Shown here in pieces: positions 1-64,000 of a DNA stretch of 64,000 nt (position 1 is its first letter; every line of letters begins with the position of its first letter). The position numbers and the translations under genes are program-made. The notes below the pieces were generated by a model, which had not been told where the DNA came from, did not search any database, and was given only the letters and a program-made list of their open reading frames with translations. This DNA comes from Pelomyxa schiedti (taxonomy: Eukaryota > Protista > Evosea), in the NCBI GenBank assembly GCA_020536535.1, contig JAHLWZ010000832.1, positions 1 to 64,000 of the forward strand, written 5' to 3'.

Positions 1-2885
<2,885 letters not shown>

Positions 2886-3119
2886 GTTTTACCCTATCGC
2901 AAAGTGTGTCTAAATACACTCCAGGTCGACAGCAGCAGCGAGTTACCGCGCAGCGTATTCTTCTTGATTGCCTCTGTTGTTTGAGATTTCCTTGGGGAAT
3001 GTTGTTCATTTTAGTACGCAGACAAACAAGCACAAACTCCGCATGTGAATAAAAAAAAGAGTCTTCCATTCAATGTACACTGAACGCGAAAAAACTGAGA
3101 TGTTCAACGTTTTAAATTG

Positions 3120-4583
3120 TTACGCCAACAACTGCTTAAGTTGGCTAGGGGTATCGGCATCATTGAGATGTAATGTAGTGAATCGTAGGGCATTGATGAG
3201 ACCATCTGTGCTGTTGCTTCCATCAGTGTATGTTTTTAGTGTTTGTATAACTCCTCGCACCTATTTAGTTGGTGAAAGATGGAGATGGAAATGGAAATGG
3301 GGGAAAAAAAAAAAGCACATTGACGGGAGAACGCTTTGTAAAAACTCCAGCTGGAGCAATATGATCATATAGAATTGTTGCACCCGTCATCGCACGAAGG
3401 CAAAACATGTTTGTTTCCATACTTGTGAATCTATTTTATTTTATTACAAAGTTTGTTGTTGGAGGATGGAGGATTTTGAAAGAACCTGTGCTTCTCGACC
3501 ATGTCAAGACAGATATTTGCCATATAAGAGAGTGCAATTGTTACACTTTCAGCGGTGACACCGCAATTAGGGGTTGTGAGGAACTTAGCAGTTGTTTCGG
3601 AGAGAACTTTCATCATTGGTGTTGGATATGCAAAGAATAGTGACATTTTGTTGGCAAGTTCATCTTTTACCTTGACATTAAATTATTATTTCTTAAAAAT
3701 GAAAGCAGATGCCTACCCTGATGTTGGCGTCCTTTTTAGCTAACTTCATTCTACTCAATGTGCGACGGTAATATGAAAAATCGTTTTGAATTGCGGGATT
3801 GATCATCTACAACTGGTAAATGAAGGGAAGTTGTCAGGCTATCATTTGTCTAGGCACCTTAGCATCATCAAATCGCAGAACAAAATCAAATACATCACCA
3901 AGTTGCTTGGCCAACGCCTGTTGGTTACCCAAGTTTGACCTTGGGTCATCTTTACACAAAGCAACAATAAGCTTGGGGAAAAGTTGCTCTGCAAAAAATG
4001 GTGGGCATACACAGTTTCCCTTCCTTCTTCACACTCCCTCATTATTTGATACATACATACCAAGATGCAATGAGAAGTCATAAAACTCCTGAAGTTGGTC
4101 TACACCTGGAAGTACTTTGTTCCAAGCTACATCATCATTTTCGGGTGAGGGATTGGTGATTGCCTAAAATAGACAGTCCCAGTTAGGGTGGCAGAAAAGG
4201 GGCCACATTAACATACAGCTCGGATCCATGTATCAGAGCCTGTGTACTTCCTTAATTTATCTAACAGTGCTGGCCCTTGCTGCAATACCTATTCTATCGA
4301 TTATTTTCGAAATTCATGGCACAATAATATCCTCTCACAGAGGGTGTGATTCTACCTGGTGTATTTGGTTCCACAGGTCTTGCTCCTGTGGTGAGGGTAC
4401 AGCATCTAGTGTGCATTTGTTGGAATAAATAGAGGTGGAAAAAGTGCTGGTGTGACTTGAGGAATGCGCATTAGAGAGCGATAGAAAGTAGAAGTGTGAG
4501 AATATGTTAGAGTACTAACTATCAAAGTCGAGGAAAATCTGTGCGGCGTTGTGGTGGTTAAGATGGTTGAGAAGCTGGCCCAT
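3120..4583 (-). CDS. FAM49: CYRI/FAM49 Rac1-binding protein (multi-exon)
   Basis: MGQLL..IFLDFD start; [15 protein letters not shown]; [16 protein letters not shown]; [10 protein letters not shown]; [19 protein letters not shown]. Confidence 0.93.
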
Positions 4584-4902
4584 TTATGGTAAATGTTTCT
4601 ATGTGGTGGTGATGGACTTGGCGTTTTACAGAGTGCACCCCTAATTATCAACGAGGACGCTCGATGTCACCCGCGTGTGGCGTGTTGCCCGAAATTTTTT
4701 TTCCTTTGTTTCGTTGTCGGCCTCTCTTTTTTAAGAATTGAAAAAAGGGTCTAATTTAGATCGAACCGAGAAAATGTTAAAAAGGAAAGACAAGAGGCGT
4801 TGGGTTTTGTGGTGATTGTTTGTCATCTTACTTAGTTGCCACAGTTGAGTGGAGAGCTTACTTCACTTTCTTACAGTTCCAGTCCGTCACGTCATTTCCT
4901 GA

Positions 4903-6862
4903 TCAGTCGTCTGCAAACGAGAGGTCGTAGATAGGGAAGAGAGACGGGACGTGCCCAAATTGCCTACGAAATTCGTCGGGAGTGCGTTTGGCCAAAGTCG
5001 AGAGCTTGAGCAGCATTGCCTCCTCTTTGAAATCATCTGAGAATGGACTAAGTTATGGTGTGAGGTGGGTGGAGGAATCTCATACCCAGGGTTAAGTGCG
5101 GCATGTATTCTCGGGCTACTTGGTAATCTCTTCCAGAACAATCTACCACACGAGTCTAATTTGAAATAAGGTGAAGTGGTTTCAGCCAGTGGATAATACC
5201 ATAATTCTCCCTGTTGATTTATCTTTTAGCTGATTCAGACTGAGTGGTACTATAGAATTCGAGTCACGCGACAAGGCTACCATAACCCCACTCATTCCGG
5301 CATCCAAGAGCTTCATTGCACTACAACCAAGCATCCTGGTGTACTGTACATCAAACGCAATGGGATCTTGACATCGTAATTCGTAACCTGCCATCGATGT
5401 TTAATTTTTAAAGAAACCGATCATCGGAGAACCACACCAATTTTCTTTGTAGTTAGCCCATAGTTCCACATTCCGTAAGAGGTAAATCTTTTTTCAAGTT
5501 CTGACGCCACTGTTTCAACGAGATTTGCCTGGAGGTGCATGAGAAACAAAGGGCAGATATTAGGCACCTTTTCTAAGCGAATGTGACCATGGTCATCGAC
5601 GGGGATCGAGGTCATTCCCTTGAATAGCATTGCTTGCTACGAGGAACATGTGAGAAGGAGACCTGTTTTTTAGTTTGGAGAACCTCAGTTGGAGACATCC
5701 TTTCTGCAAGTCCCTGAATTATGTTAATTGCATAGCTTCCAAGAGGAATCGATTACTTCAGCTAAGACTACGACACCATATGTGTAACCAAGAGCCTGCC
5801 TCTTTATCATGGTAGTCTCAATACAGTCACATATCGATTTTAGAGTCACTTCGTTCTACGAAAATGAAGTGGGAATAAAGTTTTTAAAAACCTAGAATCT
5901 ACATTTCCAAACTGTTCAGGAATAAGACACAGCTGGCAGCCTGCAGCAGTACTACGTGATTTTATTTAGTAGGCAATGTTCTCAATTGAAAACCTCATTC
6001 CCAAAGCTAGAAACCCAGACTTTCTGCCCATTGCTTCAGCTAGATACCATCTATTACAGTAAGGAAAAAACATAGTATCTTTAAGACTACCTCCCCACAC
6101 TCCTGGCATCAGCAAGGATGTTCTTCAAAATCTGAATGTCGTCATGATATGCCCCCAATAAATACAGCTCACCTGTCCTCCAAAGTGTACCGCAGTGGTG
6201 TAGCCAAAGGTAGGGTGGCCTCCGGGTAGAGGAAGGTCATTGTCAATTGTTTTGGGAACATCTAAGAAGAATTAAACTATCGATAGGAGGAATAGCTTCG
6301 TACGGATAACACGGAGGAAGTCACCAGCAGCAGTGGCTATCACATTACTGCTGTGAGCTGTAAGTTTGTTGGTCATTAGTCACTTTTTGGGAGACATACC
6401 GGTGTCATCACCCCCAATTGTAACAAGATATCTGATATTAAGAGCTTGCAGGTTTGCAACAACATTTCGAATTGATTCTTCAGACTATTGCCTTTAAGTG
6501 GTATAGGATGAATGACAATATACCGTAGTAGGATTAACTCGGCTGGTTTTCAAAATACTTCCCCCTTCCAAGTGAGTTTCTGCTGTATTTTAGCACAAAG
6601 AAATATTTCTGATTTTTACTATCGGTGTTTTCAAGAGTCAATGTAGTACAAGCAACGTTCTCTGAGCCACGCTTGATGAGATTTTTGAATCCTTCCAATA
6701 TGCCAACAACTTGCCAACCTCGTCGGAGGATACTGTACTGTGTTACAGCTGCAATAACACCATTGATGCCTGTAAATAACATTGTTGAACAAGCGGAATG
6801 GGCGATGAATCTTGCACACCAGGAGCTGGTCCACCGCCAACTACTATAGCCACGATCTTCAT
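4903..6862 (-). CDS. pfp: Pyrophosphate-dependent phosphofructokinase, short type (multi-exon)
   Basis: Spliced MKIVAIVVGGGPAPGINGVI, GGSILKTSR, TIGGDDT (PPi-specific Asp), VPKTIDNDL, MGRKSG, GYELRC. Confidence 0.92.
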
Positions 6863-7104
6863 TCTTATTTGCGATAATAATCACAATGCTCGATATCTCC
6901 CTCTTGTTTTTTTTCTTTGTTTTCTCTCTGAAATTGACATGTGTACGTTTGTGACACCTTAATAACCCGCGCAGGGCAATGTTGTCACATTTTTGGCAGC
7001 TGCCACTCATTGTCCTGCCCCTTCATCGTTTTTTTTTCTTTTCAAAGAAATTCGAAAAGCAATCAAATTGCACACAAGATTGGTGGGTTGTTTTATTTTT
7101 TGGC

Positions 7105-8844
7105 TTACAGGCACCCACAGTCTTGAATGACGACCTCCTTGTGTGGCCTGTAATTGGGGAAGCTGTGACGTTGGCGGGCAATTTCGTGGCAGACCTCAAT
7201 CCCGTCAATTACGCGAGCGAAGACCTGTGTCACAAAGTAAGCTTTTCGTTTTGTGGAGTTATGGGATGGGCTTAATCATACTGGGCAAACGTTATCCAAC
7301 CAAGGGGCAGGGGTTGTTGCTGAGTGCAAAAGTCAGTCTCCAGTACAGAACAAATAAAAAAAATTAGGTGATAGAGGAGACTTACTAATCATGAACTGAT
7401 GCTCCTTTGTTCCTGGTCTAGAATGATCCACAGATACAAGACCCTGGCATGTATGCCTAACATGAGATGGCTCGTGGGCGACTTCAAGGCCTGTGTGTTC
7501 TGGAATCAAGCCGCCATATATGGCAATGCCGGGGGACACGCGGTGGAAGTGTGTTCCCTTGAAGGAGACATCATGACCGTTGCCATCCTTTTTTCCCCCT
7601 GTTAGGAATAAAAACAAAAAAAGAGAGGAACTACATTGTGCTTGCCAGAACAGAGCGCTTGGAAAGCGGCACATGTCTTGGGAGCAACATCAACCAAAAG
7701 TTCCATTACAATGCGGCCGGCGGCTTTCTCGCCAATTCCAATATCAAAGAAGACATGAGGGTAATCCGAGTGCTAGGAATCCGTCAGTAAACAAGAATTG
7801 GTATTCGGGGAAAACTCGCCTTGAACGGATCCTCGCCTATGTGAATTTTGTGAGCAATCAAGTGTCCATAGTGGTCCTTATTAGCAGATATTCCCTCATC
7901 CTTAAGCTCAACTGTTTTACTTAGCTGGAATGAAGCATGAGCCCTCTCCTTTTCATCCTGTTGCATCACGATTTAAAATGACAAATCAAAAAATTTTAAA
8001 CCGAAAGGGTCCTATAAACGAGGAATAGATATTAGATAAGAGATTACATTACCTCGACGTGTGAGTCAGGCTTAGAAGCAGCATGGTGTTCAAGCTCGAC
8101 GTGGGCTTCAACCTCGGCGTGGGCTTCAGCCTCGTGCTGCTTATCCTCAAGCACAACTTGCACCTTCACAGCCACCTTGTGGTCGAGCCCCAGGTCAAGG
8201 CCCGCGCTCTCCTCGGGAGCCTTGTGCTCGGGCTCGGCGCTCGGTTCCAGCTTATGGGTCGCCGCGGCCTCGGACTCGGCGCCGCCCCCAATGTGGACTT
8301 CGGCCTTCACTTCCACATTGTGGGACTCCTCGTGGTGCTCCTCGTGATGCTCCTCGTGGGCGCTGGCTACCTCGATCTTGTGGTCGTGGTCGTGATCGTG
8401 CTCGCCTCCTCCGACGTGGATGTCGGCCTTGATCTCCACCTTGTGGTCTTCCTCGTGGTGCTCGGCGTGGGCGTCGCCGTGGGCCTCGATTGAGACGGCG
8501 CCGGCAGGTCCTACTGCCAAACCGACCTTGTGCTCCTCCTCGTGGTGCTGGTCCGCGTGAGCTTCGTCGTGCTTTTCCTTCTCGACGTGGATTTCGGCGT
8601 GGACGTCGCCTCCCACAATTACGTGGTGCTCCTCCTTGTCGTGGTGCTCCTTGTCGTCGTGGTGCGCCTCGACCGACACGGACGATCCCAAAACTACCTC
8701 TCCCTCCGCCGGCATCGCGTGCGTCTCCTTCGGTGTTTCGTCGTCACCGTCAGCCTCCGGAACGTCGACCTTTGTGTCAACCGGTGCCTCTCCGCCCTTG
8801 TTTCCTCCCTTGTGTCCTCCCCTGTTCTTCCTGCGGCCCCTCAT
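7105..8844 (-). CDS. His/Glu-rich repeat region probably fused to a divergent cyclophilin-like domain
   Basis: His-rich ORF can splice (GAG|gtaatg..caacag|GAT) in frame to DEKERAH.., then via a GC-AG intron 7773-7819 to YPHVFFDIGIG..GRIVMEL..FKGTHFHRV..QFMITT.PAPWLD..VFARVIDG..VVIQDCGCL*. Start could alternatively be 8910. Confidence 0.7.
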
Positions 8845-8951
8845 TGGTTGGTGCGTGTGGTTTTTTTTGTTTTTTGTGTTGTTTTCCTTTTCGTTTCGTT
8901 TTGGAGCCATTTTTGTGTTTCCGGTCTTCCTGGAAATCACGGTGATTTTGG

Positions 8952-11829
8952 CTATTCAATTTGAGTGTAACCAGGGTCTGGAGCACAAGGCCCCAACTGA
9001 TGTGCATTTGGAGATGGTCTGCCTAGGTCAAAACGGTTTTTTTACATCCAAAATTACACATAACATTGACAGCAGGTCGGGTAACGGAACCTCTCACAAG
9101 CCTTTAGATAAGTAAGAGTATCCCTTGGGTATTGAAGCGGTGGAACTCCGTTTTGACCAGAATTGATCAAACGCGGTCAGTTTATCCACTTTACGGAGCA
9201 CATGCTCTCCAGATTGATTTCTGGAGTAATGTTTGTATTGCAGAAGGATTTAGTTGGGTGCAACCTGTCCAATTTCAAAAGCTCTACAAATGGATCTCTT
9301 GCACAAATGAAGTCGGGGAGGTATTTATGTACGGCCAAGTCTTCATCTGACACAAGGTAATGCCGCACACTATCTGTTGTACGATAACCAATGGTCACAT
9401 AGCCTGGTTGCCTGTAGATGAAAGTGGTTTGTAGCAGAAAAAACAAAAAAATTTCAATACGATTCACTAAATCGAATGATAAACGTTCCAGGTTGCATTT
9501 GGGCAAGATATGCTTCAACTTCCTTTTTTTGAACAAACCCATAAACAAGGCTAGTGGAAGAGGTCACAACAACACAATACGGAGGGTCCATACCCACTCT
9601 CCCAGAGGCCGAGCATTGGCTTTTGAAAATTGAGAGTATACAGAGTACTGCTGAGCCACATCCAAAATCTATCGAACTGTGATTGCTGAACAGTGTCTAA
9701 GGCATCTGGGGGTAGTTAGAGTTGTTACAATGGTTTCTAAGAAATAACCAAAGAATGTTTTGTGGAAATATGACATATCAAGCAGAGATAATGGTCGAAG
9801 AGGTTTGTGGGGCCATTTTTGTTTGGTTAATCTCAGAAAATATTGTTGTAACGAATTGGCGAACTGAGGCCAAGTGATGGCTAACTGTGTAAGGGGTAGA
9901 CTAAATTAGGAGGCTCAAGTGGAAGCTAACCATTCCTCCAAATGCTTCATGCTTGAGAAGCACTCCTTGTGAGCCCTTCCATTGCTCCTTATGAGTAATA
10001 ACAACAAATGGATTTGTTGGTGGTGTTTCAGCTAGAATGGTATTTCCAGAGCCTTGGATTAAAACCTATCCACTGTTATAAATAGGCCTTTATCTTAAAG
10101 GCACACTTGTGTAGTGAATTTGAGGGCAATTGGGGTGTTCTTTGTGCCTGTGGTGTGTAAGTTGAAATTCCGAAGACAAAAAAAAAAAAAAACCATCAGT
10201 AAACTTGAATCGGAAAGTGGCATTGTGACTGCTGTCAACAGTTGCCGATTCTGGATCAAGCAGTGCATGAACGGAAGGAGATCGTGATAGAGAAGGATTG
10301 TCACTAATAATTTGTACTTGCACTGATGACACCCGGATTGGTACACCACTGGCAGAGAGTGAGTGAAATAAGTGTAAAAAAGGAAATGCAAGATACAGTG
10401 GAGAAGATAAAAGCTGTACTACAATTTGATCATCAACAGAAAGTTGTTCATTTTTCCTCACAACCACAGGGAATGGTTGCTTTTTGATTATGAGTGACAC
10501 CCTAATTGGTGTAAGGAAGAGAAAAACAGAGGGAAGCAAAACCTTTGCCCAATGGATTGAGGTTCAATTATTTCCCGATAAAGAAGGGATATCTTTTCAA
10601 GCATGTACGACAACTCAGAGGTTAGTGACTCGACAAACGAGAGATCCAAAGCACTCAAAAGTGATGTCGTATAGAGCTGCTTCAGAGACTGGCCAACGAA
10701 AAAAAGTTAGATGTCTTACACCAGTAACTAGATCAATGGCACAAATTTGTGCACACTTATTATTTCAGCCACCTGAAGATTGTGCTCCAGTTCTAATTTG
10801 AGATTATTTTCAGTTTCCTTCAGGAATTCTTTATTTTGTTGTGACCCATCAACAAGTTGATGGTGCTCCTAGGGGCCTTTCAGTAACTAGTCTTAGTGTT
10901 TGTTGTTTTGGTTTAATGAAGGGCCACCTGGGTTATCCAGTTGAGCATTGTTTCTTGTGCTGCACAATGGTTATGTAAATCTCGGAGAGTTTGGACAGTT
11001 GGTTCTTCGGTTAGCACTGATGAAGTTGGGGAGAGAGCTGGGACACTAGGTGATGGTGTCATACTGGGAGACATGCTTGTTGTTGAGGGAGTAGGAAATG
11101 TCTGTTGTACTGCCCTCGGTTGCAAGTTGGGTGAAAACTGTTGTGACGAAAACTGAGAAGGAAATTGTTGTGGGGACATGTAATGCTGTGGTGTGGGAAA
11201 CTGCTGGGGTATGAGATTTTGTGGAGATGGAGAAGGTACAAAACGAGTTTGTGGAAGTGGGGGAGGCGCCGTGGGGAACTGTTGATCAGGTGATGTGGGG
11301 CTGCAAGTGAACACGGGAGCACAAGGAATATTGCCTCTGTTCTAGAAGAGAGAGTTAACCTACAAGTCAAAACAATGATGAGTAAATGGAAAAGAACCTG
11401 TGGTGGTTGTGTTGGGAATATTGGAGAAGGCTGTGGACTAGTGTATACTGCTCCACTGTGTTGTGTGTGAATGGAAGGTGAAAACGGTTGTGACAGAGGA
11501 GGCTGTGAGGATAAAGGTAGCGGAGTAATTGATTCGAATTCTTCTTGGATAAATTGTCCAAGGGTTGTGGCAGCGTTACTGGGTGGGAAATGCAACTGTT
11601 GGTGCTGGGAGAAATGGAAATCATCGAAATTATCTTCGGCACCAAACAAAAAGTTGTCTTCATCACACAACTCGCCGTCGTCGCTCACGCCCAAGACAAT
11701 GTTGCCGTCTGCGGGCGCGTGAACTCCCTCAAGTACGCGATGGTGAGGGGGTGACGGTTGAACGTATTGAAACGGCATTGCCACGATGGGGGGTTGACAG
11801 CAGTTTGTTAGTCCCTGCCTGTTCGCCAT
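8952..11829 (-). CDS. STAT: STAT transcription factor, Dictyostelium type (P/Q-rich N-terminus, DNA-binding domain, linker, SH2); 3' end uncertain (~9095 or 8952)
   Basis: KQPFPVVV, NPFVVITHKEQW, WPQFANSLQ, SH2 GLVYGFV..PGTFIIRFSESQPG, VRHYLV, C-terminal KGYSYL tyrosine. Confidence 0.88.
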
Positions 11830-12040
11830 CTCGTAGTGTTGGTGAATTTATTTATTTTTATGTCAACTTGAAGAAGTTGCAATCTCGAATGGAACTGACG
11901 GGTTGACATCTGGGTAATCCGGGCTTTTACTTCGGTGTTTTTGACAGGTGTTGGGTTTCTTTCCTTCAGCACTCGAAGAGAGTGGACTGAAAAAGCTTTC
12001 CTCATTTCTTTGAAAAATACGGATCCTACAGCTACGTGCA

Positions 12041-14036
12041 ATGAGACAGCACAGATCAGCAAGTAGTAGAACGGCGAAAAGGGCGACGGCACCTACGGCA
12101 TCGTGTTCAGATGCAGTTACGGCGAGATCTCGACCTCCAACAAGTACGTCTTTTTCCGGCGCGTACGGGTTCCACTGCTCCCGTACGGGGTGGTACTCCA
12201 GATCTCGCGCTTCTCCTGTAACCGTGCAACCTCGAGGACTGGGATGCTCAGTTTCAATTGTTGGTGACAAAATTACGATGCCAGAATACTGGGAGCCGAT
12301 AAACTGCGCCTTGGCGGAAGCTGACGATGTCGTTGAGCTCAGATTATTGTCTCACTTGCAGGTTGAACTCCGTCGCACCATGCCTATTCACGAGCCAATC
12401 GTGTTGCACGGAATTGTGGGAGCCGTGACTCGGTGTTTGAACCACTCAAGGCTGTTGGATACACTGCAGTTGGCTTCCGTTGAAATGTCATTTGAAGATG
12501 CCAAGGTAAGTCCATATTCACTTTTTTTTTTAGGGGTTTTAGTCTTTCTTAGAGGCTCTCCAAAGGATTATTGAATGCTTCATCTCTTATGACCCTCATC
12601 CTTAGTGGTTGCCCAATTGGTGACACTTGCTTTTCTATTTTATTGCCATCACTCAGAAGTCTTGTGAGAAATCGTAATATGCCTATTCTTTTGGGTTGCA
12701 CTTAATTTCCCCCTTAGGTTTTCTTAGAATTATTGACCTAACCGATTGCCAACTTACTGACAAGTCAGCTTCTTCTATATCACAAGTGTAAAACCGCCCC
12801 AACGTAACACTTCTCATTTAATGCAACCCAGCTTTTAGAACCGTGTGGTGTTGAAAACTCTGCCTGGGTAGCCAGTCTACGAAAAGACCCTTCTTCATGT
12901 AACCCTGCCACCATTCCAACCCCGCGATGCATAGATCCAACGAAATTCCTGAATAGTGGGGAGCCACTCACTACTCACCACAAGCACGGGCTCAGCTTTT
13001 TGTCTTTACGGCGGAATCACATATCTGATTTAACTGTAGCGGCCATTCTTTCAGTATTGTGCGAGAATAGCACTCTTGGCTTACTTGATATACGCGGTAT
13101 ACCAGGTTGACGCCATCCAATAGTCTTTTCCTCTCCTCATTGTTTCAAAAAGCTACGGAATCTGAACTTTGGAAGCTACAGGCGTTTCAATTAGATAGAA
13201 GAGTTCCATCAAACTTACTTTTGGGTGATTCTCCAGATTATGATGTCGATCAATTTCCCCAAACCCCACATGCATCAGTCACAACCTCAACACAACCCCT
13301 GGAGTATAATATAGAAGACACTCCCAGAAGCTTTTCAGGGAGGATTAGTACAAAACCACCCCCCATGCAACATCCAACACAGCAGAATCTGCCACAGCAA
13401 ATTCATTCACAATGTAAAATATATGCAATTGTACAGGCACCTACCGGGCGGCTTTATAGAGGCCTTGACCTTCACAAGCCATGCACGACAATTCCAGATG
13501 CCTTGTTTAAAAGAATTGTTACCCGCTCTCTACCGCACAGGCGATCCAATAGCTGCCATGCTTGGGTGGAAGCGGCCTCCACATTTTGTGTACCAACCTC
13601 GCAGTCTACACCTTCTTCCGAGGTTCTCCTTCAGTCACTCAAGAGGATGGAAATACGGGCACTTTCAGCAGAAAGCAGAGCTTTTTTTGAAATACTTGAC
13701 TGTGCGTTCACAAAGCAGAAATTGAAGAACTTCAGTACCAGCAGAGTCCCAACACCAAGACAAAGGAGGACAGAGACAGATTCTAACCCACAACCACACC
13801 CATCCACACAACAACCAGAGCATCACCGCACCCGTAACTGTACCTCAAACGCAACGGCTACTTCAGCAACAACTCCCATAAGCATGGGATTACGCAATGT
13901 ATTGGAGCGGTTGGAATTCATTGAACAACAAACCGGCAATCCAACACAAGCACAACAAGCCCTTGGCCTACTCTCCAACATGATACAGCACATGAACAAG
14001 GTTCTGGATTTGTTGGAAACCAAAAATAACACGTGA
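12041..14036 (+). CDS. CEP78-like centriolar leucine-rich-repeat protein with low-complexity/coiled-coil tail
   Basis: FSGAYGFHC..GDKI..YWEPINCAL; spliced LRRs LILSGCPIGD, IIDLTDCQLTD, AWVASLRKDP, NSTLGLLDIRG resemble CEP78. Confidence 0.6.
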
Positions 14037-14231
14037 CAGCAAGCAACACCACACTTGCTGATTGTGGCACAATCACACAAACAGAAACAAGAGAAACGTA
14101 CCGGTATGTTCTCTTGCACTTAGCAGAAAGCCTCAACCGCGACTTCTTCGCGGGGACGCCCTTTTAAAAGGAACCCAGAAACCAATAATTTCAAAAAAAA
14201 ACAATAAAACCGAAGTACACAACAACACAAG

Positions 14232-15145
14232 ATGGCAACACACGCACCAGCAACAACAGGACCAACACCGGCCGAAGTACTGCAGAGGCTGTCAGAGGGC
14301 AACCAAAGGTTCGTTGCAGGAACGCCGGCGGCCAAGGACCTCGTGCACAGGCGCCAGGAGTTGGCTTCAGGCCAACACCCAGTAGCCGTGATTGTTACTT
14401 GCTCTGATTCTAGAGTGTGCCCTGGTATCGCCCTACACTTTTTTTTGTTTTTGTTTTATCACCTCTCACACCCCTTTCTAGAGTACATCTTTGACCAGAG
14501 CTTGGGCGATTTGTTCGTTATCAGGACTGCAGGAAACGTTGTTGACGATGTGGAACTCGGCTCTATTGAGTACGCCGTGGAGCACCTCCACTCCCATCTT
14601 ATTGTCGTCCTTGGTCACACTGCTTGCGGTGCCGTGACTGCCGCTTGTACTGTAAGCTATCTTATACCCCATTATCATTTAAATAAAATAAATAACATTC
14701 TGCCCCTTACTGTTTCCCTTTTTCTAATGGGCTTTAGCCTCACCCCCCAGCCACAACAGGAACAGCAGCGACACCAGCTGCAACAGCTGAGCACGCCGAC
14801 CACAAGGTGAAGAAGGATAAGAAAGACAAGAAGGACAAGTCCAAGAAGCACGCTGAGGAAGAGGGCCACGGCCACGCCGAGGAAGCCAAGCTTGAATCCA
14901 TCCTTACACTCCTCCACCAGATTGCCATTGACTCTGGTAACAACGTGGATACCGCAATCGACCTCAATGCCAAGGCTGTTGCTGGGATAGTATGTTCCTA
15001 TTCCTTTTTGGGTCACACACTCAATATTCACTTCAAAAAGATCATGAGGAACCATGTTATTGCACCACTGGTGACCAATCACACCGTCCAAGTAGTCCCA
15101 ATGAAGTACAACCTCGCAACCGGCATGGTTCTTGCTGTCTTGTGA
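14232..15145 (+). CDS. Beta-class carbonic anhydrase (3 introns)
   Basis: EGNQRF, TCSDSRVCPE, GDLFVIRTAGN, SIEYAV, GHTACGAV zinc ligands, YNLATG. Confidence 0.93.
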
Positions 15146-15282
15146 GAGAACCACTGAAAGAAAAGAAAACCAGAGAGTTTGAAGAGAAAATTTGCACGGA
15201 TTTTTCTTTTACTTTATTTGTTGGACCGGACTTTTTGGTGTGAGTAGTGTACACAGGGAATTAGTCGAGGTTTGTAACGGGA

Positions 15283-18200
15283 TCACGTCACATCCTTGAG
15301 GGAAGCCCCTCTGGGCTCCACTTGCAGTGAGAGGTTGAACATTTGTTGCTCAGAGACCAGCGGATCATCGGGTACAACACCAGGCACAGGACTTAGGTTG
15401 TATCCTACTTCTTGGTACTGTTGCACAACATCGATTGCTTTGAATATGAGCTTCCTTTTCTGTGAGTTGTAGCTGTAGGTAAAGTTTTCTTGATGAGGGA
15501 AAGTTACCTCAAAATTTATAAGACCGTCGACAGTGTCAGGGTTTCCTTCTTCTGTTCACTTGGTGAGACGCTGTAAACAATGTTGGATGCCATACCAATA
15601 AAAGTCAGATCGATCAAATACGTTCCTATATAGGGAATACAAGGTGGTGTGCAAGAACTTATAGTTGTTCTAAGATTTCTGTAAGAACCAGCTATATTGG
15701 TGAGCTCTTCGAGGTCAAGAAGTGTCTAAGAAACTAAGCAAAAAAAAGAAAACCGAAGACAGGCAAGAAAACCTGTTTGGCGGTTTTTGGTAACTTGCTC
15801 TTAGTCCATTTCAGCCTTTGAACGGGGGCACTGTTCATTGCCGATATGTAGGCCATAAGCAAATGAAAGTTGGATAGCTCCTTCAGTTTTAAGGCAGTCA
15901 TTATATGACGATGGAAGACATTGATGCGGTCACGGATTTTAGGGGTACTGACAATTGAGTGAGTAACCCAGTTCGTAATTTTATTGAAGAGATTGGTGAG
16001 CTCGACTATGTTTGGGGATAAATGGCGAAGCTCCGGCTTGCTCCAGGCAAGACGGAAAAATTCAGTAGGCTGGAGGAAGTTTGACTCTAAAATTTCACGG
16101 AAGTAAGACTTACTTTAATGCCGCTGTAGAAATTAAAGGTAGTTATTGTCAACTGACGAGCTATTTCAACAGGATTAATTTCGGTCCATGTACAAGGTAG
16201 TGACGATGCGTTAATCTAAGCATTTTCCTACTTGGACTACGGAAGATTAAAAAAAAGGCTTACCAAAGGAGCGGGAGGGGGTTCTAAAAAATGGTATTCA
16301 CGGTGTGGTTTCATCCTCTTTTTTTAGTTTTTGGATAAAGCTTTCAAAAAGGATGTTGATCTACCTTACTTAAGATGGAATTTTGTAGTCTCTTAACCAT
16401 GGGTGCCAGTTGCCCTTGTGGGAGCTTATTGACAAAGTCAAAAATTCCATCAAGAGCAGAAGTCGATGTTTCCCATTGCATATCAACCCAATAGTTTAAT
16501 ACTGCACATACACGCCACTGAATTTGTGCTCTTTGTTGCTCGGGAATGTGTGTAGGAACTTCAAACCTGTGCAATATAAGTTGTAGGTTGCAGAAGTCAA
16601 AAGGCACCGTTCTCTCAGCTTCTGCAGGAGAATCTCGGAGGTTGTAAAAGAGAGATAGGTTGTAAGGAACGTCTTTATGAAGTGATTATCTTTTTTTTTT
16701 TGTGGGGGGGGTTTGTGGAGAGCAACTGGAGAGGCAGCATATACCAGCTTGGCCTTCATTTGTAAGGATTCGTACCAGAGTATTCAGAGTAGCTGGACGG
16801 AAAGTTTTGGAGCTATCCAATGAAAACTCTGTCTATTTGAGAAATGGATTTTTTTGAGTTGGTGGTGAATGGGGACCTGGCAATATCTCTAATGTTACAC
16901 TTGGATCCCATATGTTGCCGTCTGCACTTGTTTCAGTTCCAGTAGGCGCATTGGTAATGTTCGAGATTTCTTTGAGGGCAAGCTTGTCACCAAGACGTAC
17001 GCCTTGCTGTTTCAGTGCAGTCCATGGAACAAGGGTTACTTAATTACGTTAGGCAAGAATTTGGAGCTAAAGACTGACCAGTTTTTCCATCATTAGTAAT
17101 CTTCTGAACAATAAAATTTTGAGTTGTAAGGTGGTACTCCTTACAAATTTCTTTCAAAAAATCCGCGCTACTGTGTGTAAGGTGCACATCTTTCATCTTT
17201 TCACCATCAGGAAGCAAGACGGTCATCTTCCTTGTACGTGGTACAAGTAACAGACGTGCCTGGGAAGAATTTTCACTCCTATTACAAGAATTTGAGAACT
17301 ACCTCTCCAGGGAGGCAGTAGAATTTTAAGTTTTTCTGATCTTCGAGAGGAATCTGCTTTCCAGGTACTAATAATAGTAAGGTTCACTCACTCCAAAAAA
17401 AACATACATGAAGCTATCATCGAATACTCCTCTGCAAGTGTGAGTGACCCACACAAATTGTTCATTATGTCCCGAGAGACTGTACGTATAGGGTTGGTAA
17501 GATCGATACATTCAGAGATTGTGTCTTCTCCTATTTGTACTGTGAAGTACCTTGGCCTGCACATAAAGAGAACTTTCGATTGGACTTTCACTTCCTAATA
17601 TTTTTGTTTGACGGAGTCAGAACTGTCTCTAGCCTTACTGATAGAACAAACATTTTCGTTTTTTGCGTATTCTGAGACAGTGCTTGTCTCAGGTATCCAA
17701 ACACCCTTTTTAGTAGTATCTGTTGGTTGTGCAAACAAGCCGTAGTCCTCTGGTGAGGATTCCATTCCAATGAGGGAAATTATTTTTACCAGTGCTTCCT
17801 TTGTAATTTGAGCACTCAAATGACTGCTTATTTACACACATGACATGTTGTTTGTAGCTCACAAAAATATTGACCCTCTGGAAGCTCGGGGACACTTATT
17901 GGAATTTGTCTGGGGGTCTGTACTAAAAGGCAGGATAACTATAAAAAGTTTAACATAGTTTGGAACTGCCAGCTCCTACCTGGCCTGTGCCAAAATCACT
18001 TTGGTATGAAGCCATCAATTTTGTTTCATCAAAAAAAACGCATTCAGAGGCGTTATAGCAGGCAAGTGCGTAGGTTGACGCCTTCAGGGTGGTTTATTGA
18101 GAAACAGTGATTGTTAGAATACCAGTTCAGGAGCCATTCCAACAACAAGCACTATTCTCTGAAGGAGGCTTGCTACAGTGTCATACTCAGAAAAAGGGAG

Positions 18201-20351
18201 TATAATATTTCGGACAGGAACCTCTGGGCAACGCATATCAATGCTGATGTGCATATTAAATGGGCTCAGGAAACAAGAAACTGACTTGAGTGTTGATTGA
18301 GTTTGACTTTTATCCTCTCTCATATCGATCACTTTTTCACTTCTTTGATGCGAATAGAAGCTCGATATTTCTTCATTCATGCAGGACTCGAATTGCTCAA
18401 GTTGTAGTGCAATCTCTATATCTTCTTCCTCTTTGATAGGCGGGGCCACTGAGCTGCTGAGTGTTGCCATCAATGGTCCAAGCAATTTCCACAAGTTATA
18501 GCGTGCAAATAATCTCTCTTTTAAATCTTCTTTGCGAACAATGACACGGTTCAAAGTACTCAAACTCAAGACCTGTATATTTTTTTGAGTCCAACCAGAG
18601 AAAAAGGGAACAACTTTTGCACAAGCTGATGAATCTACAGCATAAAGAAACTTGGTAAGTGGTTGGTAGTCTTTTGTATCCGGAAGCGAGGATAATTCTT
18701 GCTCCAGCCTGCATGAAGGAAGAGAAGGTCGGCAGAACAACAAAGTTTACTTCAAATACCAACTTTTCGGGGAAGAAGCGTGAAAATTCGCACAGTATTT
18801 CTCTGCCAGTGGAGGTTAATAGTCTTCAGTTTCGTGTTTTGGGTGGGAAAGAACGGGAAATACAAAACAATATTGGGGAGGGGTTGGTCATGAGTCTCAA
18901 GAAGTGAAAACAGGCTTTGAAGTATCGTGGACTCACTTGCAATAGCCTTTGTCCCTACCTGCATTAGTTAGAGATAAAAATTCTTTCAAGTAGTATTGGC
19001 AACCCACATTTGTTGTCAGGAGAGAGCTCAGTACCAGAAGGGCTCCTTCCAATAATTGGAACTCACCAATAAAAATATTTGAAGATGTATGAGGAAGGGA
19101 TTTATTTATTTGTGACGACTCCAACTGCAATTGTGTCAATTGAGTATGAGATAAAGTGCGTTGAAGTAAGGAAGTGTGAGTCAAGATGGGACTGCTGGGT
19201 CTTTGCTTCTTATTGGCTTTGGCTATCTTTCTAGATAATGTACTGGTAGATGAAGATTTGGTAAGCGGTGGAGTGGAGCGGGGAGAAAGCGTTGATGTTT
19301 GAAGTAACTCGGGTGATGAGGCCGATTGTGCAGAAAGTTGAGATGCTTGTGCAGAAGTTTGAGATGACTGTTCCGAAACTCGAGGTGATTGTTCAGAAAC
19401 TTGAGATGAGTGTGCAGAAACATGAGGTGATTGTGCAGCCGACTGAGGTGTCTGAGAAGCTTCCAAAGGCGGTTGGTCTGATTGTTGGGGTGATGCCGGC
19501 TTCTCTGGTACAGAGGCGTTGGTAACTGCACTGGATTTTGTTTGAGGCAACTGTGCAGATTGCCTCAGTGAAGTGGGCTTTGGCTTGTCTACTGTTGCTC
19601 GCTGTGGGGTAAAATGCATCTGTGGCGTTGGGGTTTTTGGTGCCAAGGGTGGTGGGGGATACAGGGATACTATTCTTTTCACAGGTTTTGGTGGTGAGGG
19701 TGCAGGGGTGGAAGGTACAACTGTAGCTGATACTGGAAGTGACGCTAGTGAGGGTGGGGTGGGGGGTGGGGATAGTGATGTACTATGGTGTGGTATCTCT
19801 GCTACACATTTACGTCTGGCGGCTCTGGCTTCCTTACTACAGTGGGGTTTACAGTCATTTATAAAATTTCGCAGTGTAACAACTCCACTGGTGTCGTCTG
19901 TTCCTGCAAAAAATACAGAACACCACTTCCAATGAAATAAGATACAAGGGTGTCGGAAAAAGGGGTGGCTTACATTACTCATTCCTTTCGTCTGAGAGAT
20001 GTGGTTTGCAATCGATACCAGTTCCTCGCGGGTAGTAATGTGCGTCCTGAGCCGCCTCAAGAACTCATGTGGGTCAATGCTTAGAGACTCAGATTCAGCT
20101 TTGATCTCCGAGTCATCTGCCAAACTCGGCCTGGGCGGCGGAGCCGTTGGCGCCGGCGGCAAAAGAGACGATGCAACAGAAGATCTCTTCGTAGATCCAG
20201 TTGGCGACGAAGACGAGGAGGAAGTAGCCGACGTCGTAGCTGTCGTAGATTCGGAATGTGCTTCGCTGTCGTCTTTGGTGTGTTTGTGGCGGAAAAAAGA
20301 CGTGCCGCTCGTGCTCTTGGACAAACCGTGCCCCCTGAGCGGCGAAGACAT
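15283..20351 (-). CDS. RasGEF (REM + CDC25 domain) with long Pro/Ser-rich N-terminus and several probable ubiquitin-like/RA segments
   Basis: [77 protein letters not shown]. Confidence 0.9.
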
Positions 20352-20427
20352 TTTTTTTTTCTGATTCTTCAAGTTTTTCCTGAACTACCCTTACAGGAAA
20401 GCGAGATCGAAAAATAAATCCTTCGAA

Positions 20428-22522
20428 ATGGAGGGAAGGTCTCCTCTGCCCACCGACGGCCACTCCTTTCTGTGGAGGATGTGCTGTAGCGCATTACACA
20501 TAGTCCAGTCACAGTCTTCCTTCAGTGTCCTTGATTGCCCGATCAGATACTAGCAAGATTCGAGTACCAAACGCCAACGGCTACGGCGCAGCAGGCACAC
20601 ACCACCAACGGCGACGGCGGCGGCGACCACAGCACGCCGCCGTCGGGCGAGGAAGAGGCGGGCGGCGTCGAGGGCGAGGGACCCGCGGGCACGGGCATGG
20701 ACCCGATGGCGTTGTATCGCAGGGTGGTGTCCCTGCACGACGTGGTGGAGGAGATCGTGGACGGGCTGGCGTGCGACCCCGCACTTGTTGCGGCCGTTTT
20801 CACGAAGGAGCAGTTGCTGTCAATTGCCGCCCAATTCGTGTCCCAGGTTTGGGGTTTTTTTTTTTTTTTTTTTTTTTTTTTTGATTATTCCTTACGCCTC
20901 ATTTTTTTTTTTTTTTTTCTTAATTCAATCAAATAGTTACTGAATGTGAGGACCTGCAATTCTTCACAACTGGCTGTGTCCATAACAGAACACTTTAAAA
21001 TGGCAAATTCAGCAGTGGAAGCTGAAGGTAGGGAACCCCAGAGAATAAGTGGACTCACAAAAGACATACAGCCCCAGGTGCCAAAAGGAGACGAATTCTT
21101 CCTTTTCGATACCGCAAAGCTGACGGTACTTTCGACTGGAAGAGGGCCATGAAGGTAGCACTTAAAGCGGGGAGCATGCCTACTGTAACTAGGCTTCTTC
21201 ACGATCATGTGCCACCCAGGCTTTCTGTAAGAGAAGACTTTGCCACTCTCTTGGTTGACGCTATAGCCATTGTGTGTAAGAGCCACTGGGAAGATTTTGC
21301 CAGTATTTTGCACTGTGTCCTTTCACAGGAGAGAGATGCCAAGCTTATGGGTTATTTTTTGGATTTTTTGTATGAGATTACACGAAACAGCCAAGAGAGG
21401 GATTTCCGTCATTCCATAGGTGACAGTCTCCTGTATGAATTGAAGAAGCAACGCCCTAAAGTTTTCATCAGAGTAGTGGCCCCGCAATACCTTGTGTGTC
21501 ATCCTCCTATGGAATTATTTGCCATTTTGTCAAAAATTCCCGCTATGAAACTGAGCCCTCGCATTCCAATTGACACAAAGGCTGCACTCTGGATTTGTAT
21601 TTATTCTCCTGGCGTGGAAGAAAGGCATCGCCGCGACTTCCTTCCTCTTGTCAAGGCTTTGTGCCCACAAGTAGATATACAAACAGTGGCAAAGGTTTTG
21701 TGCCGATCTACATTAAAATATGGAACATTGTCATCTGTGATGAAGTCTCTGGCAATTGAGCTACTTCACTATGAAGGTGATCTCCGTAATATCTTGTGCA
21801 ACTGTGCAATTCTCCATGAAGTAGTTGACGAACAGACTCTTACGTGGCTGCTTGATCATGGCGCGCCATGTAATTACTCCTCCCTTAAATACCGGACTAC
21901 GGCTATTTTCCATCACCGGAACAACCTGAATATTTGTAGAGCTCTGCTACTTCAGGGTGCCTTTTGTAAGAATGAACCTCAAGGTCCTCCTTCCTCCTTT
22001 GCAATTCCTTTCAACCAACTGCGAAATATGCGCGTATAGATTCTATTCTCTTCTCCCTTGATCCCTGCAATGAAAACTTCTGCGAAATCATGGAGGCCTT
22101 TACCGTCCTTGGGCATCTGGACCCCGGCGTGCACAATAGAAATTCCAAGTCTGTCCCACAAGTTCTTATTGACCGAGCCCATAATCGCTCCCTGGCGCTC
22201 CGTAACGTCTATGTATCCTTTGCGCTCATGTGGCGTGATGATCTGGTGGAATTCATCACCAGATTGTCGCGACGCGCCTGCACGCATTCTATTTCTATTG
22301 AGGCCAAGCATCGAATATCGGTATTTCACTTTCCATCTACTTCAGCAATTGATTCCCCCTGGAAAGAGAATGTGTGTCCAACGTTGTGCTGCTTTGCTAA
22401 GTGGGACGACAGCCCGGGCTGGACGTCACAGCCCCATTCAGACCATCTCCTTAGACGTTGTCAGAACAATTTGCCAATTTGCACTCACAACATCCTGGTT
22501 TTCTCTCATGTACTTCTCTTAA
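20428..22522 (+). CDS. Uncharacterised helical/ankyrin-like protein with C-terminal ALLSGTxxRAGxxSP motif
   Basis: Spliced chain of ORFs 20535, 20946, 21149, 22058; WLLDHGA and ALLLQGA ankyrin-like segments; ends approximate. Confidence 0.55.
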
Positions 22523-22549
22523 TTTTCAGTAAAAAGGAAAATTTTTTGA

Positions 22550-23625
22550 ATGATGAACGAGGTTTTAACGGCTCACACCACACAAACACGAAGAATTAAA
22601 CAAAAAAATAGGAGGTGGTGACCCATAATGACAACGGCGCAGAGGATGCAAAAGCAGTACCAAAACCCTCTCCTCCAGGCACAAAGATTTCGACTTCTTC
22701 ATCGTCTTCCTCACCACAACCACCATCAAAACACTTGGATGTCGATAATCCCGAGCCAAAAGTAGCAGTGCAAGTCGCCGAAAAAGAGGGGGGAGCGACC
22801 ACAAAGAGCACTTATGGGGCCTTCTTTGTAGGGCTGCTACCAAGATGGGGGCAGAAGGATTCACATTCCAACCACTCTATTAGTAGTAGTAGCAGTGAAA
22901 ATGAGAAGACTGCACAGTCTGCACACTTGCAATCAAGTTTCTTTGGCTCCTTGCTGGGGCGAAAGCCAGTGAGGTCACACTCCTCAAGTTCCGGCTCTGA
23001 AGGCCTATTCTCTGGGTGGTTTGACTCCAAGCCTAGCAAATTGGATGGAAAGGAAGAAATGGATACCTCAAGCAGCACACATTCCAAAGCCGGTAGAGTT
23101 GACCATAAAACGAAGCATAGAAACACGCAAGTAAAGTCCAAAGTAGACCTTGGAGATCACAATCCCAAAGCAGACAAAGCGGAATCAAGCACACCGTCGG
23201 CGCCACAAGGAGGAGAGGCCAATTTCTTCAGCAACATTGTAACACCTCTCCCAAAGCTGTTGGAAAGATTCTTTGGACCGAAGGCTTCTGATATGTTTAT
23301 TGCATCATCAGAGAGTTCTTCAATAAGCTCAGAGGACGAGTCGGATCAAAGTTCATCACCATCTTCACCAAGAAAACAGGAAAACAAGCAGGTTTCGCCA
23401 CCCGCTGTGGCGGAGCAAGATGAAGTTGTTGTAAAGATCGGAGGCGGAGGAACACACTTGATTGAGTTGACAGAGGAATCATCCTCGTCTGGTCCACACA
23501 AAGGAGAACAGCGCCTAGGATACAGAATCGTGAAGAAGAGAGCCAAGAAAGTACCCACAGACACAACATCCACCAGTAGCACTGTTTGTATTATCAACAA
23601 AACTGAGATCTCCCAACATAGTTGA
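22550..23625 (+). CDS. Uncharacterised Ser-rich low-complexity protein
   Basis: 336-codon ORF; putative first exon ATG ATG AAC GAG|gtttta..aatag joins it in frame. Confidence 0.5.
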
Positions 23626-23768
23626 GGTGTCATTTCGTGTGACACCCAACATAATAAAAATAAAAAAAAAATTAACTTAAAACCCCGGCTGAGTTGCCAC
23701 ACATAAGTCGATTGGGCAACCGGCTCATCAGTCTGGCATAAAAATATAATAATATAAACAGGCTCACC

Positions 23769-25751
<1,983 letters not shown>

Positions 25752-25918
25752 CCACACCCACAATACATTACCCACAAGGCAATATGGTTGAATAAAGTGA
25801 GGAAAAAAAGAAAGAGGAGTGGTTCTTTCCGTAAATTTTCGGAGGGGGAAGTCCTTCTCTTTGTCTTAGTGTTTCTGTTGGGAAGGAAGGAAGGAAGTCA
25901 TAACTTGGTGGACTTCTC

Positions 25919-27496
25919 CTAGAAACACCCGCTAATATCAATCAACTCTTGTCGTGGTACTAAATTGCCAGCTACAGAGTTTTTCTTAATCATGTATCTT
26001 TTCTTGAATTGCATTGTGTACAAAAGGGTCTAGAACACCGACTTGGGGCCTGTGCTGGGGATGAGGGGCTTGATGTAAGGTTCTTGTATGATCATGACAT
26101 CTTCAAGTTCACCCTCTGAATACGGCTTGGAGAGGTCAACTACCTCGAGGACTTTTGTATCCTCACTACACTTATGGTCAATACACCTGAAACCAATGGG
26201 AAAGGAATGGTACCTCTTTTTGAGATGAACAACATGCTTGCGGACCACGTGAGTGAAAAACTTGAATGAATCAATTTTCTTCCTTCGAAAAAAAAGAGGG
26301 TTCTTACCATGACAAAAAGAATCATCCCGATTATGAAACCAATAATTACAATGATCAGGATTACAATCAACAGGATAATTAGCATGACTTTGCCAGCACC
26401 GTCACCCTGGAAATGAATAAGATATGTAAAGACGGTGTGGTCATACGTTAACATCACAGTCTCCGCCACTGCATCCACCACCAGTGCAAGCAGGGCAATA
26501 GCACATTGGTGCAGGATAAAAAGCATAGGGGTTCCAAAGTACATACCACATCCAAAATCCACCACTAATTCACTGTTATAAAAAGATCTATGGTATATAA
26601 TGACTACTAGAAGGGCCGGTGGTAGTAGGGATATGTATCATAGCTGTACTCTGTTTCATGGTGATGAGTTTCGTGTGAATTGCTACCACAACACCTTTTT
26701 TTTTAATGTAAGTGCGAAAAAAAACCGATTCATGAATCTACGATTTGTAGAGAAAGAAAAATGATCCTCCAATGCCAAGTATGAAGAAGAGTAAAGCAGG
26801 TCCAAACATCCACACTTCCACCCACATTCTCTGTATGCTGGGAAGCCAGTCAGTAGGAAAGATGTACGCCGTGAAATTAGTCTTGAGAGAAGGTCATTGG
26901 AACTCAGGAATATAATCGGAAAAAGTACTGCTGTATCAATTCCCCACATCATGAAGCCAAATGCCATCATAACCTTCATACAGAATCACCAATAGCATCG
27001 ATATTTGTGACACTTACTGCTGCAACGGCGATAACAACTATGCCAATGTCACGGGTTGATAGAAGTATGCACTTTGTTGTTGGCCAACACATGTTTTTAC
27101 TTTTGTGCTTTAATCTGTTGATTTTTCAGGCAAAGGTTGCGTTGGTGGTTAATCTGAGAAGCAATAGCTAAATGCATACTTGTATTTAAATTTACAGACG
27201 TCACAGAAGTGCATACTCAGAGGGTTGCTGCTCACAGTACGCCACATGTCCAAACACTCACGGTGCACCCACTATCAAAAACAAAATTAGAGCATTGTAT
27301 AACATAAAAACAGTGGCTCCAAAGCGTGAAAAAGAAGCCAACAAAAAGGGGAGGAAAAAACCAAAAAAAAAAAGGAGTAAACCTTAATGGAGCCCGAACA
27401 ATGACATGGGGCAATGAGATCTCCGCCTGGCTCGTGGCAATTGCGACACACTGGCTCCTCACTGTCGTTGATGATCGATGTCATAACAGCTTCCAT
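25919..27496 (-). CDS. RINGv/MARCH-type membrane E3 ubiquitin ligase; start uncertain
   Basis: CRNC..LIAPCHCSGSIK|VHRECLDMW..CDVC followed by several hydrophobic TM exons. Confidence 0.8.
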
Positions 27497-27802
27497 TCCG
27501 CCTTACTGTCAATAACTTGTGATTGTTTATAAAATTGGACTTCTTTTAGGCCCTGTCACTTTAACGGCACCCCAGGCCCCCATCACAAACCTAAAAACGA
27601 ACGGACACAGAAGGCGAGAGGAAAGATCCTCTCCCCAGAGGAAGATGTTCCATAAGATCCCACAGTAAATCTAAATCAAGTTGGGAGCAGAAAAGCCTGA
27701 GAAGTAGATCCCCGGCCCATTTCGTTTTGCCGTATGCGATCAAAACAGTAAAAATAGTAAGACAACCAAGCTGCGAAGCACGACACAGTACCGGTATCTC
27801 GT

Positions 27803-29523
27803 ATGACCATCGCAAAAGGTGCAGGTCCCGCCTAATTTCTCCCGCCGTCGCGGGCCGACACGCCCGCCGACGCGCCAATCTGATTTGTTGCATTCATTTC
27901 TAATTGTGCTTAACACCTCACCCTTTTGTTGTTACCAGCAACCGCGCCACCTCCGCAATCGTCGGGCCCGGATTCCTCTTCCTCGTCAGAATCTTCGTCC
28001 TCTTCATCGTCCGAGAGCGAGAGCGAGAGCGAGACCGAGACCGAGACCGCCGATACTCCGAGTGCCCGCCTCGATGCGGCGCACGGAAGCACGCCAGCAG
28101 TAGCAGATTCGATCGTGCCGCGAAACCACGCGGAGCCGTACGCGTGCCCAGGGTGCAAACAATACTCGGCGGCGCAGGGCTGGTCCGAGTTCGCGAGCAG
28201 GGTTTCCGCCGTCGCCAGTCTCAAACACCACCTCAAAGTGTGCCCCGATTGGCGTAAACTGACCGGGCTGCGCAGCGAACCTTCCAAGCCCAAACGGCAG
28301 AGTCTGAGACTGAAGAAGGAACTGTTGGCCACCCAAACAAACCAGACTGGAACCGTTACTACGGAGGGGAGGCCGAAACGGACGAGGATTGCAAGAGCTG
28401 CTGCCTCGCCAAAGTATGGCGATGATACAGTTACTCTGGACGATACGGTGATACTGGAGGATCCTAATCCTAGTGAGTTTGTGGAAAACAAGTTCAAACT
28501 GGCGGAAGATATTGTCCCCAAAGGCCCTGCTACCCCCTATTCGTGCCCGCTATGCACTAACTATGTGAGGAGTTCTGGTTGGTCATGCTATAAAAAAAGG
28601 AACAGCGCTGTTGGCAGCCTCAAGCAACACATGGCTAGGTGCTATGCAAAGATGTACAAGGAGCCGGGGCAACCACCATCAAAAAATGTAAATGTAAACA
28701 GTGGAAGGGAACGACCGCAACCAGAACTTACACCATCCAAAACTGTGACATGGGCCAAAGCCAGTCTTCTTGTCCCTCTTGAATCGCACATTCCGTTTCA
28801 GTGCCCCGACTGTGAAAGCTACAAATCAACAGGATGGGCTGAATATGTATACAGGCGTTGGGCTGTGAGCTATCTGCAACAGCACTTAAATAGAGAGTGC
28901 CCCAAGACCCACAATGAAACTACCTTAAAATCAGACAAAAGTACACCTACCAAACAGGTAACTACAAAGCCCGAAACTTCAACAAAACCGGTCCAGCCAA
29001 CACAGCCTTCTCCAGAAAAACCAGGCTCTCAGAGAACAGAACCTGAAGCTCCGAAACAAGTAACTTCCCCAAAGCAGCCGGAAACTCCAACAGAACCGAA
29101 TACTTCCAAATCCCCTGCACAGCCCAAAGCCATAGAACTAGCAAAACCAACAGAAGCCACAACAAAACCGGCTGCACCAGGAACTGCCCCAGCACAACCA
29201 GATAGTTCAAAAACACCTTCAAATCCACCATCCTGTGCCACTCCAACTGACCAGTGCGTATCCGAGGAGAATCCCAGTTCACTTCCCACTGTGTGTTTTT
29301 CTCATGGATCACTTGTTCTGGCTTTCGATTTACCCTTTTGATAAGGTTCGACCCCACGGCAATGTGTCTGCAGAAGTCTCACGTCCGGCTCACAAGCGTC
29401 AAAGGGCACTTTGAACAGGAAAAATTGGGATTTGTAGATACAGACAAAGAACACAATAGAAATTTTTTTGTTTTATTGCCTTTTTACCCAAAGGTTCCTT
29501 CCTCACTTTGGAAAAGTTTTTAG
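27803..29523 (+). CDS. Protein with three C2HC-type zinc-finger-like repeats in Ser/Pro/Thr-rich linkers
   Basis: ATG ACC ATC GCA AAA G|gtgcag..ccag joins ORF 27926-29341, which has three CPxC..GW..AV..LxxH..C repeats. Confidence 0.7.
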
Positions 29524-29579
29524 CCTTTACATTTGTTGTGTGCTGTTTGTTGTGGTGGCTGTGGCTCTGATTCGTGGGA

Positions 29580-31842
29580 TCAAAATCTTGGTGCTCTCCA
29601 GAGGCACAGTGCGTTGTCAGTGTTGCCTGCCAAAAAAGCAGGTGCATCACGCCAGTAGAAGGAAACCAGAGTCTTGATGCCCCTAGAGGCAAGCTTGGGA
29701 AGCCTTAGTTCAGATAGGGGGCTGGGGCTGCTTGTGGTTGGAGATGCTATTGTTGCTGTTGCTGTTGCTGTTGCTGTAGCTGTAGCTGTCGCTGTTGCTG
29801 TTGTTGTTGGGACAAGAAGCTCGCCACTGGTGGATATTGTCAAAGCAGCCGGACCGCAGCCGGAGTTTGATCTCATTGACCGCGGGGTGGTGGGGTTGTA
29901 TTGAGTGGATTGGGCAGAACCCGAACCGCTGACGGCGAGGGTGCTGATTCCGCTCTGCGAGAGGAAGGAACTCCCGCTAAAACTTCCGGAACCGGCCCCT
30001 GGTGAGCCACTTGCACCACCGTCGGATTGAGGAAGGGGAGGACTTGGCATTGGGAAGTTGAATTCGTGTATTTTGTTGAAGTGATTGGCTGGATCCCAGC
30101 ATATCACTGCCCCACTCAAATCAGATGACAATACTAAATTCTGAAACATGCATAAGCGAGTGACTTCTTTTTGATGAACAAGTTTCTTGATTTCCTGGGG
30201 AAAGTAAAAACCAATATCATGAATGATGTTCTGACTCCAACCTTCCCATCAGAGTTCATTACAAACATGGTGTTCCCACAAGCAACAAGCATGAGGAACC
30301 CAACTGGCTGCAAAGCACCCACTCGCCAACTTGTGTGGAGGGGAATCTCAGTGACGGGGGCACTGTCAGAACTAGCAGAATTGGAAGGTAGGCTGGTAGA
30401 AATAATACGAATGAGATCAAAGCAGCCCAACCAGACGTGATTTCCCAAGAAAGCTATACTGTTTATCACCTGATTAACAGTAAGACGTCCTTTGACTTTA
30501 CCACTCTTTTGACAGTGAGTACAAGAATGCTGTAATTGTAAACCAGACCTCTGTGATAATGACTATTTGACTGTTATTACTCGCTGGCGCACAGCTCCAA
30601 ATTTCGGGATCAACCCCTGGGGATTCATTCACTACTAAGCATCGTACAAAACTATGCTCTGCGTCATGGACCAGGTACTTCTTGCACTTAAATGTCTGGT
30701 GCAGCCATTAGTTTCAACACCTTGAGGTGGGATTAAGACCTTTGAGTTCACAGACCAAACAGTGGATTGCTCACTGCTCACGAAAACGTTGTTTTTTACA
30801 TGTACCATTGCGTAAATCCTTGATTTGTGGACTTGAATGGTATTTATAAGATCCAGATTTTGGGAATTCCACAAGGAAATAGCGCCCTCGGTTCCTCCAA
30901 CCTGTAGAACATGAGAAAGAAATATCAATATTCACTTGGACAGACCCATATAGTACCGTCCACCACAAGAACACTACAGACCCGTCCACCAGGGACAGGG
31001 GGCAATGTCGTAGGCTCCAAATTAAACACAAGATGTGGCTAGATGTTAATCTCTTTCAGAAGAATTTAATTGAAGAACAAATGATACTTTTAGAGCTGCT
31101 CCCACAGCAGGTGTTACAGTGATCTAAGTGCGATTAGTGGTCACTTAATAGCATATAATTTGACAACCTGATTAAGAAGGGAGGAAGATGAATTGGACAT
31201 TGTCGAAGTGGCAGATATTGCGATAGGACGTAAAGCAGTACTAATTGGCTCAGGAGGAGGAGGGAGCGTATAAGGTGGGGTGCTAGTGTTACTGTGATGT
31301 TGTCCGTGCTCGGATTCGATGCTAGATTGAGCGCGGTGGTGGTGGTGATGGTGCTCGTGCTGCTCGCCTTCCGGATTCCTGGGACTTTTGAGGAGTCGTG
31401 CACTTCGCGGGGTAGTAGATACAGAACTTTTTTGTTGTTTTTGTTAGAATGACAGCTACTAAAGTTGCACTTACGGGTCTGAACTCTGTGAGTCCTGGCC
31501 GATCGTTAGAGAAGGTAATTTAGGAATGTTTATCGTCAGTGTCCTAGCTGTCGAAAGAACAGTTGACTGTGAATTTTCTTCGGGTTCGTCGTCTTTCCCA
31601 TGTTTGCTGTGTTTCGATTGCCTTTTGCTGTTGGAAGTATCACTGTCGTCTGTGGCAGTGGTCGTCGTATTAATAGTGTTTTCATTCGGGAGGGTGTGAT
31701 GGCGCTGGGACTTCAAAACCAGCGGTTCGTCTTCAGTCGCGTCGGGGTGCTCTGGGTCTTCGTCTTTGTTGCTTGTATCAGCAGTGTTGTCTTTGTCTTG
31801 TTTGCGCCCTTGTTGTTCGTCCCCGATCGCGGCTTTGTCCAT
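29580..31842 (-). CDS. WD40/beta-propeller protein with acidic low-complexity N-terminus
   Basis: GGTEGAISLWN, VHKSRIYAM, SSDLSGAVICWD, AGNTDNALCLW. Confidence 0.7.
29750..29808. repeat. (TGTTGC/TGTAGC)n hexamer repeat encoding Thr-Ala repeats on the minus strand
   Basis: tgttgctgttgctgttgctgtagctgtagc... within the WD40 gene. Confidence 0.85.
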
Positions 31843-32008
31843 TCAAGATCTTGAAACAAAAATGCAAAAAAAATGAAAAGAAAGAGCACAGAAAAGATCG
31901 TATGCACGGAAATCTGGTTTCGGCGCGTGATGTGCGCGCACACCCAAGAGAAAAAGCCAGATCCGGGGGATTTTGATTGACTTGACTTTTTGACGTGCTG
32001 CTCTTGGC

Positions 32009-34212
32009 CTAAGTTTTGCCAGCCAGTTGCTTGAAATAGTCGAGATTCCGGGCCACGGCGCCAGTAACGTTGTGGGGATCTACGACGGTTGCAGTGTCGG
32101 CGGCGAACGAGATCCACACGTGGTTGGAGAATGAAGTGACCGCAAATGTGCTGCTCACGTAGCCCACGGTGGGGTTGAGTCCAATAACGGCTCTCACTGG
32201 GTTGCCAAGGACGTACATCTGTTGATTGGGGTGAGTGCCCGCTTTTTTTTTTAGTATAATAAACACATGTTTATGATTAAAATTTATGATATGACAAATG
32301 GCGGATTTCGGTTGTGTTGGAGGGATGTCACTACACTTTATTTATTTACTTTTTGGCGTTACTTACCTGCTTTGCAGGACCAGGAATGCTGGCGTAGGCC
32401 AAGCTTGCCTAGAAAGGATCACAAGTAAAAGTAAATTGAAAGATGTAGATTTAGTGCTGAATGATGTACCTTGGTTGAGATTGTCTTGTGAAGGCTTGGG
32501 AGGACACATCGAGGGAGAAACCCAACAATTTTCCAAATTACAGTCCCAGATATCAACTCTGACATTACCTTTTTGTGATCAAAGTTTCTATTGATAGTAT
32601 TGGTTCTGCCCAAGTTAGGAGGTCATCTTACCTGTGGACTGTCTTTAGAACTTCCTCTGCGGAACCACTCCCTAAAGGAAGCTTCAAAGCAACTGTTCCA
32701 AACTGGTTTCCCACGATGAGAGAATTTGCAGTTGGAAGTCGCATATTTGGGGACACTGCCATATGGATGGAAGGCGGCATTGCTGTTTTATTTGGATATT
32801 GCTCTTGCAAGGCGCAACAAATACAAGAAAGAATCTATGTCACATTGTAAGTCATAGGGCAGGCTGGAATAGGGAACATACTAGACTGTTGAAGGAAGCA
32901 TTTAAAGCGTGAGCAGTAGCTTTGTAGTCATCCAGAGTGCCCAAGTCACACCAAGCAACCCGGCACTCCCCTGTTCTCCATTACTTTTCACTTGATATTT
33001 TCAAGGATTTTGACCTGTTATATTTGGCAAGGCGGGGCGGAAGATCCCGTCAGGGTCTGCAGGTGTCATTCCTTGTCTCCAGAATGCAAAAAAGGATGCA
33101 AGAAACAGTTTGAGTGCATTTCCGCTTGAAATTTTATTGGCAATTCTATTTGCCATTTCTGTTGCCCAATGGGCGGCTTCCTTGACCCTACGGTGATGTG
33201 AATAGTCATTCTACTCCAACAGTACCTTACTCTAATCCTGTATCTGGCTTATCTGTCATCATGGATACCAAAATACTTGCAAACGCTATTCCATCAGCCA
33301 CACAGTGATGGCATCTAAGAGAAAATGCCCAGCCCGAAACAGGAGGTGAGCCTCTACTGGAAGAAAAGCCACACTCAACCAAGTTAATATTCTCTATGAC
33401 GTGGATCTAGTGAAGTATTTTTTTCTAAGCCTAGAAGGAGCTTATAGACCTCCCACAGTGGCTTCGAGAAATCTGTTGGCTTTGAACGAATTCTGGACAG
33501 AAGAGCCTCAAGTTCCGATTTCGATCCTAATGTCTCCAATTTAGTGGAGACTTTGAAAAAGGCAGGTCGTACGACCTGAACTTAATCGAGACACAGAGAT
33601 GTGCTGGTCTAGATGCACAACACACCTTTCCCAAAAAAAACTCTAAGTACTTTCAGTGGGACAAATAATTGGAGGAAGGAAGTTACACACTTCTCTGTGT
33701 TTCCGTAAAGTTTGGTTCATTCTGGGTTTGTAAGTATAGTCGAAGCAAAAAAAAAAAGAGTTAATAGTACCTTTTTATAGCTCCAACTCGACTTTTGACA
33801 AGAGCAAAAAACTTGTTTCTCTCAAACATGCCCTCAATGACACAAAGGGCCTACCAGGGGTATGAGAACACACCAAATAAATATTCCTTACCATTGGCAT
33901 TACAGGACCTTTAGGTAAATCTGCCCTGGCCATGGCCAAGTCAAGAAACTCCAAATGGTCAGCACTCTCCGGAATTCTAAAAAAAACCTGATTTAGACCT
34001 GGAGACAGAAAAACATGTGGAAGCTACTCCAACACACCGTGGCCAACAGAACTGTGCACAGCAATATAATATTACTACTGCCCACCAAGGTAATATCAAG
34101 CAAGCCACCAACCAGTTACTCCCATACAACCTAACATTCTCCAATTAAAAAAGAAAGTTTGAGCACAGAAGGGGAACAGAGCGGCGAAAACAAAACCGGC
34201 CATAATTGGCAT
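32009..34212 (-). CDS. Wax ester synthase/diacylglycerol acyltransferase (WS/DGAT) family
   Basis: Catalytic CHHCVADG (HHxxxDG); TLDDYKA; MAVSPNMR..GNQFG; NDVPW-adjacent exons and C-terminal FAVTSFSNHVWISFAAD. Confidence 0.78.
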
Positions 34213-34387
34213 GCTTGTATTTCCTTTTTGCTGCCACCCACAATAGCACACCCAACGTAAGCGAAAAGGCCCACTGCCAGTTTGTCATTTATTTGAAAGC
34301 ACCGCTGTGTAAGTGTTCTGAAATTGAGGTGAGTGCGTGGTACGATGGACTTGATGAGGGTGCAGCACTGACCTAAGCACCTAACCT

Positions 34388-35902
34388 ATGAAGAACCCGT
34401 TGGTCGTGGGACAGATTTGGCTTGCAATTCGTCCCTTGACCAATCAAGAGGTCAAATCAGAGGGAATCTGTGCTGCGAAAACTTTCTTTTTGTTGTTGAT
34501 GGACGCATGCGGCCGATTCTGTGGGCTTGTGACCCAGTACGCCGACCGATTCCGGTTCCCAACTCCCAGCTTCGAGACCGCATCTGAAAACAAGCCAGAT
34601 AAGGACGACGGGGGTGATAACGACAACGAGGACGAGAACGACGACGCCGACGACGAGGAGCCTAAACGTGACGTGTCGAGAATTCCCAACTTGGCGTACT
34701 TGTGCTCCAGGCAAATTGCCTCGCGAATTGCATCCAACGCCAGGCACCGCAAGGCGACGCCTCGGGGCACCCAAAGTCCCAGCAGCCGCAGTTGCAATTC
34801 GACTGGAGATGAAAGGAATAAGGAGGGCGCGGGGCGAGTTCCGGAACCTGGTGGGGTTTCTTGTGGGAGCGCGGGCAATTGTGGGAGGAGCCAGGACGCC
34901 GTAGTCGGTGGGGATTTGGTTGCACTGCCGATTCCGTGCCAGGAGGGCATTTTGAACGCATCAAATGTGGTCAGTGAGTGGCTGGCCTGCAGGGACGCAA
35001 TCCTACACGGCCCGGCGAGGCCAGAAGAATGCAATTGTGGGACCGCCTGCACCTGCGCCGGCAAGTCCTCTCGCTCCTCCCCTTCTTCTTCTTCTTCTTC
35101 TTCTTCTTCTTCTTCTTCTTCTTCTTCTTCTTCTTCGCGGAATGGCCTGGAGGACATTTGCGGCGCCGTTGTGGATTCTAGTGCGGAAAATATTCTCAGT
35201 CGTGCGCAGAGGGCTGGGGTGCTTGTTCTGCCTCCGGGACACGAGATTTGCAAGTGCAGCCTCATGTCACAGGAGAGGCTGCTGTGGACGGCTTATTTCA
35301 ACTCTGTGTGCTCGACCGAGGTGTGCTCGAACAAGGAGCGCCGCGCCGTGGTCGCGTGCAAGAGGGCCGTTGGGGGGATGTCCTACAACCTAGGGGAGAC
35401 CGTGGACAAGATTATGGGAGGCGTTGTGGCCGCCGGCCTGCATCCCATTGGAGTAGGAGTTACTTGCCTGGCACTTCTTCTTGGTGCCAGAGTTCTATCC
35501 GCTCATCTCCGGAGAGTTGCTGCCAATGTTCTGAGGTTCGTTGGCCGGTGGGTGTTCACAAGGGGGATGCACCACATTGCCTGGAATTTGGAATCCTCGA
35601 TCCCGGGCACCAGACTTAGCAGGAAAAGTGCACTATACCAGAACTGGTGGCCGCGTACCCCTGAATGGGTGACCAAGATTGTTGACTCTGTACACTGGCA
35701 GCTCACAGACCCCGGTCTATCATTTGACAACGCCGTGGCTGTAAGAAGTGCCGCCGTTGGTGTCACTGTTGTGTACATAGGATTGGTAGCTGTGAGGAAG
35801 TGGCTGGAAATACGTTCCAAGCGCAGACAAGCATGTGAATTGGCTGAGGCCTTCATGCTCTGGAAGCGTGGTGTATTGGGACCAACTACTAAAAAAGGCT
35901 GA
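34388..35902 (+). CDS. Uncharacterised intronless protein with two predicted hydrophobic segments and a poly-Ser tract
   Basis: 504-codon ATG ORF; IPNLAYLCSRQIA resembles a BC-box. Confidence 0.65.
   Translation: MKNPLVVGQIWLAIRPLTNQEVKSEGICAAKTFFLLLMDACGRFCGLVTQYADRFRFPTPSFETASENKPDKDDGGDNDNEDENDDADDEEPKRDVSRIPNLAYLCSRQIASRIASNARHRKATPRGTQSPSSRSCNSTGDERNKEGAGRVPEPGGVSCGSAGNCGRSQDAVVGGDLVALPIPCQEGILNASNVVSEWLACRDAILHGPARPEECNCGTACTCAGKSSRSSPSSSSSSSSSSSSSSSSSSRNGLEDICGAVVDSSAENILSRAQRAGVLVLPPGHEICKCSLMSQERLLWTAYFNSVCSTEVCSNKERRAVVACKRAVGGMSYNLGETVDKIMGGVVAAGLHPIGVGVTCLALLLGARVLSAHLRRVAANVLRFVGRWVFTRGMHHIAWNLESSIPGTRLSRKSALYQNWWPRTPEWVTKIVDSVHWQLTDPGLSFDNAVAVRSAAVGVTVVYIGLVAVRKWLEIRSKRRQACELAEAFMLWKRGVLGPTTKKG
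35082..35135 (+). repeat. (TTC)n microsatellite (poly-Ser)
   Basis: Perfect cttcttctt... tract in frame in ORF 34388. Confidence 0.9.
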
Positions 35903-35985
35903 AGGGAACACACTGTGCAAGTCCAATTTAAATAGAAAACTTTTATGGTTTTTTTCTTGCTTTTTTCACTCAACAAAGAAAAGTG

Positions 35986-38020
35986 TCAACTTCTGTAAGG
36001 CACAAGACCTGGCAGTGATGAGGTGTGTATCTGTTCCAGGAACTCCACTGGACGGGTAATAGCACCGGCAAATGTTGATGTGCTAACAACTACAAGGAAG
36101 TGCTCGTTGGCAGCCACTGCAATGTGGTCACCGCGATTATCAGAGGAGAATGTTGCACTGTGTGAGGAAACTTTTGTTGGGTGGTACATCAGCAGTCCAA
36201 CTCCGACGTTGAGTGCTGGAGAGGGGGCATTCTTGCTGTTGCTGTTGGCAAAGAATGCTTTGAATTGTTGCACATAATTCTCAGTTATTAAAGGTAGGTT
36301 GGACTCTGCACATAGTCTGGAAAATATCTGGCGGCATATAAATAATAGAAGGGAAGTAACCAATATACCTGCTGCTCGTGGGAGATGAAGAATTCATTCC
36401 ATGTTTTAGATACAAGACGCACTGACAGGAGTGATTTCACATCTAGGTTTCCCATAATGTGTAGAGTCAATGCATTCCCAATAGCAGCGAATAAATGTGC
36501 CTCGGGTGATGTCACCTGTGGGTAGTGTAACCTAGAAGAGGAAAGTGGGTGTAAACCTTGTTGGGAGGCGTCATCCGTACGAACTTGCTGAAAGATTGTA
36601 AAGCTTCAAGGGAAGGAAACGAAATATTGTGGTGTGGACCATCTGAGAATTGTTTATCCCCAAGAAGCTTCCCATCAAGAGTGGAAACCAGCTTTATTCG
36701 AAATTAGAATGGAAGACAGCCAGTAAGTATCTTACAATGTAATTAATATCTTGCATGCTCTTCTGAGCCACATATCCAGAAAGAAGTGCATTCAACTGTT
36801 CATGTAATTCAATAGGTCCTCCACAAACACAACTTGTATCCAAAGCCATTGGATGGTGAAGAAGCTGATGCATGCTTGGGATCATGGTGTGGTCGAGGGC
36901 GAAGTGCATTATCTGGGTTTTTTTTACTAAAGGCGCCGCCCAATAGAATTTTCCTTACTTGTGTTCGTGTTCGTGCAGAGAGGAAAGTAGCCAAATCTGG
37001 AACTCTTCTCAGGAATGCTTCCAATCCCTCAGCGTATCCTACAACAAATTATTTCTTTCTCCTTCACTTGAAACGGAAACCTGGAGCTTGCCGAATATGG
37101 AGAATAACTGATTCTGCACACTGTCCGATTGTCTCAGGAGAAGCAAACGGAAGCAGTTGATCAAGAGAAGGACCTTTGGAAAGGTTCATCAAAATCCTAA
37201 GACCAGATAAGAGTTTCTTGACATTTTGGTTGCTACTGTCTGATATCATCTTGTGTGTACGTCTGAGATTGCAGGACTTGAACAACAAAGTCAGTATCTT
37301 CATTATGCAGCTGGCTCTTTATCAAGGATTCGAGGATCTCTTTGTTGTACTTTGCTTTCATTTCGGGGGAGAACTTTGGGTAAACTAACTTCATTATCTT
37401 GCCACTTTTCGCAAAGATTCTAATTTAGGTGAAAGGAAGTCCCAAAATTATATATAGATACTACTTTGTGTACGCCTCCAAGACACCAGGCAGAGAAAGG
37501 TCCGGGTGCATAGAAGAAGCAAGGTCTGTCTGGAAAATTCAAAAGGAAGTTCTAGGTTGAAAGTACATACTATTTGAGTCGGAGATAGTGTGGGGCAATT
37601 AGCAATTGTGAGAAATAAATCAGAGTCCTCACTAGATTCAGTGACAATTTTCTTCAGTGCAGCACAATGTGGTGCATATTTAAGCATCAATAAAACCCAA
37701 GAATTTCTTTCCAAAGCGGAAGCTTCACCAATCAAGTCACCCTGAGACAATCCTTACAATTACAATAAATAAAATAAAATAAAATAAAAAAAGGAAAAAA
37801 AAACCATAGGGCTCCAATGTGGCCAATTATTGTTGTTTGCCCTGACCACGGCGGCTGCCCACGCGTCCCATAACTGTGCATCTGCGGCGGGAGATAACAA
37901 TATCTCCCGACACACCTTTACGCCGCCCTCAGTTCCGGCGAATCTTATCAGCCTCGATACCGTTGCAGATCTCCCCTTGTTGTTTGCTGGTGCCGGTGCT
38001 GGGGGTGGCGGGGCTGACAT
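35986..38020 (-). CDS. Uncharacterised multi-exon protein with an F-box-like motif in its C-terminal third
   Basis: LFAAIGNALTLHIMGNLDVKSLLSVRLVSKTWNEF; chain of minus-strand exons from MSAPPPP. Confidence 0.55.
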
Positions 38021-38409
38021 TTCCTTCTATCAAGTCCGCCAACGCTGCGCTGGAAAAAAAACTTGGTGTTGTGGGGAAATTTCCCGGATCGTGTTCTTCG
38101 TGTTGCAGGACGTGATCATTGTGTCGTTTGGTTGGGTTTACCTGGAAGACATGATTGAACATTCTTTGGTCAACGAGGTGCTTGGCAGTCCGGGGTATTA
38201 ATTATGCCAAATTTCGGGACACGGGCTTAGGTAGGAGTGATACTCAGAGATCTCCATCCCATCAAAAGTCAACTTTGAGGGTGCAACTGTTTTTATTTTC
38301 GTTTCTTTTTTATTTTCGCGAAGACCTTTGGTGACAGGGAGGCACCACCCGTTACGCAACAATAACGATAGATCCTTCACTATAAATTCATAACAGAGTA
38401 GAGAGTGAG

Positions 38410-40847
38410 ATGCGGTTTGCAGTTCTGTTGGTTGCTCTTGCATCGTTGTTGTCGGTGTCACTTTGCGCGCCGCCCCGCACATTGCGTCATATTGGACCTA
38501 CTCTTAAAGATGTGATTTACGCCGCCGGACAACCCAAATCGTCACGTGACTTTTACGAACGCATGACCGCTCTTGCTGCTCTGGGCTATCTCCCTAGGGA
38601 ACACGAGCAATCTGTCTGCGAAAACGCCGTCTCTCACCTCCAGCAAATTGTACAACGGCTCACCAGTGAAACCAAGTCCGCAGACATTGTTATCGATCTG
38701 GATTCTCTCTTGGGAATCTCCGTCACCTTCGGGTGTGAGCTCCAAATCGCTGAAGATACCATCATGGCGATAGCCGACACCGAGGCGTACTCCACTCTCG
38801 ATGAACTGTTTTACGCTGTTAAAACGCTCGAATTCGCTGCCGTGAAGGGTATCCACCTAGCTGATGACGTCACACTCGCGGAGTTCGTGGAAAAGGTGAT
38901 TGACTTGTTAGGTCATTTGCCACTCATTGTGTTCAGATAATGGAGTTGGAGTCTGACGGCTACTTCCTGACTGAAGCCGCGTCCCAATCGGTTCTTGCTC
39001 ATAATTACCCAAGCAAAAATTTAAACATCTTTCTCATTCCAGACGACCTTGTTCAACACTGGGTTGGCACTTTCAGCTTTGGGGAAACTTCATAAGCTTG
39101 GTGCCAATATCGAGGATGTGGAGAAGCTTCAAACAATGCTGGATGTCATTTTTGACCAACTGCAATACAAAAACAAAGTATTGGGATTCTGGTCTGATGG
39201 TGAGGAGGAAGACCGTGTGCGAGTAACTTCTGCACTGTTCTCTGGGTTGGTAGCCTTCTCAGAAGTTGTCAAGTTCGATGTACCTGAGGTATAGCATCCC
39301 GGTGCCCAACTTTACACCAAAATAACTTCTTTATCCTCCAGGCTAAGATTTCTGACATCCAACGGTTCTTGTTGAGGTACAAACCCTCATCTCCATCTGA
39401 AGCATACTGGCAAGTGATGGGGTTGATTTCACTGCACCGAAATCCGTTTGCCAAAATCATTGCCTCAGTTGAGCCTTTGGAAACCTCCTTTTTAACTGGA
39501 GAGACTGCCAACCTTGTGGTATGGAAGCATGTATGAAGGGTCAACATGTTCATACAGTTTTAGGTTGGTGTTTTTGATCTTATGGGAGTTTTGATTCAAG
39601 ATCATTTCCTTGTATTACTAACTGGGAAGACATCTCACGAAGTGCCCAGGGCTTTCATTGAATCCACACCTGGAGTTTATTCTCTCGCAGTTCCAATGTA
39701 TGATATATCGATCTTATACATGTAGTGATTGCATTCAGGGTGGAGCCAGGTTACTATGAGACTTCTGTTACCGCCTCGGCTTCCAACCCTGAGGATAAAT
39801 ATATTGCATTGGAGTCTCTCAAAATTTCCTTTACTGTGAGTGATCGTCACTTCACCAACTTCTAAATCGCCTATCTAGGCTCTTGGAGTTATTGATGTTC
39901 CCTCTGTGGAGACCAACCAAACTAACGGGTTTGATAGTTCGATCTGAGGGAAATACTAACAAATAACAGAAAACTCATCTATCCCGCGAAGTACACCGAC
40001 GATTTGGTTATTTCTCCATCTTCACCAATTTCTTTCACCTTCTCGGTTTTGTACGCAACTCAAAAGAAAACAATTTTCTTATCTGTCTCAGGGACAAGAT
40101 GTCTGGCAAACCAATGTCTGTTCAGCAGGCAGCACTTCTCTTTACATCAGGGGATTCTGTTATACAACCCCCTGCAACTCTTACAGCTCCAGGGGTATAC
40201 TCTGTTGTGATGGTGTGTTTATATTGGCTTATAAACACTAACGACCAACTACAGAATCCAATCAAATTTTCTGCCGAGTCTGGGAAATATAAAATTTCTC
40301 TTGTTGCTGGTGACATCGCAGCCAAAAAGGTCAATAAAATAGCGCGTAACTTAAGTGTAAAAAATTCACACACTTTGTCATGTCAGCCAGTGGAATGGGA
40401 ACTCGGCACAGCTGCCATAACTTTCACCACATCCGTGCCTACAGGAGTCCGAGATGCTGTACTTTCTCCTAAGCCGGCAATAGAACACAAGTTCTCTGTC
40501 CCAGCACGGAGACCCGGTATTATTGTTTGGAGCACTTTCACTGGTTTAGTTTGCTTACCTTTTGTTGTCCTTGTCTTCTTCGTATGCTTCTTTTTCTGTG
40601 ACTCTGTCATAACACTCTTCACCAGTTGTTGCACATCGGAGTGTCTCTGGTTCAACCAGCCAACTTCTTGGCAACAGCAGCTTTCGCGGCCTGCATATGC
40701 AGCTATGCCGCCCTTCTTGTGGCTTACTGGCTGTGGCTTAACATGCTGCAGACACTCTTCATTATGGCACTTTTAGCAGTTCCCACTATGCTTTCTGCAA
40801 GAGCAGCGTTGTTGGGACGATCAGGAATTAAAGTTAAACAGCCTTAA
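38410..40847 (+). CDS. RPN2: Oligosaccharyltransferase subunit ribophorin II (Swp1)
   Basis: Signal peptide; QQAALLF; GKYKISLVAGD; W.LG; PKPAIEHKFSVPARRP followed by 3 TMs and YWLWLNMLQTL. Confidence 0.85.
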
Positions 40848-43800
40848 ACGGAGGTGTTTTTATTGAATTCCGTTTGTTCAGTATTCTTTCCCTGTAGTCC
40901 GTCACATGAAGAAGTGACCTTGACATAGTGAAAATCCCCATTAGTGCCAGAGAAACTAACAGCAGAGGTTCCAGTGACTAGAGTCTGCCCATCACGAAGA
41001 GTCACTTTGATTGAGGAGGGTAAAACAGTGCCAGTGAATGAAATTGAAGTAGTCATGATAGAGGAGCCTTGTTGTGTGTCAAATGTGATGGTGAACTGGA
41101 GGCACTTGAATTTGAGGTTCGTGACTGTGAAGTGCCCGGTGGATTTGGGAGTGTGGAGATAGGACATGGGAAGTGTTGGTGCGAGGATGAAAGTGTCGGG
41201 GCTGGGTCCAGAACTGGTTACATACTCGCGGAATCCAATTATGGTTCTTATCTGAAGAGCGGTAAGATAGGTATTGTCTGGGCTGTAGTAATAATCAAAT
41301 ATAATGTATATTATATTATGTTATTAATAATTTCAGCGAAGTACAATCATGGAAAAGAGCGTGCCACCCCAGCCGTATCTGTAATGAGTTAGGGTAAGGG
41401 GGTAGTTGAATGAGTGTCAACGCTTCAGCTCCTCCAGGATTAGAAGGATCGAAGGTCACTGGCCAATATTCATTTGCCACTCCTGGAATTCGGAAGTTGT
41501 ATTCATCCGGGAGCCTGCAAGAAACTAAGAGCTCACCTGTAGTGAAGGAAACTACCCAACATCGATAGTTCCAACTGAACGAGTGACGTTTGCATCCCAC
41601 CGAGAGTAAATACGGTGGGCAATGGAAGATACAGAATCAGAGGCCAAGGAAGTGTAATTTGCTATGATACAACCTTCATTGTATGGATACAGATACCTGA
41701 TTGAAGTAAAGGAAAAATAATTTGTACACAGATTTTCAATGAGGATACGATCTATACTAATGTAAGCAAATTTATAAGTAATGCATGAACATACGGCCAC
41801 TCAAGCCAGGGACTGGAGGCAATCAAGAAATATTTCAATTTTGGACCCAGAATTTCAATTTGTTCCTGAGATGCCATTCCACAAGCTGTTTGGACATGAA
41901 TGTGGTTCACAGATACCCTTTACTATGACCTATGGGAGTTGTTTGCATCATAATGTCGAAGTAGTCCGGTATGATAATTGGTTGTCCTGTATTGGAATCC
42001 CAGTCTCGGAACTCTCCTTCATAAAACATGGACTGTGTTCTCTCCTGCCCTCGTGATGCATAGTTGAATTCAATTAAGGAAGCTCTTTGTGCTCTTTGTG
42101 CCAGTATGAAAAATTAAAGGGTGGATATGTTTGCCAGTATTCTACATCTTCTCCTTTTCCCGCCATTGGAGCCAATATGGCCAAAATCGCACAAGCTTCA
42201 GCAGCAGCAGCTTCGACGTCCACCTGGCACACCATAAGGAAAAAGATGCCTTCAGGAAGAAAAAGGAAAATACAGTACGAATGTGAGAGGCAGCACCACC
42301 TGGATTTGAGCTGTTGAATCTGATTGAACCATCTTGACCACTTTCCCAGGAGCAATGACAGTGATACCATCCATCTGTGTCAGTCCGATGCTCCTGCCAC
42401 CATCTGAATGTTGTTGTTAACTTCGCCTAGTCTTTTCCAGTACCTCATATAGGAATTCAGATAAGGGTATATCTGTGTCAACCAGGTGACGTCTTGGTCA
42501 CGAGCATATATTGCCATAACAGTGTGGAGTGGTAAACACCAATTTGGAGCTGTCCCACATTCCGCGCCATCATCACATATCTTTAGGTGGATTAGCGAGT
42601 AATGAATGCCTTGTAAGTACCATGTTGAATGAACCATCTTCCCGAGAACATGGCACATGGGGTTCAGGGGTAAACATGAAGGTGGAAAGAAGAAGTTCTT
42701 TTGCAAGTGATATATTTGTATAACTGAGCAACAGTGCGTCTATGGAAGTCTCTGCCAGTACCTGGTAAACATTAATAGCCGAAATTGAGGGGAAAAACGT
42801 ACCTGTCTTGGGCTGAACGGTTGCATAGAGTCCCATACTCCATGATAAATTCCAACTGCATTTCTCACAGTGAACCTAACAGTTTCGAGGTCATAATTCA
42901 CGCCGTGTATCCACTCTTTTGGCCAGTCTCCTGTTAATTGTGGCGCCTTGTCCCAAAACTGGTCATCTTCTTGGATACGGGAATTGAGAGCAGTGACCGC
43001 TCCTATTGGAGGTTAATAATACCTACAGATTAGTTTAGGTTTACCTTGCTGAGCAATTGGATGAGAACCAAGTACAATTTTTTCAGACATTCCTCGGGTA
43101 AGGGTGAAAGTGATACTCTGCTTACCAGCAGCTGGAACCTGCACAAAGTGAAAATTGAAAAAAAAAGTAAAATGAATGGTACATTAAGGGAGTATGTGAG
43201 CATATTGTAAATAGATGAGCTTATCCCTCCCTCCCACGGGAAGGGTGTTGAGCACTGAGTCTCATTTGTCACCAGTGATGCACTTTCAATCCACTGATCC
43301 CACTGCGACTTAAATAGAGTACATTTGTGAGCAATACTACTGGATGAAGCTCCAATGCCGAAGACCGGACCACCTGCCCAGATTTTTGCTGAATCTGGAT
43401 TACTCAAAGAAATTTTTGTTACATTTCACACACCCAAAAGTACATCATAGGTCTGGTTGTAAAGCCCTCCAACAGCTCCATCACCTCCCCACCTTCACTT
43501 GTTAGAGTATTGGTGATTGCTCTATCTAGGTACCAAGTTTTCCAAGGGTAGCCATAAATATTGGAGAAATGGGCGAGAACGGTAGAAGCAGTGGTTTTAT
43601 GGTTAGAAAAAGTAAGTACGCATGTCAGTGCTTGGGAATTTTCTAAAATCTACTGGTGCGTGAAAGGTGCAATTGACCCGATGAGATACCTGATAAACCC
43701 ACTGAGCAGTAACATCCATATTGTCGTATGTAAAGTCATACGTCATTAATCTCAAGTTCTTTTAGTACAGCAACTAAAATTGTAGTATCTTACCTAGTGG

Positions 43801-44283
43801 TGTGGTGCTTAGATACAACTTCGATTCCATTTTGCAGGAAATCCTCTGTTTCGTGCAGCACCACACCATCAAGTTCTGTGATACAGTTACAATCTCATGA
43901 CATAAAGAAAGAATACCAAGAGAAATGTCTGCCACAGATAAATAGTTTGGTGGAAACATTGTGGCACCACTCCCATAACTGAATGGCAATGACCTTCCCC
44001 ACAGTGCGAAACCCAAAGGAGGCTGACTGCGCAGAATACCTTCAGAAACATTGACACAATCTTTCGAGTAAAGCTTTTTTTTTTCCCCTCGTTTCACACT
44101 CCTGCCCTATGAACATAAAGCACCACATTTAACAGCCAATAAATGCAAACCTGTTGGTGCAATGGCTGTGTGGGTTGGGTTGTCCAAGTACCCAAATGGC
44201 GTATAGTCCAAAGCAGGGTATGTTCCCCCTGACAATGCAACCAACAATGCAAACAACGAAATGAACTGACAAACAAGCAGCAT
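40844..44283 (-). CDS. Secreted six-hairpin glycoside hydrolase, GH63/MGH1-like
   Basis: Signal peptide MLLVCQFISLFALLVALSGG; WLTQIYPYL..Y; DTDGWYHCHCSWESGQDGSIRF; ANEYWP. Confidence 0.65.
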
Positions 44284-44426
44284 TCAAAGGCACTGAGGAA
44301 TTTCGGATTATTTCGTTTTCTTTTTTGTGGTGGAAAGTGTAAACAACAAAAAAGGAAGTGATAGACTGGCCAGTGGAGTGGTTGAATGATTGTTTTATTT
44401 GGGTTTCCTTTGTCTGTTACAGTGGA

Positions 44427-45150
44427 TTAAAGAACGGAACCAGCGGTTGCAGCAACTCGGGGCCACAAATCAGCACACTCCTTACCAACTGGACCAGTGA
44501 TTGCAGAGCCCTTCATTTCTCCTTTGGGGTTTACAATGACACCGGCATTGTCTTTGGTTTTAGAAATGTCAGTAAGTAGGCCAAATAGGTGGCAATCCCA
44601 TCCCGCAAGGAAAGTGGCACACCTTCAAAGTAAATGAAGACACCATCGCGTCTGCGCCAAGGCTTCCTCTGCCTCACAATAATGGCAGAGTGGACTTAAG
44701 AGCAGGTTATGAAAGGAAGGTGAAATTATTACATTAATGTGGAGCGAGCTTCTTGCTCTTTGGGTTTTTTTGTGTGGGCTGATAATGCATACCCTTTTTC
44801 CTCAATTCGGGCTTGCCCTTCTTTACAGTAGCAAGGACAATATCACCCACAGATGCTGAGGGCAATCTGTTGAGCCTGCCGTGAATTCCCTTGACGGCAA
44901 TGACGTAGAGGTTCTTTGCGCCAGTGTTGTCGGCGCAGTTGATTACAGCGCCCACTGGAAGACCACACGTCATCCTGAATTTGTTTCCAGTAGCACCGGC
45001 TCTTCCTGTACATTAACAACAAGCGTAAATACAACGCCGATACCCCGTGTACAAAGTGGCGGGGCGACGAGAGGGGAAAAAAAAAAAAAAAACGGAGACA
45101 GTACGATACAGTAACCACTACAACAACACTGTACCTCTCTTTGAAGCCAT
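44427..45150 (-). CDS. RPL23: 60S ribosomal protein L23 (uL14), 3 introns
   Basis: [64 protein letters not shown]. Confidence 0.97.
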
Positions 45151-45395
45151 TGTGAACGATAGGACCACAAGCGGGCGAGATCTACGACCACGAATAAAAT
45201 GAACGAAATGCTACGAACCTCAATAAATGATGTCAGGCTAAGCCACCAATTGATGGCTTTCTTTCTATCCGTCTATTCTATTTCCAAGTTTGACAGTTGT
45301 CACAGTGAATTAAAAACCCGGACATCTGTCTTTCCTGGTTGTATCTGACTTGCCTTTCATTTTTGCCAAAAAACTCGACAGCCACACAAGGCGTC

Positions 45396-48300
45396 ATGTA
45401 CTACCCTGCTCAATCTGCCGCAGCCCCGCAACAACAGGGCCGCGCGCCTGCGCCGATGTTTGGACACCCTAATTCATTGTGGTTTCCACCAAACCAGGAG
45501 CACCTCAGGCAACAGTACGCCATGCAGTATTGTTCGTACCATGGAATACCGTACACTCCTTCTGCCTTTCCTGGATTTCAGCTGCCGCCACAAGCACAAC
45601 ACGCCAATAGTTCACAAATACAACAACAAATAAAGGCAGCCAAGCACACTCAGAATACCCATTCTAGCACCACACCTCCAGTCACTGCATCTAGGCCAAA
45701 GACCCCTCCCACCGTTGTTGTGACAACACGTCCTGTCACTCCACCCACAGTTACAGTGCTCCACCACGCTGACCCACAAACCCAACCAAATGCCCCCCCT
45801 ACTTCGGTTTCTGGTACCCTAACTGCTGCAGTTCTACCCCCGGACACCACCGCAACAGTAAATTCTGAACCATCTGTGACGACACACACTTCCTCTCAAA
45901 CCTCCGTCACACCCGTGAAAACGCCACCAACTTCTCCTGTCTTATCATCAACACAGGCACCACTATGCAGCGCTCCCTCTTTAGCTACTGCAACTTCCTC
46001 GTCAACTTCTTGTGCCAACTCTTCAAATAGAAATAATTCAAGCACAGCCACACCAGGGTCTCTCACTGCAGACCACCCAACTATCACAATAATTACCACT
46101 TCAATAAACAATAGCGTTACCACCACTACAACAACAACTGTACCAACGGGCTCTTCTGCAGCACGTACAACAGAGTGTGTCGAACAAAGTACCCTTTGTG
46201 CTCAAATGACAAAGAAGATTGAAACTAATTCTTATGAGTGCATGATCTGCTTTGAAGTTATTCCTGTATGCAGGAATATCTCCAATAGAGCATATGATTT
46301 ATATTTTTTTTAGAGAACTGCAGATATCTGGTCATGTGGGAAGTGTTGGGGACTTTTTCATATTCAGTGTATAAAGAAGTGGAAAGAGACCTCTAATCGT
46401 ATTTCTTCTACACTGATCTATCTTATTTTGATCGTGTACTTTAGAACAGGCCCCTACTCCTCACACAATTGATGCAATTTTACACCCCCCACCAAAAGGT
46501 ATTGTAGCTTTCCTATGTATGGCGCTTTGACTTCAGTAGTTGATACACGTAATTGGCGTTGTCCAACTTGCCGATATGAGTTCTTAACTCCCCCAAAGTC
46601 CTCTTGCTATTGTGGAAAAGTGGAGAATGCCTCAAGCCACAACCTTTATGCCTTACCGCACTCGTGTGGTGCGAGATGCGGTAGAAGCCGAGTGGGCACT
46701 CCTTGTCCACATGAATGTACACTTGTGTGCCACCCTGGTCCATGCCCACCGTGTGTGGTTTTCTGAGTTTCTTTTTGTGTGACTCGGTCCAACTAGATGT
46801 CCCGCATTAGGACCCGTTCGCAATTGCTTTTGTGGGAGGACCAAGTACGCAACTCGCTGTTCAGATATTGATAACGGGCAATCCTGTGGTGCGATATGCG
46901 GGCAATCTCTCAACTGTCTCAAGCATACATGTGCGTCTCCATGCCACCCAGGTACTGGTTTTTCAATTTTTCGAAGTACATGTGTTCATTCTTACTTTCA
47001 GGAAAGTGTAAGCCTTGCCCAGAGGCTGTCGAACAAAAGTGTTACTGTGGGAGAGTTACAGAGTCTCGTGCTTGTGGCACTGGGAGTCTGGATCAGTCAC
47101 AAGGAGAAGATAGATACTTCTGTTGTAATCAAGTTTGTGACAAGTGTGTTCATCCCAAATTTACTAGATTAGTGTAACAATTATTTCAGGCAACTTGACT
47201 GTAAGAATCACAACTGTAAAAAGTTGTGTCATGCAGGACCTTGCGGAGACTGCGAACTTCTCCCATCACAGGTCACAACTTGCCCCTGTAAATCGGTCAG
47301 TTCCACCTCAGCTTGCTTATTTCCCTGTCTAATCTGACCCAACAGGTTCCACTTTATAGGTTACTGAAAGAAGAAAGAAAGAGCTGCCTGGATGAGATAC
47401 CAACTTGTGGTCGGCCCTGTAACAAGAAATTAGAATGTGGGCACAACTGCCTTGCGTGTTGCCATACTGGTCCCTGTCCACCCTGTACAACAGAGGTTGT
47501 CTATTTTTTATTATTTATTTACTGTGTCTGAATGTCTATTAATGTACTATGAAGGTTCATGTATATTGTAGATGCAAATCAACCACCGCGTTGCGTCCCT
47601 GCACCTCCAAGAATATTCCTGTCTGCAATAAAGTACAATTCTAGCTATTCTGGAAAACTCCTAATACCAGGATAGCCGTGTGAAGTTATGAAATCATGTG
47701 GACGTCATCTCTGCCGCACTGTGTGTTGTCCGTCTAGATGTGCGGAGGATATCCCTGGCAATCACGTTTGCAGAATTGTGTGTAACAAACAGCTGGAATG
47801 CCGGAAACACAAGTGTGAGGTAACAACTCCCCTATTTATGTGCTGCACATTCATATTTTTACAGATACTATGTCACCTGGGACCCTGTCCATCTTGCTTC
47901 AAGGTTAAGATGGAAGAAGTGAGTTGCCGATGTGGAAAAACCGTGCTACACCCTCCAATTCCATGTGGAACGAAACTGCCACCAGTAAATAAACGTCTCC
48001 TTTTCCCTTTGTTCATTTTTCTAGTGCCCATTTCCTTGCTCTATTCCTCGAAAATGTGGTCACAAGGATGTACCAGTGTATGGGGACATGCATTCATGCC
48101 ATCAAGGGGCATGCCCGCCCTGTACAGTATGTTTGAGAATTAACGTAGAATTACTAAAATTCACTGTAGATGTTGGTATCTAAAATGTGTATGGGAGGTC
48201 ACGAGCTGAGGAAAAATGTTCAATGTTATCTCGAGTCAGTGTCATGTGGTAAGGTATGCGGGAAACAACTTCCCTGTGGCCTACATCTTTGCCAAAAACT

Positions 48301-49933
48301 GTGTCACCTTGGGCCTTGCTTTGAGCCACCTCCTCCAGCAAAGCCAGCAGCTGACAAGCAATCCCGCAAAAAAAATAAGAAGAAAAAGAAGTCTGCACAC
48401 ACATCTTCTACCACCCTCTCCACTGAAGCAACTCCTTCCAATCAACCAACCGAGACAACACAAACAAGTGTCGTGAAGCCTCTCACCGAACAGCCCACTA
48501 ATGGGCAACCCTCGGAGCAATCAGCATCTAGTGCACAGCAGAGCAAACCAAATACCAGCACCAGTAGTAGTGCGGTGACTTTATCTCAGACGAGCCAACT
48601 AACCCCCTCAGTTCCTCCAAAGTAGTAAGTCATTTCCCACTCACCTTCTGACTTTGTATCAGAATCTCTTGTGGGCAAGTCTGTGGAGCCAAAAGAACTA
48701 CATGCCAACATTTGTGTAAGGCGACATGCCATCCAGGAACCCCGTGCCCTTCCATACTATGCACAGATTATGTAGCGTTTGTCTTCTCAACCTATTTTTT
48801 CTCACTTAAGATCAAGATTAACATTTTCTGCCCCTGCAAGCGGAGGTGCGCCCAAGTTGAATGTCTTCATGGTGGAAAGCCAAATGAAGGCTTTGCTGGT
48901 CCTGAACAAAGGGAATTGGAATGTGATGAGGAGTGTGCTGTATTGTCAAGAAACAAGCGCCTGGCTGATGCTTTGGGGATTATGCCGTATTTTATCCCTT
49001 CGATCCCTGCATCTACTTATTTCTTCTCAGGGAAGTTGGGGCTCCAAGTTACCCAAAGGTTTTGGTGGTTCTTGGAAAATCACAAATGCCTTTCTTACTT
49101 CATGTGGAAGAGATTTTGGGTCAGTTTGTATCCTCAACCAAGTAGGTCACAAACAATTCCAACAACTGGTGTTAATCTCCATCCCAGCCCAACTGTGGTG
49201 CTGTCAGCTGTCGATAAAGGCCGTAGACAACTTCTTGTTCAACTTTTGCGATATTATGGTCTCTATACAACAGCTTTCACAAATCCCTCTCCAGGACAAA
49301 CACAAGAAATGATTTTAACAAAAACCCCCCAGACCAGAGTGTACTACACGTATTATGAGTTTAATAGTGGAACTAACTCCTAAACAGACCTTCCGTACTT
49401 CTTTCACAAGTTGCAATCTCATCATCCAATGCATCGCAAGACCCGACTGTCACAATTCTCAGTTATGGTGAGGATGAAGCGCCGCAATTCCTAATGTCCC
49501 TTGGGAACCTTGATTCCGGAGCTGTAAACTTGAAATATTTATTGGGGAAAGACTCCTGCATCCAGTGGCTTGACAAGCGCACTTGCTTGGTTCTTTTCAA
49601 AAGACCGGAGCAGATGAATGCCGCGATAAAGAATTTGAGTTGCACGTTTGTAGTGGAAACCCCACCTTCACACTGTGACCCAAGTATGATCCCTCAACTC
49701 CCTTGCGCATGTAGTCTAACTCAAAACAACAAATAAAATCAGCTAAAGGACCCAAGCCACCCAGACCTTACAAACCCGCAACACCAGCACCAACAACCAA
49801 TGTGTGGGTGCAGAGGCAGCAGAGCCGCAACCCTGCCGCAGCCGCGGCCGCCTTACACCCGCCTACGGAGGAGCCCACATGGAGACAAAACAACAACTAC
49901 TACGCCCACCTTCAAACTGACGAGACCGAGTAG
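45396..49933 (+). CDS. NFX1: NF-X1-type zinc finger protein (RING/PHD + NF-X1 repeats, R3H-like C-terminus)
   Basis: YECMIC..IWSC..FHIQCIKKW; WRCPTC; CYCGK; many C..H.C...CH.G.C..C repeats; LECDEECAVLSRNKRLADAL. Confidence 0.9.
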
Positions 49934-50173
49934 GCTCTCGTCATTCAATTCCATTAAAACAACTATTTTGTTTTTTGTTTTTCGTTTTTCGTTTTTCTTT
50001 TGGTTTTTGGCACTAGGGGTTTTAATTTTTGTGAAGAGTGAACGTTCCAGCCCACAGCTAATAGTCTTGGGTACTGGCTCCAAACCATTCTAAATCACAT
50101 AATAAAGAAAGAGGAAAAAACTCCGTTTACTTTTTTTGAATGTGGCTCGCGGCTCAGACCAGCGTAGAAAATG

Positions 50174-50179
50174 AAAAAA
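50174..50179 (-). terminator. RNA polymerase III terminator (T6) downstream of tRNA-Gln
   Basis: Minus strand reads GGGGCCA-TTAA-TTTTTT. Confidence 0.7.
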
Positions 50180-50183
50180 TTAA

Positions 50184-50255
50184 TGGCCCCGCTCAGAATC
50201 GAACTGAGATCAAGAGAGCCAAAATCTCCCATACTAACCATTATACTACGGAGGT
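50184..50255 (-). tRNA. trnQ-TTG: tRNA-Gln(TTG), downstream copy; positions 1-2 are AC instead of GG (two acceptor-stem mismatches)
   Basis: ACCTCCG TA GTAT AATGGTTA GTAT G GGAGA TT-TTG-GC TCTCT TGAT CTCAG TTCGATT CTGAG CGGGGCC A folds as a cloverleaf with intact A and B boxes. Confidence 0.9.
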
Positions 50256-51423
50256 TAAGCCCACACAAACGGCAGGCGTGTGTTGAAATTATTACTGAAA
50301 AACAGTGAAGCGGGGGGGCTTCTAGTGTACTGTGGATGGCGTGGATGTTTGTGCGGTGTGCTTGACTGCTACGCGGTGGTTGTGTGGTTATGGTGAGGCT
50401 GCTACATTATGTGTGTTACTGATCAAAGGCGGTTATGCGATGGTCCGGGTCTTCTCCCCGGTGTTTATGGAGGGTGGTAGATGTGATTGGGAGGGATCAC
50501 AGCTTCCAAGTCAATCTTCGATTGAGTTGGAAGACCAACGTTCCTCCTTAATTCGAGCAGGGCCAAATTTTGGGGCAGGGTTGACACGTGGTAGTTGTAT
50601 AAGCCTACCAGATTCCTAGCGGCGGATTTAGCGGAGTTCGGGGTGTTAGGTGTGACATTCAGAGTCTTCAGGGAGTTTAACCGGAGCTCCTTGCGGATTG
50701 CAGCGTTATGGCGGCATGTGTTGAGGATGTGCTTGACCGATTCCGGGGAATTGCAGCCGTGCCGGCATGTTGAGGCGATGTGGAGGATGTGGGACATGCG
50801 GTTATTCAGGGGCTTCATGCCGGTTGCAATTTGGAGAGCGTGGTTCCGCAGGGTTGGAGGGATTCCCTTGGTGTTGAGGTTCTTGACCAGGTTGATCCAG
50901 TGAGCCGCTGTTGGTTTCTCTGTCATTGTGGTCCGAAGCTTGTGATGCAGGGATTTTCCCGGGCGTTCGTCCAGGATTGCCCTGTAAATGTCAGTGGGGT
51001 TCCTGAGAGTCGGTGGAATCTTCTCATTGAACGTGTGGATTAACTGCAGTGGGGAGGTAGGTAAGACCTTCTTCGGGTCTGTGCGGTTTGGATGCCTGAG
51101 GGCCGACACGGCGGTGGCAACATTCCACCAAGCCATGTCCAGCAGGGGGGTGGCAAAGCCACCCCCAGGGAGGGAATGGAATGACGACATTTGTAGATAA
51201 GATAGAGTAGAGGGTTGAGGATAGAATAGAATTGTTGTTTGTCAAGTTTTTAATGCTTGGTAAACTGGTTGTTGGTTTGTCTTTGGCTGTTTTAAGGCTG
51301 TCGGACATTGTTGTTTCCCAGGTCGATTTGGGGAAGGTGGTCACGCCCGGGATCGATCCCACAACCTCTCAGTTTTCGCGATTTCAGACGAACGCCTTAA
51401 ACCGCTAAACAAAAAGGTCTCCC
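50254..51423 (-). mobile_element. Non-autonomous non-LTR retroelement (tRNA-like head + L1/Tx1-type ORF2 3' remnant) inserted inside tRNA-Gln
   Basis: Flanked by identical 20-mers 50234-50253 and 51424-51443 from within the tRNA; ORF 50465-51190 has zf-RVT-like IPPTLRNHALQIATGMKPLNNR..CRHGCNSPESVKHILNTC; tRNA-like head at 51338-51415. Confidence 0.82.
50465..51190 (-). CDS. Truncated retrotransposon ORF2 C-terminus (zf-RVT/CCHC); no RT catalytic core or endonuclease
   Basis: 241-codon intronless ATG ORF with GGGFATP motif and CxxxC..ES..HILNTC. Confidence 0.7.
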   Translation of the reverse strand: MSSFHSLPGGGFATPLLDMAWWNVATAVSALRHPNRTDPKKVLPTSPLQLIHTFNEKIPPTLRNPTDIYRAILDERPGKSLHHKLRTTMTEKPTAAHWINLVKNLNTKGIPPTLRNHALQIATGMKPLNNRMSHILHIASTCRHGCNSPESVKHILNTCRHNAAIRKELRLNSLKTLNVTPNTPNSAKSAARNLVGLYNYHVSTLPQNLALLELRRNVGLPTQSKIDLEAVIPPNHIYHPP

Positions 51424-51445
51424 CTAACCATTATACTACGGAGCC
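51424..51445 (-). pseudogene. Original 5' end (nt 1-22) of the tRNA-Gln gene, displaced by the insertion; contains the upstream target-site duplication copy
   Basis: GGCTCCGTAGTATAATGGTTAG; GGCTCCG pairs fully with the acceptor 3' strand CGGGGCC at 50185-50191. Confidence 0.88.
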
Positions 51446-51748
51446 TTCGTATTTCGGTGTGAAGTGAACAGAGTTCTTGCTGCTGCTGCCAGGCTTTTTT
51501 CCAGGAAAGAAAAAAGAGGGTCCTGACCTTTATGTAGTTGTGCCGGGGGCGGGGTGTGTTGGTGTGTCATTCCGAGGCCATTCCAGTGTTCCGCTTCGCC
51601 CCGAACGGTGGCTGTTTTCTCTCAAATGTCAATTGTACGTATTTGCGAATATTAGAATAAAAAAAAAAAGAAAAAGGAAGAAGAAGACGAAGAAGAGCAG
51701 GTGCGTAAACTTACCTCGTAATCGTCGATACGCACGCAGGCAAACAAA

Positions 51749-53837
51749 ATGAGCAGCCACCTCTCCGCCACGCACCAGTCTCCCTCATGCGAAGCCGACA
51801 TGGAGCGCGAGTTGTCGGGTCTCCCCCAAGACATACGGGCTATACTCATGGCCGCACCATACGGCCGAGACGCCTGAGGTGCTCCCCTCACCACCCAGCC
51901 AAACAGAGCCAGGAGAGGCAAGCGCGCGCACAAATCATCATCATCAGCAACCACCGCTGCAGCGACAACGACTATGATCTCCGCCTCGGGTTCGTCAGCA
52001 TCACCAAACACTCCTAACCACGCCAGTATCCTCACAATTGCTTCATCCACCAACACCCGCTCCTCTTCCTCTTCCTCTTCCTCTTCCTCTTCCTCGTCCT
52101 CGTCCTCGTCCTCGTCCTCATCCACAGTCACCTCTTCCACCCCAAGTGCAGTGACAGAGAGCCAGCGCAAGCCCACCGTGAAGCAGCCCAATCCCCCAAA
52201 ACCCAAAAGGGGGAAGGTATCTGCAGAGGTGGAGCCACGCAAACCACTCGTTGTTGTTGGTGGTCTCACTCCAACCGCTGAAGGCGGACAAGTAGCAGAA
52301 ACAGAAACAAATGTGCCGAGCATCACATCCTCTTCTTCAACACAGTCAGAGGATCCTCAATTGAAGAAAGCCTCACCAACAATGCCTCCGAAAATAAATC
52401 TGGGGTTGTGTCCGACACCACAATAGCAACCTCAGCCAATAATAACAGTGCCGAGACAAGAATGACTTCCACTTCCACAGGAGTGACGACTCTGGTGGGA
52501 CACGTAACCACCGCCACCAAGGCTCCTTCTGGAAACTTCCAAGTGACAAAGTCCGTGCAGCCGCACATTGAAGGAATTTACTTGAGAGAGCAGATGCTGA
52601 GCCTCCTCGCGGGAACTCTTCCCAGGAAGTGCATCTGCCCTGCGAGTTCTTACGCCGGCCTCCGAGAAGAGGCTGGTCATCGTGCTCCGCACCGGAACCA
52701 GGCAAGGAAGAGTAGAGGAGCGAGCCCTGAAGCTCGGACTCTGGCAGGATGCCAGGTGTCATATCCTCGGAATTGGAAGTCAAGCCTGTTTTGCATCTCA
52801 TTGAAGAGTCCTGGTTGGTAACCTGGGCAGGAGAGGATCACTATGTCGTTCACGAGAAGAAGGGTCGAGGGTTCCCTTCCATTTTCAAGCTTCGCGACGT
52901 TCAAAGCACAGGAGATTCAAGGGTCTTGCTGGAGTGCAGCAAGCCTCCCCCTCGAGTATTTCACTGCAGGACAAACAGCCACTGGCACCTTTATTACTGC
53001 GGGGGTGAACCAGAATTTTACATTGAGCCTGCCCTGCTTCCCACACCGCCACAAATCGGAAGTTCCTCCTTGTCCTCTTCCTCCTCCCTGTTGAAAGTTC
53101 AACAAGAAGACCTGGGCCTGCTGGAAGGGCACGTAATTTCTTTGGTCGCTCTGAGCAATCGGGAGCAAAACGTGGCGCTCCTCGTTTCCCGGAAGCTGAA
53201 GCCGACAATCTCACCGACAGAGCACCAAATAATATTCTGGAACGTAAAGGAGTCCACGGAGAGCAGGCGATTCCACGAGATCGAGAGGTGGCTGGTGACC
53301 GGGATAGAGGCCCTGGAAGGTGAGACCATTTTGAGGGTGTTTGTGATAAGGTCTGGCTACTATGATGACAAGCTGGACGACGACGCAGTCGTCGTTGCAC
53401 TGTCATCTACGGGCAGAGTATACGTCATCAAGAGGAAGAATCCAGCAGCACCTCACCTCGTCCAAAGTGCTGGGTGTGAAGTCAGGAACTTGTTCGCAAT
53501 TGGGAATGGAACAAAGTTCTGCATCACATATGACGGAAGATATGAAACACGAGACGTGAACACGCCAGAGGACGTGCTGATGACCGTCGACATCACGGGG
53601 TTCAAGTCGGTGGAATGGGAGACAATCACTGGCCTCATGCTGGCCATGTCAGAAAAGAAGGTGGACAACACAGAGAGTGACAACAGCAACAAGAAGTCTA
53701 CCACAATCCAATACATTGACGTGAGGAACGTGGAGGACAACAGATCGCTGTTCAGAGTTCCTTTGAGAACACATAGGGGCACAGTTACCTCCCTCGTCAA
53801 GAGTTTCTCGTTCAGTACACACCATCACGCCCCGTAA
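51749..53837 (+). pseudogene. Disrupted intronless gene: Ser-rich N-terminus, REQMLSLLAGTLPR motif, beta-propeller-like C-terminus
   Basis: ATG 51749 frame broken by TGA 51875-51877; apparent frame switches near 52403, 52660 and 52742 link ORFs 51974, 52408 and 52749. Confidence 0.6.
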
Positions 53838-53902
53838 CGTAAAATTTTTCTTCTTTGAAAAAAACCTTTACCCATAAGTGGCTGAATAAAAAACACCAGA
53901 CC

Positions 53903-54449
53903 GCCGATCCTGAGCGACGAGAACGAAAATGACAGCGTTCCGGTCTGTTGATTATTTTATTCCGCCAAGTCTTCTCGGCCGGAAATTTACCTTCTAAAAA
54001 ACAGGGGTCAAATGACTGTCAATCGGCTTCAATTTGTATAAAATTTATCAGGCAGGGGCGAAAGTTGCTCTCCTTGCACCTAACACCACCAACCAAGGGA
54101 AAGAATAACCAAAGGATACCTGTGCGATGGAATAGGCGACGGGATTCGATGCGCTCATAGCTCTGATGTTGAGCGATGCTAAGGGGGCGGAAAAGACACC
54201 AACCTGGCGGAGGTCAACATCGGCCTGAGTAACCCTTGGAGGAACCTTGTCATGATCTCCCAAAGGGGGTGAACTAAAAGAGAAATTTTTTTTATTCTTG
54301 TGGGTAACAACGAATTTAGTTCAAACTTGTAATACAAAGAATTTTGGCGTCTTGTGGAATCTGTGACACTATTCCCGTTGTGCGCAAAGGCCGATCCTGA
54401 GCGACGAGAACGGAAATGACGGCGTTCCGGTCTATTGATTATTTTATTC
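53903..54449. repeat. 60-bp imperfect direct repeat (53903-53962 and 54390-54449; 3 transitions)
   Basis: gccgatcctgagcgacgagaacgRaaatgacRgcgttccggtctRttgattattttattc at both sites. Confidence 0.92.
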
Positions 54450-57400
54450 TTTTCATTGGAAAGTTACAGGGCCACGAGGAAATGTTAGTGTGGGTTTGGG
54501 TGTATCAAGCAGCAAATCAATCAGTGAAAACAAAAAGGAGTTTTGGTTCCTTTATCTATGGAGGCCTTTCATTGCTTTCCCGAAAGAAGGAAGTAAAACG
54601 TTAGGGTTATGTGTGGTGTCTCCAACAAATACATAAGATGAATAAGAGGCAACAAAGGGCATATATGTAGCACTTGAGAAGCAAGTTCTGGTTCCACTTG
54701 AAGAGTGACACAAGCGATGGAGCAAGATACAGCACTTGTGGGTGTTTGGTCATTGCGTTGTGCACACACAACTTTGCTCCCATTTCCAGCATTGCGTGTA
54801 TTGTATCTGTGCAGTGAAGGATCAGTTGTGGACTTATCTTGATGGAACTAGAAATGTGTTACCGGTGGAATAGGCTAGGTTCAGCAACGCTCCACAGGCG
54901 TTGTACTGTACTTTCATTGCCTCGGGATTACACCGCATTGCTTGAAGAATGCACGGAATTCCACCTTCTTCTACGACCCGTTTCTTGTTTTCTTGGAGAA
55001 GGTATCAGTGTAGTAGGAGCTTAAATAGTTAGGGCACTACTTGTGTTGTCTGTGGTTATATTCCACAAGAATCCACATGCGTTTTGCTGAATCTTAGCAT
55101 GGAGAGGGGTGTTACTCATGGCCTCTAACACACAGGTTATGGCCCCCTGACTGGCCAGTGGGATTTGGAAGTCTTAATTACTTGAGAATTGATTCTGTAA
55201 AAAGTGAAAAAATAAGCACGGAAGAATACCTCGGTGTGATGCCAACTCCATAAGAACGCCACAGGAATGCTGTTGAACCAGGGGTGTGTGTGGTAAAGCT
55301 TTCATGGCCTTCAGAACGCATTCAACACCTCCCTCACGGAAAATGAAGGTCCGGTATTCTTGAAGAATTGGCAAGAAGTAAAGGGCGGGAAACCTATATT
55401 TTGGTAAAACTACCTATGTTTCGAGACAAACTATGCAGAATGGCACAACCATTTTGTTGGACAAGGGTGTTGCTATGTGCTCTGATTGCACTAACAATGG
55501 CCAACACTCCATCTTTGCCAATTTGCAGGTCGTTTCCTGAGATAGAGTGAGGAGTATGTTAAATGTACATACAGTAAGGTACCAATACTATTTGAAAAAT
55601 TTATCAATGTGGCACAGGCAGCTGCCTGTAAAATTCCAACGGAAGCGTGGTATTTCATTGTTTCTAGAATACAGCTTACTCCTCCTTCTTTGGCAAGGGA
55701 TCTTGCAATCACTTTCCGAGTGGTTCTCATTAGAGAGGTCATGGAGAGATTCTCTCTGTTGTTTTGTTTTGTTGGTACCTGGACTTAGGGCAAGGTTGTT
55801 CAAAATACCGCATGCGTTTTCTTGTAGGACAGAATTCTCAAGGTGATTTTTCATAGTTCCGATTATATGTCTGGAACCTGTTTGGGCTATTTGCACCTGG
55901 TTCTCTGTAACCGGTGATTATTGTATGTCAAGCAAAGTTCAGTTGTTCAGACCTGAATGGTTGACTGATACATTCCATAAGGCTCCACACGCTGATACCT
56001 GCACTGCAGCATTTGTAGGGTACGTTTGTAATGCTACAATAAGAGAGTTTATCCCTCCCTTGACACCAATTTTATTTTTTAAATCTGTTAGACATTTAGA
56101 CATAAAGGTTGGGATTAACGATTTCTACCCCAGTCAAACGCCAAGTTCAGGAGAAGTTCACAAGACATTCCCTGGATATTTGGATTTTGAATGTGCATTC
56201 TCATTGCCTGTAAGACTAGGCTAATTCCACTATCCAAGAATATGTCTCGACAATTATCTGTACAAATATATTAGGGAAACGGTGCTGTGATCACAGAAAA
56301 TACCAAGATTTCCATTAACCAAGCATAACAGAGTTAGAAAGGCTGATTTTACAATCGGGACATTAGTGTGGTTAAGTGTCATTGCAAGTAGAATGCATTC
56401 GATCCCACCACACAGTGCAATTTCTTGTTTATTCTCTACAAGCAATGAAAAAAAGGGTGATTTCGAAAGAGTGCCTAATTACCCGGGTTGTCAAGGGACA
56501 AGTGTGATAAAACTAAACATGCAGTTTGTTGAATAATAGAATTGCAGGAAAGTGCTTTCATTCCAGCCAATAAAGTACTAAATGAGGTTCTATCAACAGT
56601 GTGTTTAATTCCTTTTTGAAGTTCACGATGAAATTAAACAGTTCCAAAAAAATACCGGAACCCTCTGTTAAATGGAACAGTAAAGTCCAACATTGCTCCT
56701 GCAGACTTTCCACAAAGGGAAAGGAACGGACCACATAGAGTACACAAGCCATACATTGGCAAAACAATGCAGCCCTATTCTCATCTAAAGGACGTGAACT
56801 ATTTTCGACCTATGAAATGGAACCTGAATTGAGGCGTAACCCCATTCTAGCAAGTACCTGTCGTGCAGCTTTCTGTTCAATAAGTTATTTCAAAGAAGAA
56901 ACATTGCTATTAGTAATATAATTATAGTATAACTGGAGTTGTTTCTTTATGAAATATGTACCACGGCACTGCACCCTGTCAATTGGAACTCGCAATTGGT
57001 GCACACCAAAGAACTGCCCGCAGTGACAACCTGCCATCATCATTATGGGAGAGTGCCCTTCCAAGGGAAGGAGAACAGACAAAGCACGGCACTGGTGCCC
57101 CGCCCAACACAACAAAGCAAAGCTGTCGGTCGTACCGCAGATAATGGGAGCGAAGTGCCACACAAAGGGCACTCCACATGGCCCTCATCCCTCAGTTCCG
57201 TCATAGTCCCCCACCCACTGAGGCACTTTGTCGTATCCGTTTGTGCCTCTGCCCCTACAATAAAGGCGAAATGATGGGTGCAGATCTGATGTCTCAGACC
57301 GGAGTGTGACTTGGGTTTTTTCTGGAGCTCTGCCGCACCAATTGAGTAAAGATGATGCGCTCCTTTCTTAGGAGTTTGACACACCAGTCTCTCTGGAGAG

Positions 57401-57649
57401 CCTACAACATTTTCACGAAAATGATGAAATTCTAACTGAAATTGCGCTGTGAACGGGAGGGCGCCGGTCCACAACGAGGAGGAACCAAAACTCAACCCAT
57501 AATCTACATCATCATGGCCGCGTCGTGTTCATCGGCGTCACGTGACCCTGTGTTTGTCGAAGTGCATTGCACCTTCTCGAAACTGCACCACGAATACGAT
57601 ATCGGGGGTGCGTGACCCACCATTGTTCGTTTGTATTCCGTTGTCCCAT
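54048..57649 (-). CDS. Armadillo-repeat protein with N-terminal RING-like Cys cluster; start uncertain
   Basis: Repeated GGVxC+LxxM..H....+Q..ACxxLxNL; N-terminal CLSGW..VECPLCG; terminal exons splice to ..RRLFHRTGARRATFAPA*. Confidence 0.8.
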
Positions 57650-57749
57650 AATGGCGTTCGTCCGTTTGCTTTTGCGTGGTGCCGTGCAGTGCTGATTTAT
57701 ATACGCCACTGCGCTATTGTTTGTATTATTAATTAACATTGGGGTGAAA

Positions 57750-60418
57750 ATGCAAACACATAGAAGAGTGCGAGGTTACTTTCGTGCATCCAGACGGACC
57801 AGACGAACCTGCAACTCTGCAGTGTGGAAGCAATCTCTACGCGGTTTCTTGCCACTTAGCGTCTTTTCCTTTCCCTAACTTACCTTTTTCCCTTCCTTCC
57901 ACTGTATTAAGTTGAACAAGGGGACCTTTCGTATTCAAGACACAAAGCGAGGCTGCATTCTGCACGTCGACAGAAAAAAACTCGAACTTACAGAGTTTGG
58001 AAGAGATGACAAAGAATTACTGGTAGAGAACATTGACAAGTGGCTTTACGGGCATCGTGGTGGCACTGTCACTGTCATACCAAAACCAAAACCAAGAACA
58101 CACACACCCCCTACTCTATCAAATAGCCCCACGCGTTCCAACTATCCACAATCCAAAATGACAACCATCGTGAGTGTAGCAGCAAAAGATTCAACCGGCA
58201 CAAAGTGTTTTAGTCACAAAAATCCTGGTTAGTTGTACCAACAAACTTTTCCTTCATGAACAACGCAGCTCAATTCTTCTTTCTAAGGACCACAGACATC
58301 AACAAGGGAAGGTTATGGAATCCGTGCTGGTAAGCAACATAATAGACGCACCACAGTACTAGCTCCCAAGCGTAAAGGATTATTATGGTTTAAACAAAGC
58401 AACTTGTGTTGCCCTCTTACCGTTTATTCTGTGTAGTTACCCTGAATGCTTTTTTTCCAAGTCGACCAGCAAAGACCACCAAGATAGCAATTGGATTCCT
58501 GAAGGGTCTGTAACACTTTTACCTTTCTACTCAAATCCATATTGTTGACTTCGGGGCTATAGTTTTAAAAATCTTGGAAATACCTGCTACCTGAGTGCTG
58601 CACTACAGTGCTTGTCTTCTTTGCCTTGCTTCACCCATGACCTTCTTTCAGCCCATCTATTCGAGATAGTTGAAACTGCAACAGAAACTCAAATCCAACG
58701 TGAGAAAATCTATGGGTTTTATGAAGCTTTCTATGAACTTTTCCAGAAAAAGGTCTTTCCAGTTGAAGGATTTTTTCCCCTTCTCATCATTGACACATGA
58801 AGGCTCGAGAAGGACATCAAGTACTGAATCCACAACCCCTCAAAGAGTCACTTAGCAAGCACGTTCCTGAATTTTCGGGTTACAACCAACAAGTATACTT
58901 TACATGGTGATGCGCTGCCTCTTTCTCTCAGCTCCTTTGTTTCATAGGACGCCCATGAATTTCTTAGTTTCTGCTTCGATGCTCTTGAGGCGGAAATCTC
59001 TTCCTATTTACAACCAGGTATTTATTTGTGTTATTGAGTTATACTGATCTGACCCCAAATTCTAAGCCAAACGGAATAGTACCGAAAGTCTGATGTTGTG
59101 TCCCATTGAATTGAACTTCAGTTGTGAGGTAGCACCTTTTTTGAGTTCTTATTCAAAATTTAACTGCCCGTTCAACTAGTTGGAGAATTTGTTTACTTGC
59201 AGTCAGTGCCAGTACACATCATCAAAAAAAGAACTTTACAGAATCCTCTCTCTTGAAGCACCCTCTCCAATGTCACCTGAACCGGCATCACTTCAAACTC
59301 TTTTGCACAACTTTCTAAAGGTACAACTATAAAAATGCGTACTTGCTACACAACGGAACAAAAATTCAGGAAGAACATATTGAAAAAGATTGTACTGAGT
59401 GCCCCTGCCTGAGGGCCGACGTGCAGCATAAGTTTTGTGCCCTACCGGTATGACAGCCAGTATTCTTTTCATTTTAATTAAAAAAAAAACAAACAGCGGG
59501 TTCTAGTCTTGCATTTGAATAGATTCTTGCAGGGAGCCAATGGCAAAATCTCCAAGAATACTTCCCCTGTTTCTGTACCTCTTGTGATTAATATTGGTAA
59601 CCCAAGTGCCTCCCCTAACATGTAGCCATCACTAACAACAACGCAGACGAACTAGTTTCCGAGGGTGTCACTCCGCCGTTTCCGATTTCGGCCACCACTT
59701 CCACCCGTTCCCCGCCTGGGGCGCCGCCTGTCGGGCCAGCACCCAAAAGGCCTCGTGTAACTAGCACAAGTGGCCAATGCGGCAACATCACTGTAGATAG
59801 TATCCCCACATCACCCTCAACAACCACAAACGCACCCCCCCCACCAACAACCACAGCCACAGCCACAACATCAACATCAACATCAACATCAGCATCCACA
59901 GCAACAACGTCAACATCGTCAACCACCACTTCCGCTAGAACAACAACTACGGCGCACTCAGCATCATCAAACGAAACACCAACGCCGTCTCCGTCCCCTC
60001 CCTCGTCCTCCGCGTCGTCGTCGTCAACAACAGCACACGCGAGGAGCCGCCGCTACCACAACCCGCACGGCCACAGCCCGCACCCGGCCGCGCCGCCGCC
60101 TTCGTCTTCGTTGCACCGAGGGGGGGCCCTCCCCTCCCCGCACTCGTACTCGCTCGCGTCGATCATACAGCACAACGGGGCCAGCACTTCCACGGGGCAC
60201 TACATCGCCATTGTCCGCGGCCCAGTCAACACGAACAGGTGGAGTGTGCACAACGACGCACTTGGGAGAAGCATCACGGAGCAGGAGGCCTTGGGTATGT
60301 TGTGTGATAATTTTCTGGACAGTCCTAATTTACACAAATTAAAACAGATGACGAAGTGACAAGAAATGGGTACTTGTTTTTCTACCTTGCTTCATCCTTC
60401 ACCAACACTGAAGGATGA
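57750..60418 (+). CDS. Ubiquitin-specific protease (USP/C19; USP37-like layout with a long Thr/Ser insertion)
   Basis: Cys box FKNLGNTCYLSAALQCL; QQDAHEFL; LVLHLNRF; His box HNGASTSTGHYIA..WSVHND; GYLFFY. Confidence 0.9.
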
Positions 60419-60578
60419 TAAGCCAACAAGAAAATAGGGGAATAAAATTTTGTGCCACATCGTTCCAAACACTTACTGTTGTGTCTCAGTTTGGGCAAAT
60501 AACGCCAATGCACAATTTTTCTATTTGTTCTTCTGGAATTCAGTAATACCCAATTCATTTGAAGTGGGGGTTTTTTAT

Positions 60579-61923
60579 TTATCCCCACAAGGCCGGAGAG
60601 CAGGGCTGAACTAGGGTACTGCCCTCATAAACAACGCCAGGGTTGCGGTCAGTGTGGAGAAGCAATGGTCCATCAAGGTCAACAAACTCAGCATCAAAGG
60701 CAGAGGCCAACCAGGCGGCGGGAGCAATGGCGAGGGAGGTGCAGACCATGCAGCCCACCATTATCTTAAGTCCTAGACGGCGGGCTGTGGCCGCCTGCTC
60801 CAAGGCGTGGGTGAGCCCGCCTGACTTGTCCAGCTTGATATTGACGTGTGTGTAGCAGGCTGCAAGCTCCGGCATGAGCGCAATGTCACGTAGTGACTCG
60901 TCGGCACACACGGAGATGGCGTACCTGCGGCCAGTCAAAGCGGAAATATCTTGGGGAGTGCTGTAAGGAAAAAGGGTATTTTTCTCGTAATGCAATCGCG
61001 TACCTTTTGTAGCAGGGAGAGGTTGTTCCACCAGCTCCACATTCAATGCTGCAAGTTTTGGAGCAAGTCTTTCTAAGACTTCAGGAGTCCAGCCCTCGTT
61101 GGCATCTACAATAAGTCTGCTGTGTGGAGCATTTGCACGAATTGCTTCAACCTGCAACAAGCACAATCACAAGAGTTACGGAAGAGGGAAGATGCGAACC
61201 TTGTACAGGTCATCCTCAGTGGCGAGTTTGAGTTTAAGTAGTGGCCTGTGAGCATTTTTTGCTGCGGCTGCTGCCATCTTCTCTACAGTGTCCAAGCTTA
61301 GGGTGTAGGCTGTTGTGAGACTCTTTGGGGCTGGGAATTCTGGATGCAGCTCCCAAGGGCGCTTGCCTGCGAGCTTACATTCGAAGTCCCACATGGCACA
61401 ATCAACAGCATTTCCTTACAGACAGTCAGCGAGGATACTTTCAACATCAATCATAATATGGCATATGTAATACTGTTTTCTTGTTTCTGGATTGAGGTAA
61501 CATACTGGCAGCTCCATTTGGCAAAATAGAGAGTAGCTGCTGTCTAAGATGGCATAACATTAGGGGCGATAAAGTACTTCCACTAAAAGGAAACCTGAAT
61601 GACTCCACAGGTAAATTAGACAAAGCAGGCACTACGGCTTGTATGGACGCCACAGAGCCCTCGATAGTCTCGTTGTAGTGCCTGTAGGGCACGCCCTCGC
61701 CGCGTCCAACAATCGCGGTTGCGGGGTCGATTGCTTCCTGGGCAGCGTCCCTTATCTCCACCACAATGACCTCGGCAATGGTCTTTGACCCACGAGAGAT
61801 GGTGAACACTCCCTCGATTGGCCTATTGTCCACCAATTAGTTCGTTCAAGATCCACCCTCTACACGGGGACCACAACAAGGGCCTCACCACTGCTCAGTC
61901 TTTACTCGTATACTCAAGGGCAT
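60579..61923 (-). CDS. ycjG: L-Ala-D/L-Glu epimerase / DgcA-like dipeptide epimerase (enolase superfamily)
   Basis: WPIEGVFTISRGSKT; GRGEGVPY; AARNAVDCAMWD; LLKLKL; IVDANEGW; VEQP; CADES; NIKLDKSGGLT; MVGCM; DLDGPLLL. Confidence 0.9.
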
Positions 61924-62246
61924 GCCGTGCGTGCAAAGGGTTTTTTTTTCCTTTTGTGAGGCAGCAGATCTACACCGGAAACAAATGACATGCAGGGGAA
62001 CTAAGATGCCAAATGGAGGGAACACAAGGAAGAGAGCTCAAATGTGCTTCCCCGGGAGGGGTCCTGAGGATCACTTCCTCAAAGACGTCAGGAAATGGAA
62101 TTCGCGGCTGTCAATTGCAAATTAATTTGTTACGGGTCTGGAATACGCATAGATCTCGCTTCATTTTTTTTGTTTAAAATCGTTCGTTCGGTGCCGTACA
62201 CGTAACACCCTCCGCGTCGTCACTCCCTTGTTGTCGTATAAAAAAA

Positions 62247-62858
62247 ATGAGACACCTTGCCGCATACTTGCTCCTCGCACTCGGCGGAAACACAAATATC
62301 ACCTCGGCTGACATTCAGCGAGTCCTCACCGCCGCCGGCGCATCTGCCGACGAGGCTAAAATCGAACTCCTCCTTCAAGAACTCGCCGGTACACATCATT
62401 TCTTACTCTCTTAACAACGCGTTGGGTTTTTTTTTACTTGTGTGTGTTTTTTTTTCCCCCTCGCTCCCCCCTTCTACGGTGTTTGGAGCTCAAAATGACT
62501 CGCAGGAAAGGACATTAACACACTCATCACTGAGGGCAGAGCTAAGATGGGAACCATGGTTTGTGCTGCTTCATCTGCACCCGCACACATCGAGGAGGCC
62601 GCACCAGTCGAAGGTATACTTAAATATTTCTATTACAAAACTCCAAAGAATGTGTAGAACTATAAAATAATGTTCGCGTGTCATAAAATGTACAAGTTTC
62701 CGCCTATCTCACCTCTTTCTATAGCAGAGGCACCAGCCAAGGGCAAGGGTAAAGGAAAAGGAAAGGACAAGGAACCAGAGCCCGAGAAGCCAGTAGAGGA
62801 CGAAAAACCCGCCGAGGAAGAGGGAGTTGATCTTGGTGGATTTGGTCTCTTTGACTAA
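62247..62858 (+). CDS. RPLP2: 60S acidic ribosomal protein P2 (2 introns)
   Basis: MRHLAAYLLLALGGN..GKDINTLITEG..EEEGVDLGGFGLFD*. Confidence 0.95.
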
Positions 62859-63038
62859 AAAACAACCTTCTCGCGCCCCTGAATCCTTCTTCTTCTTTTT
62901 AACACGGATGTGGGCTGGATTAATAGTTCACCCACATCTCCTCGTGTTAAAAATGTGCCAACAACCACTTCATTAATTCACTGCTGGAGTCTCTATTTCT
63001 ATTTTTTTTTTCCGTTCATTTCGCTCTGTGGCCACCCA

Positions 63039-64000
63039 TTAGGGTGTTTCTTCGCTCTTTGTAGTAGTCGGAGTGCCAGGAGGAACAGTGGTGCTGTTAG
63101 AAGTTGAATGTGGTGTGGGGGTCACAGCTTCAGAGGGAAGAACATCAGTCAGGTACATGTCAACCTCGTGGTCTATTCCAACCACTGGCTTCTGGTGAAC
63201 CCTGAGAGTCAAGGGTCCTTCTTTGAGTAGAGCCTCGTCATGGCCCCAGTCAAAGAGTGCCGCACCGGTAGTGTCCCTGTACGGATTCAACTCAATCACA
63301 CAGAGTTCCGGTTCTGGTTCGAACCTTGTTGACCATGTCAGTTGAAGGAATGATTTGTTGGGTAGTAGAGAAATGCAAAAGGATATGTACGTACTTCAGG
63401 AATCCAAGGTCAACTATATAATTGGGAAGGTCCTTTGTTACAGGCTCCACTTGGGCGGTCCTTTGGATGGGTTAATTTCGTCCTAAAAGGGACGATGGGT
63501 GGGGAGGACCAATAGGCAATCAGGGCTTCGAGGATTCTGTCGTGATGCGCAACCAGGAGCGGAATGTACACGTAGTGATTGTACTGTGATATGGCGGTGA
63601 GCTTTCCGTTGTAAACAAATGCTCTAGAGAAGAAAAGGTGAATAAATTCTTCGCATGAAAGTGAAACAGGTTTGGAACCTGAACTCCATATCGGCAATTA
63701 ACTTGGGTTCCCATTTTCGGACAACTACATACTAAGGAAATAAGACCCAGTACGCACATTTTAGTTGAGGGGACAAGGTACCTGGTCCCACAATTCCTCA
63801 GTTTCTATAGCTTCCATTAAATCCATGAAAACTCGTTCACTGTTAAGAATCATTTCCATTGCTTCTTTTCCACTAGTGCAGCGCAAAGCCTTCCTAGGAA
63901 TTACTACTCCTTATTTAAGGATGTAAAGTACTTCCCAGCGTGCTTTTCCAATAGCAAGCATTTTTGCATTAGCTACAAAAAGGGGGTTGCTTCTCTGTTC
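63039..64000 (-). CDS. CDC123/D123-like ATP-grasp protein, 5' part outside window
   Basis: SERVFMDL, RAFVYNGKLTAISQY, YIVDL, VIELNPY..TGAALFDW. Confidence 0.8.

Follow-up and report, generated by a model that had tools for sequence, protein, structure and literature searches.

A non-LTR retrotransposon copy within a tRNA-Gln gene of Pelomyxa schiedti and a family whose 3′ ends adjoin the starts of tRNA genes

Retrotransposons at tRNA genes

In compact genomes, tRNA genes are the textbook 'safe haven' of mobile elements, and the targeting of such genes has arisen repeatedly, in yeasts and in dictyostelids. For the family described here the closest precedent is NLTR-A of Dictyostelium purpureum, whose copies lie 2-6 bp ahead of tRNA nt 1 (Spaller et al. 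2016, PMC5006619; review PMC5911963). Both are amoebozoan non-LTR elements that occur within a few bases of the mature 5′ end at many different tRNA genes; NLTR-A has two ORFs, with APE and RT in ORF2, and the Pelomyxa family likewise has APE and RT. Compared by published description, NLTR-A has a dictyostelid host, stays upstream of the coding sequence and has an RNase H following the RT, whereas the Pelomyxa family has a host from the Archamoebae, is inserted mostly inside the tRNA gene (nt 2/3 or 3/4) but also at -6 to -8, and has an ORF2 that lacks an RNase H match and ends ~85 aa past a CCHC motif.

TRE5 and TRE3 of Dictyostelium are also amoebozoan non-LTR elements with an ORF1 and an ORF2 (APE, RT and zinc finger), and use any tRNA gene by position, TRE5 40-54 bp upstream and TRE3 40-150 bp downstream, with the ORF1 protein of TRE5-A contacting TFIIIB (PMC5911963). 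By published description, the difference is one of placement and termini: the TRE elements lie further from the tRNA gene and end in oligo(A), whereas in the Pelomyxa family, positioned at -8 to +4, the 3′ end is defined and there is no A-tail. Yeast Ty3 and the dictyostelid DGLT-A resemble the Pelomyxa family in using a narrow interval at or close to the site where Pol III begins to transcribe a tRNA gene, but have LTRs, an integrase and 5-bp duplications, where the Pelomyxa family would use APE-primed reverse transcription and has duplications of 16-27 bp. The sequence-specific non-LTR elements R1, R2, Mutsu, Keno and Dewa and the DNA transposon Dada also use multicopy RNA genes; Dada goes into tRNA genes and Dewa into a tRNA-Leu spacer (PMC3706591). 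Each of these recognizes a single DNA sequence, with a single target type for each family, whereas the Pelomyxa family is found at unrelated genes in a common position, and Dada is a DDE transposon with terminal inverted repeats and 6-7 bp duplications, in contrast to an RT/APE element with duplications of 16-27 bp.

Targeting of tRNA genes is therefore known, but this position and this lineage were not found in the literature searched, which contained no report of such a family from Archamoebae, in agreement with the original prediction. The Pelomyxa family would be an independent case from a distant amoebozoan branch, and its range of insertion sites, which overlaps the coding sequence, is the narrowest among the non-LTR elements in the literature surveyed.

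An insertion within a tRNA-Gln gene

The window analysed is a 64,000-bp stretch of P. schiedti DNA from the contig designated C832; other C-numbers designate other contigs of the genome. On its minus strand tRNA nt 1-22 are followed by a 1170-bp element, by tRNA nt 3-73 and by a T6 run, the arrangement that had led to the prediction of a non-LTR retroelement within a tRNA-Gln gene. The features are as follows.

51424..51445, minus strand: orphan 5′ piece of tRNA-Gln(TTG), nt 1-22 (sequence read)
51443-51424, minus strand: target-site duplication, upstream copy, 20 nt with the A box (sequence read)
50254..51423, minus strand: non-LTR retrotransposon copy, read as internally deleted, 1170 bp (sequence read)
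51161..51423, minus strand: 5′ module, 5′ UTR plus ~10 first codons (MSSFHSLPGG), shared by genomic copies
50465..51190, minus strand: fusion ORF, 241 aa, 10 N-terminal codons plus the last ~230 ORF2 codons, in frame
50714..50767, minus strand: C-x3-C-x7-H-x4-C zinc-knuckle motif, ORF2 C-terminus
50254..50464, minus strand: 3′ UTR; small hairpin (GCC...GGC) at its terminus, five bases from the end
50234..50253, minus strand: target-site duplication, downstream 20-bp copy, tRNA nt 3-22 (sequence read)
50184..50253, minus strand: tRNA-Gln(TTG) nt 3-73, A and B boxes kept, G1 and G2 missing (ARAGORN, Rfam)
50174..50179, minus strand: T6 run, Pol III terminator-like, five bases past the tRNA (sequence read)

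The orphan fragment is letter for letter the start (nt 1-22) of the tRNA-Gln that is intact on C1718, and the two 20-bp copies of tRNA nt 3-22 (51443-51424 and 50253-50234) match exactly, as had been claimed. The element starts GGGAGACC... and ends ...GGGCTTAAC in the direction of the tRNA, so that its predicted orientation and lack of poly(A) are both borne out, and the two termini recur in other copies in the genome. A T5 run is present inside the 5′ module (element nt 9-13). ARAGORN places a minus-strand tRNA-Gln(ttg) at 50184-50255. Rfam gives this tRNA 46.8 bits, and the only pairs that it marks as non-standard are those of the acceptor stem at 1-2 / 71-72; here the final two bases of the element, AC, occupy the place of G1 and G2, resulting in mismatches at pairs 1:72 and 2:71.

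Judged by its sequence, the window copy is an internal-deletion derivative rather than a plain 5′-truncated copy, and is non-autonomous. At 51161/51160 the 263-nt 5′ module meets the ~230 final codons of ORF2, which the 3′ UTR follows; the RT domain, present in longer family copies, is missing, and from GGFATPLL onward the window ORF is the C-terminus of a 576-aa RT-bearing ORF on C659. The C659 copy is 5′-truncated, and the copies on C258 and C821 are internally deleted like that in the window. The same 5′ start is common to seven genomic copies, most of them 79-100% identical to the whole or a part of element nt 1-263, with only ~21 first nt shared by the seventh (C5317). Because it begins seven copies at differing targets, this 5′ head is the normal 5′ end of the family. 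The head was also considered as a tRNA mosaic or tRNA-like promoter and rejected as either, with no tRNA recognized by Rfam at E up to 1 and an unremarkable fold (z = -1.2).

The 5′ junction is bridged by Logan contigs spanning 51395-51817 (X1) and 51341-51817 (X2), from two runs of one sample. None of the Logan contigs listed bridges the internal joint at 51161/51160 or the 3′ junction, where 51 bases have no listed piece because the contigs break there and within the multicopy tRNA-Gln gene. Together with an assembly that is broken up at the repeat, where C530, C258 and C620 contain N gaps, this is what would be expected if amplified single-cell DNA or the assembler had fused a repeat to a tRNA gene and the window insertion were unreal. 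Such an artefact is extremely improbable: a chimera would not yield an exact 20-bp duplication from tRNA nt 3 to 22, a like anatomy is present at more than 10 further loci with different tRNAs and unique flanks, and the 5′ junction is spanned in both runs. The upstream flank has no second high-identity copy in the genome that could represent the empty allele (best 72%), and no joint in the Logan contigs bypasses the element, although as rare variants are dropped from these contigs a missing empty site is no proof of its absence.

Coding capacity and classification

Pfam recognizes RVT_1 (6e-32) in the 576-aa ORF of the C659 copy. In a sister copy on C900, a 364-aa ORF1 precedes an ORF2 that contains Exo_endo_phos (2.4e-9) and the beginning of the RT, and this ORF2 is collinear with a 1420-aa APE+RT protein encoded by a transcript of Mastigella eilhardi, in which Exo_endo_phos (4.9e-8) is collinear with the RT; the RTs are 44% identical. 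No LTR or TIR was seen in the family copies, and by its encoded domains the family is an APE-type non-LTR (LINE-like) retrotransposon. APE together with RT is seen in the C900 sister copy and the Mastigella transcript. No intact full-length copy of the window's own subfamily is assembled, and an APE is found in sister copies only, since the one on C806, which has two stops, runs off the end of its contig.

The zf-RVT match of the window ORF is weak, its 13.6 bits (E 0.11) falling short of the cut-off, 27.5; the 576-aa ORF has none at E up to 0.01, nor has the Mastigella protein at E up to 0.001. The L1/Tx1-type label originally given to this C-terminus is thus tentative. The 576-aa ORF, which stops ~85 aa past the CCHC motif, also has no RNase_H match. 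In a PDB search, LINE-1 ORF2p and R2 were the best matches, with equal scores. In a tree composed of the best database hits, the archamoebal sequences form a clade (100/99) that is sister to APE-RT elements, mostly with RNase H, and is set apart from the main zf-RVT-bearing group. The database hits outside Archamoebae are metagenomic proteins, and there was no Dictyostelium protein among the hits with names looked up (word-filtered searches; 10 of the 150 best representatives). The potential to form the 3′ hairpin is kept in most copies across subfamilies, with an invariant stem that, as it does not vary, provides no evidence of covariation.

Element ends at the starts of tRNA genes

The terminal 13-mer of the element occurs 17 times in the 52-Mb genome, versus 0 for the reversed control. 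At least 11 of ~20 distinct 3′ junctions adjoin the start of a tRNA gene; with a chance expectation of p ~2.5e-4 per junction, this corresponds, as a rough estimate, to P ~4e-35, and the arrangement is not due to chance. At every target junction it is the 3′ end of the element that faces the gene, in gene orientation. The junctions span about -8 to +4 of the mature 5′ end, nt 2/3 being the commonest; at least 8 are interior (nt 2/3 or 3/4) and never deeper than nt 3/4, and three, at Glu, Ile and the Gln on C1718, are upstream at about -6 to -8, close to the NLTR-A position. The targets are as follows.

Gln: 3′ junctions on C832, C1380, C791 (twice), C3784 and C1718
Pro(AGG): C597; the interrupted copy begins CC, an intact twin 800 bp away begins GG
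Ser(TGA): 3′ junction on C2312
Met-like: C3920; Rfam alignment only from model position 4
Glu: 3′ junction on C821
Ile(TAT)-like: C478; our reading, Leu(aag) according to ARAGORN
Multicopy ~105-nt gene: at least 10 copies at ~730-bp tandem spacing, with B-box-like and T-run features
5′ flanks matching the start of a gene: Gln nt 1-22 (C832), Gln nt 1-21 (C258), class-II tRNA nt 1-27 (C4844), Glu to nt 10 (C821), multicopy gene (C819)

On C791, one Gln gene has been hit in tandem, and at the multicopy gene the element adjoins the first conserved base. The interrupted Gln gene of C1380 departs from the canonical sequence at nt 23-25. All copies end ...GGGCTTAAC plus 0-5 non-A bases, and an oligo(A) tail is absent; the extra bases present in some copies between the 3′ end and the gene (C, CC, CCC, CCCC, TCCTC or TT) make the nick position uncertain by up to 5 bp. 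As the upstream flank holds the first 10-27 nt of the gene, the duplications are 16-27 bp; complete copies with both ends and a duplication are those in the window (20 bp) and on C821 (16 bp).

There is no recognizable tRNA beside the 3′ ends on C620 and C198, or in the flank shared by C1517, C711 and C3542. On C1183, C806, C312 and, at 17.5 kb, C258, the flanks show nothing beyond B-box/T-run features or a decayed tRNA, with no convincing fold and no tRNA call by Rfam; these were classed as tRNA-like and left out of the tRNA junction count. The C1183/C806 flank is present in 4 copies in the genome. The C900-type sister elements, which end ...GGCTTACC, have no tRNA at their 3′ end, and tRNA targeting is therefore not general to related subfamilies.

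Target choice and integration

With a probability of roughly 0.8, the window insertion is a non-autonomous, internally deleted copy of an APE-type family that uses target-primed reverse transcription to insert at the 5′ edge of tRNA-type genes transcribed by Pol III. The endonuclease would nick the antisense strand first, at a position set by the start of the gene and not by its sequence; reverse transcription would begin exactly at the end of the 3′ UTR, sometimes past a few extra bases, and not in a poly(A), and the second nick would be made 16-27 bp deeper in the gene. With its precise 3′ end lacking poly(A) and its predicted fixed first nick, the family is a candidate model for position-guided target-primed reverse transcription.

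It had been proposed that the family is sequence-specific; one target sequence per family is the habit of the Tx1 group. An endonuclease that reads a specific tRNA-Gln DNA sequence, as in R1, R2 and the Tx1 group, with the 20-bp duplication restoring a working tRNA, would explain why Gln is the commonest target (~6 of the 11 tRNA junctions) and why the Gln junctions are reproducibly at nt 2/3 or 3/4. However, targets of the same subfamilies include Pro, Ser, Met, Glu and Ile genes as well as a multicopy gene that is not a tRNA gene, no motif is common to the seven initial bases of the targets, nt 1-2 are lost and old interrupted Gln copies have decayed, all of which makes such sequence recognition very improbable. 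A family that targets tRNA genes is therefore retained from the original prediction, with at least six tRNA species plus one non-tRNA gene as targets in place of Gln alone.

The position of insertion is probably set by the Pol III machinery, through a protein contact made at the transcription start with TFIIIB, TFIIIC or Pol III itself. Such a contact would be the likeliest guide because the targets share only the features of type-2 Pol III genes, and both the diversity of targets and the position of insertion point to tethering, for which TRE5-A of Dictyostelium and Ty3 of yeast provide precedents (PMC5911963, PMC5006619). Alternatively, an element protein might bind the A box (tRNA nt 8-19), or some other conserved feature, and nick at a fixed distance upstream without Pol III machinery. 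The A box is common to all of the tRNA targets, an A-box-like stretch is also present in the multicopy non-tRNA target, the principal junction (nt 2/3) precedes the A box by 5-6 bp, and the minor class (-6 to -8) lies roughly another helical turn away. Pfam, however, recognizes no DNA-binding domain in ORF1 or ORF2, and in all of the experimentally studied cases cited in the reviews consulted tRNA-gene targeting is via Pol III factors (PMC5911963), so that direct A-box binding seems unlikely. The family sharpens the question of what the element reads, be it the transcription start, the open complex or the A box.

Effects on the target genes and activity

Insertion at nt 2/3 removes the first two bases of the gene, which is probably inactivated, whereas insertion at -6 to -8 leaves the gene intact. 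The proposal that the duplication rebuilds the tRNA has been abandoned: interior insertions delete nt 1-2, the downstream copy in the window begins AC rather than GG, and A and B boxes and acceptor arms have decayed in the older interrupted Gln genes of C791 and C3784. As the range of insertion sites extends into the coding sequence, the supposedly 'safe' target is damaged in about two thirds of cases, which sharpens the question of how much tRNA-gene damage hosts tolerate.

In amoebozoans, Thg1-like 3′-5′ polymerases rebuild exactly the first three bases of a tRNA, as exemplified by the 5′ editing of mitochondrial tRNAs in Acanthamoeba and Dictyostelium. Interior junctions of the family never go deeper than nt 3/4. 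There are two Thg1-family loci in the P. schiedti genome, and conceivably such an enzyme might repair interrupted cytosolic tRNAs at the RNA level, the element exploiting 5′ repair by the host. This is decidedly unlikely but, if true, the interrupted genes would remain functional.

With regard to activity, a 1511-nt contig from single-cell RNA-seq covers the end of ORF2, with unique flanks at zero depth, and three copies at separate loci are 99.7-100% identical across 910 bp.

A tRNA-Gln gene split by a retroelement

The tRNA-Gln(TTG) gene of the window is split by a 1170-bp element, with nt 1-22 upstream (nt 1 being the mature tRNA 5′ end), nt 3-73 downstream and 20 bp duplicated. Reading of the sequence, with ARAGORN and Rfam, gave the order tRNA nt 1-22, 1170-bp element, tRNA from nt 3 on and T6 exactly as in the original prediction.

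Features of the split gene
51445-51424, minus, GG and first copy of the 20-mer (sequence read)
51423-50254, minus, element, 1170 bp (sequence read)
50253-50234, minus, second copy of the 20-mer, then remaining tRNA to 50184 (sequence read)
50179-50174, minus, T6 run (sequence read)
50184-50255, minus, tRNA-Gln(ttg) (ARAGORN)

The Rfam tRNA model scores 46.8 bits at 50184-50255, with non-standard pairs at 1:72 and 2:71 only. The gene is read as split because GGCTCCG, the partner required by its 3′ acceptor strand, is supplied by the upstream fragment and is also found in the intact tRNA-Gln of C1718 (C-numbers are contigs of this genome, C832 that of the window; L-numbers are stretches taken from them).

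Locations of family copies

A whole-genome search (52.4 Mb, 5337 contigs) with the 1170-bp element as query, and with its ends, as had been proposed, identified further copies that share its termini. The genome contains the terminal 13-mer GTGTGGGCTTAAC 17 times and its reversed control 0 times; longer terminal patterns yield nine 3′ and seven 5′ ends for the subfamily of the window copy. This repeat interrupts the assembly, in which no full-length copy of the subfamily is intact, and family copy numbers are therefore lower bounds. Gaps of 100 bp (N) lie inside or directly after family copies at C530:68000-76000 (L042) and on C258 (L014) and C620 (L035). For the 3′ junctions, the bases after ...TTAAC were read from the flanks and tRNA identities taken from ARAGORN and Rfam calls.

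Genes at 3′ junctions (contig; gene; extra bases after TTAAC; position at which the gene resumes)
C832, C1380; Gln; none; nt 3
C791, first element; Gln; none; nt 4
C791, second element, and C3784; decayed Gln copies; none; nt 3
C597; Pro(AGG); CC; nt 3
C2312; Ser(TGA); CCCT; nt 3
C3920; Met-like; TT; nt 4
C821; Glu(TTC); TCCTC; -6
C478; Ile(TAT)-like, intron-bearing, in our reading (ARAGORN, Leu(aag)); TCCTC; about -7
C1718; Gln; CCC; about -8

In every gene-adjacent case the element has the orientation of the gene. The probability of at least 11 hits among twenty junctions by chance is about 4e-35, assuming 2160 tRNA genes (a rough first-look candidate count) and a 12-bp oriented window. Targeting of tRNA genes, as originally predicted, is thus borne out by copies at tRNA gene starts, but is not confined to Gln, extending to Pro, Ser, Met-like, Glu and Ile-like genes and to a ~105-nt gene. 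Similarly, insertion into the tRNA interior holds for the nt 2/3 and 3/4 junctions but not for C821, C478 and C1718, at -6 to about -8.

The interrupted tRNA-Pro(AGG) gene of C597 has CC where its intact twin, 800 bp away, begins GG. These two genes (L015:262-332 and 1070-1140) differ solely at nt 1-2, CC being in the copy that abuts the element, and with a tRNA-Thr between them they form a small tRNA cluster. The Rfam alignment of the Met-like tRNA of C3920 begins only at model position 4. Four 3′ flanks (C1183, C806, C312 and C258 at 17.5 kb) either show nothing beyond a B-box-like motif with a T run or seem decayed. No recognisable Pol III-type gene is present at the 3′ flanks on C620 and C198 or in the common flank of C1517, C711 and C3542, and one 3′ end on C711 passes directly into another element.

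On C659, CCCCA separates the element from the first conserved base of the ~105-nt gene, of which there are at least 10 copies, in part tandem at ~730-bp spacing (C659:2814-2918, which is L003:2416-2520; C807:129048-130585; C1224:11184-12021; C727; C1012). Stretches resembling the A and B boxes and a T6 run are present in this gene; an Rfam search recognised in it no tRNA or other family, and it may encode a Pol III small RNA of an unknown kind. The family has struck it twice, at the C659 3′ junction and in the 5′ flank of the C819 copy.

In the flanks listed for 5′ ends, the sequence preceding GGGAGACC..., the 5′ start of the element, is the start of a gene; the 5′ flanks of C530 and C4458 carry no gene assignment.

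Genes at 5′ flanks
C832, Gln nt 1-22
C258, Gln nt 1-21
C4844, class-II tRNA nt 1-27
C821, C5317, Glu, -6 to +10
C819, start of the multicopy ~105-nt gene

Both ends lie on one contig in two copies, and their duplications, 20 bp in the window and 16 bp on C821, agree with the ~20 bp predicted, but the position is not constant, varying from about -8 to nt 4. On C791, tRNA-Gln nt 4-21 lie between two tandem elements, so that one gene was hit repeatedly.

Structure and expression of the element

The distribution of genome matches divides the element into two modules, nt 1-263, which recurs on C4458, C258, C4844, C530, C821 and C819, and nt 261-1170, which recurs on C1183 and C659 (99.7-100% identity) and C806 (95%). 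The second module ends a 576-aa ORF on C659, in which an RVT_1 domain is recognised (6e-32), and on C806 the frame extends upstream through the pre-RT region up to the contig start. The 241-aa ORF of the window has ten 5′-module codons (MSSFHSLPGG) and then the last ~230 codons of ORF2. As the 5′-module codons run into the end of ORF2, the window copy is an internal-deletion derivative with its joint at 51161/51160; differing deletions are present in copies on C258, C4458 and C821 (the 999-bp copy).

In a sister copy on C900, a 364-aa ORF1 precedes an ORF2 in which Exo_endo_phos and the first part of RT are recognised. This ORF2 and a 1420-aa APE+RT protein of the Mastigella eilhardi transcriptome, itself 44% identical to the Pelomyxa RT, are collinear. 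The family thus belongs to the APE-type non-LTR retrotransposons; it has ORF1 and ORF2 (APE, RT, CCHC knuckle), and its 3′ end is defined and carries no poly(A).

A small hairpin, GCC(C)...(G)GGC, five bases before the 3′ end (window 50254-50300, minus strand), is retained by most subfamilies, and sister subfamilies (copies in L019, L053 and L072) have AATAAA ~16-22 nt before the 3′ end. An A-tail is absent from every copy, including those with AATAAA. The short non-A tails between element end and target (C, CC, CCC, CCCC, TCCTC, TT) may be bases added without a template or a short remnant of the parent copy's target.

Near-identical family copies occur at different loci. The family is transcribed, as a 1511-nt single-cell RNA-seq contig covers 50302-51160 and then continues into full ORF2, not the window's joint; the window copy itself has no such support, with zero RNA-seq depth on its unique flanks. 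Read support came from Logan contigs of one study. These bridge the 5′ junction in two runs of one sample, and none of those listed bridges the 3′ junction or the deletion joint. There was no sign of an empty allele, either as an element-skipping joint among the Logan contigs or as an empty-site haplotig in the assembly.

Proposed mechanism

The junction is nearly fixed at the element 3′ end and variable at the 5′ end, as target-primed reverse transcription predicts. Judging from this anatomy, the first nick would be in the antisense strand at the 5′ edge of the gene, priming would occur at the terminal bases of the 3′ UTR, near the conserved hairpin, and the second nick would fall 16-27 bp further into the gene. 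The first seven target bases have no common motif and the targets share a type-2 Pol III gene layout, which favours the Pol III machinery as the guide, acting where transcription starts, as documented for TRE5-A of dictyostelids (ORF1 with TFIIIB) and for Ty3 (PMC5911963). Junctions at nt 2/3 and those at -6 to -8 form two classes about one helical turn apart, a spacing that, in these few cases, would fit a tethered nuclease. The main alternative to guidance by the Pol III machinery is that the A box is read directly.

Comparison with known elements

Dictyostelid non-LTR elements target tRNA genes (Spaller et al. 2016, PMC5006619). NLTR-A of D. purpureum lies 2-6 bp ahead of tRNA nt 1, termed an as-yet unobserved specificity, and no TRE-like elements were reported for Physarum, Acanthamoeba or Protostelium (PMC5006619). 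Elements of the TRE5-A type are stated not to insert within the target itself, and Dewa is stated to target a tRNA-Leu spacer (Kojima and Jurka 2013, PMC3706591); a 2018 review lists no element within mature coding sequence (PMC5911963). The Pelomyxa family differs from NLTR-A in its mostly interior position, lack of RNase H and host lineage, and from TRE elements in position and lack of an A-tail. A literature search turned up no publication on Pelomyxa retrotransposons. In a tree of best database hits, without named references, the Pelomyxa and Mastigella clade is well supported (100/99), has unnamed APE-RT elements, most with RNase H, as neighbours and lies outside the main zf-RVT-bearing group; the originally proposed L1/Tx1 label is thus a putative one. 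The feature and the family are real and follow a known principle, in which a non-LTR retrotransposon targets Pol III genes by position; relative to the papers searched, the position and the lineage are new.

Fate of interrupted tRNA genes

The downstream tRNA-Gln copy retains the A and B boxes, as predicted. The related claim that the host gene is largely preserved is not supported, with G1 and G2 replaced by the last bases of the element and two acceptor mismatches resulting (Rfam). Where insertions are older and diverged (C791, C3784), the D arm and B box of the downstream Gln gene are no longer intact, so that interrupted genes do not seem to be preserved; genes hit at -6 to -8 stay whole. 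Repair of the mismatched 5′ end, to which two loci matching the Thg1 family (tRNA 3′-5′ nucleotidyl transferase; C894:51634-52215 and C171:20048-20188) are the sole pointers here, would be improbable.

In single-cell RNA-seq run X3, tRNA-Gln contigs end in CC and an extended A stretch that follow the discriminator base, which suggests mature CCA-ended tRNA, A-tailed or oligo(dT)-captured, from reads not assignable to the window copy (50184-50253). The ~300 bp upstream of the window tRNA-Gln (51446-51760, minus strand) are a dispersed repeat, present at ~70-77% identity on roughly 12 other contigs. This repeat accompanies several tRNA-Gln genes, including that of C1718, and a conserved upstream block seems to move together with tRNA-Gln genes.
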